Sequence record: PZ452583.1
Strand: one strand, 5' to 3'
Length of the DNA: 64,000 bases
From: a phage
This document shows positions 1-64,000 of the stretch, piece by piece. The notes beneath the pieces are model-generated. The model was not told where the DNA came from. It searched no databases and was given only the letters and a program-made list of their open reading frames with translations. A program made the translations under genes and the position numbers. Position 1 is the first letter of the stretch, and each line of letters starts with the position of its first letter.

Positions 1-127
1 CTTCTTTTAGAATATCTTCTTCTGTGCATTTATAACCATGCGCTTTAAATTTTTCAGCAAGACTTTCTGGAGTTTCACGAGATAAAGGAACATTCAGCAT
101 TTTTAAACGATTGATAAATGGGTTCAT
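1..127 (-). CDS. hypothetical protein, N-terminal part only (gene continues past window start)
   Basis: ATG at 125-127 overlaps TGA of upstream ORF (ATGA); frame stays open to position 1. Confidence 0.35.
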
Positions 128-453
128 TTAAACCATCCTTTAATACGTTGCCACAAAGTTTTCTGTTGAGCTTTGTTAACACCAATTGAGCGAATAACTG
201 GTTGAGATTCCTGGAATTCTTTATAATCGGCAAGGTAAATTTCGTAAGCTGCATCTGTAAAGGAACTTATCGCTGCCATGAAATTATTGCGAATACCTAC
301 TGGAGCATCTTTACTTTCACGAATAATCATGTATTTACCAGTCTTAATCTTTACAATAGTTCCAAGATAAGCTCCATGGTACCAAATATCCCAACCCTCT
401 TGAGTAGGTTCTGCACAACGACGAAGTTCATTGACAATTTCTAACTTGTTCAT
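124..453 (-). CDS. hypothetical protein (109 aa)
   Basis: ATG at 451-453 with SD GAGGAATAA; sits just downstream of motA. Confidence 0.55.
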
Positions 454-463
454 TATTTATTCC

Positions 464-1099
464 TCACAGTTCAGATGCTACAGTGATTACAGCTTCAATG
501 TTTTCTGCCGAGCGTTTAATGTCAAGATACACATTACCGTTTTTAGCGATTTTACATGACATTCCGATATCAGTAAATTTCTGAATATGATGTTCCATCA
601 TTTTGTATCCAAAAATTCGCATGTTTCCATTGTTGTTAATTTCAAAATTACGAATTCCGTGAGTGCGTTTTTCTAAAATAGCGAGATAGTTACTGCGATA
701 AGTTTCAACCTTTTTAAGAACAAATCCATTTTCATCTAAAAGTTTTAACATGAGGTCTTTATCTTCTTCCATATCGGAAGTAATCTCGCGAGCTTTACGA
801 GTTGCTCGTTTTTTCAGTAGTTCCGGAGCATTTTCTTGTGCGTATAAAGTTGCTGCATTTGAAATAATATCCTGAGCTTCACCAGTAATGATTAATCCAT
901 CACCAGATTTCTCCACCAGGCCTTTTTTAATCAATACCCCAATATTACTATTAACTACTGCGTTACCTAAATCTGGATGCACCTCACGAACTTCTGCAGC
1001 TGTAATGAAATCTTTCTTAGCAATGGTAATTAAAATCGCAGCAGTTTTTTCATTCAGAACATCGTTAGAAGCTTTGATGATGTAAGTTACTTTAGACAT
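464..1099 (-). CDS. motA: MotA, middle-transcription activator
   Basis: 211 aa, same length as T4 MotA; N-terminal sequence recognisably MotA; immediately before gene 52 as in T4. Confidence 0.88.
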   Translation of the reverse strand: MSKVTYIIKASNDVLNEKTAAILITIAKKDFITAAEVREVHPDLGNAVVNSNIGVLIKKGLVEKSGDGLIITGEAQDIISNAATLYAQENAPELLKKRATRKAREITSDMEEDKDLMLKLLDENGFVLKKVETYRSNYLAILEKRTHGIRNFEINNNGNMRIFGYKMMEHHIQKFTDIGMSCKIAKNGNVYLDIKRSAENIEAVITVASEL

Positions 1100-1140
1100 T
1101 TTCTAATCTCCGTAATTCTGTATCAGTAGTTGATAGTTGT

Positions 1141-1170
1141 ATAGTACCACAGTATGCTTTGGTTGTAAAC
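1141..1170 (-). promoter_or_regulatory. early sigma70-type promoter upstream of motA
   Basis: minus strand GTTTAC (+1165-1170), 18-nt spacer ending TGG, TACTAT (+1141-1146); AT-rich region upstream; conserved leader downstream. Confidence 0.6.
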
Positions 1171-1199
1171 CGTTTTGTGAAAAAATTTTAAAATAAAAA

Positions 1200-1219
1200 G
1201 GGAGAGCCGAGGCTCTCCC
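1200..1219 (-). terminator. intrinsic terminator-like hairpin
   Basis: GGGAGAGCC/GGCTCTCCC stem followed on the minus strand by a U-run (CTTTTTATTTT). Confidence 0.6.
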
Positions 1220-1224
1220 TAAAA

Positions 1225-1374
1225 TTACTGCATGACTGTGATAACTGTCATGATAACACGTTGAATTCCGAACGCAAGAAGACCTCCTGCTACGGCTGGA
1301 ACAACGCCTAAACCCGCCAGTAAAATGCTACCAGATACTAATGCAGCGCTTGTAATACCTATGAATGGACTCAT
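1225..1374 (-). CDS. small hydrophobic protein (49 aa)
   Basis: ATG overlaps TGA of gene 52 (ATGA); product MSPFIGITSAALVSGSILLAGLGVV... is membrane-like; too short for ORF track. Confidence 0.4.
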   Translation of the reverse strand: MSPFIGITSAALVSGSILLAGLGVVPAVAGGLLAFGIQRVIMTVITVMQ

Positions 1375-2699
1375 TTGATTTCCTCTAAATCTTTGGTGTA
1401 TTCTGTAACTACATCAGTAGTTTTCCAATATTCGTTTTCTTCTTTTTTGGCTTTAGCTTCTTCAGCAAGTTTCTTTGCTTCATCGGAAGTCATATGAAAA
1501 ATATTCATTCCAACTAGTTTATCAACATAAGAAGAATACATATCGATTTTCGAAAGTTCTTCGGTCAGTTCTTTACGAGTTTTACCCTGTACAACAATTT
1601 CACCTGAAATTACTTTCTTAATGAAATGTGCCTTGGCAAAAGCTAAACGAAAAGCTGACTCAGTTTCTTTAATTTTATTATCAATTCGTTTTTGGACATA
1701 AGTTTTACGAACTTCAACAAAGTCTTTGATTAAATCAACTACGTTATCGTAAACTTGTAGCTTTCCTTTCTCATTAATAACCGTAATATTCTGAGAACGA
1801 CGCTCAATCAACCCGAAGTCTTTCATAATTTTTGCATGGCGTTCTTCTTCATTATCGCTCAAAGAATATTCTTTACGGAATTTAACTTTAAAGCCAAAAC
1901 CATGCTCACCACAAGCATCATCCCATGTAATGAAGCCTTTATCTTCAAGTGGGTCTAAGATTTTACTCACATAAGTTTCACGATCATACTTATACGGAAT
2001 CTCAGTGATATGCATTTGAGTTCGTGAAGTAAACTTATATGTTCCACGAATTTCATATTGCCCATCAATTTCAACGACTTCACCACGAAATTCTGGGAAT
2101 TCTACCTTCGGTTTAGTTACTTTCTTTCCTTGAAGAGCTTGTAGTACAGCTTTCTTGACAGAAGAAACACTATGAGGAAGAATGTAAGTTGCATAACCAG
2201 TTGCAATACCGGAAACGCCATTAAGAAGAACAGTAGGAATAATAGGCAAATAGAAAGCAGGCGGAATGTGTTCTTTATCTTGATGTACCGGAGCATATTC
2301 AGTATCTTTATATACGTTATAGAAATTTTTACTTACACGAGCAAAAATATAACGACTTGCCGCTGCCTTTTGAACAGTACGAGAACCAAAGTTTCCTTGA
2401 CCATCTAACAGAGGAAAATTATTATTCCAAGTGTTAGCCATCAAAGCACCTGCGTCTTGCGCAGAGTTTTCACCATGATGATATCCAAGGTCCGCTACAC
2501 CACCTGCAATAGAAGCGAGTTTGTGAAACTTATCTTTATTTCCTCGTGCCAAATCAAGAGCTCGAGCAATAACAAATCGTTGAACTGGCTTAAATCCATC
2601 AATCATATTTGGAATGGCACGATTTTCAACCGTGTACATAGCATAAGCCAATGCTTCATTATCAATGATACTTTTTAAATCGCGATTATTCAGTTGCAT
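1371..2699 (-). CDS. 52: DNA topoisomerase II medium subunit gp52
   Basis: 442 aa as T4 gp52; GyrA-like N-terminal region; motA-52 synteny. Confidence 0.93.
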   Translation of the reverse strand: MQLNNRDLKSIIDNEALAYAMYTVENRAIPNMIDGFKPVQRFVIARALDLARGNKDKFHKLASIAGGVADLGYHHGENSAQDAGALMANTWNNNFPLLDGQGNFGSRTVQKAAASRYIFARVSKNFYNVYKDTEYAPVHQDKEHIPPAFYLPIIPTVLLNGVSGIATGYATYILPHSVSSVKKAVLQALQGKKVTKPKVEFPEFRGEVVEIDGQYEIRGTYKFTSRTQMHITEIPYKYDRETYVSKILDPLEDKGFITWDDACGEHGFGFKVKFRKEYSLSDNEEERHAKIMKDFGLIERRSQNITVINEKGKLQVYDNVVDLIKDFVEVRKTYVQKRIDNKIKETESAFRLAFAKAHFIKKVISGEIVVQGKTRKELTEELSKIDMYSSYVDKLVGMNIFHMTSDEAKKLAEEAKAKKEENEYWKTTDVVTEYTKDLEEIK

Positions 2700-2703
2700 A
2701 AAT

Positions 2704-2844
2704 TTACCATACTAGTGAATGTAGTGCCATAATAACATCAGAAATGAAAAGCACGACTTGAATTAATCCGAACATTACTCCATAATATAGTGCTACTAAT
2801 AAAGTAGCAAGGGCTAATGAATAGCCCAAGATTTTCTTAATCAT
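2704..2844 (-). CDS. small membrane protein (46 aa)
   Basis: short ORF MIKKILGYSLALATLLVALYYGVMF... ending just before the gene 52 start; occupies the T4 52.1 position. Confidence 0.4.
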   Translation of the reverse strand: MIKKILGYSLALATLLVALYYGVMFGLIQVVLFISDVIMALHSLVW

Positions 2845-2995
2845 TAGTAGATAACAACACAAATGTTAAATATGCACACATACCCTGAGCTAAAGCTTGC
2901 GAAAACACACTGCTGGCATCAATACAGATAGTTAAAACACATGCTACTATCCAACAAATAAATGAAATAACTCCTAATAATTTTGCAATATTCAT
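2837..2995 (-). CDS. small membrane protein (52 aa), possibly the ac-position protein
   Basis: ATG at 2993-2995 with SD GAGGAAAAT; hydrophobic; lies between stp and 52 where T4 has ac. Confidence 0.45.
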   Translation of the reverse strand: MNIAKLLGVISFICWIVACVLTICIDASSVFSQALAQGMCAYLTFVLLSTND

Positions 2996-3002
2996 ATTTT
3001 CC

Positions 3003-3083
3003 TCACTGGCGTCCGAAGACGCCTTTAGTTTTAAGATTATTACGATAGAACTGCATCACATGTTCGTTGTGGAAATTACTCAT
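3003..3083 (-). CDS. stp: Stp peptide (26 aa)
   Basis: translates to [26 protein letters not shown], which matches T4 Stp as I recall it; start overlaps ndd stop (TAATG). Confidence 0.8.
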
Positions 3084-3526
3084 TAATATGCCTGCAAAAC
3101 GAATTTAAAGTTATCAGCCAACATACGGTTCATTTCTTCAAGTGTTTGATACTCAGAATGATGATTACGAGTAAACGCCAAAGCTAACTGACCTTTACCA
3201 AATCCTGTCGTCAGAGGTTTCATCTTAGAAGCAGGCAGATAAAATACTGTGTATGGAACATTGTTATTTGCAATAGTACGCGCAAGTTGAGACCGGCGTT
3301 GACGAATATGACTTAGAACTGCGCTGAATCCTTGCTTAGAACGCTGATTACCCACATAAAATCGTGCGGATACGCATGAACCATCGAATTCATTTACTAA
3401 AAAGTAAAATCCAGGTTTAGATAAAATATCTTTATGCGGAGTTCCTAAAAACCATTCACCGCCCTTGATTGTACCAATAACAGTAGCTCCTGCATTATTC
3501 AGATCAGTAACAGTCATGTATTTCAT
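3083..3526 (-). CDS. ndd: Ndd, nucleoid disruption protein
   Basis: start placed at [18 protein letters not shown]... with SD GAGGAAAT; sequence recognisably Ndd; ORF track extends 18 codons upstream. Confidence 0.85.
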
Positions 3527-3584
3527 ATTAATTTCCTCTAAATTATTTTCTACTCCAAGGCCGCATGAATACGCGGCCATTAAA

Positions 3585-3800
3585 TTAATCGTCGCAGTCG
3601 ACGCTCAATTCCCAAAACTCTTCTACGGTATAAGTTTCAGTATCATTTTCAATACAGAAACGTTCATTACTGTTATTTGCTAAAGTAGCATTAACTGTCG
3701 GTTTCTCGCTAGTGCTCTTAAGAGGTGAAATACGAATTAACTGATCACCGTTATCTAAACAGAAAATTTCACCAACTTTTACATCTTTAAAGATTTTCAT
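3585..3800 (-). CDS. hypothetical protein (71 aa)
   Basis: ATG 3798-3800 with SD GAGGTGAATT. Confidence 0.5.
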
Positions 3801-3808
3801 AATTCACC

Positions 3809-3916
3809 TCAAGGAGTATAAAATCCAAATGCAGTTGTTGACCATCCCATCCAATATGGAAAATTTGCGCCAATGTAAAACATAAGAATATAAAACCAAA
3901 TGTTTAGTAAATTCAT
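3809..3916 (-). CDS. small hydrophobic peptide (35 aa)
   Basis: ATG overlaps stop of upstream ORF (TAATG); MNLLNIWFYILMFYIGANF... Confidence 0.3.
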   Translation of the reverse strand: MNLLNIWFYILMFYIGANFPYWMGWSTTAFGFYTP

Positions 3917-4113
3917 TATTTTACACCATTCCAAATTGTTTCAACTACGGATTTTAAACCATTTTGATGAATATCCATTCCGACTACCGCCATCAAATAG
4001 ATTCCAACTACAACTGAACCTAAGGCAAAAATCAGCATGAAAATGAATAAAGCCGGAAAAATATTATCGAAAAACCATTCAATAAATGTAAAAGCACTGC
4101 GTTTACGCTTCAT
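3916..4113 (-). CDS. small membrane protein (65 aa)
   Basis: start moved to ATG 4111-4113 preceded by SD GAGGAAAAT; one transmembrane-like segment. Confidence 0.5.
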   Translation of the reverse strand: MKRKRSAFTFIEWFFDNIFPALFIFMLIFALGSVVVGIYLMAVVGMDIHQNGLKSVVETIWNGVK

Positions 4114-4120
4114 ATTTTCC

Positions 4121-4234
4121 TCACATAAATCCAAAGTAAACGTTTAATACATCAATCATTAAAACGATTGGGAATATACTCAAAACTACTAGTATTATAA
4201 CTACATTCCATATAGCTTTAACAATCTTTTTCAT
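4121..4234 (-). CDS. small membrane protein (37 aa)
   Basis: true start MKKIVKAIW... after SD GGAGGAA; ORF-track extension is translated 5-prime leader. Confidence 0.5.
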   Translation of the reverse strand: MKKIVKAIWNVVIILVVLSIFPIVLMIDVLNVYFGFM

Positions 4235-4262
4235 TTTCTGTTCCTCCGTAGTTGATAGGGTA

Positions 4263-4292
4263 ATAGTACCACGGAAGAACAGTCTTGTAAAC
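4263..4292 (-). promoter_or_regulatory. early promoter plus conserved leader
   Basis: GTTTAC (+4287-4292), 18-nt spacer ending TGG, TACTAT (+4263-4268); leader CCCTATCAACTACGGAGGAACAGAAA then ATG. Confidence 0.55.
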
Positions 4293-4477
4293 AACTTTTT
4301 TAAAAATATTCGTAATAAATGTGAATACCAACTACTACCGCTGAAACCTGTGCAACCCACCACGCGCAAGCAATAAGTACAGAATTCAAAATTTTCATAA
4401 TAACCTCATCACAAAAGTAAATGTTAAACAAATTAATGGAATACTAATTAACCAAACAAAACACCACCATAATGAAC

Positions 4478-4741
4478 TCATAGTTCAATCTCAGCGATTT
4501 TCATTTCATTATTGTTAATAGCATTTTTAAGACTATCCGAAAGAATTACATTCCAGTGGTCATTCATATGACCATTAACTAAGCGTGTAATTTCTTCGGG
4601 AGTTGAAAAATAAGGCTGATCAGACTCCCAATGCGATAATCCTAAGCGAGTATAAATCATGCCTTCATCATCGCTAGAATATTCAACTGACACAAACTCA
4701 TCAGTTATTTTATGTTTAGCGTAATAAAATTTAAATTTCAT
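4478..4741 (-). CDS. hypothetical protein (87 aa)
   Basis: ATG 4739-4741 with SD GGAGAATAAA; track start is a TTG four codons upstream. Confidence 0.55.
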   Translation of the reverse strand: MKFKFYYAKHKITDEFVSVEYSSDDEGMIYTRLGLSHWESDQPYFSTPEEITRLVNGHMNDHWNVILSDSLKNAINNNEMKIAEIEL

Positions 4742-4778
4742 TTTATTCTCCAAATCCGTATCAGTAGTTGATAGTTGT

Positions 4779-4808
4779 ATAGTACCACGGTCCTTGTGGT
4801 ATGTAAAC
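4779..4808 (-). promoter_or_regulatory. early promoter plus conserved leader
   Basis: GTTTAC (+4803-4808), 18-nt spacer ending TGG, TACTAT (+4779-4784); AT-rich region upstream. Confidence 0.55.
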
Positions 4809-4826
4809 TGTTTTGTGAAAAAATTT

Positions 4827-5384
4827 TTAAATGGAAAGATACCATCCGTTGTAGTTGCTTTTTCTTACAACCTTACGAAGGTCTTCTCTGTCACCGATGA
4901 ACTTCGGAGTGTACTGGATGACACCTGGATGAATTTCTTTAGTGTTGAATATAATTATACAGTCAGCGACTTGATGATTTAGAATGGGCCCTAGATTTAT
5001 TCCAGAACCATATGGATACTCTCCGCTGCATCCTGTTGTTACCGAAATCCAACGTGAGTCAGTTTGATGTGTCTTAACTTCTACGCGAAGCCCACAGTAT
5101 TTTGGATGCGCCAATACATCCCATGCATATGTGTACGGATCATCGACATCTTCTTGACCTTTATTAACATACCCGCTTAACCAATCTGCTACAAAAAACT
5201 CTGCGTACACAGCGATACGACATCTTTCGATAACTTCTGCCTTATCCTGGTTCGGGTTTTGTTTTAAAGAGTATCTTGCTGTATCAGCAATTTTGACCTT
5301 CATTTCATTGGTTAAATCGCTGTTCGATAGAGTAAATGTCGGAATCTGAAATAGTCTCTGCAAACCCGGATTCGTTTTCTGCAT
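4827..5384 (-). CDS. denB: DenB, endonuclease IV
   Basis: 185 aa as T4 DenB; between ndd and rIIB as in T4. Confidence 0.8.
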   Translation of the reverse strand: MQKTNPGLQRLFQIPTFTLSNSDLTNEMKVKIADTARYSLKQNPNQDKAEVIERCRIAVYAEFFVADWLSGYVNKGQEDVDDPYTYAWDVLAHPKYCGLRVEVKTHQTDSRWISVTTGCSGEYPYGSGINLGPILNHQVADCIIIFNTKEIHPGVIQYTPKFIGDREDLRKVVRKSNYNGWYLSI

Positions 5385-5430
5385 TTAAACTTTCCTTTAT
5401 GTCGGAATCATAATTTCTCTTAAAACAAAA

Positions 5431-5442
5431 GGGCCGAAGCCC
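5431..5442 (-). terminator. GGGC-UUCG-GCCC tetraloop hairpin
   Basis: GC stem with UUCG loop on minus strand, flanked by A/T runs on both sides. Confidence 0.55.
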
Positions 5443-5447
5443 TTATT

Positions 5448-5642
5448 TTATTTGAATTGTGCGATTCTTTTCTCTAGACACTCAGCATAAGATTTCATTG
5501 AGATGAACTGTGAAAGCAGCAGTTCTTGCTCAACTGCACTAACCGTTAGAAACTTTGTGCTTTCTAAAAATTTGCTCAGTGCATTAATTTTGAGCATTAA
5601 TTGATCGTATTCTTCTTTTACTCGTGCTTGATAACCTAACAT
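5448..5642 (-). CDS. hypothetical protein (64 aa)
   Basis: ATG 5640-5642 with SD AAGGAAAAT. Confidence 0.5.
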   Translation of the reverse strand: MLGYQARVKEEYDQLMLKINALSKFLESTKFLTVSAVEQELLLSQFISMKSYAECLEKRIAQFK

Positions 5643-5662
5643 AATTTTCCTTAATATGATAA

Positions 5663-5674
5663 GGGCCGAAGCCC
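5663..5674 (-). terminator. tetraloop hairpin immediately after rIIB stop
   Basis: GGGCUUCGGCCC on minus strand; weak U-tract, so may be a stability element and not a strong terminator. Confidence 0.45.
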
Positions 5675-6613
5675 TTATTTAAATTGTTCAGTAACGTCTT
5701 CAACTACTTCGTATTGGCAGGTACGCATTTTAGCATCGTTGTAATCAATCGGAATTGATACTACATCACGTGGATGTACTTTAACTTTTACAACTCGGCT
5801 GGTTGAACTGCCAAAGTGACGAATATAAGATTTAGAACACACATGCAGACCACGAGAACAAGTTTGTGTATCATCGTCATTCACACGAGTACGCGGCATT
5901 TTAACTACTTTACCAGGACTGTTATCAAAGGTGTTTGAGTGACAGTCAAAGTAGTTGTCACGAACTACTTTCCAAGCATAGAAGTAACCATCTTCTGTAA
6001 TTTCAATATCGTTTGCTACCAAGAAATCAAAGAGTCGAGATACCGCTTTCTGGCTTGGGTTTTCCAGCAGATTTTCCAAGAACGGAAAATAAAATTCAAA
6101 GTTTTCACCTTTTTCCATCGAATCGAGAATACGATCAACTAAACCAGACCGTAATTCGATATTTTGATAGAACAAGCTTCCGCCTTCAATTCGAACATCG
6201 CCGGAAATATATTTTTCAACAGCGCGACGAACATTAATTTTTTGTGCCGCTTCTTCCAACTTATCTGCTACAAGCAGATTAAGAATTTCCTGGAAGTTTG
6301 AATGAGTATTAGGAGTTGCGTTATAAGTTACACCGTCAACAGTAATTGAAATGAATTTTTTAGATGCATTCCAAATAATGTCAGATTTAGCAACTGGAGC
6401 AATAACTGCATCGCTATTAACTTTAATTGTAATATCACCGCTAATAGTAACTTTAGAGCGTTTAGCTTCTTCAGCATTTTTCAAAACACGACGAATTGTG
6501 TCAACCGATACACCTTGCCAATCAGCCAATTCCTGTTGGGTGTAATTACCACTTGAATACAGCTTAACAATTTCAGCTTGTTCGTTTTTGGTCAGGCATT
6601 TAATATTGTACAT
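5675..6613 (-). CDS. rIIB: rIIB protein
   Basis: 312 aa as T4 rIIB; adjacent to rIIA. Confidence 0.9.
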   Translation of the reverse strand: MYNIKCLTKNEQAEIVKLYSSGNYTQQELADWQGVSVDTIRRVLKNAEEAKRSKVTISGDITIKVNSDAVIAPVAKSDIIWNASKKFISITVDGVTYNATPNTHSNFQEILNLLVADKLEEAAQKINVRRAVEKYISGDVRIEGGSLFYQNIELRSGLVDRILDSMEKGENFEFYFPFLENLLENPSQKAVSRLFDFLVANDIEITEDGYFYAWKVVRDNYFDCHSNTFDNSPGKVVKMPRTRVNDDDTQTCSRGLHVCSKSYIRHFGSSTSRVVKVKVHPRDVVSIPIDYNDAKMRTCQYEVVEDVTEQFK

Positions 6614-6624
6614 AATTTTCCTTA

Positions 6625-8802
6625 TTAGGCCGCAAGGGCCTTCATAGTTTTAGCGATTTGGGAAACTTCATCATCACTTAAAGAGTTGCGATAACCGATG
6701 AAGTCGGAAACAATACGGAATTTCTTGGTAAACTCAGCAACCATTTTATCACTATTTTTTGAAGCATTACGTGATAATTCATCAAAGAGATTAGTTACTG
6801 TCCAGATATCATGACCGATGGTATCTTTTCCACCATTGAAATACACACCGCGTAATGAACTAACCATATTACCAAGTCGTGTATATTCTTCAGAAACTTC
6901 ATCTGTACTGAAGTACTTCATCATAAAATCTAGTTCAGGATACTTGATAATTTTATCAATATATCGTTGAGCTGAACTTGAATAACCTACATACTTATCA
7001 TAATCTACATCATCAAAAGCATCTACATATAAATCACGCAAAGCTTCAAAAATACATTGGCACTGACCAAGCTCTTTTACCTTTTTCTGCAAAAGCGGAC
7101 GAATAACATAAAATTCATTAATGCCAATAAGATTAGCCATACGAATCAAAATATTCATAGATGGATGACAAAGTGATGTAGTACCATCCATAGAGAAAAT
7201 ATCAGAACGATGCATATACGCTACATAACCAGTAATTTCATCTGCTTCTGACGTAAGTGTAAATAATTCCTCTTTTTCCCAACGCCCATCTTTAATTTCA
7301 AACTTAAATGCTGTAGCAGCTTTAGGACGAGGAGCTTTACTTTTAACTACCTTTGGAATATAGCTTTTAACTAAAGCTTCAATTTCTGACAAATAATGAA
7401 TGTTAACTTCATCACTTTCAAACATTGCCATAATATCAGGTAGTAAATCAATCTGCGATTCTACTTCCGGATTAATAAACAGAAGACGCTCATTGTGATG
7501 AATATTTAAAGTGTTATTAAATTCACTATCATCTAGCGCATGTGCTAATCCACGGACAATATTAACACGATTTTTAATATTATCAATAACGATATTAATT
7601 TTTGTTGTATTAATACCAAACAGACGATAACTTGACGCAACGGCTGATGTTTCATGACTTTGCTTAATGCGCTTCAGTCGAGGGTCAAGATTTACTTCAT
7701 ACACAACTCCTGCATTGCATAACTTACTGTCAGGTTCAAACATGCTCTGCATCTTTTTATATGACAGATTTTTAGTCGTGAATTTGACTGAATTACTAAT
7801 CATATAATCTCGAGCAGAATACCCCATCTTCATCAATTCACGATATGTGTGACGGGGAGATGTAGATTCTTTAAATCGTTTTACATCTTCATTAAATGCT
7901 TTCTCACTAAGCTCTTTAACTCGTTCAATAATATTTTTACGAGTACGATCATCCAGTGAAAGAGCCTCGCGAGATGGAGCAATATCAAGTGAACCCATTG
8001 GAAACTTAATGTAATTCACTTCATTACGAATGCTTAGCCAGTTACGGTCTCTAATAACACCATCGATAGGATAAACAATACCACCATAGATAGCATATAA
8101 TCCACCACGATCAGGCCAGTATCTTTCTGGATTTACACCGTAATAGTCATCAAAATCCGGAAAATAATCAATTTCGCGGTCAAGACCATTAATAATAGCC
8201 AAATCTTTGAACGGTCGCATGATATAAGAAACTTCATAAGCAAAGTTTCTAAAGTCTTTTTCTTCAACTGGAACTACGATTTCAATACCAGTTTTATCAT
8301 CTGGACCCATTTCTTTTACGAATGTAGGTTTAATTTGTGGACCATCGCCATCCATGTAAGCTACATAACCACGAATTTCACCTTTATGATACGAAGTAAT
8401 ACTAAATGTATCAGTATAACTAAACGGAGATTTAGAACCTAAACCAAATCCGCCAATGAAATCGTTAGATTCAGCCTTAGATGAACTGAAATATGAATTA
8501 TACAGACCAGGAGAATTATCATCACCCTGAATATCAAAATCACTCATACCCGGACCAAAATCTCGGCAAACAAATCGTGGATCTAAACGTCCAGGAACTT
8601 GAATGATAAATTTTTCAGGATTTCCATTGAGTGCATGGGCATCAATCATGTTGGTAATCAATTCACGGACTACTGCGCGAATCTTGTTTGTATACAAATC
8701 AGATGACAGAATTTTAAATACTTTAGGATTTGCTGCGATGCTAAATGCTTTTGATTTAGAACCATTGCCAAGAATTGTTTCTTTTTCAGTGGTGATAATC
8801 AT
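6625..8802 (-). CDS. rIIA: rIIA protein
   Basis: 725 aa as T4 rIIA; SD GAGGAAAT before ATG. Confidence 0.9.
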
Positions 8803-8812
8803 AATTTCCTCA

Positions 8813-9016
8813 TTAATTCATATTGCGTTTAATAACTTCAGCAACTTCTAGTAGTTCGTCTTTAGTTGCGGTGTCGGATTGAATTTTATCTCTAATATCT
8901 TTAAAGCGGTTTTTAAATTCTTCGGCTTCTCCCATATCGAAAAAGCGTTGAATGATTCTATATTCTCGATGAACTGCTTTATCAAAAAGTTCTAAATTTA
9001 CTCTATATGATTTCAT
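8813..9016 (-). CDS. rIIA.1: hypothetical protein (67 aa), rIIA.1 position
   Basis: small ORF between 39 and rIIA as in T4; ATG 9014-9016. Confidence 0.55.
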
Positions 9017-9041
9017 TTCAATATCCTCATTTGCCCAATTA

Positions 9042-9071
9042 ATTATACCACATCCTTGTGGTAAAGTAAAC
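9042..9071 (-). promoter_or_regulatory. early promoter upstream of rIIA.1/rIIA
   Basis: GTTTAC (+9066-9071), 18-nt spacer ending TGG, TATAAT (+9042-9047); -35 overlaps gene 39 stop. Confidence 0.6.
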
Positions 9072-10888
9072 TACTGGCTCATCCATTCTTTACGAAGGTC
9101 AGCATTATCTCCCATGAGCATTTCAAAAAGCTCTTTCCAGTTCTCAGGAAGTTTAACAACATCATATACTGGATTTTGAATCATCTCACGATATTCAGAT
9201 TTTTCCAAAGAGCCAAGTCCCTTAATATAACGGATGCTATGTTTAGATAGAGCATCTTTAGCACTCTCATATTCAGCGACTGTATAAAACCATTCTTGTT
9301 TTTTACCGACCTGGGCGATGATTACAGGAGTTTTGACAAAGCGAATTCGTCCTTGCTCAAACAATTCTGGCCAATTACTAAAAAATCCGAGCAGAGAAGG
9401 ATAAATGCTTCCTAAACCATCATGGTCAGCATCGGTCATAATAGCAATATTATGATAATTCAAGTTTTCAGCTTTTTCACCAAGAACTAATCCAGTGATT
9501 GCGCAAATATCAAATAGTTCTTTGTTTTTAAGCATATCAGCATATGACATACCCCAACTATTGAGAACTTTACCACGCAATGGATAACCACCATGAAGTT
9601 CTTTATCACGAACATCAATAAGATATCCGATAGCAGAATCACCCTCAGTCAAGAAAAGAGTAGTGTCAGCATCTTTACCACAAAGATTCGCTTTGATATG
9701 TTTATGAACCTTAGCTTTAGAAGCCTTTTTAGCTGCTTTAGTTTCTGCTGCTTTTTCTGCCGCCAATTTACGAGCCAACGCAGCTTCAATAATTGGCATT
9801 AAAATTGCTTCATTATTTAAAATAGCACGTGAAATCTTTTTAGCATCAAGTTGAATATGACTACGAATTTCGCCAAATGGAGAAGTCAAACGCTCTTTAG
9901 TTTGAGAATCAAATCGCATGTTTTTCATATCACGAACAAACATAACGATAGTCAAACATTCTTTAACGCGTGCTTTAGTTACATCAATTTTGAATTTACG
10001 TTTGATTTGTGGAATAAGGTCTTCACAAATATCATCCATAACACAATCAATGTGATGACCACCATTCTTAGTGTGAATGTTATTCACATAAGTTAATTGA
10101 CGAAAACCATCCGGTGAACGACCAACCGCAATAGAACAATTTTCTTGTTCTTGAACAATAGCGTGTTCATCATACTGTCGTGCATATTTCTTAAAATTGC
10201 CCTGAACCTTTTTACCATTAAAGGTAAATTGAATATCAGGATAAACAACAGCAAGTGTCTGGAGACGATCTAGTGTAATATCAAGATAAACCTGAGACAG
10301 CTCATTAGTTTCAAATGACATAAAATCAGGAATGAAAGTAACACGAGTTCCTTTCCATTTTCCAGGAATAGTTTCCCAGGATTTATTTTCCATACCATTT
10401 GAACAACGAACTACAATATTATTTTGACCATCGCCAGTTTCACCGACAAACATCACAGAAAAAATGTTAGTTAAACTAGAACCAACACCATTCATACCGC
10501 CGGTGACGCGTTCTTTATCATCACCGAAGTTACCACCTGCTTTTGGAATAGTCCACGCAGCAACAGGACCAGGAATTTCTTCACCAGTAGGTGTTTTAAC
10601 CATCGCCTGTGGAATACCACGACCGTTATCTTCAACTGTTACTTGATTGTTTTTAATAGTAACATTAATTTTATTTGCGAATTTAAACTTAGTACGAATA
10701 CCTTCATCTACTGAGTTATCGATAATTTCATCAATAAGCTTAACAAGACCAGGTACATACTGAACACTTTCCCATTTACCAAACAGAAAGCGCTCATGCA
10801 TTTCATTAGCAGAAGAGCCAATGTACATGCCACTACGCTTTTTGATATGTTCAATATCGCTCAGAATTTTAATTTCATTCTTAATCAT
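9071..10888 (-). CDS. 39: DNA topoisomerase II large (ATPase) subunit gp39, unsplit
   Basis: 605 aa from ATG 10886-10888 (SD GAGGATAAG); GyrB-like; no separate gene 60. Confidence 0.9.
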   Translation of the reverse strand: MIKNEIKILSDIEHIKKRSGMYIGSSANEMHERFLFGKWESVQYVPGLVKLIDEIIDNSVDEGIRTKFKFANKINVTIKNNQVTVEDNGRGIPQAMVKTPTGEEIPGPVAAWTIPKAGGNFGDDKERVTGGMNGVGSSLTNIFSVMFVGETGDGQNNIVVRCSNGMENKSWETIPGKWKGTRVTFIPDFMSFETNELSQVYLDITLDRLQTLAVVYPDIQFTFNGKKVQGNFKKYARQYDEHAIVQEQENCSIAVGRSPDGFRQLTYVNNIHTKNGGHHIDCVMDDICEDLIPQIKRKFKIDVTKARVKECLTIVMFVRDMKNMRFDSQTKERLTSPFGEIRSHIQLDAKKISRAILNNEAILMPIIEAALARKLAAEKAAETKAAKKASKAKVHKHIKANLCGKDADTTLFLTEGDSAIGYLIDVRDKELHGGYPLRGKVLNSWGMSYADMLKNKELFDICAITGLVLGEKAENLNYHNIAIMTDADHDGLGSIYPSLLGFFSNWPELFEQGRIRFVKTPVIIAQVGKKQEWFYTVAEYESAKDALSKHSIRYIKGLGSLEKSEYREMIQNPVYDVVKLPENWKELFEMLMGDNADLRKEWMSQ

Positions 10889-10940
10889 CACTTATCCTCG
10901 TTTGGTTTCGGGAATATTATACTCCGGTAATCATAAAGCT

Positions 10941-10958
10941 AAAGGCCCGAAGGCCTTT
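10941..10958 (-). terminator. AAAGGCC-UUCG-GGCCUUU hairpin
   Basis: 7-bp stem with UUCG loop right at the lipoprotein stop, upstream of the gene 39 -10 element. Confidence 0.5.
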
Positions 10959-11218
10959 TATTTAAAACGAATAGTTGAATCCTTAAAGAACAGCCCAGAA
11001 CATACTGTTCCTTCTACTTTCTGCCCGGTAGGTCCAATAGCACGAAATCCAGTATGTTGGAAATCATTTTCAGAGCAACCGAACCAGTTATATCCAGTGA
11101 TTTCAATATTCGTAAAACCACTTGATGATAAAATTTTAGTTGCATTATCAGCATCAGTACATCCTACTAAAGATACTGCTAATACTAATGCTGCGATAGA
11201 ACGATTAATATATTTCAT
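10958..11218 (-). CDS. putative lipoprotein (about 86 aa)
   Basis: signal peptide with lipobox LVGC; ATG at 11216-11218 chosen over upstream GTG. Confidence 0.5.
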   Translation of the reverse strand: MKYINRSIAALVLAVSLVGCTDADNATKILSSSGFTNIEITGYNWFGCSENDFQHTGFRAIGPTGQKVEGTVCSGLFFKDSTIRFK

Positions 11219-11223
11219 AATTT

Positions 11224-11601
11224 TCACTTAAATTTAATAGCTTGAAGAAGACTAATAATTCTCAAGCGACTTCTTTCATCTTTAACTGTAAAGGAAAGAG
11301 GGTCGCCAGATTTCATGGTAATAGTGCATTCAAAATCAAAATCTTCTGTGACTTCTTCGAAGAAGTCAAATTCTTCAGCATAAATTAGAACATTACTCTG
11401 CATACTGTGAAGAATTTTTCCGTTATTTCCAGACGCTGTACTAATCATCGTAACATTATGACCTTTCATATCTTCAACGATAAATTCGCTTGTAGATATT
11501 ACAGCATTAATAGAACCATTCCTATAAATAGCAGACATTAGATATTTCTTTTCTTCGCCTTCGCGAATACGATATTTCTTACCGATTTTAAACATAATCA
11601 C
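11224..11601 (-). CDS. hypothetical protein (125 aa)
   Basis: ATG 11599-11601 overlapping stop of upstream zinc-ribbon ORF. Confidence 0.5.
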   Translation of the reverse strand: MIMFKIGKKYRIREGEEKKYLMSAIYRNGSINAVISTSEFIVEDMKGHNVTMISTASGNNGKILHSMQSNVLIYAEEFDFFEEVTEDFDFECTITMKSGDPLSFTVKDERSRLRIISLLQAIKFK

Positions 11602-11774
11602 CCTTTAAGTAAATCGTAAAAACCACCATTCACATGCTTAGGAGCAGAAGGCCGACGAGTAGACAAACGATGACATTTAGGGCAAACATCATTTTCTCGT
11701 TCAGAAATCTTTTTAATTTTTTCATATTCATGCCCACAATCTTCGGATTGGCATTTATAATCATACATTGGCAT
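11598..11774 (-). CDS. small zinc-ribbon protein (58 aa)
   Basis: CxxC-x17-CxxC (KCQSEDCGHEY...VCPKCHRL); SD AAGGAA before ATG 11772-11774; too short for ORF track. Confidence 0.45.
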   Translation of the reverse strand: MPMYDYKCQSEDCGHEYEKIKKISERENDVCPKCHRLSTRRPSAPKHVNGGFYDLLKG

Positions 11775-11776
11775 AA

Positions 11777-12202
11777 TTATTCCTTAAAATGAGCTTTCAG
11801 CATCTGATACAAGGACCATGCCTGTTCATTATTTTCAATAGTAACTTTCATGACTGGGAATTCTGTGAAATCTTCTATTTGTTCTTGCTCTTTCTCTTCC
11901 TGCTCTTGCTCTTCAACTGCCTGATATGGATTTTCCACTTCATCAAAGAACCCAGCTTCGTTAGTAGAAAGCCAAATAAAGTTTTCGTCAAGGATATCAC
12001 CATGTGTTGCATATCCAACTGTGCCAGTAGATGTCACAATTTTAGTAGGACGACCAAGATGGTCAACATCTAAAATTTTAAAAGGATGCATACCTAAACG
12101 GCGTGCATAGATTCCGTTATCAGTATGATCTTTAATAAAATTTTCTTGAGCTTGTTTATTTTTAAATTGATACCATTTATTAACTTCAAATCTAATAGCC
12201 AT
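11777..12202 (-). CDS. hypothetical protein (141 aa), acidic C-terminus
   Basis: ATG 12200-12202; ORF track. Confidence 0.5.
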
Positions 12203-12417
12203 TAATAAATTTCCTTCCAGTAAGTTGTGCCATCTTCAGTAATTTCACGAAATACACCGTAAATTGGTTGTTTATCACCAACCTTTTCATACACATAAAC
12301 CGAAGTCAAGTGAGTAAACTTAACGGTATGTTCCTTTTGAACCACTACCAAATCTGGATCAAATAATACATCTTCAAATTCGTCATTAGTGCAATTCTGA
12401 ACAATTTTGCGTTTCAT
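12202..12417 (-). CDS. hypothetical protein (71 aa)
   Basis: ATG 12415-12417; ORF track. Confidence 0.5.
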
Positions 12418-12430
12418 TACAATTTCCTCA

Positions 12431-12700
12431 TTAATTGAACAGTGGAGCGATACGTTTCAGAAGAGTAGCAGCACCTTTAGCGAATTTTACATCATGAAAA
12501 ACAGTTTCTTCTTCTGTAACAACACGAGCTTTAATGTTTTCACAATCCCAATTTTTGCGAACAATCTTCAAAAGCTGCAGTAAATCTTTACATTCAGCAA
12601 TATCGATAACACATCCACGAGAATCTTCCATTATCGCACGATAACCGTAAGCCATACCATAATCATTGAAAGATTGCTCGATGATAATTAAATTTTCCAT
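12431..12700 (-). CDS. hypothetical protein (89 aa)
   Basis: start MENLIIIEQ... after SD GGAGAA; ORF-track extension is translated leader. Confidence 0.5.
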   Translation of the reverse strand: MENLIIIEQSFNDYGMAYGYRAIMEDSRGCVIDIAECKDLLQLLKIVRKNWDCENIKARVVTEEETVFHDVKFAKGAATLLKRIAPLFN

Positions 12701-12750
12701 TTTATTCTCCAAGTTTTTCTGTATCAGTAGTTGATATTGATATAGTACCA
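12701..12750 (-). promoter_or_regulatory. variant copy of the conserved early leader cassette
   Basis: TGG-TACTAT and leader present but no GTTTAC -35 at the expected spacing; flanked by inverted repeat ATCAGTAGTTGAT/ATCAACTACTGAT. Confidence 0.35.
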
Positions 12751-12809
12751 TAATCAACTACTGATGTATATAGTTTTATGAAAAAAAAAAATTTAAACTT
12801 TATGCAAAT

Positions 12810-13229
12810 TTATGCTAAAGCTGCTTCGCACCATTTTTTAATTTGGAATTCAGGAACTACCATGAACTGGCCTGCAAAAACAATATTGTAGAGCTTGACA
12901 CCATCTTCTACCCAACGGTCCGAAATAAAACCAGCGACTTGATTCGTTGTCCATGGAGTTCCATCTGTTGCCGCCGCAATTGTGAATTTATGGTCTTTTA
13001 CAACTAAAACTGAAGAACAAAGTTTCCATTTAAATGCGCGTTCTTCTGGCTCAATGAACTGACTTGAGACATAACCAATGTTACCATCAGCGTCACGAAC
13101 TTTAACCTCGTTACGACCAAAAACTGGATCACTTACAGAAAGAACTTCAACCAGCTTTCCTGCAACTTTAGAACGAGAAGCAACGGATACATATACGTAA
13201 TCACCAGTAGAGAGATTTACAATATTCAT
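12810..13229 (-). CDS. hypothetical protein (139 aa), member of a tandem paralog trio
   Basis: shares C-terminal motif with the next two ORFs (G-x-x-S/T-D-x-W-V/I-E-D-G-x-x-L-x-N-I/V-V). Confidence 0.55.
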   Translation of the reverse strand: MNIVNLSTGDYVYVSVASRSKVAGKLVEVLSVSDPVFGRNEVKVRDADGNIGYVSSQFIEPEERAFKWKLCSSVLVVKDHKFTIAAATDGTPWTTNQVAGFISDRWVEDGVKLYNIVFAGQFMVVPEFQIKKWCEAALA

Positions 13230-13238
13230 AATAATTCC

Positions 13239-13712
13239 TTAAGCTTTACGAGGAGAAGCATAACGAGTGATTTCAGATTCTTCAACAACCCGGAAGTCAC
13301 CTAAGAATACGATATTGTAGAGCTTTTCACCATCTTCAACCCATTGGTCTGTGATGAAGCCACACATCCTATCAGTTTTACTTGGACCAGCGAAATCATC
13401 AATATAATCGAATTCTTCATCAGTTACAAATTCAACGCCTTTACACAACGCCCATTTAAATTGTGTATTAGACTCAGTGGATTCAACTTCTTCAACAGAA
13501 GCAAAATGAGAGCTAACACGAGTTTCCAGAAATTTAGGACTTACGTAAGCGTACTGAGTTTCAGTTTTTCCAGAACTAGGAATGATTCGAACTTTAACTT
13601 CTTTAACACGACCAGTACCATTAGTACGAAGTCCTACCACTTCAACTAGACGACCTGCAGCTTTAGAACGAGATGCAGACGATACACGCTTAATTTCACC
13701 GATAGTAATCAT
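13239..13712 (-). CDS. hypothetical protein (about 157 aa), tandem paralog
   Basis: start moved to MITIGEIKR... because a promoter -10 overlaps the ORF-track start; N-terminus aligns with 12810-13229. Confidence 0.5.
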   Translation of the reverse strand: MITIGEIKRVSSASRSKAAGRLVEVVGLRTNGTGRVKEVKVRIIPSSGKTETQYAYVSPKFLETRVSSHFASVEEVESTESNTQFKWALCKGVEFVTDEEFDYIDDFAGPSKTDRMCGFITDQWVEDGEKLYNIVFLGDFRVVEESEITRYASPRKA

Positions 13713-13755
13713 AATTTTTCTCTCTTTGTTGTTAAGATTTATACTCCGCAGGACC

Positions 13756-13785
13756 ATTATACTCTGGTCCCAAGAGTTTGTAAAC
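13756..13785 (-). promoter_or_regulatory. early promoter
   Basis: GTTTAC (+13780-13785), 18-nt spacer, TATAAT (+13756-13761). Confidence 0.5.
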
Positions 13786-14222
13786 TAGCTTACACGAACA
13801 TTAATCACTGCGCTACGAGGAACTACAGAGTATTCTCCAGCATGAACTACGTTCAGAAGTTCAACACCATCTTCAATCCACTGATCAGTCACCCATCCAC
13901 CCACAGGATTCGCGAATGGACGACGAATATAAACTGCCTTACACAGCAGATCAGTTGGATCTTCAGGTTTTTCAATTTCTGTCAATAGACTAAAATCTTT
14001 TTCATAAATAATAAGCGATGATACCATTCCATAATAGTTTCTAATTTCAATATACATCATACCGATAAGAATTCCGCTATTAACACTAATAACAGTAAAA
14101 GGATATCCGCCAGTTAAACCAAGAAGTTCACAAAACTTATTATGAGCTGTATTAGACAGTACCGAAAAATTCTTAATTTCATCAAATTTTTTCAATTGAT
14201 AAACAGCATTATTTTTAATCAT
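13785..14222 (-). CDS. hypothetical protein (145 aa), tandem paralog (C-terminal domain shared)
   Basis: C-terminal GGWVTDQWIEDGVELLNVVHAGEYSVVP matches the trio motif. Confidence 0.5.
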   Translation of the reverse strand: MIKNNAVYQLKKFDEIKNFSVLSNTAHNKFCELLGLTGGYPFTVISVNSGILIGMMYIEIRNYYGMVSSLIIYEKDFSLLTEIEKPEDPTDLLCKAVYIRRPFANPVGGWVTDQWIEDGVELLNVVHAGEYSVVPRSAVINVRVS

Positions 14223-14232
14223 GATTTTCTCT

Positions 14233-14745
14233 TTAATCTAAAGTAATAAAGCCTTTTAATTCGGCATGTGATTTGCGGAACATTACTTGGTGCCCGCCAA
14301 TGATAACTTGATCATCTGGCACTTCATAAATCGCAATGTACATTCCACGATCTTTTAAGTCTTCACGCTCTTCTCGAGTAAACCATCTCATTATATCATA
14401 TTCACTAGCGAAAGCAAAATGATATAATGCAATAAACCACAATGGAATATAATTTTCAATTCGTGAATAATCTTTATTCCATTTAGTTTTAATAGCATCA
14501 TTAGCATTTTCAACTAATAACTTATCATCGTGTGGAATAGGAATACTTTCATGGCTTTCATAATCATTGCTATGATGATGAAATGATGATGAATTAATAC
14601 CGCAAAATTTTAGCCAAGTTCGAGTTTTCATAGAATCAAATCCACGATAAGGAGTTGATTGAACGCATAACTCTTGCCTAATTTTCATTATACCACTATC
14701 ATCATTTAATGCGCTAAACGATGATTCAACACGATAAATTTTCAT
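14233..14745 (-). CDS. hypothetical protein (about 170 aa)
   Basis: ATG 14743-14745 with SD GAGGATAATAAA. Confidence 0.5.
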   Translation of the reverse strand: MKIYRVESSFSALNDDSGIMKIRQELCVQSTPYRGFDSMKTRTWLKFCGINSSSFHHHSNDYESHESIPIPHDDKLLVENANDAIKTKWNKDYSRIENYIPLWFIALYHFAFASEYDIMRWFTREEREDLKDRGMYIAIYEVPDDQVIIGGHQVMFRKSHAELKGFITLD

Positions 14746-14772
14746 TTTATTATCCTCAGTAGCTATGGTGTT

Positions 14773-14802
14773 ATAATACCACAACTGACCGAGGAAGTAA
14801 AC
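14773..14802 (-). promoter_or_regulatory. early promoter
   Basis: GTTTAC (+14797-14802), 18-nt spacer ending TGG, TATTAT (+14773-14778). Confidence 0.55.
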
Positions 14803-14808
14803 AACTTT

Positions 14809-15492
14809 TTATCGTTTTGTTGGAAGAGACAGAGGATCGCATTCTTCCTCTGATGGAGCGTCTTCAAGACCCATAGCATAGCGCAAAGCATACTTCATCA
14901 TCAGGATGTCTTTCGCACAGTCATGAATGGAATCATGCGCAACGAATCCATCTAAAGTTCCTTTTGGAAGAGGACACGTAGTCATATCACGAACAAGGAG
15001 AAGTGCTTCAATTCTAGTACGAATGTCGCGTTGATTCCAGAATTTACACGGTTCTAACTTAAATGTATCAAGCTCATTCTCGGAAACGCCGTTAAGACGT
15101 TGAATATCGCGAATGAGATCGACTAAAATTGGAAAATCAAACGACATTCCACGGCACCAGCCTTGAGATTTCCAAGGATCGATATTATGCGCATTGATGT
15201 AATCATTAAATTTTGCAATACCATCGATAGTGCTTACATCTTCATCTGATGGCGCAATATTTTTTCGAGCTTCAGGAGATTGATTCTTCCACCATTCGAT
15301 AGTGCTTTTAGTAAAAAGACGATGTCCTTTTTGGCTTTTTAAATCAAATTTGATTTTAATGCCACGTGAAACTAATTCATCAAATGTTTCAACGACTTCT
15401 GGATTAGGGTCAAAAGCAATTACAGCCAAATCAATAACAGCTGCTTTTTCACCGCTTCCCATTGTTTCAAAATCTATAATAAAATCAAACAT
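14809..15492 (-). CDS. dexA: DexA, exonuclease A
   Basis: 227 aa as T4 DexA; DEDD-type 3-5 exonuclease N-terminus (FIIDFETMG); SD GAGGAAAAT. Confidence 0.82.
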   Translation of the reverse strand: MFDFIIDFETMGSGEKAAVIDLAVIAFDPNPEVVETFDELVSRGIKIKFDLKSQKGHRLFTKSTIEWWKNQSPEARKNIAPSDEDVSTIDGIAKFNDYINAHNIDPWKSQGWCRGMSFDFPILVDLIRDIQRLNGVSENELDTFKLEPCKFWNQRDIRTRIEALLLVRDMTTCPLPKGTLDGFVAHDSIHDCAKDILMMKYALRYAMGLEDAPSEEECDPLSLPTKR

Positions 15493-15749
15493 TAAATTTT
15501 CCTCGCTAAATCACGAATTTGACCTACAGTATAGTCTTGAATATAAACTTTATTGATAGGCTCATCAATAAATTTTGCCATAGATTCAATGTCTTTTTGT
15601 ATTTCTTCAAGACTGTATACTATCTTTAAAGCTTTTTCGCGAATAGTAATATTTTCAGGACCCTGATTTTCTTCAATGACAGCTTTAACATTTGTCATAA
15701 GAGATTTAAACTGGTACCAACTCAACTCAATCATTAATAATCGCCTCAT
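15492..15749 (-). CDS. hypothetical small protein (85 aa), tandem paralog
   Basis: ATG 15747-15749; similar to next ORF. Confidence 0.5.
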   Translation of the reverse strand: MRRLLMIELSWYQFKSLMTNVKAVIEENQGPENITIREKALKIVYSLEEIQKDIESMAKFIDEPINKVYIQDYTVGQIRDLARKI

Positions 15750-15972
15750 AAAGATAGCTAATTTCGCCTAAAACGTAATCATTGATTGTAACAGTTTTCA
15801 CTTCACCACAAAAGAATTCTAACGCAATTAAATCTCGTTCAATTTCTTCTAATTGAAGCATCAACTTACTAGATTCAATTTTTACAGTTTCACGATTTTT
15901 ACCATGAGCAATTTCATAAATTTCGCTAACTTTATCCTGAAGAAGATAAAACTGATCTTTAGTTATTTCCAC
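15727..15972 (-). CDS. hypothetical small protein (about 81 aa), tandem paralog
   Basis: likely GTG start preceded by GAGGAAG; track start is TTG. Confidence 0.4.
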   Translation of the reverse strand: MEITKDQFYLLQDKVSEIYEIAHGKNRETVKIESSKLMLQLEEIERDLIALEFFCGEVKTVTINDYVLGEISYLYEAIIND

Positions 15973-16219
15973 GAATAGCTTCCTCAAATTTAATTAGTAA
16001 TTTACAGACACTTTCATCTAGTGTAATTACCGTATCTGTATTACTGTGATATGATTGTTTTTCAATTCGTTTAATTGCTAATATAGTATCACTTATAAGA
16101 TAAAGCTTATGAAGGAGCTCAGCTCCTGTTATCATAACATTAAGATTATCTTGCTTATTAGTATGCTTCCTTATACCATCTATTAGACGATTTAAATATT
16201 TTGAATTGATGTTAATCAT
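15959..16219 (-). CDS. hypothetical small protein (86 aa)
   Basis: ATG 16217-16219; ORF track. Confidence 0.5.
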   Translation of the reverse strand: MININSKYLNRLIDGIRKHTNKQDNLNVMITGAELLHKLYLISDTILAIKRIEKQSYHSNTDTVITLDESVCKLLIKFEEAIRGNN

Positions 16220-16225
16220 ATATCC

Positions 16226-17545
16226 TCACACATAAAATACGTCATAACGACCACGGGTAACACCAACATAAAGAAGTTGTTGAGCTAGTTCAGCATCTGC
16301 ATAATGAATACAAGGCGTATAAATGAAAGCACGGTCTACAGACATACCCTGAGCTTTATGGAATGTTGATGCAGGAAGTGCTTTCACTTTACTAAACTGT
16401 GATTTAGCATCCCAAAAATCACTCCACGGAGCTTTTCCGCCTTTGTTCCAATTTTTATAAGTTTCTGCCGTTTTACCTAAAAATAGGTTAAACTTATATA
16501 GCTCTTCATCAGATGAAATTATTTTAATCTTTTCACGATAATATTCATCATCGCCGTAAGTTTCTACTGTTAAATCCCAATGACGAATTAAGTATTCTCC
16601 AGGAACACCACGAGCTTTAACAAACGTCGATGTATACTCTGCTTCTATAATACGAACTAATTGTCCATTATTAAAAATAATTTCTGACACAGGCTTTCCG
16701 TCAATTTTATATGTTTTAATTAATGGTTCCTGCATTACAATAATTTCACCGACAATAAAATCTTTATCAGTTTCAAAAATCTTTTTACGAATAATGCTAT
16801 TTAACTTGTCAACAGATTTATTCGTAAATGCCATTACGCGATTTTCAAACAAATCATCTAAAGATTTGACGATTGAAAAATAATTTACCATAAAATCGCG
16901 TAAAGCGGTATCACCAGTAAATCCACGTACTCCATGCCCGTCAACAACTTTATCATAAATCCACTTACCGTTACGAACGTCAGTAGCTACATCAATAATA
17001 GGAGCATTACTGCGTTTAACTTCAGTGAGTTCACACTGATAAAAATCTTTATGTGTAAAGAATGGACTGATATAAGCAGTGTTTTCTCCTGGGTCAACAG
17101 GTCTAATTTGCTTATTATCACCTATTCCAATTATAGTACACCATGGCGGGATAGTTGAAAGCAGAATTTTAAATAGCTTTCTATCATACATTGACACTTC
17201 ATCGCAGATTAATACTCTGCATTTAGCTAAATCTGGTACTTCCTTCTGCTCAAAGAGGACATTTTCTTCATATGTTACCGGGTTAATTTTGAGAATACTG
17301 TGAATAGTACTCGCTTCTTTCCCTGATAGTTTTGAAAGAATCTTTTTAGCTGCATGTGTAGGAGCTGCCAAAATGATACCAGTTTCGCCCGTAGATATTA
17401 AAGCTTCAATGATGAACTTAGTAAGAGTAGTCTTACCAGTACCAGCAGGTCCATTAATAGTTACATGATGTTTCTTTTCTTTAATAGCCCTCATAACAAT
17501 GTTAAAGGCATTTTTCTGGCCTTCAGTCAAATCATCAAATGTCAT
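16226..17545 (-). CDS. dda: Dda DNA helicase
   Basis: 439 aa as T4 Dda; Walker A GPAGTGKTT; SF1 helicase motifs. Confidence 0.92.
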   Translation of the reverse strand: MTFDDLTEGQKNAFNIVMRAIKEKKHHVTINGPAGTGKTTLTKFIIEALISTGETGIILAAPTHAAKKILSKLSGKEASTIHSILKINPVTYEENVLFEQKEVPDLAKCRVLICDEVSMYDRKLFKILLSTIPPWCTIIGIGDNKQIRPVDPGENTAYISPFFTHKDFYQCELTEVKRSNAPIIDVATDVRNGKWIYDKVVDGHGVRGFTGDTALRDFMVNYFSIVKSLDDLFENRVMAFTNKSVDKLNSIIRKKIFETDKDFIVGEIIVMQEPLIKTYKIDGKPVSEIIFNNGQLVRIIEAEYTSTFVKARGVPGEYLIRHWDLTVETYGDDEYYREKIKIISSDEELYKFNLFLGKTAETYKNWNKGGKAPWSDFWDAKSQFSKVKALPASTFHKAQGMSVDRAFIYTPCIHYADAELAQQLLYVGVTRGRYDVFYV

Positions 17546-17853
17546 CGTAAATTCCCTGCAATTGGTATACTAACAATACGCCCAGTATCTAAAATTCGCC
17601 GATATAATCTTTGTGTGTCTACATCAGGCTTAACATGTTTAACTTCTATTTTATTAAACCAAAACTTGCGTGGAGTCTCAACTAATCTTGGAATTCCCTT
17701 ACCTAAAGCTAATCGATACTGCTCTTTAAGAGTAGTAAATACTTTATCAGCAATATTCCATTCAAAAAATACAGCAGGACGATGTTCATCAAGCGGAACT
17801 GGCGCCGTAAATCCGTCTTTGTCTCGGTAAACTATCGCATATACATAAACCAT
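17542..17853 (-). CDS. dda.1: hypothetical protein (103 aa), dda.1 position
   Basis: overlaps dda start by 4 nt; ATG 17851-17853. Confidence 0.55.
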   Translation of the reverse strand: MVYVYAIVYRDKDGFTAPVPLDEHRPAVFFEWNIADKVFTTLKEQYRLALGKGIPRLVETPRKFWFNKIEVKHVKPDVDTQRLYRRILDTGRIVSIPIAGNLR

Positions 17854-17854
17854 A

Positions 17855-18601
17855 TTATCCTCGGATAAGTTTAAAAATTGAACAATTCAGCGGATATCCT
17901 CTTTTCAGTTTAAGTTTATCAATAAAAGACAAGTTTTGATACCGCTCTACACCTTGAATAATTTTATCACACATATCATATTGCATTTCTGCTTCTGACA
18001 ACTTTTTCACAGTTTTCCAATCCGAGCCTTTAAGAAGAACGTTCAGTTTAACAACTTCAGCGCCTTCTGCTATGCGAGAACCATCAATACGAGCTTTAAG
18101 TGCTATAATTCTTAGCTTAATGTCAGAGGTCTGTTTTGATTTAGAAAGCTGAGAAATGTGTTCAATTCGGTTTTCACGTTTTTTCTGTATAGCTTTAATT
18201 TGATTATAAGTCTTTTTGATTTTAGCCCATTTCTTTTCATCTAAATTTAGTTTATGAACTTTTTTCGCAGATGAACGACCAATTCGCAAAGCAAACAAAT
18301 CACGTTTTTCAATTAACTCCTCTAAAGTATAATCAGAACGAAATGTATTATACTTTTTCTTTACTGCAATAACGTTCCCTTTAATGTATCCAATGTTATT
18401 ATCAAAACGTTCTAATGATAATTTCTCTCCTTCAATACGATTATCAAAAGGTTCTCCCGAGTAAGCGCAAACTTTTTGGTCTAAAATGTTCTTAATGTAA
18501 TTGAAGTCTAAGTTAAAATCTTTAGAACGTCTTTTTGCAGATGCCTGAGTATGCTCTAAACGACGTTTAATTTTACGAATTTGGTTATTAGACAGCTTCA
18601 T
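17855..18601 (-). CDS. srd: Srd-like protein (248 aa)
   Basis: size and position between dda and modA match T4 srd; basic N-terminus; identity by synteny only. Confidence 0.55.
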   Translation of the reverse strand: MKLSNNQIRKIKRRLEHTQASAKRRSKDFNLDFNYIKNILDQKVCAYSGEPFDNRIEGEKLSLERFDNNIGYIKGNVIAVKKKYNTFRSDYTLEELIEKRDLFALRIGRSSAKKVHKLNLDEKKWAKIKKTYNQIKAIQKKRENRIEHISQLSKSKQTSDIKLRIIALKARIDGSRIAEGAEVVKLNVLLKGSDWKTVKKLSEAEMQYDMCDKIIQGVERYQNLSFIDKLKLKRGYPLNCSIFKLIRG

Positions 18602-18637
18602 ATTTTTCTCACATCTTACGGACGGTTAACTACTTAT

Positions 18638-18667
18638 ACTATAACATTTTTACTTTAACTTGTAAAC
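18638..18667 (-). promoter_or_regulatory. early promoter upstream of srd
   Basis: GTTTAC (+18662-18667), 18-nt spacer ending TGT, TATAGT (+18638-18643). Confidence 0.5.
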
Positions 18668-18724
18668 AACTTTATGTAAAAATGCTTTAAAAATTTCATG
18701 GTATAATGAATCTAAGTCCTTCCA

Positions 18725-19327
18725 TTATAGATTAAATCCTTCAAAATCAAGAGTATAGATAGTGTATGTTGAATACTTTTTGTACTCATATCTATCTGCA
18801 ATTCTAAATACACTTCCAGCTGGTATCATTACTTCTTGTTCATCTGAAACTAATTCCATATTACGATAACGATGGCTATCCGGAAACTTAAAGTTTGGAT
18901 TGTATTCTTTACAGCGTAGAGCTTTTATAGCATACTCCTGGAAATTGAATACCATAGGAGCTTTGAATTCAAAAATAACTTGTGTGTTATACTCTAAACC
19001 GGAAGCAAAATGTAGAGCTATATTTTTATCATATGAAGCTGATACGACTTTATCAAATGTAATAATATCAATTCCTTGATTTAACACCTGCTTAGTCTCA
19101 GCTGGAACACCTCTCCAAAGAGGTTTATCGTTTGGAACCAAACGAGATTTGATTATTTCATTTAACCAAGTATGGTCATCTGGTTTATTAGTAATACAAT
19201 GAATTAAAAGTTCAATTTCAGATAAATTAAACCCTTCAGAAAGCAATTCTTCACGAATAGAAGCACGCACCGATGCATCCATTGATTTTATTTTAAAATC
19301 TTTTAGTTGCATTATTGAGTATTTCAT
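18725..19327 (-). CDS. modA: ModA ADP-ribosyltransferase
   Basis: 200 aa as T4 ModA; R-S-E ART motifs (LWRG, SAS, EQEVMIP). Confidence 0.75.
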   Translation of the reverse strand: MKYSIMQLKDFKIKSMDASVRASIREELLSEGFNLSEIELLIHCITNKPDDHTWLNEIIKSRLVPNDKPLWRGVPAETKQVLNQGIDIITFDKVVSASYDKNIALHFASGLEYNTQVIFEFKAPMVFNFQEYAIKALRCKEYNPNFKFPDSHRYRNMELVSDEQEVMIPAGSVFRIADRYEYKKYSTYTIYTLDFEGFNL

Positions 19328-19947
19328 TCAACTACCTCAATATCATAAACTTTAAATGTTCCAAATGAATCGTGTAATTTTTCTTTTGAAATAGAAGTTA
19401 TTCTATACTTTCCAATTGGAATCATCCATTCTTGTTCATGTACAATCATCATTAAGTTATCAGTACGCTCTGAATCTAATCCATCAGTGTCTTCATACGT
19501 GTACTTAAACTCAGTATTAGGAGAAGAAAGTATAATATCGCTGATATGGTCAGAGTAATTAAAAGCTTTATCAGTTTTTAAACGAAGTATTGTTTCAGTG
19601 AAATATTCAGCATAAGAAAAAGAACACGCTGTATGCAAACTAGTAGTAAATGAATCTACCCTGTTCGTTGAAAACACTTCTCCAACTTGTAAATCTTTAA
19701 TAAGTTCTTTTGTCGATTTTGATATACCACGATATAACTGATAAGGCGATTTAGTTAAATGCTTTTTAATGATTTTATTCAACTGCCTATGAATAGCTTC
19801 ATTCTTTTTGGCTTCCATACATTGCCAAAGAACAGACTGCTCAAAGTCAGTAAATTTTTCACAGACTTTTTTATACATATCATATTGAAAATCAACGCTT
19901 TCAGCTTTTATAGATAACTGTTCAACATCTGCAGGATTAATAATCAT
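19324..19947 (-). CDS. modB: ModB ADP-ribosyltransferase
   Basis: 207 aa as T4 ModB; R-S-E motifs (LYRG, STN, EQEWMIP); stop overlaps modA start (ATGA). Confidence 0.75.
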   Translation of the reverse strand: MIINPADVEQLSIKAESVDFQYDMYKKVCEKFTDFEQSVLWQCMEAKKNEAIHRQLNKIIKKHLTKSPYQLYRGISKSTKELIKDLQVGEVFSTNRVDSFTTSLHTACSFSYAEYFTETILRLKTDKAFNYSDHISDIILSSPNTEFKYTYEDTDGLDSERTDNLMMIVHEQEWMIPIGKYRITSISKEKLHDSFGTFKVYDIEVVE

Positions 19948-20014
19948 GATAGCCTCCGTATACTTCAGAAGCTATCATATCATCGTTAGAAAGGAAAGTA
20001 AACAACTTTTTAAA

Positions 20015-20197
20015 TTATTTTGCCCAGGGAGCCCAAGGCGGAGGGTCAAGATGGTATGAAGCCAGTTCTTCTAGAAGAGCATCTGGGGCTTCAATTCCAT
20101 AATTCTGTAATACTATACGGTATTCTTTCTTATAATCACTAGAATCATTCTGGATATTCGTAGAATGATTATCTTCTAACATCTCAAATAAATCCAT
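20015..20197 (-). CDS. hypothetical protein (60 aa)
   Basis: ATG 20195-20197; ORF track. Confidence 0.45.
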   Translation of the reverse strand: MDLFEMLEDNHSTNIQNDSSDYKKEYRIVLQNYGIEAPDALLEELASYHLDPPPWAPWAK

Positions 20198-20205
20198 ATT
20201 AATTC

Positions 20206-20676
20206 CTAGCGATAAAAACCAAAGTGACGATTAGCTTCAATGATCTTTCTTTCTTCTTCTGACATTCTCCATCGTAGTCCAACATCAAAATGAGCCCAGA
20301 CCATCTTAACAAATGCATTTATATCTTTAATATCTTCAATAATGAATGTTTTACTTTTAGAAGGTTGACTCGCTAATTTAACTTTATCGTCTTCAAACAT
20401 GTCAAAAAGACCATATTCATGAGCTCTTTTATAGCCTTTAATAGTTAAAGCTTCAGAAGAAGAAAATGGTGAATCTGTATTCTGCAAAATATCTTCAGTA
20501 TGCTTTATAATTAGAATAACATTTTCTGGATATTTTCTTTCTTTTATATCTTTAATTAAAATATCTGGATTTTCTGCTAAAGGAATAATTAATGAGCACT
20601 TTTTATCAAGTGTATTTACTGATTTACCTTCTTTAGACATAAATTCTATTGAATATAATTTTGCTACTTCAATCAT
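20206..20676 (-). CDS. hypothetical protein (156 aa)
   Basis: ATG 20674-20676; ORF track. Confidence 0.5.
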
Positions 20677-20833
20677 GTGATTTCCTTTTGCCTACTAATG
20701 GACCGTCAGGAATTTTATTTTCCTGGATATACTTCTCATTTTCTTCCATCATTTTACTGCCAATTTTAAGAAGCAAATCCAATGCTTCATTTGCTTTATC
20801 CTTAGCCTCTTCTAACGTCATGTTCTTGTTCAT
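20669..20833 (-). CDS. small helical protein (54 aa)
   Basis: ATG overlaps stop of upstream ORF (ATGA); [25 protein letters not shown]...; weak SD. Confidence 0.3.
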
Positions 20834-21033
20834 GATTTATCACCATAGATGTCTCTCATCAATTTAAGTGCTGAGCGTTCTAATTTCTTTTCTTTCTCAG
20901 CACTAATCATTGATTTCATCCATTCTTCCGATTCGTTCTGCATTTCTTTATTTGCCTGTTCAACCCAACCATCATCAATATACATTGAGTTTGGTCTATT
21001 GAACCATTCAAGCATTTTCTTCAGAACTTTCAT
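20830..21033 (-). CDS. hypothetical protein (67 aa)
   Basis: ATG 21031-21033; ORF track. Confidence 0.45.
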
Positions 21034-21493
21034 TTGTTTTACCTAAAACGATAGTATGGACACCGTCAAATTCATGAATTTTTAGCAAATTTGGATTTAA
21101 ATTATTCCATAAAGAGGTAATAAAATATGATAGCGCACTTTCGTCCGTAATTATAAATTTATTTCCCTTATCAATTTTCCAGTCATATATTGAATCATAT
21201 GAATAGAAGGATAACGGTTTATTATTATAGTATGCTTCAGCAACATCAATATAGTTAGATTTAGTAAATGCTTGAATTGCCATAAATGGAGAATTTTGTA
21301 CAGTTTCAATAATTCCGATCTTTTTAAGTTTTATTTCAACATCTTCTGGAACTGGCATTGAAATAAAATCTTCTACTAGATACATGTCATTGTCATATCT
21401 TTTATCAATCATTACTGCTACTGTAATTGGAACATCCTTGACAAACGCCATACTAATACTATTGATAGACATTTCAAATAAAATCGCTTCCAT
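21008..21493 (-). CDS. hypothetical protein (about 161 aa)
   Basis: ATG 21491-21493 with SD GAGGAAAATT; track start is TTG. Confidence 0.5.
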
Positions 21494-21501
21494 AATTTTC
21501 C

Positions 21502-21843
21502 TCAATCACAAGATGTAGATGAACAACCAGAATCACAAGAACTTCCACATGAATCGCCCGTCAATACATGAACAGGAACATTAGTATCATATGAATCAGA
21601 ACTAGACTGTGTATTCTGTGCATTAGATGATGTAGTAGGTACTGACCAGCGCCAAGGATTTTTATAATATTCTTGGGCTTCTTCATAAGTCATAGTAACT
21701 GCTTCTACTGTTCCATCTCCCATATAAACATACTCAACTACAGTTAAAGGAAGGTAGTCATTTGAAATAGGAACTACACCTTCTCCAGGAGTCGTAGAGA
21801 AAAAATCTGTAAAGAAACTTTTAAACCAATTAAAAATAAACAT
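21502..21843 (-). CDS. hypothetical protein with Cys/Ser-rich C-terminal tail (113 aa)
   Basis: C-terminus [18 protein letters not shown]; ATG 21841-21843. Confidence 0.5.
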
Positions 21844-22049
21844 TACAAAAAGCCTCTTTTGAATTCAACTTGTTTATCGCCATAATCATATCGAATCTCT
21901 GCATTAAATTCAACAGAACCATCTGCGTACATCATAAATGAATGCACGACAACTTCTGTAGACCATGGTTGTAGTTCATATTTCTTCATTACATGTCGTG
22001 AAATGATAATATCTAAATCTTCATTCGGTTTAATCCAACGATTTAACAT
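21843..22049 (-). CDS. hypothetical protein (68 aa)
   Basis: ATG 22047-22049 with SD AGGAGAG. Confidence 0.5.
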   Translation of the reverse strand: MLNRWIKPNEDLDIIISRHVMKKYELQPWSTEVVVHSFMMYADGSVEFNAEIRYDYGDKQVEFKRGFL

Positions 22050-22075
22050 AGCGCTCTCCTCTATAAGATAATTCT

Positions 22076-22105
22076 ATTATACCATACTCATTTTGGAAAG
22101 TAAAC
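22076..22105 (-). promoter_or_regulatory. early promoter
   Basis: GTTTAC (+22100-22105), 18-nt spacer ending TGG, TATAAT (+22076-22081). Confidence 0.6.
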
Positions 22106-22120
22106 CATTTAAATGAAAAA

Positions 22121-22140
22121 AGGACTCCCGAAGGAGTCCT
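22121..22140 (-). terminator. intrinsic terminator after soc
   Basis: AGGACUCC-UUCG-GGAGUCCU hairpin followed on minus strand by UUUUUUCAUUU. Confidence 0.7.
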
Positions 22141-22145
22141 TGAAT

Positions 22146-22391
22146 TTATTCACCAGTTACTTTCCACAAATCTTCGTTTGCAGTAATCCATTCAGTACGT
22201 TGATTTTCTTCATATACTGTAGAATATGCTGCTTTTTCTGAAGGGAATATCTGGTAATGAGCACCAGAAATTTTGTGAACGTCAGAATAAAGAGGGAAAG
22301 CTACAGAAATTTCCTTTCCTTCAATTTTCTTATTTCCATCTAATTTCTGCTCAAATGTTTTGATATTAACATAACCGCGAGTACTAGCCAT
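22146..22391 (-). CDS. soc: Soc, small outer capsid protein
   Basis: 81 aa (MASTRGYVNIKTFEQKLDGNKKIEG...), recognisably T4 Soc; SD GGAGAA. Confidence 0.85.
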   Translation of the reverse strand: MASTRGYVNIKTFEQKLDGNKKIEGKEISVAFPLYSDVHKISGAHYQIFPSEKAAYSTVYEENQRTEWITANEDLWKVTGE

Positions 22392-22421
22392 GTAATTCTC
22401 CTTTTATTTAAATTACATGAT

Positions 22422-22429
22422 TATTTATA
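22422..22429 (-). promoter_or_regulatory. late promoter (TATAAATA) upstream of soc
   Basis: exact TATAAATA on minus strand about 30 nt upstream of soc ATG; soc is a late gene in T4. Confidence 0.6.
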
Positions 22430-22474
22430 ATAAATTCTCGCGGCTTTTAAGTCGTCGTTTATTTAAACGAGCTA

Positions 22475-22993
22475 TTAATAGCCTCGATCTTGACGAGCGA
22501 AGTTTTCGGCATTTTTCAGATAATAAAGTTTAAAGATTTCTTCAGCTGACATTCCAAGAGCAATGAATTTATTCATGAAAAAGTGAAATTGGTCAATTAG
22601 TTCAAATTTAATTTCAAGTTGATCTTCAGGAGATAAATCTTGAATTTTCTTGGATTGCATTTCAGAATAACGTTTCTTCCAAGGTTTCCATACAGCAGAA
22701 GCTTCTTTTTCACCATTACTCATACCACCAAGAGAAGTATATAGCTCGCGAGTTTCATCTGCGATATAATCGTCTTGGTTTCGCAACCAAGCAAGAACTT
22801 CTCCTGCAGTTTCAAGTGAATCAGGATGACGATTTGTTTCTGGTTTATCATTAGCCAAACGAATCTGTAAATGCCGCTGCATGTCAAGCATAACCTGCAA
22901 TGGGTCAATACTGTGCATAATATACTCAGCATATGCACGATTTGCTTTATCAACACCTTCGATCAAATGAGCACATTCATTAAAGTGAGCCAT
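22475..22993 (-). CDS. 56: gp56 dCTPase/dUTPase
   Basis: 171 aa from ATG 22991-22993 (MAHFNECAH...); MazG-like; soc-56-dam synteny. Confidence 0.85.
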   Translation of the reverse strand: MAHFNECAHLIEGVDKANRAYAEYIMHSIDPLQVMLDMQRHLQIRLANDKPETNRHPDSLETAGEVLAWLRNQDDYIADETRELYTSLGGMSNGEKEASAVWKPWKKRYSEMQSKKIQDLSPEDQLEIKFELIDQFHFFMNKFIALGMSAEEIFKLYYLKNAENFARQDRGY

Positions 22994-23053
22994 TATTTTT
23001 CCTTTCAATTCATTAATAAGTTAAATAATTATATCATTTGAGTATGTAAGCAA

Positions 23054-24393
<1,340 letters not shown>

Positions 24394-24418
24394 TATATCA
24401 TCCTCAGCAATTTATTTT

Positions 24419-24448
24419 ATAATACCATAACAAGCTGAGAAAGTAAAC
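24419..24448 (-). promoter_or_regulatory. early promoter for the 186-aa ORF
   Basis: GTTTAC (+24443-24448), 18-nt spacer ending TGG, TATTAT (+24419-24424). Confidence 0.55.
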
Positions 24449-24483
24449 AAATTTATGATAAATATTAATTTAAAGGAGGACAT

Positions 24484-24684
24484 ATGGTACAAAAATTAAT
24501 GGCACTTGTTAATGCCATAAAAGGTAATAAGAAACGTATAGCTTTTACTATTTCTGCTATGGTAGGAATTTTACTCTGGAACTTTATTTTATCACCTGTT
24601 GCAATTGCACATGGTATTAATATTCCAGTAGTTACTCTTGATACATTCGTAGATTTAGCATTTGCTTTAGTTGGGTTAATTTAA
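24484..24684 (+). CDS. small membrane protein (66 aa), plus strand
   Basis: strong SD AAAGGAGGA 4 nt before ATG; hydrophobic segments; convergent with gene 61 (stops overlap); no clear plus-strand promoter found. Confidence 0.45.
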   Translation: MVQKLMALVNAIKGNKKRIAFTISAMVGILLWNFILSPVAIAHGINIPVVTLDTFVDLAFALVGLI

Positions 24685-25709
24685 ATCTTGGCATATTTAG
24701 ATAGCCGCATTTTAGCCATCAACCCCTGTGCAATATTATTTTTCATATATTCCATAATTTGTTCAGGGGTTGCACCTTCCTTTCTAATCATATCATTAAC
24801 ATCTTTTGATTTCCAGGGAGATTTATCCCAAAACATAACCCTTTCTCCTGCATCAACTAATTTAGTCATTCGCTTAATAGTGTCAGGATGACGAGGTTCA
24901 TTATCTAAAACCCACACACGTCTATCTTTAAATGGAACAACTTCTAGGTCTAATTGACCACCCGTAATAGCTATACCATTTTCAATAAAAAGTGAATCTA
25001 TAGGTCCTTCTAGAACATATACATCACCATCTTTAACTCGTTCGACTCCATAGATTTTTGTTGCTTCAGGATAAGCTTTGATGGTGATATATTTTTGGGG
25101 AGCATCTTTCTTTAATGCACGTCCTTGAAAAGACTCAGCTTTTCCATTAGCATTATAAATTGGAATAACAAGACGAGGCTCAGGTATTTCCTTTTTATAT
25201 GTTCCCGGTGCTATGCTATTAACTAATTTAGGCCATTCGGTTGTAAACCAAAGATATTTCCATTTATCCTTTGGAATACAACGAGCTTTTACGTATTTTA
25301 TAATTGGATGGTCTTCCGCCAGTTTATCTAATCTAACACATGACGGAAGAGATTTAATTATTTTCTTTTCAGGTTGTTTAGGAAGTTCTTTAGGTTTTTC
25401 TACTGGACGACTTTTACCTTTTTCTTTTCTTATTTCAAAGATATACTCACGATATAAATCAGGTTCAAACTCCTTTAAATATATTCCGATTGGCGCATGA
25501 TAGTTACAGTTATAACAATGAATATTTCCTTCATTATTATCACCATAATACCATCCACGAGCTTTATTCTGGTCGGTTTTTGAATCTCCGCAAACAGGGC
25601 ATCTAAACCGTAATTTAAAAGTTGAACTATTATTTACTTGTGTGAATTTAGGTAAATGGGCTAATGCACGATACGCAAACTCATTATCAATCCAAGGTAT
25701 TGATGACAT
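24681..25709 (-). CDS. 61: gp61 DNA primase
   Basis: 342 aa as T4 gp61; N-terminal zinc finger CPVCGDS...CYNCNYH. Confidence 0.9.
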   Translation of the reverse strand: MSSIPWIDNEFAYRALAHLPKFTQVNNSSTFKLRFRCPVCGDSKTDQNKARGWYYGDNNEGNIHCYNCNYHAPIGIYLKEFEPDLYREYIFEIRKEKGKSRPVEKPKELPKQPEKKIIKSLPSCVRLDKLAEDHPIIKYVKARCIPKDKWKYLWFTTEWPKLVNSIAPGTYKKEIPEPRLVIPIYNANGKAESFQGRALKKDAPQKYITIKAYPEATKIYGVERVKDGDVYVLEGPIDSLFIENGIAITGGQLDLEVVPFKDRRVWVLDNEPRHPDTIKRMTKLVDAGERVMFWDKSPWKSKDVNDMIRKEGATPEQIMEYMKNNIAQGLMAKMRLSKYAKI

Positions 25710-25711
25710 TT

Positions 25712-25876
25712 TTACTCTTCTTTTTCTTTAGATTCCTCTTTTTTCTTTTTAGGAATCTGTTCAGGACCTTTATTTACTACAGCACCTGATGTTGTTCCAG
25801 TAGAGATATTTTCAGGATTACCACCTGAATCTCCAGCAACCATATCTTCTTTAATAAATTCTTTATATGTTTTCAT
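25712..25876 (-). CDS. small Lys/Glu-rich protein (54 aa)
   Basis: ATG 25874-25876 with SD GAGGTTAAT; MKTYKEFIKEDMVAGDSGGNPEN...KKKKEESKEKEE; too short for ORF track. Confidence 0.35.
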   Translation of the reverse strand: MKTYKEFIKEDMVAGDSGGNPENISTGTTSGAVVNKGPEQIPKKKKEESKEKEE

Positions 25877-25877
25877 A

Positions 25878-26234
25878 TTAACCTCTATTCATAAAAGCAT
25901 TAAAAATTTGGTCATCAATAGATGGCGCAGTAATATTTTCTGCATTATTTAGCAAATCATTAATTTCATCGGATAGCATAACACATGTACCTTTATTTCC
26001 TGTAATTGTTACTGCGCAATTACGAACGTTTTCTTTATCAAATTTTAGGTTAATATTTTCGTAGTGAAAATCCTTTAATGCCGAATATATCTTTAAAATG
26101 AAATTGTCTTTTACTACAATAAACCCAACCTCACTATTAAAACGCGGTTCATGGAAACTGTAATAAACCTTTTCATCTATAAAATCGTATGAAATTTTTT
26201 CCATTTTTAAATATGAAAATTCAGAACTACACAT
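25878..26234 (-). CDS. hypothetical protein (118 aa)
   Basis: ATG 26232-26234 with SD GAGGTTAG. Confidence 0.5.
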   Translation of the reverse strand: MCSSEFSYLKMEKISYDFIDEKVYYSFHEPRFNSEVGFIVVKDNFILKIYSALKDFHYENINLKFDKENVRNCAVTITGNKGTCVMLSDEINDLLNNAENITAPSIDDQIFNAFMNRG

Positions 26235-26246
26235 ACTAACCTCTAA

Positions 26247-26540
26247 TTACTCACCTACCACTTCAGCGATGATATTTTTGTTATTAAAGTTTTTATCGCA
26301 ATACAGAACATAATTATACTGCATTACACCACCAGACTTAAGCTGTTTTTGCACTTCAGCTTTCATTTCAGGACGATCGCGCTCAACAATATTCATAATA
26401 TCCGCTTCAATTTGAGTTTCAACCTCAGTCTGATCCGCAGTCATAGACCATTCACACAAGTCTTTATCATATCCTGCCATAGCAGGCTGAGCAGCACAAG
26501 AAGACAAAGTAAAAATTGTAGCAAAGATAATTTTTTTCAT
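26247..26540 (-). CDS. sp: Sp (spackle)-like periplasmic protein
   Basis: 97 aa as T4 Sp; signal peptide MKKIIFATIFTLSSCAAQPAMA; between 61 and dmd; SD GAGGAGAT. Confidence 0.7.
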   Translation of the reverse strand: MKKIIFATIFTLSSCAAQPAMAGYDKDLCEWSMTADQTEVETQIEADIMNIVERDRPEMKAEVQKQLKSGGVMQYNYVLYCDKNFNNKNIIAEVVGE

Positions 26541-26600
26541 GATAATCTCCTCAGTAGTTTATGTTTATATAGTATATCAATTTCCAACAAAAGTAAACAG

Positions 26601-26858
26601 TTATTTTAAAACTTCTGCGTAATCACATGTTACAAACTGTTTCTCTAGCTTAACGATTTTACGAAAATACCTTTTATACTGACGAATCTGCCTCTTCGTA
26701 GGACGTACAGCAAACTTAATAAATTCCACTCGACCAAATGGAGGACTTTCTTCTGCTGGAATATCTAACACCAATTCCCACGTATCTGCAATAAGTGCTT
26801 TGAATTGAGTATTTTTCCTGACGTTATACGGAGTAGGTTTAAATAAAACAATATGCAT
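26601..26858 (-). CDS. hypothetical basic protein (about 85 aa)
   Basis: ATG 26856-26858 with SD GAGGATAAT, 1 nt after dmd stop; track start is an upstream TTG. Confidence 0.45.
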   Translation of the reverse strand: MHIVLFKPTPYNVRKNTQFKALIADTWELVLDIPAEESPPFGRVEFIKFAVRPTKRQIRQYKRYFRKIVKLEKQFVTCDYAEVLK

Positions 26859-26859
26859 A

Positions 26860-27042
26860 TTATCCTCGGCAATCCACTTCGCACACTTTCTTGTCATCAA
26901 TGAAAGCTTTAACTAATGCTTTATTAACTTCAGCATATTGAGTAGTAGCCCATTGAACGTCATCTTTCATCATTGTGATTTCTTTAGTAAACATGCTTTC
27001 ATTCTTAAACCACCCCATAAAAACTACCTTTACCAATTCCAT
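26860..27042 (-). CDS. dmd: Dmd, discriminator of mRNA degradation (antitoxin of RnlA/LsoA)
   Basis: 60 aa as T4 Dmd; immediately downstream of gene 41. Confidence 0.7.
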   Translation of the reverse strand: MELVKVVFMGWFKNESMFTKEITMMKDDVQWATTQYAEVNKALVKAFIDDKKVCEVDCRG

Positions 27043-27100
27043 AACAATCTCCTCATTTAACCAACAAGACTACTATACCATAGTCTTGTCAGCTTGTAAA

Positions 27101-28528
27101 CTAAAATTTTAATTCATTTGCCAAAGCATCTAACTGAGCTCGAGCTGATTCGTTTCTTTGATAGCGATTCTGTTCAGCCTGAATCTGTTGTGAACCTGCT
27201 ACTTCACTCACTTCGGTTGGAGTAGAATCTTGTTCAATTTCTACCCATTTTTGATTTCCTTTTTGAACACCCATCAAAAACTTATTCCATTTATTCTTAT
27301 CGCCATATCGTGATTTGATTTGCTTAATGAGTTGTTGTTCAGCAGCTGCTAGCTCCTCGGTTTCAATGACCGCAAGCATAAAATCAGCTGTTGCTGGAAG
27401 ACCGGCAGATTCTGCAATATCGCTCATGTTAACATCAGAAGAATCCCAAGCTTGTTTACCAACCTGTGCTGCAGTCCAAAGAACAGTTTCGGTTTCAACA
27501 GCCAGAGCACGCAATTCCTCTGCAATAGCTTTAACAGTTGTGTAACTATTTTCTGAATAAACTCGGATGCGACAAGATTTACAAATACCTAGATAGTCGA
27601 CAATAATGATTGTTGGAACAAAATTCTTCTTGAGCTTCAATTCGTTTAAAAGTGATCGAAATGTATTAGCGTCTGCTCCACCAGTAGGATACTGTTTAAC
27701 GATTAAACGACCGAGAGTAGATTTCTCACGCCATTTTTCCATTTTTCCTTTATACTCAGCGTAAGAAATATGCCCATCATCAATATCATCAAGAGAAACA
27801 TCAAGCATATTAGCATCAATACGCTTAGCACAGACTTCTTCTGCCATTTCCATGGAAATGTAAAGAACATTATGTCCGAGCTGCAAATAATCTGCTGCCA
27901 ATGAACACAATCCTAATGACTTACCAACGTTAACTCCAGCCATTAAAACGTTCAGTGTTCCAGTCTCAGCTCCGCCTTTAGTAATTTTGTTTAGAATTCT
28001 GAGTTTAAATGGAACTTTACGAGCTTTATTCATATAAGATAGCCAGCGTGCTTCGTAGTCATCCATCCAATCATGACCAACGTAGCTATCAAATGAAATT
28101 GATAATGCTTGGCGCATGATGTCAGGAATAGCACCAACATCCGGCATTTTCTTATTTCGTTTTTCCGGAGGAAGCTCAGCATTAGTTTGAATTTCGATTA
28201 TTTTAGACGTAGCATTAAACATCGCCCTTTGCTGAACATATTTTTCTGTTTCTTTTATTAACCAGCTGTGGTCTTCCGGAGAATCAGCCAGTTTTGAAAT
28301 AAGTGTTTTTACACCAGAATATTCTGTTTCAGTAAATGAACTATTTTCTAATGCAACATTTAACGCATTAATAGATGGAACGCTATGGTACTCATTAACA
28401 TGAGATTTAATTAATTTGAATGTATTTTTAGCTGGACCACTTTCAAAATATTCTGAATCCATATATGGCCAAACTTTTGAAAAATAAGCTTGATCAAATA
28501 TGAGATGAGAAAGAATAATTTCTACCAC
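27101..28528 (-). CDS. 41: gp41 replicative DNA helicase
   Basis: 475 aa as T4 gp41; DnaB-like Walker A GVNVGKS; apparent GTG start with SD AAGGAG. Confidence 0.92.
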   Translation of the reverse strand: MVEIILSHLIFDQAYFSKVWPYMDSEYFESGPAKNTFKLIKSHVNEYHSVPSINALNVALENSSFTETEYSGVKTLISKLADSPEDHSWLIKETEKYVQQRAMFNATSKIIEIQTNAELPPEKRNKKMPDVGAIPDIMRQALSISFDSYVGHDWMDDYEARWLSYMNKARKVPFKLRILNKITKGGAETGTLNVLMAGVNVGKSLGLCSLAADYLQLGHNVLYISMEMAEEVCAKRIDANMLDVSLDDIDDGHISYAEYKGKMEKWREKSTLGRLIVKQYPTGGADANTFRSLLNELKLKKNFVPTIIIVDYLGICKSCRIRVYSENSYTTVKAIAEELRALAVETETVLWTAAQVGKQAWDSSDVNMSDIAESAGLPATADFMLAVIETEELAAAEQQLIKQIKSRYGDKNKWNKFLMGVQKGNQKWVEIEQDSTPTEVSEVAGSQQIQAEQNRYQRNESARAQLDALANELKF

Positions 28529-28537
28529 ACTTACTCC

Positions 28538-28882
28538 TTAAAAGAATTTAAACTTTTTCTTTGACCTTTTATTAAATGCATCTTGTAGTTGCATTGTAAT
28601 ACATTTTTCTACATGAGGAGCTAACTCAGCTTTTCTTTCTTGGTCAAGAACAGCAAAGTCCATTACAACCTTTCCATCAACCCAATCCAGTTTAGTTACA
28701 TACACTATATGTGTAGAACCATCTTCTAGTTTAATGACAATCTCCTGGATAACATTTTCCATGGCAGATTTAATTATCTTAAGAGACTCATTAAAAAGAC
28801 GTTCTTTTCTTTCTTCTTCCCCCTCCGAAGAGGGGGATTCATCGATAATTTCTAGATCTAAGTCTAAATCATCTTTATTCAT
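28538..28882 (-). CDS. 40: gp40-position protein (about 114 aa)
   Basis: between 41 and uvsX as T4 gene 40; ATG 28880-28882; acidic N-terminus; identity by synteny. Confidence 0.5.
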   Translation of the reverse strand: MNKDDLDLDLEIIDESPSSEGEEERKERLFNESLKIIKSAMENVIQEIVIKLEDGSTHIVYVTKLDWVDGKVVMDFAVLDQERKAELAPHVEKCITMQLQDAFNKRSKKKFKFF

Positions 28883-30056
28883 TAAATTCTTCCATATCAC
28901 TTAACTGCTCGAGGTCAGTTTCTAAATCAGCTGCTGATTTACTTTTACTTTCTGGAGATTTAAATTTTTCAACCTTTGAGTTAATCAATTCATCAACTTC
29001 AGCTTCAACAATTTCATTACTATCAATAGCACCTAACTGATAAGCACGTTTAATAGCATCTCGGAATGGTTGATGCTTAAATAAAGGACCCCAGAATGTA
29101 GTGCAGTTAGTATCTTTTGCACGCCAAGATTTTTCTTCGCGAATCATCTCGCCAGTTTCTTCGTCAAGAAATTCACGAGCATACCAGCCATTTTTAGGTT
29201 TTACAACAAATCCTAATTCTAGAGCCATATCTAACAATCCAGAATAAGGATCGATACCACCGTCAAATTTAACATCAATAAAGAATTTACTTTTTTCTTT
29301 AACGGTACGAGATTTTTCTACATTTAGAACAAATTGATACCCCTGAAGATCAGAACCATCTTTAATCTGGCGCTTACCGATAATGAATACAGTATCAGCC
29401 GAATACATTACGCCTGTACCACCTGTCATCACGGTTTTACTAAACATTTCAATTGTTTCAATTGTATGGTTAACCGCAACACATGGAATGTTTTTAATAC
29501 TAAAATAAGGAGTAACAATACGGAATAATGACTTCAGTGATTTAGCACGAGTCATATCTGCCACAGATTTTTCATTCAAGGCATCTTCCGTTTCTTTCTT
29601 AGAAGCCATATTACCGATTGAGTCGATGAATACAATAACCTTTTCACCACGCTCAATAGCTTCAAGCTGATTCACCATATCAATTTTCAGCTGTTCAACT
29701 GACTGAATCGGCGTATGAATTACTCGTTCCGGGTCAACTCCCATGGATCGCAAATAAGCTGGAGTAATACCAAATTCACTATCATAGAATAGACAAACCG
29801 CGTCAGGATATTTGTTCAAATATGCCGCAACCATAGTCAAAGACATATTTGATTTAAAGTGTTTAGAAGGACCTGCAAAAATAGTTAAACCAGACTGCAT
29901 GCCGCCATCAATCGCACCAGAAATAGCAATATTAAGCATTGGAATTTTTGTACGAATTACATCCTTTTCATTAAAGAATTTAGATGTAGTCAGTTCAGCA
30001 GTCATTTTAGAAGTGGAAGCTTTAATCAAACGGGATTTTAAATCTGCAATAGACAT
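28875..30056 (-). CDS. uvsX: UvsX recombinase (RecA-like)
   Basis: 393 aa; Walker A GPSKHFKS; recognisably UvsX. Confidence 0.92.
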   Translation of the reverse strand: MSIADLKSRLIKASTSKMTAELTTSKFFNEKDVIRTKIPMLNIAISGAIDGGMQSGLTIFAGPSKHFKSNMSLTMVAAYLNKYPDAVCLFYDSEFGITPAYLRSMGVDPERVIHTPIQSVEQLKIDMVNQLEAIERGEKVIVFIDSIGNMASKKETEDALNEKSVADMTRAKSLKSLFRIVTPYFSIKNIPCVAVNHTIETIEMFSKTVMTGGTGVMYSADTVFIIGKRQIKDGSDLQGYQFVLNVEKSRTVKEKSKFFIDVKFDGGIDPYSGLLDMALELGFVVKPKNGWYAREFLDEETGEMIREEKSWRAKDTNCTTFWGPLFKHQPFRDAIKRAYQLGAIDSNEIVEAEVDELINSKVEKFKSPESKSKSAADLETDLEQLSDMEEFNE

Positions 30057-30133
30057 TCATTTTTTCCATAGGCATCATTATATTTTCCTCACTGGTTAAA
30101 GATAGAGTAATTATAACACAATAAATTTAGGCA

Positions 30134-30976
30134 TTAATCAACTGCTATTGGATGAATAGCATTAAACTTATGAAATGCTTCTGATTTTTCTTTACGTGAA
30201 ACGCACATGCGAAGAACCTTTAATGGTTCGTCTTCTTCACCCAACGATTTTCGTTTTTCAATATTAGAAGTTTTCCAACGAGCTTGCTCTGGAAACTCTC
30301 TATTAATCTGCTCAAGCGCTCTATTATGTTTAGAATTACTACGAATTGAACTGCACCCGCCAGGAGCTTGTGCTTTTCCAGATACAACTAGATATTTGAA
30401 CAAGGCCAAATGCGGATAACCTTGATTAATTAAATTGAGAAATGCATACATATCTTCGCATAAATCAATTTTTCCATACCCAATTTGTTCTGTCGTAAGT
30501 TTTCCGAGGTCATACCATGTATTCGTGAATCCATATGAATTTTCACGATAATTACCCCAAGATGAAGTAATTTTAAAAATAGGTAGACGAGCATGGCCAT
30601 GATAATACCCGCAATCCATGGCATCCTCAACATATTGAATCAATTCATAGAACTGTTCACGAGTCAATTGATTGACTTTATCTACGCAACGACGATCATC
30701 TCTTTTTCGCATTGAACTCATACGAATAGTAGTATCATCGTCAATCATCCAGATTCGTTGACCTGCATACATATCGGTAATTGCTTTACGAGTACCGGCA
30801 ATTCCGTTTACATCATCAGGAATAGTTATAATTTTAGCTCTAGACCCATAAGCGTCATGATAAGCTTTTTCTTCATGTTCACGCACTACAATATGCGGTT
30901 CATAATCAGTCGGAAACATATCAAGGGCAGAAACTGCCCTGACACGCTGATAACTTGGAATTACGAATTGAATCAT
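30134..30976 (-). CDS. GT-A fold glycosyltransferase in the beta-gt slot (candidate beta-glucosyl-HMC-alpha-glucosyltransferase)
   Basis: DxD motif (IWMIDDDTTI) and GT2-like N-terminus (FVIPSYQR); ATG 30974-30976 overlaps gene 42 stop; not T4 beta-gt-like. Confidence 0.65.
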   Translation of the reverse strand: MIQFVIPSYQRVRAVSALDMFPTDYEPHIVVREHEEKAYHDAYGSRAKIITIPDDVNGIAGTRKAITDMYAGQRIWMIDDDTTIRMSSMRKRDDRRCVDKVNQLTREQFYELIQYVEDAMDCGYYHGHARLPIFKITSSWGNYRENSYGFTNTWYDLGKLTTEQIGYGKIDLCEDMYAFLNLINQGYPHLALFKYLVVSGKAQAPGGCSSIRSNSKHNRALEQINREFPEQARWKTSNIEKRKSLGEEDEPLKVLRMCVSRKEKSEAFHKFNAIHPIAVD

Positions 30977-31713
30977 TTCCACTCACCTTTATAGTCTTTT
31001 TTCACAATATGAGTTTCGCCAGTATTCCACCAATGATCAACCAAGTAAAAATGACGAGAATATACATGAAGACTTCCGACATTCCATATAATAGAACCTG
31101 CTTTATACTGACGAGTTGAATCGCCGGCATTCAAATCAGATACTAATTTATCTAATACGTATTTTTGCCATGCATAATCATTACGGAATCCGAAGACCAC
31201 GTCATTTGAGCGCATGCTTACTACTGCATTGACTTTCTTATCACGAATCAGGTACTGTACTGTATTAGTACACATGAAATCTGACATACCATCTTTATTG
31301 TAGTCAAATTGCATGGATGGACGAGTATAAATCATGATACCACGTCGAGAATCAGGATTTTGACCAAGTTCAGCTAAACACATATCATACTGGGCATAGT
31401 TATCTTCTGACCAAATAGCCCAACCATAATTCGAGTTAATTTCGCCTTTAGAAGATGCTACCTGCTGCCAAATCTTTGGTGTTTCACCTGGAATATCTTT
31501 AACAAACAAGCTCTTAGATTTATACCATTCAAGTTCACGTTGAATGTATTCATCATTAAGAGCGCCAAAAATAAACGGTTCATCTGCTACAAATGATGCG
31601 CCAATAATTTCAATAGTTTTAACACCAGTTTTATCAACTACGAAATCTTTTTCTTTTAATGCAAGCCCCAAATGAAGACGGATTTCTTCAACTGTCATAG
31701 AGTCACTAATCAT
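30973..31713 (-). CDS. 42: gp42 dCMP hydroxymethylase
   Basis: 246 aa; sequence recognisably T4 gp42. Confidence 0.95.
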   Translation of the reverse strand: MISDSMTVEEIRLHLGLALKEKDFVVDKTGVKTIEIIGASFVADEPFIFGALNDEYIQRELEWYKSKSLFVKDIPGETPKIWQQVASSKGEINSNYGWAIWSEDNYAQYDMCLAELGQNPDSRRGIMIYTRPSMQFDYNKDGMSDFMCTNTVQYLIRDKKVNAVVSMRSNDVVFGFRNDYAWQKYVLDKLVSDLNAGDSTRQYKAGSIIWNVGSLHVYSRHFYLVDHWWNTGETHIVKKDYKGEWK

Positions 31714-31866
31714 TTAAACCTCAATTGATACATTCATATTTAACTTGTAACAGTAATAAACCCCAACCTAAAATAATAGTTGGAATCATAAGAGGAACCG
31801 TTACACTATAGTATATACTTATTATAATCATCAAGATTAAAAGCAACACTGTTATAATTTTGCTTT

Positions 31867-32088
31867 TCATTCCTTCTCTCTGATGATAATTACCTGATTT
31901 GGTTGTGCAGACTTTTTAGTTTCACCCGCAATTGACCAAATAAATGTAATAAACCAACCAATAATTGACCAGTTAAACAGTAAAGATGTGAAAAAGATTC
32001 CTACTGTCGATTTTGACCCACGCATCAAGGCGATAAACCATGGAAGCATGTATATAATAATAGCCAACACGCCTGAAACTAAAACCAT
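31867..32088 (-). CDS. imm: Imm-position membrane protein (superinfection immunity)
   Basis: 73 aa, two hydrophobic segments; between 42 and 43 as T4 imm; start not confirmed by SD. Confidence 0.55.
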   Translation of the reverse strand: MVLVSGVLAIIIYMLPWFIALMRGSKSTVGIFFTSLLFNWSIIGWFITFIWSIAGETKKSAQPNQVIIIREKE

Positions 32089-32125
32089 AAAAATTGAACC
32101 TGCTACTAAAGTTTCCGTGTTTTCC

Positions 32126-32506
32126 TCACTTAGTCAAATTTTTTACGCATGAATTATAAGAATTCACTACATACTCCATCGGAGCATTTTTACCAGTACG
32201 CCATTGGTAATTATTAGCCCAATTAGCCCAAAGCTCGGCGCAGTAGTTTTCAATTTTTTCTTCGCGTGTAATTACATCCGAATTACGATATGCTTGAGCA
32301 GATTCATCTGGACGAATAGCTTCGTCAAAATTCGCCTGCATTTGTTCGACTGTTTGCTTTGGAGCTTCTTTATAACACTTGACATTAGGATTATAAAACT
32401 TGCTTGAACAGTTTACAATTTTTCCTACATCAGACTGATTTACTACCGGTCCTTGAGCCACACAACCAGTAAGACCTAATGCAATAACCAAAATAGCGAT
32501 TTTCAT
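32126..32506 (-). CDS. putative lipoprotein (126 aa)
   Basis: signal peptide with lipobox LTGC; SD GAGGAAAT. Confidence 0.5.
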   Translation of the reverse strand: MKIAILVIALGLTGCVAQGPVVNQSDVGKIVNCSSKFYNPNVKCYKEAPKQTVEQMQANFDEAIRPDESAQAYRNSDVITREEKIENYCAELWANWANNYQWRTGKNAPMEYVVNSYNSCVKNLTK

Positions 32507-32518
32507 AATAATTTCCTC

Positions 32519-32770
32519 TTAAAACTTAACAAATAACTTTAAAGCATCTTCAGTTTTAATTCCTTTTCTTACACCCATAACAGAAATTGGCTGTGACTGA
32601 AATTTTCCTTTACCATTATAAATTTCTAATCCAGTAACCATTCCATTTTGTTCTATAATACCGTAAGTGTTACCTTCATTTTCAAATTCTTTAACTTTAA
32701 AGAGTTTATTAGCTTTTTCTGCGTTAACAACTTTTAAATTTTGAATAAAATTAGTTTGAATATTTTTCAT
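32519..32770 (-). CDS. hypothetical protein (83 aa)
   Basis: start MKNIQTNFIQ... after SD GGAGGAA; ORF-track extension is translated leader. Confidence 0.5.
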   Translation of the reverse strand: MKNIQTNFIQNLKVVNAEKANKLFKVKEFENEGNTYGIIEQNGMVTGLEIYNGKGKFQSQPISVMGVRKGIKTEDALKLFVKF

Positions 32771-32798
32771 TTTGTGTTCCTCCGTAGTTGATAGTTGT

Positions 32799-32828
32799 AT
32801 AGTACCATGGAAGAACAGTCTTGTAAAC
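32799..32828 (-). promoter_or_regulatory. early promoter plus conserved leader
   Basis: GTTTAC (+32823-32828), 18-nt spacer ending TGG, TACTAT (+32799-32804). Confidence 0.55.
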
Positions 32829-32916
32829 AGTTTTGTGAAAAAATTTTTAATGAATTCAAAGGGTCCAGAATCATCTATTTTTCCTAAGTATAGATTTATA
32901 TTACTTGTATGAAAAA

Positions 32917-32932
32917 GGGACCCGGAGGTCCC
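32917..32932 (-). terminator. terminator hairpin after gene 43
   Basis: GGGACC-UCCG-GGUCCC stem-loop followed by U-run on minus strand. Confidence 0.55.
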
Positions 32933-32945
32933 TAGATTTATTCTA

Positions 32946-35642
32946 TCAGCCAAACAGGAAGTCTAACGAAGCTTTTTCTTCATAGTCCATACCAGCCGAT
33001 TCACACATGCCTGCAAGCGGTTTAACAAACGATTTTTGGAACAAAGTTGAGTAGTCAATCCAAGACAGTACGTCAGAACGAATTTCTTTTGGAAGTTCTG
33101 TGCCCGACGGCCAAGCAATGCACTTGTCACCAAATGGATTTCCTTCACGCAATGGAAGAACCATTACTTTATTTCCATCCAAAATTGGAGCTACACCTAA
33201 ACCGCTAACAGCTCGACGATAAGTTAGCACCCCACGAATATGGAACGGGCATTTAAATCCTGGCCAACCTTTATCATCATATTTCGCTATATCGTTCGCA
33301 GTTTTTACTTCAGCAATAACTTTATAGTCAAGTTGACGATATTCTTTCTCGAAGTTCTTGTAATATTCTTGGACAGACTCTTCACCTTCCTGAAGAATAC
33401 GACGAATACTTTCTTCGAGAGCTTCTTGGACCGCTTTAGGCGTTGAACTCTGCTGAGTTTCCATACCCATGATTTTTAGATGCGGTTCAGCAAATCGCTT
33501 ATCTTCCATATCATAAACGTTCAGAGCATAACGCTTTTTCGCTTTCCAAAATCCACCGACGCCCTTTGAACCAAGTGGAGGGCAAGAAATAGCTTCACGG
33601 TCCATATGCATCAGATGCTCGCGGTTATTCATATAATCACATAACTCACGATATGCAACATCAATCATAGGTTCCATCTTTTTCTTACCGAACTGATTCA
33701 TAAATTCAACCAAATCGTTCTGCTCTTTGAATCGGTCAAGACCAACTTTTTCAATAACTTTATCTACACAAACATATACCGAATCAGTATCACCTGCTGC
33801 AATGAAATCTTCGCCATTAGTTCCGCATACTTTATTCAGATATTCATTAATTTTACGAGCAATCCACTGAATACCAACTTGGCCGAAAATTGTGATAGCA
33901 GTAGCATTTCGCAAATCATAGTAGCGGAAATGAATATTACCAAGAGCACCGTAAAGGCTGTTAATAAGAATTTTACGGTTCAGCTGATTTGTATTAGCAA
34001 GTGTAGCTGCTTTTTCACATTCTTCAATCAAACTATTGAGAACAGATTCAGTATAATTCGATAGTTCATTTAAGAAATCATCACTGAACTTAACATATCG
34101 TTCAACTTCAGGTTTAGTTGAACAAGACCCTGCGCCTTTCATAATAATCTTTTTAATAGCTTCGGCATTCATTTCTTCAGCGAACATTTTCTTTTTCCAG
34201 TCTTTACGCTGGAAAAATACTTTAGCGATTTCCTTTGGAATGATACCTTCTTGATGCTTATCGTACATCCATCCATTCGGAGAACAAGAATATTCATCAC
34301 TCGGTTTAGGAGCTGTTCCTGTGATATATTCATGAATTGGATGAACTTTAAACTGACCACGAATAGTCTCAGGACTAATGTTAACCTGACGAATAATGCT
34401 CGGATACAGAGACGTCAAGTCAAAACTCATAATATATCGACGAGCAATTGGTTTAGGTTCAAACACAAATGCACCCGGAAAACTCTGTTTAACATGCGAA
34501 CCTTGTTGAGGAATAACCTTATGTTCACCTTTCAATGAGTTAAAAATAATGGCATCCCAGGTTTTAATAGGACTCATTACACCAGAAAAAGGCATTTTAG
34601 CGTAATAAGACATACTTAAAACTAGATCGATAAACCCGCGAATTTTATCAATTGCTTGAACTGATTCTACGTCAATGATGTTATAACTAATGTATCGTTG
34701 ATGATTAGTCTCACGAAGTTTATTAATAGGACCGTCGTATGGTAATTTACCTTTTTTGGTTTCATGCTGAGCAACTGATTCCAAAGAGAATGACGGCAAA
34801 TTAGTAAATGCGAATTTCTTATACAAATCTAAATAATCAAGAATAGATACGCCATCAATAGAATAAATTTCTTTGCTACCGTACATATTTTGGATAAGTT
34901 TAGATTTTACTCGACCGATTGGAGAGAAGCGTTTCATACTACGTTCACCGAGAACCATTTTAACGCGATTCATGATATACGGAACGTCAAATCCCTCAAT
35001 ATTCCAACCAGTAAAAATAGCAGGTCGTTTCTGTTCCCAAAGATTAATATATTCCATGAGCATATCACGCTCATTATCGAATGGCATATAAATTACTCGG
35101 TCAAGAATTTCTTGAGGAACTTCATCACCACCTTCACAGTCAAGCTTAGCAGCTAACTTTGCATCCCATTTTGATACTGAACCGTACATTGAATTCAAAA
35201 GGTCGAAAACATAAAAACGATCATCAATTGAATCGTAATGAGTGATAGCATCAATTTCATATTCAGCTTTCATTGGGTCAGGAAATTTATCACCAGTAAC
35301 CTCAATGTCACAGTTAGCTACACGAACAAATTTTCGGTCATAAACAATTTCTGAACCGTATGTATCACTGATATAAGCGAGTTTAAAATCGTTCATACCG
35401 AGAGCTTCGAGACCGATGTCTTCCATTCGTTTCATCCAATCTCGAGCATCTTTCATTGATGGAAATTTTTGAGGAGCGCAGTTTTTACCATAGATGTCTT
35501 TGTACTTTGACTCTTCCTTACAATGCCTAAACATAGTTGGAAGATATTCTACTTCACGAGTACGTTCATTTCCATTTTCATCAATATAACGCTCAACAAT
35601 GTTATTTCCGACTGTTTCAATAGAGATATAAAATTCTTTCAT
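32946..35642 (-). CDS. 43: gp43 DNA polymerase
   Basis: 898 aa as T4 gp43; family B polymerase motifs (DxxSLYPS, YGDTDS). Confidence 0.96.
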   Translation of the reverse strand: MKEFYISIETVGNNIVERYIDENGNERTREVEYLPTMFRHCKEESKYKDIYGKNCAPQKFPSMKDARDWMKRMEDIGLEALGMNDFKLAYISDTYGSEIVYDRKFVRVANCDIEVTGDKFPDPMKAEYEIDAITHYDSIDDRFYVFDLLNSMYGSVSKWDAKLAAKLDCEGGDEVPQEILDRVIYMPFDNERDMLMEYINLWEQKRPAIFTGWNIEGFDVPYIMNRVKMVLGERSMKRFSPIGRVKSKLIQNMYGSKEIYSIDGVSILDYLDLYKKFAFTNLPSFSLESVAQHETKKGKLPYDGPINKLRETNHQRYISYNIIDVESVQAIDKIRGFIDLVLSMSYYAKMPFSGVMSPIKTWDAIIFNSLKGEHKVIPQQGSHVKQSFPGAFVFEPKPIARRYIMSFDLTSLYPSIIRQVNISPETIRGQFKVHPIHEYITGTAPKPSDEYSCSPNGWMYDKHQEGIIPKEIAKVFFQRKDWKKKMFAEEMNAEAIKKIIMKGAGSCSTKPEVERYVKFSDDFLNELSNYTESVLNSLIEECEKAATLANTNQLNRKILINSLYGALGNIHFRYYDLRNATAITIFGQVGIQWIARKINEYLNKVCGTNGEDFIAAGDTDSVYVCVDKVIEKVGLDRFKEQNDLVEFMNQFGKKKMEPMIDVAYRELCDYMNNREHLMHMDREAISCPPLGSKGVGGFWKAKKRYALNVYDMEDKRFAEPHLKIMGMETQQSSTPKAVQEALEESIRRILQEGEESVQEYYKNFEKEYRQLDYKVIAEVKTANDIAKYDDKGWPGFKCPFHIRGVLTYRRAVSGLGVAPILDGNKVMVLPLREGNPFGDKCIAWPSGTELPKEIRSDVLSWIDYSTLFQKSFVKPLAGMCESAGMDYEEKASLDFLFG

Positions 35643-35700
35643 AGATATTCCTTAGTTTATAGCCCGAGTTATTAGGCTCTTGATATATTATACTCCAAAT

Positions 35701-35718
35701 AAGGGGCCGAAGCCCCTT
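35701..35718 (-). terminator. GGGGC-UUCG-GCCCC hairpin upstream of gene 43
   Basis: 7-bp stem with UUCG loop between upstream ORF stop and the gene 43 leader; a TATAAT follows on the minus strand. Confidence 0.45.
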
Positions 35719-35722
35719 TGCT

Positions 35723-35959
35723 TTAAATTTCTATTGTACGACGCGATATAACGGACTTGCCATCTGTATTTGTGGTTTTGATAATCGCATGAAATGCGCG
35801 TTGGCGTGGGTAAACTAATCGTTGGAATTCTTTTTGGAATTCTATTTGTTTATCTTCCGGGAGGTCAAAAACCAGTTGGGTAGAAGACAGACCATATGTT
35901 TGTTTTAGATTTTCGAATATTAGAAAAGCTTCGGTAAACTGAATCTCTGATTGTGTCAT
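35723..35959 (-). CDS. hypothetical protein (about 78 aa) between regA and 43
   Basis: ATG 35957-35959 with SD AAGGT; track start lies inside regA. Confidence 0.4.
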   Translation of the reverse strand: MTQSEIQFTEAFLIFENLKQTYGLSSTQLVFDLPEDKQIEFQKEFQRLVYPRQRAFHAIIKTTNTDGKSVISRRTIEI

Positions 35960-35969
35960 ATAATTTACC

Positions 35970-36338
35970 TTAATTACCAATCGTATATTTAGGAACGAGT
36001 TTCCATTCATGTTTTTGTTTAAAAGAAATAACTCGGAAGTTATTAGTTAAATCTTTCATAAAAGTTCTTTGACCAGGAACGATTTCAATCAATCCCCAAT
36101 CTTCTAACAACCATGCAATCGAATCACGACGAACTTCATCTTCTTCTGTCATTTCAACTTGACGACCATCCATACGAAGCATTTCTTTAAAATGAACGAT
36201 ATAGTATAGTCCTTTTTTCTGAAGAATATGACAGGACTGATACAGAACTTTATCTTTATTATTAGCAATTCCCATACGAGTCAAAGTTTCTTTTACTTTC
36301 AGAAAATCTTCAGGTTTTTTAAGAGTAATTTCAATCAT
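35970..36338 (-). CDS. regA: RegA translational repressor
   Basis: 122 aa; sequence recognisably T4 RegA. Confidence 0.9.
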   Translation of the reverse strand: MIEITLKKPEDFLKVKETLTRMGIANNKDKVLYQSCHILQKKGLYYIVHFKEMLRMDGRQVEMTEEDEVRRDSIAWLLEDWGLIEIVPGQRTFMKDLTNNFRVISFKQKHEWKLVPKYTIGN

Positions 36339-36339
36339 T

Positions 36340-36903
36340 TTACCATTCCAATGCTAGTTTTTTGAGTTGTTTCTGTTCTTTTACGTTCTTAGTCACTTCT
36401 TTCAAAAAATCATCCGTGACTAAACCTTTTAGTTCTTTTAATACTAAAGGAAGTTTTCCATTTTTAGTAAGAATTGATTTATAGTTAATTGCATCATTTG
36501 TATTAACTTGATACCGCTTAGCAATTAACTTAATAATCAATACTTCGGTGGAATCTTCAACTAGTTTTGCCCATTTACCATATCTTTTACCACGAGGAAC
36601 TGCAGCCATTAGATAATTAAAATGAGCTTCATCACTTAAGCCTGATCCAATTAAATTCATAGCATATACAGCTGGCATGCACTCTGGAAATTGTGATAAT
36701 GCATTTTCAACCATGAATTTTGAATAATCTTTTTGAGCAATAGAGCATTTAGTTTTATTATTAATAGCTCCAATTATTTCAAAAAATTCATTTTCAGCTT
36801 TTTCTTTAAAAGTATCAGCAGCAGATTGGACAGCTGTCCAATCTTTAGAATACCAAGCAACTTGATGCTCGTTTAATTGAATATCATCTTCAAATAAGCT
36901 CAT
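36340..36903 (-). CDS. 62: gp62 clamp-loader subunit
   Basis: 187 aa as T4 gp62; 62-44-45 operon synteny. Confidence 0.85.
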
Positions 36904-36904
36904 A

Positions 36905-37864
36905 TCACTTCCACTGCATTTCGCATGCTAATTGAATGAAAAGATAAGCTAGATGCAATTCAGTATTAGCTGCAATACCATGATACTGATTATTTTCGCC
37001 GACAATTTCGTACATACGAATAATACTTTGTGGAGTTACACGTGAATAGATTTCTTCGGCAAGTTTACCCACGAACCACGAATAATCGGCTGCATATTTT
37101 GGTGCTAAAGCTCTGAGTTGTTTAACATCTTTATTTTTGAGAGACTCAAGAACATCATCAATAGCACCACGATCGTTAGTAACCAGTGATAAAATACCAG
37201 CATCCAAAACACCTTTAGATGAATAACTATCGAGCTCGCCAATAGTTTTACGAAAATCAGGAAAATTCTTTTTAACCAAAGCTGCTACAACTTTCATATC
37301 AGCTATAGCAATACCTTCATGTTTACAGATTTCAGTCAATCGACGAATCATCTGCTTCATCATTTCAATTTTATCTTCATCGGTCGGTTGACCGAACGTA
37401 ATAACTCGGCAGCGTGACTGAAGTGGTTTAATAATACCATCAATATTGTTAGCAGTAATAATAATACTACAGTTTGAACTATAAGCTTCCATAAAGGAAC
37501 GAAGATGTCGCTGAGATTCTGCTAAACCTGAACGGTCAAATTCATCAATAACGATTACTTTTTGACGACCATCAAATGAAGCGGCGCTGGCAAAATTAGT
37601 CAAAGGACCACGAACGAAATCAATTTTACAATCTGAACCATTCACAAACATCATATCAGCATTTACATCATGACACAATGCTTTTGCTACAGTTGTTTTA
37701 CCTGTTCCTGGAGAAGGAGAATGAAGAATAATATGTGGAATCTTACCTTTACTTGTAATAGATTTAAAGGTTTCTTTATCAAAGGCGGGAAGAATACATT
37801 CATCGATAGTAGATGGACGATATTTCTGTTCAAGAATGTGTTCTTTTTCATTTACGGTAATCAT
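36905..37864 (-). CDS. 44: gp44 clamp-loader ATPase
   Basis: 319 aa from ATG 37862-37864 (SD GAGGAA); Walker [11 protein letters not shown]; SRC motif. Confidence 0.9.
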
Positions 37865-37898
37865 AATTTCCTCATTCAAGTTTTAGTGTAAATTATAA

Positions 37899-37912
37899 AG
37901 GGCCGAAGCCCT
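37899..37912 (-). terminator. tetraloop hairpin between 45 and 44
   Basis: AGGGC-UUCG-GCCCU on minus strand, A/U-rich flank. Confidence 0.45.
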
Positions 37913-37915
37913 CTA

Positions 37916-38602
37916 TTAAAAATCGTGGGTAGAATCAGCTTCAAGAGCTACTACATAATTCGCATGTTCACCTTCAAATTTAGCAGCACCTTGTTTACCT
38001 TTTGCCCAGAGCAGAAGTTTATAATTTCCTGGTTGCATTTTCATATTTGCCATATTGATAATGAAATTAAATGTATTTTCACCATCATAATCACCAAGAG
38101 TCAAAGAATATTTAACACGGGTCAGAGCAGAATCTTCTACTTTATTAAAACCGTTAATTACGATTTTACCTTCTTTTACCGTGATAGCAATTGTATCAAT
38201 TTGCAGACCACGAGATACACGCAACAGTTGTTGAAGGTCTTCAGCTTTAATTTCAGTAACAACAGATGCTACCGGGAATGGAATTGGTTTATTAGGAGCA
38301 ACTACTGTACTCGGATCGGCTGCTGGCCAAAAAATTGTTGAACGGGCATCAGCAATTTTAATATTTCCATCTTCTGACTGGGAAATTTCTGCATCATCAT
38401 TAACTAGAGACAGAATACCAAGAAAACCGTTTAAATCGTAAATTGCTACATCAAAATCAATAACGTCAGAAATATTTGCTTCCGCATAAGTTGTACCATT
38501 AACTGCGCGAGTCATAATAAATTGACCGGATTTAAGCATAATACCGGAGTTAATAGTAGCGAAATTTTTAAGCAGAGCAGTAGTATCTTTAGACAGTTTC
38601 AT
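37916..38602 (-). CDS. 45: gp45 sliding clamp
   Basis: 228 aa as T4 gp45; upstream MotA-box promoter. Confidence 0.85.
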   Translation of the reverse strand: MKLSKDTTALLKNFATINSGIMLKSGQFIMTRAVNGTTYAEANISDVIDFDVAIYDLNGFLGILSLVNDDAEISQSEDGNIKIADARSTIFWPAADPSTVVAPNKPIPFPVASVVTEIKAEDLQQLLRVSRGLQIDTIAITVKEGKIVINGFNKVEDSALTRVKYSLTLGDYDGENTFNFIINMANMKMQPGNYKLLLWAKGKQGAAKFEGEHANYVVALEADSTHDF

Positions 38603-38631
38603 GTAATTTCCTTCAATTCAAATGAGATTTA

Positions 38632-38658
38632 ATTTTATAACTAATTTAATAAAGCAAT
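38632..38658 (-). promoter_or_regulatory. middle (MotA-dependent) promoter upstream of gene 45
   Basis: MotA box TTGCTTTA, 12 nt, then TAAAAT on minus strand; gene 45 has a middle promoter in T4. Confidence 0.6.
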
Positions 38659-39047
38659 TAACGATTAAAATCAGCCGCAATTGTTTCCGCAACAATTTGA
38701 GCAGCAACAATTAGACGTTCATCTGCATTACCACAATAATCATCTTCAAGGCGTTCACCACATGAAGTCATAATAAATTTAGCACCGGCGTTTAGGGATT
38801 CTGTAGTATGTTTGCGCATTAGTTCAATCCATTTATTACTTACTTCACGATCGATAGCTTCATAATACGCATGACGAGCAGGTGCAGATTTAATTTTGTT
38901 CTGAATAACTTCCATTGCGTTATCAGAAAGAGACAAAACCCATGCGCGACGAATTTTATTTTGGTTTTGCGGATTTGAGTCAGAACGCACGTGTTTTGGC
39001 TGAATATCTTTTACATCAACAGTATAATTCACAGTAATTTTAGTCAT
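38658..39047 (-). CDS. rpbA: RpbA, RNA polymerase-binding protein
   Basis: 129 aa as T4 RpbA; between 46 and 45. Confidence 0.6.
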
Positions 39048-39056
39048 AATACACCT

Positions 39057-39245
39057 TTAGTCATAATAATCAGTAACAGTCCAAGCTTCATTTCTATTGG
39101 ACATTATTTTTGTATATTCTGCTTTAAATGCATTCCTAAGCATAGATTCAGTAACTATATGCTCTTCATTAGAAAAATTATTTCTCAGAATATATCGTTT
39201 TATTTCAGGAAAAGTTAATAAATGCTGTCCAGTTGAATATTCCAT
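39057..39245 (-). CDS. hypothetical protein (62 aa)
   Basis: ATG 39243-39245 with SD GGAGGAAAAA. Confidence 0.5.
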   Translation of the reverse strand: MEYSTGQHLLTFPEIKRYILRNNFSNEEHIVTESMLRNAFKAEYTKIMSNRNEAWTVTDYYD

Positions 39246-39300
39246 GTTTTTCCTCCATAGAGATTATACTCTAATAAATTAAAGCATAATCTCTTATAAA

Positions 39301-40983
39301 TTAAACCATTACAGTAAATCGACCAACTTTCTTCATTTGAAGATGCTGACCGTATGCTTGTGGGTCATGGTCTCTATGCGAAATAACAAAAACATTAGTA
39401 TTTTTTAAACTATCTAAAATAGTTGAAATAGCTTTTACACCTTCAACGTCGGTCGCTGAATCAAAAACTTCATCAAGAATTAGTGTGTTTATTTTAACAC
39501 CTGAAACTTTTTCAGCAATATCACGCCAAGTAAATAAAAGAGCAATATCAATTCGCGCTTTTTCACCTTGACTGAATGAAGCATAACTAAAATCTTCACG
39601 ACCACGGGATTTAATTGTCTCATTAAATTCTTCATCTAATGTAAACACATAATCCGCTTCCATTATTTTAAGATAATGGTTAATCTGCTTATTAAATAAT
39701 GGAATGTACTTTTTAATAATAGCACCTTTAATACCAGAATCTTTGAGCATATCAGTCAAAATTCCTCGGTGGTATTTTTCCATTACTAAATTAGTTTTTG
39801 TCTTAACAATTTTATCAAGTTCTTCTTGAAGCAGTGCTATTTCATCAGCATGGTCAATAAACTCAGAAGATGCTTTTTCTATAGCTGCTTTAACTTTTTT
39901 AGCTTTATCTACTGTCGTGATTAGAGATTGCTTTTTATTGCGAATATCATTTGCCAACGACTGCTGGGTTTTAATATTATCTCGGTATTCATCAACAAGA
40001 ACTTTTAAATTATCACGGTGTGTTGAAAGCTGTTCAAACGAATGCGTGCATTCAGAAACTTTATCTTTAATTTTAGAAACAACTTTATCACCGGAACTCA
40101 ATTGTGACAAACAGGTTGGACATAATCCACCTTCGTGATACATATTAATGACTTTATTATACGAGTCAATTTTTGATTTAATTAAAACTGCTTCTTGACC
40201 GATTTTATTAAATGCATCAGTCGGGTCTTCGTCTAAAACAATATTAACTAATCTTTCATTAGCTTCTTCTATTTCCGATTTTAGCGTTCTAGCTTCTTTT
40301 GCCAAATCATCATACATATTTTGCAGACGAGTAAGATTGTCACCCGTTAATTTTTTCTGGCGTTCAACGTTATCATTATATATTTTAATTTGTTGGATAA
40401 TACTATCTTTTTTAACATCAAGCACTTGGTTTTGTGAATTTAATTCACGTATTAGTGCTTTATTAAGCTTATCCATTTCAGCTAATGTTCCTACCTCAAG
40501 CAGGTCTTCCACAAGCTTTCTTCGTGCAGGGGTCGACAAACCCATGAAAGGGGTATACCCTGCTGTACCAAGGACAACAATCTGCTTGAAACTGGCATAT
40601 GACATTCCGATAAGCTGTTCAAATTCTGCTTGGAAATCTTTACTGCTGGCAGATTCATTAAGACGTGTACCGTTAACGGTGATTTCGAAAACGTTTGGTT
40701 TTTGTCCTCTTTTGATATAGTACTTTTTCTCATCATATTCCATCCACAGTTCAACTAAAAGTTCTTTCTTATTTGTGCTGTTTATTAATTGACCTTTCTT
40801 TACATCACGAAATGGTTTGCCAAAAAGCCCAAATGTGATGGCTTCTAACATAGTAGACTTACCACCGCCATTTCGGCCAGTAATAAGAGTTTTTTGAACC
40901 TTATCTAATTGAATGTCAATAGGATTTCCACCTACTGACATTATATTTTGATACCTAACTCGGTTTAATTTAAAATTCTTCAC
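39301..40983 (-). CDS. 46: gp46 recombination endonuclease subunit (Rad50/SbcC-like)
   Basis: 560 aa as T4 gp46; Walker A GRNGGGKST; coiled-coil middle; apparent GTG start with SD AAGGAA. Confidence 0.9.
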   Translation of the reverse strand: MKNFKLNRVRYQNIMSVGGNPIDIQLDKVQKTLITGRNGGGKSTMLEAITFGLFGKPFRDVKKGQLINSTNKKELLVELWMEYDEKKYYIKRGQKPNVFEITVNGTRLNESASSKDFQAEFEQLIGMSYASFKQIVVLGTAGYTPFMGLSTPARRKLVEDLLEVGTLAEMDKLNKALIRELNSQNQVLDVKKDSIIQQIKIYNDNVERQKKLTGDNLTRLQNMYDDLAKEARTLKSEIEEANERLVNIVLDEDPTDAFNKIGQEAVLIKSKIDSYNKVINMYHEGGLCPTCLSQLSSGDKVVSKIKDKVSECTHSFEQLSTHRDNLKVLVDEYRDNIKTQQSLANDIRNKKQSLITTVDKAKKVKAAIEKASSEFIDHADEIALLQEELDKIVKTKTNLVMEKYHRGILTDMLKDSGIKGAIIKKYIPLFNKQINHYLKIMEADYVFTLDEEFNETIKSRGREDFSYASFSQGEKARIDIALLFTWRDIAEKVSGVKINTLILDEVFDSATDVEGVKAISTILDSLKNTNVFVISHRDHDPQAYGQHLQMKKVGRFTVMV

Positions 40984-41243
40984 AAAAGATTCCTTTTAAT
41001 GTATCTTTTAGACCATTCTATCATATCATCATAATCTAAAAAGTATTCATCAAATTCAGCCATGCAAACAACACCTTGTGCTGCTTTTGATGTGATATAA
41101 ATTATTCCAACATATCTAGAATCTTCTTCGGTATAATCAATATTTGCTATGAATTCATCATTAATGTCAAATGTCGAAAACTTCACAGTATGCATCCTTA
41201 ATACAAGATACAGCCATATCTTGTAATGATTTAGGTGTGTCAT
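40980..41243 (-). CDS. hypothetical protein (87 aa)
   Basis: ORF track; overlaps gene 46 start by 4 nt. Confidence 0.5.
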   Translation of the reverse strand: MTHLNHYKIWLYLVLRMHTVKFSTFDINDEFIANIDYTEEDSRYVGIIYITSKAAQGVVCMAEFDEYFLDYDDMIEWSKRYIKRNLL

Positions 41244-41430
41244 TATCTAAAATGTTGAAGTTAAAAGATACAGCCCAGTCAGTGCAGACCGTAACCTTTT
41301 TAATACAATTATCTTCAACCTCTAACGGTTCAAACCAATATTCAATAATTTCTTTATGACCAATATCATCTTTTACTTCGCATTCAAAATGCTGACTCAT
41401 CATAACATTTTTAAATTCATCAAAAGTCAT
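41167..41430 (-). CDS. hypothetical protein (87 aa)
   Basis: ATG 41428-41430 overlapping gene 47 stop; 3-prime end overlaps next ORF. Confidence 0.45.
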   Translation of the reverse strand: MTFDEFKNVMMSQHFECEVKDDIGHKEIIEYWFEPLEVEDNCIKKVTVCTDWAVSFNFNILDNDTPKSLQDMAVSCIKDAYCEVFDI

Positions 41431-42446
41431 TGTGTTGCCTCTACATATAGCTGGTTTGCATATTGAATAAGTGCTTCACGGTCAGAATCAGTGATGTCTG
41501 GAATTGCATTAATGTATTCTTCCATCAACGTCTGAAGAGATTGAACTTCAACTTCTTCACTGTCATCTGACTCGACAGAGTTATCAATCTTTGACACAAC
41601 TCGTAATGAATGCACAACTTTTTCTAGTTCAGATTCGAACTTCGTCAGATTTTTGTCTACTTCAGTTACTATAACACGTACTGATAGATTTGTAAAATCT
41701 TTATAGTCAATTTTTCCTTTAAATGGATAATGAATTCTACGATGCCAGGTAGTATTGTTTGGAATAAATTCCATTCGTTCTGTTTCTGTATCAAACATCC
41801 AGAACCCACGAGGGTCATTCTCGTCACCTGCAGTTAGTGTCCATGGTGTCCCAATATATCTGACGTTAGCAGCCTCAGAGATAGTATGGAAGTGACCAGA
41901 CCACACTTCTTTATAAGTCTTAAGGAAATCAGGTTCAAGACCATGAGATTTCATTCCTTTATAAAAATAAAATCCGTTCAGTTCCCAGTGACCAACGCAA
42001 AAAGAAGCAGATGAAGTTTTGATGTGTTCAAGAATTTCACCAGTATTTTCTTCACACATCCAAGGAATTAAATCAATTAAACATCCGTCAAAATCTACTG
42101 TAGTAGGCTTATCATATACTTTAACATTAGGATATTTAGCCAAAAGCTCAGTAGAGGCATTTGGATGCATTACATTTTTGTAGTGGAGATCGTGATTTCC
42201 TACAATAGTATGTAATGTGATTCCAGCATCATCAAGCATTTGAACTATTTCGCGAGCGAACTCCATAGTTTTATGCGTGATTGCTTTTCGCACATCAAAA
42301 ATATCGCCGTATTGAATCCATGTAGTAATTCCATTTTTCTTAGAATATTCTATTGCTTGTTTAATTCCATCAATTTGAATACCGCGAATCCACTCATCAT
42401 CAGCTTTAACGCCTAAATGCCAATCACCTAAATTTAAAATTTTCAT
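41427..42446 (-). CDS. 47: gp47 recombination nuclease subunit (Mre11/SbcD-like)
   Basis: 339 aa as T4 gp47; phosphoesterase motifs (GDWHLG, GNHD). Confidence 0.9.
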   Translation of the reverse strand: MKILNLGDWHLGVKADDEWIRGIQIDGIKQAIEYSKKNGITTWIQYGDIFDVRKAITHKTMEFAREIVQMLDDAGITLHTIVGNHDLHYKNVMHPNASTELLAKYPNVKVYDKPTTVDFDGCLIDLIPWMCEENTGEILEHIKTSSASFCVGHWELNGFYFYKGMKSHGLEPDFLKTYKEVWSGHFHTISEAANVRYIGTPWTLTAGDENDPRGFWMFDTETERMEFIPNNTTWHRRIHYPFKGKIDYKDFTNLSVRVIVTEVDKNLTKFESELEKVVHSLRVVSKIDNSVESDDSEEVEVQSLQTLMEEYINAIPDITDSDREALIQYANQLYVEATQ

Positions 42447-42583
42447 ATATCAAGAACCGTCATTGAAATGCAAAATAAAATTATTGAAATAAACCCATCT
42501 GGTGTGCTAAAGAACCCAATCCAACATGCTCTAGTGAATAGATAAAATGCAAGAAAAAGTATCACATATCCAAGAAATATCAT
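42443..42583 (-). CDS. small membrane protein (46 aa)
   Basis: ATG 42581-42583 with SD GGAG; stop overlaps gene 47 start (ATGA); MIFLGYVILFLAFYLF... Confidence 0.35.
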   Translation of the reverse strand: MIFLGYVILFLAFYLFTRACWIGFFSTPDGFISIILFCISMTVLDI

Positions 42584-42606
42584 TATATCAAACTCCGTAT
42601 AAAGCT

Positions 42607-42624
42607 AAAGGGCCGAAGCCCTTT
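42607..42624 (-). terminator. AAAGGGC-UUCG-GCCCUUU hairpin at a-gt stop
   Basis: 7-bp stem with UUCG loop overlapping the a-gt stop codon. Confidence 0.5.
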
Positions 42625-43825
42625 ATTTTGTAATAATGTCAAACTGTTCTTTAAAGCAGAAGCTTGAATCTTGATGCTGATACAAAAATTCATAAGCTTT
42701 TTCGCGTTCACGGTCATAAAGAGTTCGGTCAGATGACAGTTCTTTAATACGCTCGAATGTTGATTCCATGTCATTTTCATCAAACCAAATGATACCGCTA
42801 TCATGCGAGGTCAAAGGAGTATTATCAACACGGAATTTTAAATTTTCGCCAGTAGATTTCCAAAATACCGGAATTGTTCCACATGCACCAAGCTCGAGAT
42901 GAGTATATTCTAAAGAACGTTGTAGATATTTTTTGTCCAACTTACTCAGCTGATAACCAAAACCGGATTTACTCATGCGTTCAAGCATTTCGCTATTTAC
43001 ATAACGGTCAAGAATTTGCGTTGGCAAATTAGGAGCAATTTTAATTTGGTCTACTTGATGAAGACGATAATACTCGTATGGAATTCCTTTTTCTTTAATA
43101 GGAATGAACGCTGGAGAACGTTCCAGACCTTCCATAATAGTACTTAGTCCTGCAGGTTTAAGATGTTTTTCATGAAAATCAAACATCTGATAAAAACCTT
43201 TCCATGTAGTCGTACGACCAATCCAACGGTTGATATTCATGTTAATTTCAGAAACATCTTTCCAGTAGGTTGACCGAACCTTCGCAATATCCATAGGAGG
43301 CTGAAAGTTATATACTGTCGGTGCTTCTTCAATATCATCAAACAGAGAAACTGTTTCAGGATACCATTCTTTCATCAGAACTTTATTAAAATCACCATTA
43401 TCAGAATGGCTAAAAATAACATCAGCTCGACGAACAGTTTCTTCTAATCCCAAATTTCGGCGCAAAGAAAGAGAAGAATGGTCATGTTGATAAACTACAA
43501 CACGAACAGAAGGTTTAATGTTATCAATAATTTTTTTATAGTTATTAATAGTGTCTTCTTCAACCGAAGTAGCAGGAACTGAATTGATAATTAGAATATC
43601 ACAATCATTTACCAGCTTAAGTGTTTTATCATATTCTTTTGCCAATAAAACCGGAATTGAAAATGATTTATAATCATGCGCGCAATTACGAGTAAATGAT
43701 TTATCTTTAGCATAAACCAAAGTTACTTCATGACCATTTTTAATAAACCAATCACGTTGCTCGAGTGAGAATTTTGTTACACCACAACCTTCAAGACCTC
43801 GAGCCATAAAAATACATACTTTCAT
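42623..43825 (-). CDS. a-gt: alpha-glucosyltransferase
   Basis: 400 aa; sequence recognisably T4 AGT (...CIFMARGLEGCGVTKFSLEQRDWFIKNGHEV...). Confidence 0.9.
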   Translation of the reverse strand: MKVCIFMARGLEGCGVTKFSLEQRDWFIKNGHEVTLVYAKDKSFTRNCAHDYKSFSIPVLLAKEYDKTLKLVNDCDILIINSVPATSVEEDTINNYKKIIDNIKPSVRVVVYQHDHSSLSLRRNLGLEETVRRADVIFSHSDNGDFNKVLMKEWYPETVSLFDDIEEAPTVYNFQPPMDIAKVRSTYWKDVSEINMNINRWIGRTTTWKGFYQMFDFHEKHLKPAGLSTIMEGLERSPAFIPIKEKGIPYEYYRLHQVDQIKIAPNLPTQILDRYVNSEMLERMSKSGFGYQLSKLDKKYLQRSLEYTHLELGACGTIPVFWKSTGENLKFRVDNTPLTSHDSGIIWFDENDMESTFERIKELSSDRTLYDREREKAYEFLYQHQDSSFCFKEQFDIITK

Positions 43826-43849
43826 TTAATATCCTCTTTGTTTTGGTTT

Positions 43850-43875
43850 ATTTTACCAAAAATTTATAAAGCAAT
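43850..43875 (-). promoter_or_regulatory. middle (MotA-dependent) promoter upstream of a-gt
   Basis: MotA box TTGCTTTA, 11 nt, then TAAAAT; same architecture as the gene 45 promoter. Confidence 0.55.
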
Positions 43876-43876
43876 A

Positions 43877-43894
43877 TAGGAGCCGAAGCTCCTA
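43877..43894 (-). terminator. UAGGAGC-UUCG-GCUCCUA hairpin
   Basis: 7-bp stem with UUCG loop just upstream of the a-gt middle promoter. Confidence 0.5.
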
Positions 43895-44068
43895 TCCACA
43901 TAATACGCCATACAGAGGCTCATTAGAACTTTTAAATTTTATGCGCTTATATTTTATAGTTCCTTCTGCTTTAGCTTTATCATGAGACTCTTTAAAGAGT
44001 CTCATGATTTCCTCTTTAGAGGAACGAATTTTATTATAATCTATTTCAGAAGTCTGGGTGTTCATCTT

Positions 44069-44272
44069 TCATAACTGCCACCATTTTTTGACTTGATAAG
44101 AATCAACCCACACTTTCATATTAGGGTCTGCTCTTACAATAGGAGGATTAACTTCTTTAATTGAACTATCATGGTATTCTTTTTCAGAAATTTTCACACA
44201 AAGATGACCATTCAAAGATTCAGTAAATCCTGCATTAATTTTAAGACGCTTGAATTTTACGTGTGTAAGCAT
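44069..44272 (-). CDS. hypothetical protein (67 aa)
   Basis: ATG 44270-44272; track start is TTG. Confidence 0.45.
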   Translation of the reverse strand: MLTHVKFKRLKINAGFTESLNGHLCVKISEKEYHDSSIKEVNPPIVRADPNMKVWVDSYQVKKWWQL

Positions 44273-44558
44273 CAATCATATCCTCAATTTGCGATCTAGT
44301 AGTCTTCCAAAGAATACTGATGAGTTCATCGTTATATGGCTGTTTTAGAATATCCCGACTTTTCTTGATAGCATATTCGTATTGAGCAAAATTATTGTTT
44401 TCAGCTGCGATCTGAGCGTGCTTATAAAGACGATTCAGTTCGCGTTTGTTTTTAGACAATAACTTATTTGCTTTTCTTTCTGCTTCAAGACGGTTCTTTT
44501 CTTCAATAGAAGAAATAAGCTTTTCCACTTCATCATTAATTTCGGGTTTATCAGTCAT
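44241..44558 (-). CDS. hypothetical protein (105 aa)
   Basis: ATG 44556-44558; ORF track. Confidence 0.5.
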   Translation of the reverse strand: MTDKPEINDEVEKLISSIEEKNRLEAERKANKLLSKNKRELNRLYKHAQIAAENNNFAQYEYAIKKSRDILKQPYNDELISILWKTTRSQIEDMIDAYTRKIQAS

Positions 44559-44559
44559 A

Positions 44560-44778
44560 TTATTTCTCTAATATAAAATAAAAATCATCATCTGTTAAAT
44601 GATACCTGTAATTTAATTCTACACCATTAGATTTAAAAGCGGTATCATACGGATTTTCTGGATCAATATCAATGTCAAGAGCTAAAACTTCCCTGAGATA
44701 CATTTTAAGTAAATAGGGAATAGCTTCAACTTCAGGTATTTCTTCCAAGAATCCGGAGAGGTTAATCGTTAGCCTCAT
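44560..44778 (-). CDS. hypothetical protein (72 aa)
   Basis: ATG 44776-44778; overlaps gene 55 3-prime end. Confidence 0.5.
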
Positions 44779-45319
44779 ATAAAAAATCCAAACTAGGAGA
44801 ATCGTCTACAACACTTTTCTTTTCAGCCCCCGGTGTTCTATAGGTTGATTCTTCGTAATGCGTCATTTTATCGTAGATGTCTTGAATAAAAGTTTCATCT
44901 ACTAACGCAACCATATCGTCGTCACGACTGTCATAGACATTGTGAACGAAGTAACTATATTTCTTTGCAACTTCCTTACGTTCTTTTTTAATACGCTGGA
45001 CGAATGCATTAAAACAAGCTTGAGTTATATATGCATGTGGGTTTTTATATTTCGTTTCATCAAAATTATGAAGCCCCTTAATAGAAGCTTCTATACCATC
45101 TGCAATCATTTCTTGTTTCCAAGACTGGGTGTATCCTGAAAAGTTGAAACGTTTAGATAAGCCTTCTGCAATAAGCATAATGGCTAATCCGATAGTATCA
45201 TTCTGACGAACTACTTTATTTGGGTCTTTATTATTTGCTAATTCTGTTTTCCAATCAATAATAGCTTGTAAAAGCTCTTTATTGTTTACGTAATTATATT
45301 TAGGCTTAGTTTCTGACAT
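44762..45319 (-). CDS. 55: gp55 late sigma factor
   Basis: 185 aa from [20 protein letters not shown]...; sequence recognisably T4 gp55; SD AGAGGTGAAA. Confidence 0.92.
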
Positions 45320-45397
45320 TTTCACCTCTTAGCTCAATTCATAGATCTATTATATCATAATATTTGAAGATCTATCTTAAAGCATAGAGGATATCAG

Positions 45398-45667
45398 TTA
45401 TCTAAGTAAACAGTATGCTTGGAACACTTTCTCCATCATCTTTTTAAATTCATGAATATCTATATAATGACTAGTTAAATCAGCATGATATAAAAAGTCT
45501 AAAAACTTTTCATGTGTGCTAACATATTCACTTTCATTTAATTCAGAAACATGACTTTCCCAATATCCAACACCAGTCTTATTTGGGAAAAATGAAATTT
45601 TCATGTATTGGTCAACATAGAAAATGCCATAATTTTCAATAGTAATAGAAATATTAATAAATTTCAT
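45398..45667 (-). CDS. hypothetical protein (89 aa)
   Basis: ORF track; ATG 45665-45667. Confidence 0.5.
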   Translation of the reverse strand: MKFINISITIENYGIFYVDQYMKISFFPNKTGVGYWESHVSELNESEYVSTHEKFLDFLYHADLTSHYIDIHEFKKMMEKVFQAYCLLR

Positions 45668-45879
45668 ACATTCATCAACTTAGCCGCTTCAAGAGCTGCA
45701 TCTAGTGAATCAAATTGGTCAACATATTCAATCAATTCGCCATAATTGGCATATAACCACCATTGGCTAAATTCATACTCAAGGATGAATCCGTTTCCTT
45801 CAATTTGAGTTAAACCAATGCCATTTGTATTTACTTCATACCCAGCAAGACGTAAATCGTTAATAAGAGCTTCGTTCAT
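45664..45879 (-). CDS. hypothetical protein (71 aa)
   Basis: ATG with SD AAGGTATAAT. Confidence 0.5.
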   Translation of the reverse strand: MNEALINDLRLAGYEVNTNGIGLTQIEGNGFILEYEFSQWWLYANYGELIEYVDQFDSLDAALEAAKLMNV

Positions 45880-45881
45880 AA

Positions 45882-46208
45882 TTATACCTTAGTAATTTTC
45901 AGGTCTGCAAATTTTTTCTTGCGTTGATTTTTCATACGACGAATAGTTTTATCGGAAATTTCATGCTTTTGATAAGCTTTAGATTCTACGCCAAAAGCTT
46001 TAACATCAAATTCTGACAAGATATATTGAACCAACAATTCACGGACAGTATTGCGTCCAATCTTCTGATCATTCTGTTTCATCGTCTGATGAAGCTCTTT
46101 TTCCCATTTATCCAAAATTTGAGGAGTTACAATATCGCCTTTTTCTAGCAAAGAAACTACTTTATCATATGCGTAAGAATTGATGGCGTTTTTAATTTGA
46201 ATAGTCAT
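45882..46208 (-). CDS. hypothetical protein (108 aa)
   Basis: ORF track; ATG 46206-46208. Confidence 0.5.
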   Translation of the reverse strand: MTIQIKNAINSYAYDKVVSLLEKGDIVTPQILDKWEKELHQTMKQNDQKIGRNTVRELLVQYILSEFDVKAFGVESKAYQKHEISDKTIRRMKNQRKKKFADLKITKV

Positions 46209-46245
46209 ACATTATCCTCAATTGCATTAAAATTTTATTATCCAA

Positions 46246-46261
46246 AAGGGCCGAAGCCCTT
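46246..46261 (-). terminator. AAGGGC-UUCG-GCCCUU hairpin
   Basis: overlaps stop of 46260-46460 ORF; U-rich tract follows on minus strand. Confidence 0.5.
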
Positions 46262-46460
46262 AGCTAAACTTTTTGGCACCCTTCCAGCCTTCGTACATCA
46301 TTGCGGCTGATATTAATATTGCTCCTGAGCAACTTGAATATTTGTGATTCCAAAACCAGTTTAGAAAAACTTCATCATCAATACCTTGGGCTATCATATT
46401 TTCAAAGAACTGACGACGAGCTTCGGCAATTCGTTGTGATAATTTAGATTCAGGATTCAT
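46260..46460 (-). CDS. hypothetical protein (66 aa)
   Basis: ORF track; ATG 46458-46460. Confidence 0.45.
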   Translation of the reverse strand: MNPESKLSQRIAEARRQFFENMIAQGIDDEVFLNWFWNHKYSSCSGAILISAAMMYEGWKGAKKFS

Positions 46461-46592
46461 TTAAATTTTCCAGTTACCATTTTCATCAATAAATTTAATC
46501 CAGTCATTTACTGACCACTTAGTTGTATCGCCTTTTGGAGTAACATTTAAAGTGTATAACCCCTGCTTAAAAAGCATTCGTTTAATATTCAT
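46461..46592 (-). CDS. hypothetical small protein (about 43 aa)
   Basis: ATG 46590-46592 with SD GAGGAAAAT; track ORF is an upstream extension overlapping the next gene. Confidence 0.4.
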   Translation of the reverse strand: MNIKRMLFKQGLYTLNVTPKGDTTKWSVNDWIKFIDENGNWKI

Positions 46593-46599
46593 ATTTTCC

Positions 46600-46893
46600 T
46601 CAGCTGTAACGATAACATTCGTTTGATTTGCGCTTAGCAACTCGTTGAGATGTATTATAATCAAAATCATCGTCAATGTAAACTGATTTTTTCAACTTTC
46701 TTACTTCACCACGCAGTTGACGATTCAATTCATTCTTAACCTCTGAATCAACACCTCGCATACGTCGCCATTTATCTGAACGAAAAATGTTTTCAACCAT
46801 ATCTTTATGACTTACCCCATCAGGAGCTTTACGCTTTCCGAAATAGTCATAATCACGAACTTTCAAGTCTTTACGACGATACGTTTTACCCAT
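46600..46893 (-). CDS. hypothetical highly basic protein (about 97 aa)
   Basis: ATG 46891-46893; Arg/Lys-rich (MGKTYRRKDLKVRDYDYFGKRK...). Confidence 0.45.
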   Translation of the reverse strand: MGKTYRRKDLKVRDYDYFGKRKAPDGVSHKDMVENIFRSDKWRRMRGVDSEVKNELNRQLRGEVRKLKKSVYIDDDFDYNTSQRVAKRKSNECYRYS

Positions 46894-47068
46894 GGAGTTT
46901 AATTTCCTTAGCAACTGAACTAAATACAGCACGATCACAAATCATGTGTTTATGTAACTTAAGTATAAGATAATAAACATCATAACCATTTACGTAAGTA
47001 ACACGAACAACATTACCATTAATAAAATAATATTGTCCCTTTTTAATTTCTTTATCAACCACAACCAT
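46886..47068 (-). CDS. hypothetical protein (60 aa)
   Basis: ATG 47066-47068 with SD GAGGATTTGAT. Confidence 0.5.
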   Translation of the reverse strand: MVVVDKEIKKGQYYFINGNVVRVTYVNGYDVYYLILKLHKHMICDRAVFSSVAKEIKLHG

Positions 47069-47098
47069 ATCAAATCCTCAAAGGCAATTCATATGTTA

Positions 47099-47128
47099 AT
47101 AATACCACGGTTTGAACTTGTTGTAAAC
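47099..47128 (-). promoter_or_regulatory. early promoter
   Basis: GTTTAC (+47123-47128), 18-nt spacer ending TGG, TATTAT (+47099-47104). Confidence 0.55.
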
Positions 47129-47226
47129 AACTTTGTGAAAATTATTTTAGGGAATGATAAGAAGGGAACGATAGCTTAGAATGGTAATATACAGAATGTA
47201 AGAAAGAAAGGCCCAGAAGGCCCGTC

Positions 47227-47550
47227 TTAGTCTTCTATGATATCTCTATCATATCCAAGTGAAATGAGAGTTTCTTTGAAGTGTTTAATGTTCTTTTGTC
47301 TAGAATCATTAATGAAAATGACTGGATAACGAATGTTAAGAGATGTGAATCCAGCGCGTTTAGCAAGAGATACAATCAGCGGACGATCATACTCAATCTT
47401 ACCATTATTTGTAAGAACTTTATAGAAAGTAAAAGGAGCATTGAGCTCCTTTAGAAGTTTTGTAACTGATTGACATCCAGGACAACGACCAACTTCATCT
47501 GGAATTCCGTAGACTTCAATCTTATTCTTTAAGTTCGAGTTTTGTTCCAC
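47227..47550 (-). CDS. nrdH: glutaredoxin-like protein (NrdH-like)
   Basis: CPGC redox motif after KIEVYG beta-strand; no in-frame ATG near the fold start, so GTG at 47548-47550 inferred (107 aa). Confidence 0.55.
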   Translation of the reverse strand: MEQNSNLKNKIEVYGIPDEVGRCPGCQSVTKLLKELNAPFTFYKVLTNNGKIEYDRPLIVSLAKRAGFTSLNIRYPVIFINDSRQKNIKHFKETLISLGYDRDIIED

Positions 47551-47833
47551 GAGAAATAATTCCTTGGTAAGCCCAATAAGGAGGATTAACAGAATCCTCA
47601 CCAGAGTTTTCTTCAGGAAAATAAACCTGGATAACGAAGCCGGATTCATCAAAGGTGAAATAAGTAGTAGGCAGTTCACCTAACAAATCGGCACGAGCGT
47701 TGATTTCTTCGAGGTCTTGTTCACGTCCAGCCCAGAAGCTTGGGTTCAGACTACATTCATAGAAATAATAGTCATTACCGAACATATCAAAACCATTCCA
47801 ACTCTCTACTACATACCGCTCAAAACTAATCAT
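47522..47833 (-). CDS. hypothetical protein (103 aa)
   Basis: ORF track; ATG 47831-47833. Confidence 0.5.
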   Translation of the reverse strand: MISFERYVVESWNGFDMFGNDYYFYECSLNPSFWAGREQDLEEINARADLLGELPTTYFTFDESGFVIQVYFPEENSGEDSVNPPYWAYQGIISRGTKLELKE

Positions 47834-47835
47834 AA

Positions 47836-48051
47836 TTAAGCCTTTTTATCAAGAACAGCATTCAGCTTGTTAGTAATTTTATCCAGACGCTTATTGAACT
47901 CACTAGAAGATAAGCCCTTTTCTGGAGAAATTAAACTAATCACGAAAAATATAGCAATAAAAGGAATAAGGAAAATAGCTCCAACTGCCATAAACAGAAA
48001 GAATGTTACAGTTGTAAGAAAATCAGCTAAACCTTTACGAAATTTATACAT
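47836..48051 (-). CDS. small membrane protein (71 aa)
   Basis: two hydrophobic segments; ATG 48049-48051. Confidence 0.5.
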   Translation of the reverse strand: MYKFRKGLADFLTTVTFFLFMAVGAIFLIPFIAIFFVISLISPEKGLSSSEFNKRLDKITNKLNAVLDKKA

Positions 48052-48165
48052 ATTTACCCTTAATTAATTAACCAAGCATTGATAAGCACTAAACTATATT
48101 GCGAATAAAATTCTGGACCAAAATGAAAAATCATATCATTTATAGTATCCATAATGTAATTCAAT

Positions 48166-48636
48166 TTAATCATGTGTCCACACCCCATCGGTATTTGACC
48201 AAAGTCGCTGATTATCTGATCCTCGCCACAGCTTTTTGGTCGGAAGATTTTTCTCATACTTCCCATCAATAATAACATCAACATATTTAAGCATTTCTAG
48301 TTGTTTAATATCTTCAAACTTATATCCTGTCCACAACCAAATGCTTTTATTGGGATAAAGATTTTTAATAGTTTGAACCACAGAGTGAATCACGTCTCTG
48401 TTATCAGGATAAAGAGGGTCACCTCCGGTTATAGTTAATCCTTCTATATAATCATTATTCAAACATTCAATCAATTGTTCTAGTGTTTCACCAGTGAATG
48501 GAATACCATTTCTAGCATTCCATGTTGATTTATTATAACACCCTTCGCATTTATGCAAACAACCTGTAACGAAAAGAACGACCCTGCATCCAGGGCCATT
48601 CACAAAATCACAGGGATAAAATCTATCATAATTCAT
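48166..48636 (-). CDS. nrdG: NrdG, anaerobic ribonucleotide reductase activating protein
   Basis: 156 aa as T4 NrdG; radical-SAM CxxxCxxC (CLHKCEGC). Confidence 0.85.
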   Translation of the reverse strand: MNYDRFYPCDFVNGPGCRVVLFVTGCLHKCEGCYNKSTWNARNGIPFTGETLEQLIECLNNDYIEGLTITGGDPLYPDNRDVIHSVVQTIKNLYPNKSIWLWTGYKFEDIKQLEMLKYVDVIIDGKYEKNLPTKKLWRGSDNQRLWSNTDGVWTHD

Positions 48637-50450
48637 TGGTGTTTAACCCTATGCATGATTTCTTTATTTTTACCGAGATTAAATCCGCGCTCGTTCGGAT
48701 TTCCCAAATAACCACATGTTCTTCTTATGGTATTCATCTTTTTAGGATCAGTTTCTCCACAAATAGAACAAACAAATCCGTTTTCAGTAGGAGTCATTTC
48801 ATGGGTACTTCCGCATGTAAAACACTTATCTACTGGCATGTTAACACCAAAATAATCTAAATGTTGTGCAGCATAATCCCACACGGCCTCAAGACCTTTT
48901 AAGTTATTTTTCATATCAGGAAGTTCAACATAAGAAATGTGACCACCTGTCGCAATGAAATGATATGGTGCTTCACGAGAAATCTTTTCAAACGGAGTAA
49001 CATTTTCTTCTACTGAAACGTGGAAACTGTTAGTGTACCAGCCTTTATCAGTAACATCCTTTACACTTCCATATTTTTCGGTATCAAGTTTACAGAAGCG
49101 ATAACACAAGTTTTCAGCAGGAGTAGAATACAAACTAAAAGCAAATCCGGTTCTTTCAGTCCATTGTTTAAGATGAGTATTCATTTTAGTTAAAATTTCT
49201 TGTCCAATATCACGACCGACAAGAATATTCAATTCGTGAATACCAATGTATCCTAGAGACACTGAACTTCTACCGTTTTTAAATAACTCAATTATGTCGC
49301 CATCAGGTTTAAGACGAACCCCGAATGCACCTTCTTGGTAAAGAATAGGAGCAACAGTTGCTTTAACTCCTTTTAAGGAACTAATTCTACACATCAAAGC
49401 TTCAAAACATAAATCCATTCGTTCATTGAACAATTCAACAAATTTCTGTTCATTGAATTGTGTTCCAATATAAGAATCTAACGCGATGCGAGGAAGATTC
49501 AATGTTACAACACCAAGATTATTACGTCCATCAAGAATTTCATTGCCAGTCGAATCTTTCCATACGCTCAAGAAACTACGGCAACCCATCGGAGAAACAG
49601 GAACAGATGAACCAGTGATAGCTTTATTGTTCTTAGCTGAAATAATATCAGGATACATCCTTTTGCTTGCACACTCTAGAGCAAGCTGCTTAATATCATA
49701 GTTCGGATCATCTTTATAAAGATTAACACCTTCTTCGACGAACATAACAAGCTTAGGGAAAATAGGAGTTATCCCATCACGACCGAGACCTTTAATACGA
49801 TTTTTCAGAATTGCTTTCTGAATCATTCGTTCAGTCCAGTCAGTTCCCGTACCAAATGTAATTGTTACAAAAGGAGTCTGTCCGTTTGAACTAAAGAGAG
49901 TATTTACTTCATATTCATACGCTTGGAATGCATCGTATACATCTTTTTCTGTTTTAGATTGAGCATAATTTAACGCATCAGCGATTTGCCATTTTTCTGC
50001 ATCCTCAATATGTTTTGCATAGGTGCGTTTAACATAAGGAGAAAGTACTTTATCTACATTAGCAAAAGTCGTTCCGCCATATTGATGGGAAGCAACTTGC
50101 GCAGTAATTTGTGCCATAATTGCAGTAGCAACACCGATTGATTTAGGAGTTTCAATCTGCGCATTACCAAGCTTAAATCCTTTCTCAAGCATTCCTTTTA
50201 AATCTACTAAACAACAATTAGTAAATGGAAGAGCAGGGGAATAATCAATATCGTGGAAATGGATAATTCCGCTTTCATGCGCTTTCATAATAAAAGACGG
50301 GACCATATTTTTGGCAATGTGTTTAGACACAATACCAGCCATAAGGTCCCGTTGAGTTGGAAAAACACGAGAATCTTTATTAGCATTCTCGTTTAAAAGG
50401 TCTTTATTAGTTTTATGAATCAATCCTTCAATTTCTTTTTCAATTGTCAT
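48633..50450 (-). CDS. nrdD: NrdD, anaerobic ribonucleotide reductase
   Basis: 605 aa continuous ORF; C-terminal zinc-ribbon cysteines and glycyl-radical region (RTCGYLG); no intron. Confidence 0.93.
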   Translation of the reverse strand: MTIEKEIEGLIHKTNKDLLNENANKDSRVFPTQRDLMAGIVSKHIAKNMVPSFIMKAHESGIIHFHDIDYSPALPFTNCCLVDLKGMLEKGFKLGNAQIETPKSIGVATAIMAQITAQVASHQYGGTTFANVDKVLSPYVKRTYAKHIEDAEKWQIADALNYAQSKTEKDVYDAFQAYEYEVNTLFSSNGQTPFVTITFGTGTDWTERMIQKAILKNRIKGLGRDGITPIFPKLVMFVEEGVNLYKDDPNYDIKQLALECASKRMYPDIISAKNNKAITGSSVPVSPMGCRSFLSVWKDSTGNEILDGRNNLGVVTLNLPRIALDSYIGTQFNEQKFVELFNERMDLCFEALMCRISSLKGVKATVAPILYQEGAFGVRLKPDGDIIELFKNGRSSVSLGYIGIHELNILVGRDIGQEILTKMNTHLKQWTERTGFAFSLYSTPAENLCYRFCKLDTEKYGSVKDVTDKGWYTNSFHVSVEENVTPFEKISREAPYHFIATGGHISYVELPDMKNNLKGLEAVWDYAAQHLDYFGVNMPVDKCFTCGSTHEMTPTENGFVCSICGETDPKKMNTIRRTCGYLGNPNERGFNLGKNKEIMHRVKHQ

Positions 50451-50920
50451 TTTAAACTCTTTCTAAGCTGCTTCTTAAATGAAGCTATTAATTGTGTTTT
50501 AGTGTCAGATTCATTATATTCAAATCCTCTTTGAAGCATCTCAGCCATCATTTCCTCTTTTCCTAAACGAGAAAATTCCTTTGATTTATCTCCAACAAAG
50601 TTAGGGTGAATATTATTTTGGGTGTAATCGGATTTTAAATAAGTAAGTAAATTTTCTAACCATTCAAGATAATCAACACCTTGCCCCTTTAAGCCAGAAC
50701 GATTAAATTTATGTTTCATTTGACCTTCTGCGGCATTGCAGAGATTACAAAGCAATCCACGTACCTTTCCTGCTTTTGGTCCATTTAATTCATGGTCATG
50801 ATCAAGATGATTAGCTTGAACATCAGGATTTAGTTCTCGTTGGCAAATTAAACATTTACCATTTTGTGCATCATAAAATTTCTGTTTTTCTTCTTTATAT
50901 AATTTGCCAGTCAATAACAT
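50447..50920 (-). CDS. 49: gp49 endonuclease VII
   Basis: 157 aa as T4 gp49; zinc-binding cysteines and HNH-like core (CLICQRE...HLDHDH...CNLCN). Confidence 0.85.
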   Translation of the reverse strand: MLLTGKLYKEEKQKFYDAQNGKCLICQRELNPDVQANHLDHDHELNGPKAGKVRGLLCNLCNAAEGQMKHKFNRSGLKGQGVDYLEWLENLLTYLKSDYTQNNIHPNFVGDKSKEFSRLGKEEMMAEMLQRGFEYNESDTKTQLIASFKKQLRKSLK

Positions 50921-50961
50921 AATAAACCCTTACCTTAAATAGATAAGGGTATTTATTATTT

Positions 50962-51447
50962 TCAAGTATTGTAAAACACTTGATTCAATCGCTTATATTG
51001 CCGAATCTTTTGGTCAGAAAAAGAAATTTGGGTTTCAAGCCATTCAATATATTCTGCCGCAGCTTGCATCAAATTTCCTTCATAGCCATCGTTATTTTCT
51101 TGTGCAGCTAATTTAGCTAATGCATATGAAATACGTTCACCTTGAAAATCGGCTTTAGGCTTCTGAACAACTTGATTAGTTCTATCTACAACTTCTTCAA
51201 TTTCGCCATTTTCTACTGATTCAGTATTCCACAAGCACCAATACGTAATTGGCTTATCGTAGATGTTAATAATCTTTCCATCAGAAAGTTCAATTTCAAT
51301 AATTCCAGTATCAGGCTCTATATCATCTTCACATTCTTTTGCAAGTTCACGAACTTTAAAGACAGTACCTGCACTAAGTTCCGGCCAGTAATTACACAGC
51401 CCTGTATCAGCACGATTAATTCTAAACCACTTATCTACTGTAATCAT
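50962..51447 (-). CDS. pin: Pin-position protein (protease inhibitor)
   Basis: 161 aa from ATG 51445-51447, the length of T4 Pin; next to gene 49; identity by synteny. Confidence 0.55.
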   Translation of the reverse strand: MITVDKWFRINRADTGLCNYWPELSAGTVFKVRELAKECEDDIEPDTGIIEIELSDGKIINIYDKPITYWCLWNTESVENGEIEEVVDRTNQVVQKPKADFQGERISYALAKLAAQENNDGYEGNLMQAAAEYIEWLETQISFSDQKIRQYKRLNQVFYNT

Positions 51448-51570
51448 GTCCCATCTCCATATCAATTAAGTCATTTATCGTTGGTTCATTATATATTGTT
51501 TCTTCATCAGTGTAAACCGGTTCTTCCGGCTCTGGCTCTACAGTTTCCCATCTAGCCGCCCACCAAGGTT

Positions 51571-51891
51571 TTATAGCGTAATCCATTCTCGTACTGTCTG
51601 AGTTACTACACGTTCACGGGGCTCGACTAGTTCAACAGTCGGAACTGCATAATACCAATCAGAATGATAAGAACCTGACCGAGATTCATTTACAGCCACA
51701 TGTACATTATGTTTTGGACTAAAGTAAACACACTGACGATATTGACATTTACCATCTTGCACCCAGTCTTCTATTTCGACAGGTTTAAGATAATCGGAAA
51801 AATCGAAATCATAGTTTTCCGAAAATGCATCATGGTCTTCAATGATTTCGCTCAGAACTGCATCAACATCTAATTTATTTTCAATAGTCAT
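51571..51891 (-). CDS. hypothetical protein (106 aa)
   Basis: ORF track; ATG 51889-51891. Confidence 0.45.
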   Translation of the reverse strand: MTIENKLDVDAVLSEIIEDHDAFSENYDFDFSDYLKPVEIEDWVQDGKCQYRQCVYFSPKHNVHVAVNESRSGSYHSDWYYAVPTVELVEPRERVVTQTVREWITL

Positions 51892-51901
51892 TTTTCACCA
51901 A

Positions 51902-52072
51902 TTAATTTCGCAATTTATTAAGTTCTTCATCATCAATCCAGGATTCTAGTCCTGATGGCAGGTCACATTCAATTTCCCAAAGAAGTTCTTCAATTTTCTG
52001 AAGACGATCTAGTTCTTCGGCTGGAATAGTAACCATTGACGGAGCTCGTGATACATTAATATCGTAAATCAT
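51902..52072 (-). CDS. small acidic protein (56 aa)
   Basis: ATG 52070-52072; MIYDINVSRAPSMVTIPAEELDRLQKIEELLWEIE...; too short for ORF track. Confidence 0.3.
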   Translation of the reverse strand: MIYDINVSRAPSMVTIPAEELDRLQKIEELLWEIECDLPSGLESWIDDEELNKLRN

Positions 52073-52074
52073 AT

Positions 52075-52290
52075 TTACCCCAATTTAACCATACAATCGC
52101 CGTATTTCCACTTAGAAATAGACTTTTCACCATTAGAATAATAAACTTCGAGTTTAGCACGATTATTTTTAATTTGAATAACCTTGGCTGTCATCAAAGT
52201 TCCATACCCATAATAAACTGCAACTTCATCACCTACATATACCGCGCTTCCGCGGTAATCATGAATATAGTCATTTCCTTCGAGCATCAT
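52075..52290 (-). CDS. hypothetical protein (71 aa)
   Basis: ORF track; overlaps nrdC stop. Confidence 0.5.
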   Translation of the reverse strand: MMLEGNDYIHDYRGSAVYVGDEVAVYYGYGTLMTAKVIQIKNNRAKLEVYYSNGEKSISKWKYGDCMVKLG

Positions 52291-52550
52291 TTAAAATATT
52301 CTCGCAGCTGGTCAAATCCACCAATATGACTTCCATCAGGAGCAAATACCTGGGGCATTGTCAAGCCGATTTGAGTATCACGACCTAGTTTAGTCAGAAG
52401 CTCAGCGATTTTCTCATCATCAAAAACACCTTTTTCCGGCATAATGTTGATAAATTCAAACGGCTGTTTCTTCACGGTCAAAAGACGTTTTGCATTATCG
52501 CAATACACACATTTATGAATGTTGCTATCATAACCATATACTTTAAACAT
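52287..52550 (-). CDS. nrdC: NrdC thioredoxin/glutaredoxin
   Basis: 87 aa as T4 NrdC; CVYC active site; SD AAGGAATAAT. Confidence 0.8.
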   Translation of the reverse strand: MFKVYGYDSNIHKCVYCDNAKRLLTVKKQPFEFINIMPEKGVFDDEKIAELLTKLGRDTQIGLTMPQVFAPDGSHIGGFDQLREYFK

Positions 52551-52551
52551 A

Positions 52552-52794
52552 TTATTCCTTAATTCCTAGTACTTGTTTAAAAGTCTCGTCGTAATCAAGA
52601 CTTTGGCCCGTTTGTTCTTTATGTTTGTATATAATATCACTTACTTCTGATAGCATATTTTTATATGAACGAGTTAAAGCAGATTTAAGCACGCTGTATC
52701 TATCAGGAAATTTACCATGTTCATTATAATAAGCTATTGCTAATTCACGGACTGCCTTTTCAGCAGCCTCCATATATTCTTTACGCTTGGTCAT
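52552..52794 (-). CDS. hypothetical protein (80 aa)
   Basis: ORF track; ATG 52792-52794. Confidence 0.5.
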
Positions 52795-52796
52795 TT

Positions 52797-53186
52797 TTAA
52801 TCCAAAATATTATTAGGCATTGGTTGAACACTCACAAGTTCTTTAAAGAACTCAGTAGAGTCAGGCAATTTAACCATTTCCGGAGCATGCTTACTGAATT
52901 TATGTTTACATTGACGGCATTTATATTCAAGCTCTGGTTTACGCCAGTTAATCAATTGAACTTGTTCAGTACCGCATTCAGGGCAATTAGGAACGTTTTT
53001 AGAAGCTCTTTCACGTCGTTCAACCATAGCCATAATAGCATCCCATGCTGGAGGTTTAAAATCTAAATCGTCGCAGCCGTGAATCTTTCCACGCATTTCC
53101 ATATCATCTTCCTCACCAGCCATAATAATTTTAATTAAACTAGAATTACTTGAAGCTGCAATGTCTTCTAATAAACGCTTTTTCAT
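52797..53186 (-). CDS. hypothetical zinc-ribbon protein (129 aa)
   Basis: CPECG-x20-CRQC motif. Confidence 0.5.
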
Positions 53187-54112
53187 TTCAATACCTCAAT
53201 AGCATTACGTAAACCATTTGCTTTTGCATTAAGAGCTTTTAACAATTTGGTGTGTTCTGCAATTTGGGCTTCAACTTCAATCAAACGGGCATTGAGATAT
53301 TCACGTTCTTCACTCAGATTATCAACCTTTTCTACTTTAGGCTCTTTTACAACTGTCTTATATGTATTAGGGTTCTTCAGTTTAATTAGAATGCGTGAAC
53401 TGTATAACATTGAACCATTATCTTCGGTTTCGTCATACATTTCCACTACGTCCATAATTTTTAACATCATGCGGAGTTTATAAGACAACGAACGAATAGT
53501 TTTGTTGTGCTTATTAATTTCTTTAGCTGTCATGGTGCCAAGATTACGTGAGTAATAATAAGGAACCTGGATATTAATTAATACTGATGAACCACCTGGC
53601 TTGTGTGTTACTTCATCAGCAATAACCCAGTCCTTAACATGAACTGTATTTGTACGGTCATCGCCCGCGGTAAATAGTTTGCGAGCATGCTTAAAAAGCA
53701 TATTCACTTGGTCATTGAATTGACAAGCAAATTTATCAGCAAATTTAGTTTCAGGAATGGTAGAAAACCAATCAGCCAAATGAGTCTTTTTAACATCATT
53801 AACAATAGTAAATTCAACCAAATCGGTTATAGATGTCTCAGATTTAATGAAGCTCGGCTTCATAAAGTTTTTAATGTTCTCATGAGCTACAGTAGAAGAT
53901 AACATACGAGAACGTTTAAACCATTCAAGCAAATTGCCTAACGAATGAGAATAAGCGTTTTGAGTATCTTTACAGATATGATTTTCCTGACCAACATATT
54001 GAAGGAAATCACGAAGAATATTATTGATTACTGCTCTGTGCCCGATCTGATAATTACGGTGTTTAGTAATAAGACTGTCAAAATAATCAATATAATGTTT
54101 ACGAGTTTTCAT
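53183..54112 (-). CDS. hypothetical protein with C-terminal coiled coil (309 aa), tandem array member A
   Basis: C-terminal heptad-like segment [39 protein letters not shown]. Confidence 0.55.
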   Translation of the reverse strand: MKTRKHYIDYFDSLITKHRNYQIGHRAVINNILRDFLQYVGQENHICKDTQNAYSHSLGNLLEWFKRSRMLSSTVAHENIKNFMKPSFIKSETSITDLVEFTIVNDVKKTHLADWFSTIPETKFADKFACQFNDQVNMLFKHARKLFTAGDDRTNTVHVKDWVIADEVTHKPGGSSVLINIQVPYYYSRNLGTMTAKEINKHNKTIRSLSYKLRMMLKIMDVVEMYDETEDNGSMLYSSRILIKLKNPNTYKTVVKEPKVEKVDNLSEEREYLNARLIEVEAQIAEHTKLLKALNAKANGLRNAIEVLK

Positions 54113-54164
54113 ATTCTTCTCACTTGGTTAATGGTTTATACTCCGAGCCATCCTTGGCTTTAAA

Positions 54165-55166
54165 TTACTTAATTAACTGTAAAGCTTGTTCAAGACGATC
54201 AAGACGATTAACAGATTCTTCCCAAATCCTTTTAGCCTGCTCATATTCTTTCTGCGCTTTATTAGAAATTTCTAGAACTTCTTTATAAGCTTTTTCTAGT
54301 GCAATAACTTCTGGACGAATTTCTACCGGTTCAGGTGAATCGTCAAGATTATCCATTAGTTCCTCAAGGGTAGTTTCTTCTTTAGAAGTATTCACAATTT
54401 CCTCACATTTTTGTTGATAAATTTCTTTATCAGTAGGTGAATAAGCACATTTCACTTCACGAAGACTAATTACAATTTTATATCCTTCCCATCCGCATAT
54501 ATTCTTAAAAGGATATGTATGAATATTTTCTACTGTTTCCATACAAAGTAGTGCAGTCTCTAATTGTCGAGTTATATCACTAGCAATTGAGAAAAATTTA
54601 TTAATATTCTTTTGGTTAGCGTTTGGTGTAAAAAATCCATAATTCACAAAAATAGCTACTTTATTTTCATCAAGCTCATATTCTTTTACGATAATCATAT
54701 CAGAAGCCAAAGGATGAATTTGACGATAATCGCCATAACATAATTTAGAAGCTGATTTTAGAATTTGTCCTTTGAAAAGTCTGAAATTACTAATCCAACG
54801 ACGAGTAAAAATATTCTCAGGGTCTTCTTTATTATTAAGATGATAAGAATTAACATCACCGAACCAATTATATCCTACTACATCTTTAGTTCGTTTAATT
54901 TCTTTCCCAAATTTACTAAGAATATCTCTGTTGACTAAGTATGAAAGAAGACGAGACCCTTTAAAGGTTTTCTTAATGTCATCTTTATCTGTACGACTAG
55001 AAATTTCACGAACTTCATGAATAAATTTGCCGGAAGAAACAATACTTGCATTAGTATTATTGAGCCATTGATTGATAATAGAAATCACACTATTCTTACT
55101 AGACATAGGTTTAACTTTATCATCAATAACGCTGTTGAACGATTTAATATATTCGTTGCGAGTCAT
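54165..55166 (-). CDS. hypothetical protein with C-terminal coiled coil (about 333 aa), member B
   Basis: ATG 55164-55166 with SD GAGGAGATTAAT; C-terminus ...KEYEQAKRIWEESVNRLDRLEQALQLIK. Confidence 0.55.
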   Translation of the reverse strand: MTRNEYIKSFNSVIDDKVKPMSSKNSVISIINQWLNNTNASIVSSGKFIHEVREISSRTDKDDIKKTFKGSRLLSYLVNRDILSKFGKEIKRTKDVVGYNWFGDVNSYHLNNKEDPENIFTRRWISNFRLFKGQILKSASKLCYGDYRQIHPLASDMIIVKEYELDENKVAIFVNYGFFTPNANQKNINKFFSIASDITRQLETALLCMETVENIHTYPFKNICGWEGYKIVISLREVKCAYSPTDKEIYQQKCEEIVNTSKEETTLEELMDNLDDSPEPVEIRPEVIALEKAYKEVLEISNKAQKEYEQAKRIWEESVNRLDRLEQALQLIK

Positions 55167-55194
55167 ATTAATCTCCTCAGTAGAAAGTAAGAAC

Positions 55195-55224
55195 ATTATA
55201 CCACATCCTTGTGGCAAAGTAAAC
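55195..55224 (-). promoter_or_regulatory. early promoter
   Basis: GTTTAC (+55219-55224), 18-nt spacer ending TGG, TATAAT (+55195-55200); -35 overlaps upstream gene stop. Confidence 0.6.
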
Positions 55225-56228
55225 TAGTTCAGTGCATTTAGTGCATTGTTCAATTTAGAACGTTGCTTCGTGAGATTTTTTACTTTTTCTTGAGCTTTTT
55301 CTAGCATCTTTTCAGCTTCTAACACTTCATTAGTTGCTTTAACGAGTTCATCATCTACTGCCTTAAGGGACTTCTCAATCGCATCCGCGTGCCATTTTTC
55401 AACAGGTTTAAGACTCGGATTTTCAACAGGAAGAAAATTCACTTTATTGAATTTCCATGCATCTTTATTACCTGAACTATACATCCAAAATTTAGGATCG
55501 TTTGATGAGTAATTAGTTTGGGGTTCAGGTTTTTTCTCTTGTGTAACTTCGTCCTTTCTCAAAAAATCATATTTAAATGAAACGATCATATCAAGTTCAT
55601 ATGTTGTCGTATCTAATTTAAATCGTTCGAAATGCTGCGAAATCTTAGATTGAACAGCATCAACAACATCCATATACTTAAATGCTTCTGTCAACTGTGA
55701 TTTAAGGCATTCACAAATTGAAAGAGAATTTTTTGTATTAGGTTTAAAGCTAATTCGTGCAGTTCTATTATTTTCTTTTAACGGTCTTACTTCCATCTGA
55801 AGAGTATAACCATCAAATTTCAGATTCTTTAAGTTAATATCAGAACCTTTTAATCGACTAGCCGTAGACAAAATTTGCTTTAATTGTTTACGGAATAGAG
55901 CAATAAATCTCCATTCAAGACGATAATGATTTGGATTAAAAAATCCTGTTGATAAATCAACCTTACTCTGACCAACGCCTTGAACAAATAGAGGATTTTT
56001 ATAATCAATAGTTTTACAGAAATCGGTGAGCTGCTCACGAGCAGTCATTTGAGTAATATACCCTGCTTCATTAAAATGACGTAACCATTCACTGCTATTC
56101 ATATACTTAAAGTGAATATCACGATTAACTTTATCAGGGTCTAAATTATTTTGGCACAAAAATGTCATAACATTACGGGTATAGCTGGCATTACGAACCA
56201 TATCTTCAATTTGAGAACGAGTTTTCAT
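55224..56228 (-). CDS. hypothetical protein with C-terminal coiled coil (334 aa), member C
   Basis: SD AAGGAACAC; C-terminus ...AEKMLEKAQEKVKNLTKQRSKLNNALNALN. Confidence 0.55.
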   Translation of the reverse strand: MKTRSQIEDMVRNASYTRNVMTFLCQNNLDPDKVNRDIHFKYMNSSEWLRHFNEAGYITQMTAREQLTDFCKTIDYKNPLFVQGVGQSKVDLSTGFFNPNHYRLEWRFIALFRKQLKQILSTASRLKGSDINLKNLKFDGYTLQMEVRPLKENNRTARISFKPNTKNSLSICECLKSQLTEAFKYMDVVDAVQSKISQHFERFKLDTTTYELDMIVSFKYDFLRKDEVTQEKKPEPQTNYSSNDPKFWMYSSGNKDAWKFNKVNFLPVENPSLKPVEKWHADAIEKSLKAVDDELVKATNEVLEAEKMLEKAQEKVKNLTKQRSKLNNALNALN

Positions 56229-56236
56229 AGTGTTCC

Positions 56237-57124
56237 TTAAGATTTAAGTAAATCAACAATTTTAATTAATTTTTCACGCTCAGATTTAGCTTTACTACTC
56301 AATCCAGATAGTCTGAAAATTTCATCGTCATACTGTTGAATAGAAATATTCAGCTCTTCAATTTGCTTATTAAAATAATCAATTTGTTCAGAATGTTTTT
56401 CGTTACTACGAACTGGTACAGGTTTTGTAGGAAATTTAGTTAAACTGGATTCATCCGGGCGATAAATTAAAATGCAATTTGAACCAATCGAGCATTTAGC
56501 ACCAGATGAATATTCTAACGTTCCAGCTTCTTTTAAAACTTCAAAAGCTAAACAGAGATGATGCCCCATATTAACATAATCAGTAGAGCGAGCTCTGATA
56601 TAATAATCATCGCCGCGAATACTAAATTTAAAGCATTTAAGGTCTTCTGTATTATTGGTCTTAAAAATCATTTGTTTATCTAGACCTTTAGCTAATCGAG
56701 CGCCTAATGCTAATAATCGTCGTTGATTTTCCCACAAATCTGCGATCATTTGGTCAAATGATAATTTCGGCATTAGTCGACCGTAAAGATCATAGCCTTT
56801 ATTATAATTGCGAAGAATTTCACTTGCATTAATACGAGACAATGCTCCAATTTTATTAAGGGCTTTCATAATGCGATTAGATAAACCCATTCCAGACCCG
56901 TTTGTTCGCTGTAAATGTTTTTCTAATCCAAATCCAATATCAACTTTAAACTTATCTAAAATTTCTGCATGAACATCTCTGTCAATAACATTCAAATCCA
57001 AAGTTGGGTTAAATCTATGAAAAAATTTATCTGGCTCTCCACGACGAAGTACAGTCCATTCATTCAATTTTTTATTAACTAAAGATTTAATTACTGCATT
57101 GACATTATTAATTACTACTGACAT
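56237..57124 (-). CDS. hypothetical protein with C-terminal coiled coil (about 295 aa), member D
   Basis: ATG 57122-57124 with SD GAGGAAAAT; C-terminus ...QQYDDEIFRLSGLSSKAKSEREKLIKIVDLLKS. Confidence 0.55.
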   Translation of the reverse strand: MSVVINNVNAVIKSLVNKKLNEWTVLRRGEPDKFFHRFNPTLDLNVIDRDVHAEILDKFKVDIGFGLEKHLQRTNGSGMGLSNRIMKALNKIGALSRINASEILRNYNKGYDLYGRLMPKLSFDQMIADLWENQRRLLALGARLAKGLDKQMIFKTNNTEDLKCFKFSIRGDDYYIRARSTDYVNMGHHLCLAFEVLKEAGTLEYSSGAKCSIGSNCILIYRPDESSLTKFPTKPVPVRSNEKHSEQIDYFNKQIEELNISIQQYDDEIFRLSGLSSKAKSEREKLIKIVDLLKS

Positions 57125-57131
57125 ATTTTCC

Positions 57132-57539
57132 TCACTCAATTTCAATTTTACTAAATACGCAGAATATGATGGAAAAGACTATATAAGCACCGCATACAGA
57201 TTGAACTAATACCATTCCAAAGAACCAAACAATATTATCAAACAATGTCTGTTTTACGTCGAAAGGACGTAAACTTACAGTAATATTATCGCCTTTTTCT
57301 ATTGATGAATACATCTCTGGGGAAATATATTCGCTAAATCTATAACCGTCTTTGAGTTCATATACGGCAATAAACGATAAACTAGACCCCTTTCCTTGAG
57401 TTCCTGTAAGGGTATTAACTACAGTAACATCATAATCTTTATAATGCATATAATCATTAATTGCGTAATAACCATATGCAACTACTACGCATAAACAACA
57501 TATCAATAAATTCAATCTTTTAATTATCAACTGTTTCAT
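57132..57539 (-). CDS. membrane protein (135 aa)
   Basis: N-terminal and C-terminal hydrophobic segments. Confidence 0.5.
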   Translation of the reverse strand: MKQLIIKRLNLLICCLCVVVAYGYYAINDYMHYKDYDVTVVNTLTGTQGKGSSLSFIAVYELKDGYRFSEYISPEMYSSIEKGDNITVSLRPFDVKQTLFDNIVWFFGMVLVQSVCGAYIVFSIIFCVFSKIEIE

Positions 57540-57594
57540 AATAATCTCAATTAAAAGGGCTTAGAACCATTATACCATCCTTGGTATAAAGCGG

Positions 57595-58122
57595 TTATGC
57601 GAGTACCGTCTTTAACCGTTCTTCAAACTTCCGAAGAGTATTCTGGCGTTCAGCTCTTTGCTTTTTGTAAGTTTCAATACGCTCTGAAATGAGAGTGTAT
57701 CGTTCATTTACTGATTCTTTCATAAAATCAGGAATTTCACGAGAAGCTTTAATCTCGTCAAATTTATCAATAACAGCTTGCTCTTCAGCAATTAAGTTAT
57801 CATACATCAAAATATCTTTCTTGATGAACTCAATATCTTCTTGAGTTACACGAGATAATTTAGATGCTTTATCCTTTTTGTACTGTTCGTTAGTATCACG
57901 AGACCAGTGTAATGTACGATTTTTATTCGTATTCTTGTAAATTTCTACAATACCAATCTCATCGATAATAACGATCCAATTCCAACGGGATTTGTAAATT
58001 TGTCCTCCATCAACCGTGATTTCACCACCGATTGAGACATCATTAAAGAACTTGCTTTGAGCTTCAGATTTAAATTTACCATCATTGTAGTTTACCAAGT
58101 TGAAAATATCTTTAGCATTCAT
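57595..58122 (-). CDS. hypothetical protein (about 175 aa)
   Basis: start MNAKDIF... after SD GGAGGAACAG; ORF-track extension is translated leader. Confidence 0.5.
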   Translation of the reverse strand: MNAKDIFNLVNYNDGKFKSEAQSKFFNDVSIGGEITVDGGQIYKSRWNWIVIIDEIGIVEIYKNTNKNRTLHWSRDTNEQYKKDKASKLSRVTQEDIEFIKKDILMYDNLIAEEQAVIDKFDEIKASREIPDFMKESVNERYTLISERIETYKKQRAERQNTLRKFEERLKTVLA

Positions 58123-58150
58123 TTTCTGTTCCTCCGTAGTTGATAGTTGT

Positions 58151-58180
58151 ATAATACCACAGAGGAACAGTCTTGTAAAC
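58151..58180 (-). promoter_or_regulatory. early promoter plus conserved leader
   Basis: GTTTAC (+58175-58180), 18-nt spacer ending TGG, TATTAT (+58151-58156). Confidence 0.55.
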
Positions 58181-58182
58181 AA

Positions 58183-58485
58183 CTAAAAGAAACTTCTTTC
58201 ACAATTTTTTCCACTGAACCAAGCGCTCACTGCTTTCTTAGTCTCAGGAGCAGTGTTATCCATAAACCATTCAAAGGCAGCCTTTTTATGATTCTGGAGG
58301 GCTTCTCGGGCTTTAATCTGCTCACGGTCTATTAACACTAACATATGAGCCTTTCTTGTCACCAAGGGCTTCTTATGATTTTTTGAATACTCCCAATCAT
58401 TTGTCCAACGCATTGTCGTTGCGAACTGATGAACCGCGTCTTTAATTTTAGTTTCATAAATTTCACGAGCTTTTGAGTATAACAT
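58183..58485 (-). CDS. hypothetical protein (about 100 aa)
   Basis: ATG 58483-58485 with SD GGAGGT. Confidence 0.5.
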   Translation of the reverse strand: MLYSKAREIYETKIKDAVHQFATTMRWTNDWEYSKNHKKPLVTRKAHMLVLIDREQIKAREALQNHKKAAFEWFMDNTAPETKKAVSAWFSGKNCERSFF

Positions 58486-58586
58486 CTTTACCTCCATTTA
58501 CTAGTTTAATTCTAGTCATCTTTTTAATGGCAGTCCATATAATCTATTTCTGAACTGCCTTTTTGTCTTAGAAGTCCTCTTATGAA

Positions 58587-59555
58587 TTATTTCAGAAGAG
58601 TAACCTCAGCGATTTCTTCCCAACCGTTTTTGTCGGTCATAATAAAGTCAGCAAGATAAAGCGCAGTACGCAGTGAAACATTGCGTAAACGATTAACATT
58701 GACTTTCATCCATGATAATGCTTTATAAGTTTCTTCATCAGAAAGACCGCGCTTTTGCATCATGTCAGTTGAAAGAATAACATCTTCAACCCTGACCATA
58801 ATTTCTTCATTAGTGTGAACACCCAAATCCAAATAAACTGAGCGGGACACTAATGCTTGTAAATGTGGAGCAAGTTTAGTACCACGGTCTAATTCGCGGT
58901 CAATGTCAACGTTTGTGATAAAAACAATCGTTCCTTTAAATTCAAACTCACGCTCAATGCCTTTTTCTTCTAAGTAAGAAGATGCGGTGCTCCAGCAGAC
59001 TTTACGGGTCTCTCCGGTGTCCAGAGCAGCTTTCAGAAGATTAAGAATGTCCATATCAGAGAAAACATCCACATCATCAATCAAAAGGACAGAATTCTCT
59101 TCACGATTATTCCAAAGCTGTTCATAAAGACCGATACCAGAGATTTTACCATTAATGCTTTTATATTCAATGTATCCAATATCATTTGCTTTATTTAAAG
59201 CTTTATCTAAAGAATATGTTTTACCTATACCTGCCGCGCCAGAGATAATTAATGAACGAATATTTCCATTAATAATACCATTCGTCATCATTCCCATAAC
59301 ATTAAATCTTTTATTAATGCGGGTTTTCATATCTTCATATGATTCTTTAACTTCTTCAACTTTTACACCATCATATGAAATGTCTGATTTGTAAACCCAA
59401 ACACCGCGACGTTTACCATCAATTTCAACAAAAACTTTACCATCTCCTTGTGCATCTACCGGAGCATTATCTGGGAACCATTCACCTAAGAGCTCAAAAG
59501 TTCCAGAGATTTCTTTACCGAAGTAGATACCCTTATTGATAGTTACAGTTTTCAT
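58587..59555 (-). CDS. P-loop NTPase (about 322 aa)
   Basis: Walker A GAAGIGKT and Walker B-like LLIDDVD; start MKTVTINKG... after SD GGAGAA. Confidence 0.6.
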   Translation of the reverse strand: MKTVTINKGIYFGKEISGTFELLGEWFPDNAPVDAQGDGKVFVEIDGKRRGVWVYKSDISYDGVKVEEVKESYEDMKTRINKRFNVMGMMTNGIINGNIRSLIISGAAGIGKTYSLDKALNKANDIGYIEYKSINGKISGIGLYEQLWNNREENSVLLIDDVDVFSDMDILNLLKAALDTGETRKVCWSTASSYLEEKGIEREFEFKGTIVFITNVDIDRELDRGTKLAPHLQALVSRSVYLDLGVHTNEEIMVRVEDVILSTDMMQKRGLSDEETYKALSWMKVNVNRLRNVSLRTALYLADFIMTDKNGWEEIAEVTLLK

Positions 59556-59589
59556 TTTATTCTCCAAATCCGTATCAGTTGATAGTTGT

Positions 59590-59619
59590 ATAGTACCATA
59601 AAGCTTTATGCTTGTAAAC
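59590..59619 (-). promoter_or_regulatory. early promoter plus conserved leader
   Basis: GTTTAC (+59614-59619), 18-nt spacer ending TGG, TACTAT (+59590-59595). Confidence 0.55.
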
Positions 59620-59649
59620 AACTTTGTGAAAAATTTTTGAAATAAAAAA

Positions 59650-59667
59650 GGGAGCCCGAAGGCTCCC
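59650..59667 (-). terminator. intrinsic terminator
   Basis: GGGAGCC-UUCG-GGCUCCC hairpin followed on minus strand by UUUUUUAUUU. Confidence 0.7.
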
Positions 59668-59669
59668 TA

Positions 59670-60683
59670 TCATTTATAATAACTTCGATGGTTTTCAAGA
59701 TAGACCTTCTCAAGGAAGTCATCCCAGAAACCCATGTCTACTGTTTTAGGCATACCATTCTTAGAAGCGTCAGTAGATGCTGCTTCTACTTGATCGACCA
59801 CATCTTCCAAAAACTCTTGAACTGTTTTAAATGGATGTTTACCCAACTTCACGTCGAGAATAAATGGAGCATCTTGGAGTGGATAAACCAAGTCACCAGT
59901 TTTGTAAATTTCCAATAGTTGAAGTCCACCACGACAAGCATGACTCAGAGCTTTCCAGTCAATACCTTCATTGGCTTCGGCCTTACGAGCACGTTCACCA
60001 TATTCAGCATCTAATTTGTTCAGTGACTGCTTAAGCTCAATAAGAGAAAGCGTTGTCTGATATTTACGACCCAACACAGTGTAGAACGTTTGTGGGCCTG
60101 TTTTCTCATGATTATGGAACACCCATTCACAGAATTCGTTTTCTGGAAGACGATGCTTAATATCTTCAACTTTAGTGCGACGCTGCTTAATGGAACCGTC
60201 TTCTTGGTAATCAACCCATTGCTCAGGGATTTGATTAACTACTTTCAATACATCACGTAATGCAGCCAAACGAGAACCCTTGACACCGTATTTAGAAGCT
60301 TGCTTGCGGACATATCCTAAATATGATTTCATGTTAGTCGTATAAAAACGAGAACGGTTGTCTTGAATAAACTTCCACACATCAGGCAAATCTGATTTAA
60401 CTACTAGTTCAGGTGGAGTGTGAAGCATATCTAATGCTACGGTTTCACCATCTGCTGCTAATTTAAAGAAATATTTAAGACTGTATAGTTCATGGTCAAT
60501 ATCATCTTTAGTGTTTTTAGATGATGTGTTGTTAGTGTTTTTACTCATGTGCTCTTTGACATTTCCGATAAGAATATCGCGAGCAGGAGGAACAAAGATT
60601 TCTTTAAAATCTACATCAGATTCTGGGGTAGAAGTTCCATAAAGATGACTACCAAAATAGCTTTTCATTACTGTTTTCATCAT
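59670..60683 (-). CDS. nucleotidyltransferase-fold protein (337 aa)
   Basis: N-terminal GS-x9-DVD (YFGSHLYGTSTPESDVDF) plus downstream acidic residue (VALDML), the minimal Pol-beta-like NTase signature. Confidence 0.5.
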   Translation of the reverse strand: MMKTVMKSYFGSHLYGTSTPESDVDFKEIFVPPARDILIGNVKEHMSKNTNNTSSKNTKDDIDHELYSLKYFFKLAADGETVALDMLHTPPELVVKSDLPDVWKFIQDNRSRFYTTNMKSYLGYVRKQASKYGVKGSRLAALRDVLKVVNQIPEQWVDYQEDGSIKQRRTKVEDIKHRLPENEFCEWVFHNHEKTGPQTFYTVLGRKYQTTLSLIELKQSLNKLDAEYGERARKAEANEGIDWKALSHACRGGLQLLEIYKTGDLVYPLQDAPFILDVKLGKHPFKTVQEFLEDVVDQVEAASTDASKNGMPKTVDMGFWDDFLEKVYLENHRSYYK

Positions 60684-61141
60684 TCAGCCTTATATTCAAT
60701 AACAGGACATACTTTAGCTTTACGAGCTTTTAAAAATTCAACGATAACCGATTTCTTGGGTTGAATAGGAGGTAAACCTTTATACGCCCTATCAATATTT
60801 TCTACGTGTAAAGCATAATCCTTTTTCCATTTATAATCTTTATATTTTTCACGCAAATGTGCAGGAATAACAAATGAACCGATAATAAGTAAAACAACCA
60901 AAAGCGCAAGTATAAATGCTGATGGAAGCAAAGTCCATAAACTACCAAAAATAAGCCAACGTTGTAGGCTTTCTGCACAAATAATTGTTAGCCCTACGAG
61001 TATAGCACATCCAAAAATAGAAACGAAAAATGTAGGAATGGCAATAGACCAAAAATATGCGCATAGTGTCTTAGGTCGTTGCCATTCATCGTTAAACAAT
61101 TTGAATAATTTATAGTGCCAAGAGTTTTCATTAATAATCAT
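60680..61141 (-). CDS. membrane protein (153 aa)
   Basis: three or more hydrophobic segments. Confidence 0.5.
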   Translation of the reverse strand: MIINENSWHYKLFKLFNDEWQRPKTLCAYFWSIAIPTFFVSIFGCAILVGLTIICAESLQRWLIFGSLWTLLPSAFILALLVVLLIIGSFVIPAHLREKYKDYKWKKDYALHVENIDRAYKGLPPIQPKKSVIVEFLKARKAKVCPVIEYKAE

Positions 61142-61143
61142 AA

Positions 61144-61665
61144 TTATCCTCTCATTGAAGGCGTAACAGTTGTTAAATACTTAATCATAGCTTCAGCTTC
61201 TGATTTTGATAATGAAATTTCTCCATTGTTTTGACGAATAGAAATAAAATCCGGATGACGGTCACCACCAGCTTTTAAAACACACATATAAGTATCAACT
61301 TCATCTTCAATATTTGAAATGATTGAAGCAGTTCCACATGAATGCGGTTTTTGATAAATCAATGCAGCTTTTCTTCCGCCATTTGACTGTTCATAAACTT
61401 TTAATACATCAAACAAATCACTTCTTTTATCAATAGCTAAAATGTTATTTTCATCTTCAATGTTAAATCCTTCGGATACTTCATAAAGTGTCACCCATAA
61501 ATCGCCAATATCAATAACAGCGTTCACTTTTCCATGACTTTCAAGAGCATGACAAATTTTCTTGATTTCGTCATAACTCATTTTAATAATATCATCTCCT
61601 TGAATAAGAAAGATGTCATTTTTAAATTCAACACGAATTAAACCACTTCCACTTGAAATAAACAT
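61144..61665 (-). CDS. hypothetical protein (173 aa), paralog of next ORF
   Basis: C-terminal AMIKYLTTVTPSM resembles ALKTYLDSVIPTM of 61672-62226. Confidence 0.5.
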   Translation of the reverse strand: MFISSGSGLIRVEFKNDIFLIQGDDIIKMSYDEIKKICHALESHGKVNAVIDIGDLWVTLYEVSEGFNIEDENNILAIDKRSDLFDVLKVYEQSNGGRKAALIYQKPHSCGTASIISNIEDEVDTYMCVLKAGGDRHPDFISIRQNNGEISLSKSEAEAMIKYLTTVTPSMRG

Positions 61666-61671
61666 ATTTCC

Positions 61672-62226
61672 TCACTTTGAAATCATAGTTGGAATGACAG
61701 AATCAAGATAAGTCTTTAGCGCAATAGCTTCGTCTTTGGTAAATGTGACAATATGTGCTCGAGAATCATCATTTTGGCGAACAAGTACGACATCGCCATC
61801 TTCATAAGAAGTCTTGACATCCAAAGTCGTAGTATAATTTGCAGCTACTGGATTAATAATGTTAGCACCGCGATCTTTAGCCCATTGAAGTTTAGCCTTT
61901 TCAGGTGTTTCGACTGTTTCAGATTCCAAGAATTCTTTCACCTTGGCAACGAATGTTGCCCAATTGTTAATAGAAAGACACATAAATTCAGTTTCAATAT
62001 TACCGCCGTAAAGGCCACGATAAAAACGAACTTGGAGGTCGTCTGTAATATTAGTTACACCGGTAACTCCTGAGGGAGCATAAGATAAAATCGCAGCCAG
62101 TTCCATAGGAAGAATAGTAATACTATCGTCTTCCTGCGTCAGAACGTATACATTACCGCGTTTTTCGATAACTAGGTCACCGAACAAATCAGTTGTTTCA
62201 ATTACAGCTTTCATATTATTTACCAA
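61672..62226 (-). CDS. hypothetical protein (184 aa), paralog of previous ORF
   Basis: ORF track; shared C-terminal motif. Confidence 0.5.
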   Translation of the reverse strand: MVNNMKAVIETTDLFGDLVIEKRGNVYVLTQEDDSITILPMELAAILSYAPSGVTGVTNITDDLQVRFYRGLYGGNIETEFMCLSINNWATFVAKVKEFLESETVETPEKAKLQWAKDRGANIINPVAANYTTTLDVKTSYEDGDVVLVRQNDDSRAHIVTFTKDEAIALKTYLDSVIPTMISK

Positions 62227-62401
62227 TTAAAGTTTCAATATAAGAATCGAGATTTACTTTAGCTTCTTCCATAAGAGTTTTGTATTTAATCTTGTTGGCA
62301 TGTCCGGAAAAAGCTGATTCATCAATAATTGTTGATGTATGAACAGCTTTACTATACGTCTCAATTAATTCTCTTAATTTAAAAGCCTGCTCACTTGTCA
62401 T
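62216..62401 (-). CDS. hypothetical protein (61 aa)
   Basis: ORF track; ATG 62399-62401. Confidence 0.45.
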   Translation of the reverse strand: MTSEQAFKLRELIETYSKAVHTSTIIDESAFSGHANKIKYKTLMEEAKVNLDSYIETLIGK

Positions 62402-62505
62402 TACATACTCCTCTGAATCATATCAATAATGTTATTCACCAAATTATAAGTAAACATTGGGTAATTATATTGAATCATTACATACACAACAAACAAAACT
62501 TTCAT
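62401..62505 (-). CDS. small hydrophobic peptide (34 aa)
   Basis: ATG 62503-62505 with SD GGAGAAGAGA just after an early promoter; stop overlaps next start (TAATG). Confidence 0.25.
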   Translation of the reverse strand: MKVLFVVYVMIQYNYPMFTYNLVNNIIDMIQRSM

Positions 62506-62533
62506 TCTCTTCTCCTTGACAGTTGACAAGATT

Positions 62534-62563
62534 ACTATACCATAACCTTGCCAACTTGTAAAC
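62534..62563 (-). promoter_or_regulatory. early promoter
   Basis: GTTTAC (+62558-62563), 18-nt spacer ending TGG, TATAGT (+62534-62539). Confidence 0.55.
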
Positions 62564-62565
62564 CG

Positions 62566-62712
62566 TTAAATGTTGTTTTCAATAAAATTTTGAAGCTTTG
62601 TGTGAGCATCAACCATGATTTTCATTTCTTCCTTTGCGAAAGCTGTACCTCTTTCCCGAGAAGAACACTCATAGTCAGAAACTGCATTAGCATATTCTTC
62701 AATTAGTTTCAT
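62566..62712 (-). CDS. small helical protein (48 aa)
   Basis: ATG 62710-62712; MKLIEEYANAVSDYECSSRERG...; weak SD. Confidence 0.3.
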   Translation of the reverse strand: MKLIEEYANAVSDYECSSRERGTAFAKEEMKIMVDAHTKLQNFIENNI

Positions 62713-62728
62713 TAAAAACATCTGCTTT

Positions 62729-62923
62729 TCAGTTTTCATTATTCCACCTAATCATTTCAAGATATTGAACTAACTTAGCTTTAGATTTGTCCAAATCCTT
62801 TTTAGCTGCTTCTATACCGTCGTATGAATATCCTTCACAATGCTCAACTGCTAATTGGTATGAATCTATTTCAATATCATGCGCTAATTTAATGATTTTT
62901 TCAAACTGTTCGCGTGTTAGCAT
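62729..62923 (-). CDS. hypothetical protein (64 aa)
   Basis: ORF track; ATG 62921-62923. Confidence 0.45.
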   Translation of the reverse strand: MLTREQFEKIIKLAHDIEIDSYQLAVEHCEGYSYDGIEAAKKDLDKSKAKLVQYLEMIRWNNEN

Positions 62924-62925
62924 AA

Positions 62926-63165
62926 TTAAACTCTCGTATTATGATCGATAATTTCATCAAGAAACATATCTAACGCTTCTAAAGCATTATCAACTTTAGC
63001 TTCAAGTTCATCAATGCCTTTATTTGCAATGCCTGACGAAAACCAAGCAAAGTCACTAAGTTCCTCGTCTGCTTTACGAATTAAAGCTACCAATTCCTTA
63101 ATTTTATCCGCTTGTTCGATACTAATCATTATTCCACCACATATGAAAGAGAGAATATTGCACAC
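62926..63165 (-). CDS. hypothetical protein (79 aa)
   Basis: ORF track; start not checked. Confidence 0.4.
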
Positions 63166-63317
63166 GCCATGTGAGTTGCAACTTCATCACACATATTATA
63201 ACGTTTCTTAAGAAGTTCTACAAGTTCTTCACTAGTAACTTCATCCATGTCGACGAAAAAATCACCATTAATGATGACGTAGATATTTCCTTCTTGATTA
63301 AGTGCTTCAATTTTCAT
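63129..63317 (-). CDS. hypothetical protein (about 62 aa)
   Basis: ATG 63315-63317 with SD GAGGAG; track start (TTG) lies inside the promoter. Confidence 0.45.
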
Positions 63318-63345
63318 GATGTTCTCCTCTTTATCCGATGGTTGT

Positions 63346-63375
63346 ATAGTATCACAGCTCAAATGGAAAGTAAAC
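63346..63375 (-). promoter_or_regulatory. early promoter
   Basis: GTTTAC (+63370-63375), 18-nt spacer ending TGA, TACTAT (+63346-63351). Confidence 0.5.
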
Positions 63376-63390
63376 CGGTAAAATGAAAAA

Positions 63391-63408
63391 AGTCTCCCGA
63401 AGGAGACT
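63391..63408 (-). terminator. intrinsic terminator
   Basis: AGUCUCC-UUCG-GGAGACU hairpin followed on minus strand by UUUUUUCAUUUU. Confidence 0.65.
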
Positions 63409-63412
63409 AACG

Positions 63413-63799
63413 TTATTCGAGGGAAAGAAGATATTTACTCTGGTAAAACATTCCAGTAATATCATCTATCGTGCTTTGAATGGCTGGAGGCATTTCTTTG
63501 TAAATGCTGTTAGATTGGTCTAGTATGCGATCAATCATTTTAATTGTGTCGGTAGGAAGTTTACTGGCATCTGGAATTGAAGGTGTGTATTTTCTACCAG
63601 AATACCCCAAATATTGCTCACCAAATTTATCAATCAAATCTGGCAACTCGGAGAAAATAAAATCGTATGCTTTGTGTCTAGCATAACTTTTAGTTTCAAA
63701 ATGTGCAGAATGAAAATAAGTTTGTGCAGCCATTAATAAACCTAAGTATTCATCTGCCTTTGAAGGTTTTCCACTTTGTGAAAAGTCGCTGAATTTCAT
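63413..63799 (-). CDS. hypothetical protein (128 aa)
   Basis: ATG 63797-63799 with SD GGAGACTGA. Confidence 0.5.
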
Positions 63800-63990
63800 T
63801 CAGTCTCCAATTTAATGTTCATAATTCTAGCGTATGATTGTGCCATCTCCGCGCATCGCTCTATACATTCAAAATCAGAAGAGCACGGGTCATTTTTATA
63901 GGTCGTTCTCATAAAACTATAGAATTGTTCAGACGATTCTACGCTTTTATTTTCAAAAAGCATATAAACGTGCCTAATACCAGATTCCAT
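63796..63990 (-). CDS. hypothetical protein (64 aa)
   Basis: ATG 63988-63990; upstream context falls outside the window. Confidence 0.4.
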   Translation of the reverse strand: MESGIRHVYMLFENKSVESSEQFYSFMRTTYKNDPCSSDFECIERCAEMAQSYARIMNIKLETE

Positions 63991-64000
63991 AAATTTATCA

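Follow-up and report, generated by a model that had tools for sequence, protein, structure and literature searches.

Four tandem genes distal to nrdC

A sequence-only reading of a 64,000-nucleotide stretch of phage DNA (record PZ452583.1; the window) had described four consecutive genes of similar length in the region distal to nrdC. We recovered all four open reading frames, each on the minus strand, and identified them as nrdC.3 (53183..54112; 309 aa), nrdC.4 (54165..55166; 333 aa from its ATG), nrdC.5 (55224..56228; 334 aa) and nrdC.6 (56237..57124; 295 aa from its ATG) of a Tequatrovirus (T4-like) genome; nrdC itself lies at 52287-52550. Nucleotide identity of the block to Tequatrovirus phages was 97%, the gene order matched that of T4 record L001, and nrdC.3 to nrdC.6 are annotated in RB51 and RB32. 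Amino acid identity to the T4 proteins was 90% for nrdC.4, 90% (BLASTP) or 92% (codon alignment) for nrdC.5, and 61% for nrdC.3, a diverged allele with a dS of 1.07. By identity, position and full-length domain content, nrdC.5 of the window is the orthologue of T4 nrdC.5.

Each of the four proteins matched its own database family over its full length. Both nrdC.3 and nrdC.4 were assigned to phrog_1435 (E 8e-116 and 2e-166), and homologues of nrdC.4 carry PF26897. Pfam DUF7235 (PF23882) covered residues 1-334 of nrdC.5, that is, the entire protein, at 387.7 bits (cut-off 30); this model was not reached directly by nrdC.3, nrdC.4 or nrdC.6. The nrdC.6 protein belongs to phrog_2257, and its family carries PF26899 (Phage_T4_Y05B). 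The databases thus split the four proteins into three separate families with no assigned function: PF26897 (nrdC.3/4), PF23882 (nrdC.5) and PF26899 (nrdC.6) in Pfam, and 1435, 2351 and 2257 in PHROGs.

Longer, TTG-started versions of nrdC.4 and nrdC.6 were present in the mechanical ORF list. Since the nrdC.4 extension overlaps a promoter, the ATG, with its GAGGAG Shine-Dalgarno sequence, is the sensible start of this gene. The promoter is of early type (55195..55223, minus strand) and consists of GTTTAC, a 17-nt spacer and TATAAT with an upstream TG, followed by GAGGAG. Its hexamers and the Shine-Dalgarno sequence do not vary between the window, T4 and Dhakavirus dhaeg, and the spacer diverges. 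Promoter-like sites in the region showed no excess (34 versus 35.3 in shuffled sequence), so that the nrdC.4 promoter is argued for by position and conservation only. An early promoter or strong Shine-Dalgarno sequence had been proposed for two members of the array; the nrdC.4 site stood, with both elements in place, and was the single qualifying promoter.

A single superfamily revealed by profile comparison

Plain BLASTP among the four proteins linked only nrdC.3 with nrdC.4. We compared profiles with hhalign, using sets for the nrdC.6 family (D), nrdC.5 (C), nrdC.3/4 (AB), single-copy genus representatives (K) and a bridging family, X, of three metagenomic proteins (P0235, P0237 and P0238). 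In a first pass restricted to the four family alignments, cross-links were weak (5-27%); they became clear only once the bridging and single-copy sequences had been added. All four families were then joined through the bridging proteins at probabilities of 92-99%. Family X matched nrdC.6 at 98.9% (E 2e-17), nrdC.5 at 98.1% (E 9e-14) and nrdC.3/4 at 94.5% (E 7.5e-8), and nrdC.5 matched nrdC.3/4 at 92% (E 6.5e-7) over N-domain columns only. The N-terminal parts of nrdC.3 and nrdC.4 matched each other at 98% (E 1e-13). Direct links of nrdC.6 were weak (15% to nrdC.5 and 5% to nrdC.3/4), and its placement depends on the three metagenomic bridging sequences and four single-copy genus representatives.

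These relationships persisted when the C-terminal tails were removed (X-D 96.4%, X-AB 91.3%, X-C 84.6%, C-AB 89.2% and AB-K 91.2%), N-domain-only probabilities for the family-linking pairs being 78-96%. None of the 20 reversed-template controls exceeded 0.5%; the neighbours nrdC.2, nrdC.8 and nrdC.10 gave no more than 1.2%, and no unrelated comparison set scored above 4%. In addition, the bridging proteins were matched by the curated and independent DUF7235 model (P0237 at 30.2 bits, E 4e-7) and also carry PF26899, the family of nrdC.6. Conserved blocks were evident in the superfamily alignment. With tails only, family X matched nrdC.5 at 97.0% and nrdC.6 at 97.5%; the nrdC.3/4 tails reached only 9-23%, too little to establish their homology independently, and are colinear with those of the other families, in the same heptad register.

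At the level of sequence profiles, these comparisons establish nrdC.3 to nrdC.6 as old whole-gene duplicates of one superfamily. Old duplication had been suggested from the window, with pairwise and profile alignment as the check, and a relationship among the N-terminal parts alone was indeed detected with clean controls. Because both the N-terminal parts and the nrdC.5 and nrdC.6 tails are homologous, the proteins are not a shared tail joined to heads of separate origin. By the same profile evidence, the superfamily also takes in single-copy genes of Karamvirus, Jiaodavirus, Moonvirus and Acinetobacter phages. This union of nrdC.3-nrdC.6 is our own profile-level result, and the anti-DSR1 activity of T4 nrdC.5 comes from the literature (PMC9391042). 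We considered nrdC.8 as a fifth member; its tail is similar, but profile comparison scored it as unrelated.

Probable common architecture and the C-terminal helix

The superfamily probably shares a common plan. A helical N-terminal part would come first, then a beta-beta-alpha-beta-beta unit and a disordered linker that contains proline, and finally a single C-terminal helix. Modelled as monomers with AlphaFold, nrdC.6 gave a pLDDT of 82.2 and a pTM of 0.67; the nrdC.5 model, built from its own shallow alignment, was poor (pLDDT 52) and had the elements in the same order. No solved structural relative was found for the nrdC.6 model, and its neighbours in BFVD were without exception T4-like phage proteins of 300-335 aa. 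PDB sequence searches returned spurious matches only (designed helical repeats and ribosomal proteins), and neither NCBIfam nor PADLOC yielded a match above noise. The conserved columns of the superfamily comprise a hydrophobic core, a few Lys/Arg, Ser, Gly/Ala and Pro positions and, within the tail helix, a single Glu. Asp, His and Cys were absent from these columns, as were catalytic-type residues in general.

In all four proteins the best 28-residue heptad window lies at the C-terminus, with z of 2.1-5.2 versus shuffles on an ad hoc heptad score, which is not a trained coiled-coil predictor. The helix spans approximately residues 263-309 of nrdC.3 (53186..53326; best heptad window 262-289; a = V R L I L A I, d = L L V H L L L) and, by heptad score and register, approximately residues 287-333 of nrdC.4 (54168..54308). 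In the AlphaFold models the tail is a single continuous helix, at residues 275-333 of nrdC.5 (55230..55406; pLDDT 71-92, heptad z 5.2) and 245-294 of nrdC.6 (56243..56392; pLDDT about 88); all four helices are encoded on the minus strand. The heptad-like C-terminus that had been noted in each protein is therefore real, with a length of 45-59 residues instead of the roughly 35 first proposed, and its coiled-coil propensity was evident from the heptad repeat, on the ad hoc score, and from the continuous helix predicted in nrdC.5 and nrdC.6.

The a/d seam is conserved along this helix. Over about seven heptads in six superfamily lineages, a and d positions are 83% hydrophobic or Ala, compared with 26% elsewhere, and the tail of the nrdC.5 lineage is extended by an insertion of precisely one heptad (seven residues). 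Among the original four families, tail-only HMMs (last 45 residues) gave no cross-matches, nor were the tails top-ranked in a Fourier scan at the 3.5-residue period. A C-terminus-anchored profile score was also tried on these families; it was no better than in-register shifts and reflected generic heptad similarity only.

With such a helix the proteins would form oligomers, possibly mixed ones, and we infer that the tail may serve this role. A minority possibility, which we take seriously, is that the helix instead docks onto one common host or phage partner, with the N-terminal part supplying specificity, or packs back on the globular part. Polar positions near its end are kept across lineages in a (Q/E)R-x-K-L-x-x-A-L-x-x-L-K motif, every group has Lys or Arg at position 285 of nrdC.6, and such conservation exceeds the needs of a generic coiled coil. 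Several Ala, Ser and Arg residues within the a/d seam, as well as the rank of the tails in the Fourier scan, point in the same direction. However, the seven heptads run uninterrupted with the seam composition given above, the one-heptad insertion of the nrdC.5 lineage preserves the register exactly, and a disordered linker parts the helix from the globular portion in the nrdC.6 model, all of which argue against these readings.

Distribution and divergence of the family

The family was found only in T4-like phages (Straboviridae). The nrdC.6 profile had 16 matches among 1.84 billion representative proteins, and a pattern-based scan of species-representative bacterial genomes, which has limited sensitivity, revealed no relatives. 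Tequatrovirus carries four copies, Mosigvirus and Dhakavirus have three each, Acj61 has two, and Karamvirus, Jiaodavirus, Moonvirus and two long metagenomic contigs have one each. In all these genomes, the genes lie directly upstream of nrdC.2 or nrdC.

Copy-number expansion is accompanied by uneven divergence. Across phage records, nrdC.3 alleles fall near 100%, 75% and 60% identity, the group at about 75% being the Mosigvirus copies, and identity drops to 60% within the genus. Compared with T4, dN/dS was 0.20-0.29 for nrdC.3 to nrdC.5 and 0.03-0.08 for nrdC.10, nrdC.8 and nrdC.6; at 0.08, nrdC.6 is under constraint like that of its neighbours. All dN/dS values lie below 1 and thus give no demonstration of positive selection.

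A possible role in counter-defence

T4 nrdC.5 overcomes the DSR1 defence: supplied in trans, it restored plating of a deletion phage on dsr1-carrying cells (Srikant, Guegler and Laub, eLife 2022, PMC9391042). In that study nrdC.5 stood by itself as an uncharacterised early gene; our analysis gives it three paralogues, nrdC.3, nrdC.4 and nrdC.6. The phenotype comes from this one paper, the T4 allele and one of the four genes, and the literature yielded none for nrdC.3, nrdC.4 or nrdC.6. Given their paralogy to nrdC.5 and its known anti-DSR1 effect, these three genes are good candidates for counter-defence functions. The TPR sensor domain of DSR1 is reported to recognise major capsid proteins (PMC12803255), which makes a sensor-blocking binder plausible. 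The suggestion that the N-terminal domains are target-specific modules is backed by a single published case, T4 nrdC.5 against DSR1 (PMC9391042), and is otherwise inferred.

We consider it probable that nrdC.3-nrdC.6 are an expanded, fast-diverging family of non-enzymatic early counter-defence binders with an oligomerising tail. As ancient tandem duplicates of one protein of T4-like phages, the four copies would all have kept the common build; the genes are transcribed early and are dispensable in laboratory hosts. Their products would be non-enzymatic proteins that neutralise host anti-phage sensors, presumably by binding defence proteins directly. On this proposal nrdC.5 would block DSR1, a SIR2-type NADase, and its paralogues, together with the sharply different nrdC.3 alleles, would act on further targets or on variants of a target. 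A more specific version is speculative and in our judgement rather improbable: each paralogue or allele would block a different host pattern-recognition sensor (e.g., the TPR-type sensors of DSR1 and Avs7, which read the major capsid protein), with the homologous heptad tails joining co-expressed paralogues in mixed oligomers. If true, the phage would be equipped early in infection with a single inhibitor particle of several specificities.

The paralogue family might alternatively serve host takeover or regulation, for example as adaptors on host transcription, nucleoid or proteolysis, with the anti-DSR1 effect indirect or a side activity; we regard this as unlikely. The genes are early and dispensable and their products look non-enzymatic, which would suit such a role, and both the strong constraint on nrdC.6 and the retention of a single copy across many genera are more readily reconciled with a host target that is conserved than with an arms race. 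Moreover, nrdC.5 is the sole member with a phenotype. That sole experimental datum, however, is a defence-specific rescue (PMC9391042), and copy-number expansion and nrdC.3 alleles at 60% identity are typical of counter-defence loci. That the products are enzymes which offset NAD+ depletion metabolically, in the manner of NAD+ reconstitution pathways, instead of binding the defence protein, is a very improbable reading; in its favour, DSR1 is an NADase, phages are known to rebuild NAD+, and the neighbouring nrdC.11 is a nucleotidyltransferase (PF10127).

That the four genes are unrelated, with shared length and a convergent coiled-coil tail arising through domain shuffling or chance, is hardly credible and largely refuted already: the BLASTP result, the three separate Pfam and PHROGs families and the tail-only HMMs would agree with it, but the N-domain-only comparisons with their clean controls, the match of the curated DUF7235 model to the bridging proteins, the syntenic position in every genus and the unrelated score of nrdC.8 with its similar tail all contradict it.

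T4 is the reference lytic phage, and a large share of its early accessory genes is without assigned function. The tie to the counter-defence phenotype of nrdC.5 turns the anonymous ORFs nrdC.3, nrdC.4 and nrdC.6 into concrete candidates. The analysis also unites three database families that lack an assigned function, and it defines a fold without a solved relative. The family also provides material for studying the evolution of specificity: a natural series of one to four copies across genera, three nrdC.3 allele classes (about 100%, 75% and 60%) and a common tail that can be swapped or deleted.

Comparison with known phage systems

DSAD1, a phage inhibitor of the DSR2 SIR2 NADase, offers a working analogy only to nrdC.5. 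The likeness is that of a phage protein reported to disarm a SIR2-domain, NAD+-depleting sensor-effector; we found no sequence or fold similarity between DSAD1 and the family. The internal proteins of T4 are packaged via an N-terminal capsid-targeting sequence, which ends in an (L/I)-x-E cleavage site, and are then cleaved. The four proteins begin with MKTRKHYIDYF, MTRNEYIKSF, MKTRSQIEDMV and MSVVINNV, and the MKTR-type N-termini are only superficially similar to this signal; a capsid-targeting reading of the MKT N-termini was rejected, as the first 15 or so residues contain no (L/I)-x-E site.

Further parallels are other T4 accessory counter-defence sets, the dmd-tifA-adfA anti-toxin island and the internal proteins IPI-IPIII (PMC9391042). 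Unrelated in sequence to nrdC.3-nrdC.6, they resemble the block as dispensable, fast-diverging accessory clusters that widen host range and that, like it, are lost harmlessly in compensatory deletions on laboratory strains (PMC9391042).

Identity and gene order of the block

The 3.96-kb block at 53183-57145 showed 97% nucleotide identity to Escherichia phage vB_EcoM-G28 and was matched by 657 phage records, nearly all of them Tequatrovirus. Its four open reading frames lie on the minus strand exactly where the sequence-only reading had placed them, and carry the names nrdC.3 (53183-54112, 309 residues), nrdC.4 (54165-55166, 333 residues), nrdC.5 (55224-56228, 334 residues) and nrdC.6 (56237-57124, 295 residues) in the annotation of phages RB51 and RB32. 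All genes of the region are on this strand, in the order nrdD, gene 49, nrdC, nrdC.1, nrdC.2, nrdC.3-nrdC.6 and nrdC.7-nrdC.11. Because the four genes are known T4 ORFs, one with a published phenotype, they do not represent a new kind of system.

A single superfamily

Among the four proteins, BLASTP detected only the relationship between nrdC.3 and nrdC.4 (24% identity over 226 residues). These two share phrog_1435 in PHROGs, with nrdC.5 and nrdC.6 in phrog_2351 and phrog_2257, and Pfam likewise recognizes three separate families: PF26897 (nrdC.3/4), PF23882, or DUF7235 (nrdC.5), and PF26899 (nrdC.6). First-pass profile-profile comparison scored nrdC.3 against nrdC.4 at 98% (E 1e-13) and the remaining pairs at just 5-27%.

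Clearer links were obtained once two further sequence families were added. An HMMER search with the nrdC.6 profile against 1.84 billion representative proteins gave 16 matches in total, including three full-length metagenomic proteins (P0235, P0237 and P0238; family X). In addition, the conserved neighbour nrdC.10 served as an anchor to collect the equivalent stretch of Mosigvirus, Dhakavirus, Moonvirus, Jiaodavirus, Karamvirus and an Acinetobacter phage; the single-copy genes of the last four constituted family K. Family X matched nrdC.6 (98.9%, E 2e-17), nrdC.5 (98.1%, E 9e-14), K (97.4%, E 1.4e-11) and nrdC.3/4 (94.5%, E 7.5e-8) in profile-profile comparisons. Family K in turn matched nrdC.3/4 (93.4%, E 2.5e-7), nrdC.5 (92.8%, E 4.1e-7) and nrdC.6 (92.6%, E 4.6e-7), and nrdC.5 was linked directly to nrdC.3/4 (92.0%, E 6.5e-7). 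In controls, all 20 reversed-template comparisons stayed at or below 0.5%, the neighbours nrdC.2, nrdC.8 and nrdC.10 at or below 1.2%, and every unrelated comparison set at or below 4%.

After trimming of the last 60 residues, the linking pairs still scored 78-96%. Tails alone linked X to nrdC.6 (97.5%), nrdC.5 (97.0%) and K (88%); the nrdC.3/4 tail alone reached no more than 9-23%, and the nrdC.8 tail control at most 2.3%. The curated DUF7235 model of the nrdC.5 family also matched bridging proteins that themselves carry PF26899 of the nrdC.6 family: P0237 at 30.2 bits (E 4e-7), and the N-terminal part of P0238 (E 1e-4). The superfamily alignment contains four conserved blocks: L-S-x3-A-x3-L-x2-F-x-K; a helix-turn W-x-F...L-L-x2-A-x-R-L-x2-G; L-x2-A-L-x2-M-x2-V; and a P-V linker followed by a tail ending (Q/E)R-x-K-L-x2-A-L-x2-L-K.

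The four proteins descend from one common ancestor, probably across essentially their whole length. The old duplications that had been suggested from their diverged N-terminal parts are thus supported by the links among families, by the scores of the heads alone and by the clean controls. A superfamily that joins the four genes and their single-copy counterparts in other T4-like genera is new with respect to Pfam, PHROGs and the papers searched.

Architecture and the C-terminal helix

The AlphaFold model of nrdC.6, built from a 60-sequence superfamily alignment, had a mean pLDDT of 82.2 and a pTM of 0.67. In it, helices over residues 3-150 are followed by a helix set between two beta-hairpins (168-221), and a disordered segment (227-240) separates this unit from a long helix. 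A weak model of nrdC.5, based on its own family alignment only, had the same order of elements, and the architecture is probably common to all four proteins. At E ≤0.001, BFVD returned only nrdC.6 orthologues and proteins of 300-335 residues at 11-17% identity, the latter from Karamvirus, Pectobacterium PM2, Acj9, Acj61, Klebsiella Mineola and Citrobacter Merlin. Family profiles found no sequence relatives in the PDB. The predicted fold has no solved relative, a second point that is new with respect to Pfam, PHROGs and the searched papers. Columns conserved in all lineages consist of a hydrophobic core and a few Lys/Arg, Ser, Gly/Ala, Pro and one Glu, with no catalytic-looking residues among them.

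A heptad-like C-terminus, also part of the initial reading, was recovered in all four proteins. By an ad hoc score, the best 28-residue heptad window was terminal in each (z 2.1-5.2 against shuffles); in a simple Fourier scan the tails did not come first. Across the six lineages of the superfamily alignment, a/d positions in the best register were 83% hydrophobic or Ala, versus 26% elsewhere, over about seven heptads. AlphaFold predicted single unbroken helices for nrdC.6 residues 245-294 (pLDDT about 88) and nrdC.5 residues 275-333 (pLDDT 71-92). Within this helix, an insertion of exactly seven residues occurs in the nrdC.5 lineage and in the Moonvirus copy, so that the heptad register is kept. 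Such a tail would supply oligomerization; the main alternative is that it docks on a common partner instead of self-associating.

A heptad-like helix also ends nrdC.8 (57595-58122, 175 aa; best window at residues 145-172). This protein was rejected as a family member, as hhalign gave no more than 1.2% with the full protein and 2.3% with the tail by itself.

Distribution and divergence

The family was seen solely in T4-like phages. Family HMMs run against 305 ORFs of at least 100 aa, from the window and 11 loci, detected these genes only, plus a weak second copy in Acinetobacter phage Acj61, which thus has two. Karamvirus, Jiaodavirus, Moonvirus and two metagenomic T4-like contigs have one copy each; Mosigvirus has three (nrdC.3 and diverged nrdC.5 and nrdC.6), as does Dhakavirus (nrdC.6, a diverged nrdC.5 and nrdC.4), and Tequatrovirus has four. 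In every lineage examined, family genes are immediately upstream of nrdC.2 or nrdC.

Between the window and T4, dN/dS was 0.20-0.29 for nrdC.3 to nrdC.5, 0.08 for nrdC.6, 0.07 for nrdC.8 and 0.03 for nrdC.10. The nrdC.2-nrdC.3 segment (52797-54112) is a swapped-in allele relative to T4, because its dS is about 1 versus 0.09-0.21 in flanking genes. Amino acid identity to T4 is 77% for nrdC.2 and 61% for nrdC.3; the latter is closer to Mosigvirus copies (77%), and over its first 838 bases the block has 82-86% nucleotide identity to Mosigvirus.

Several variants were also observed. P0057, a 299-aa protein from a 167-kb contig, is a natural in-frame fusion of the nrdC.5 middle and the nrdC.3 C-terminal half, joined at non-equivalent positions, with nrdC.4 deleted. 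P0059 of Shigella phage Sf25 (378 aa) is a 97% identical nrdC.6 orthologue whose N-terminus is longer by about 80 residues; the extension may be an upstream-gene fusion or an annotation artefact. Directly upstream of the single family member, Jiaodavirus (L005, 12257-13045) and Karamvirus (L006, 12683-13456) have a conserved, unrelated gene, about 260 aa long and lacking a heptad tail; the metagenomic contigs have genes of comparable length (256 and 259 aa) nearby upstream.

Expression and function

The 57-nt gap ahead of nrdC.4 contains a T4 early-promoter-type site (GTTTAC, 17 nt, TATAAT, with TG upstream), and a GAGGAG Shine-Dalgarno sequence precedes the ATG at 55166; longer versions of this ORF would start within the promoter. 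The window, T4 and a Dhakavirus share identical hexamers and Shine-Dalgarno sequence and differ in the spacer. Since nrdC.5 and nrdC.6 are separated by only 8 nt and nrdC.6 overlaps nrdC.7, both are probably transcribed from upstream promoters.

Srikant, Guegler and Laub (eLife 2022, PMC9391042), who call nrdC.5 an early gene, reported that an evolved T4 carrying large compensatory deletions no longer plated on ECOR17 and regained plating on ECOR17 without dsr1, that cloned dsr1 protected MG1655, and that infection was restored when T4 nrdC.5 was expressed in trans. The NADase DSR1 has a SIR2 domain, and its TPR sensor domain is reported to recognize phage major capsid proteins (2026 preprint, PMC12803255). 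The anti-DSR1 activity is one paper's result, for the T4 allele; our literature search found these genes named in only a few papers, and none on the NrdC.5 mechanism or on nrdC.3, nrdC.4 or nrdC.6.

Most likely, the family consists of phage-specific, non-enzymatic early proteins that would bind host defence components and neutralize them; the family has expanded and diversified in some genera. Direct binding, oligomerization and the roles of nrdC.3, nrdC.4 and nrdC.6 are inferences. The main alternative is a general role of the family in host takeover. Under the counter-defence reading, nrdC.3, nrdC.4 and nrdC.6 are three further candidates next to a gene with proven counter-defence activity, a third point that is new with respect to Pfam, PHROGs and the searched papers.

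Neighbouring genes

In the window, nrdD (48633-50450) is a single unbroken ORF of 605 aa, which in the T4 record is split around a homing-endonuclease gene. nrdC.2 (52797-53186) has 129 aa versus 104 in T4, and a CxxC...CxxC zinc-ribbon motif with weak Pfam zinc-ribbon matches. nrdC.10 (58587-59555), a P-loop/AAA-type protein with weak matches to STAND-type NTPase models, is conserved in 1312 phage records that range from T4 to Vibrio and jumbo phages. The RlaP nucleotidyltransferase family (PF10127) is found in nrdC.11 (59670-60683) orthologues on the metagenomic contigs, and the conservation of nrdC.10 and nrdC.11 far exceeds that of the four-gene block. The strongest terminator-like site of the region lies between these two genes, at 59649-59668, where a G+C-rich hairpin of 8 bp, AGGGAGCC TTCG GGCTCCCT, precedes a T-run.
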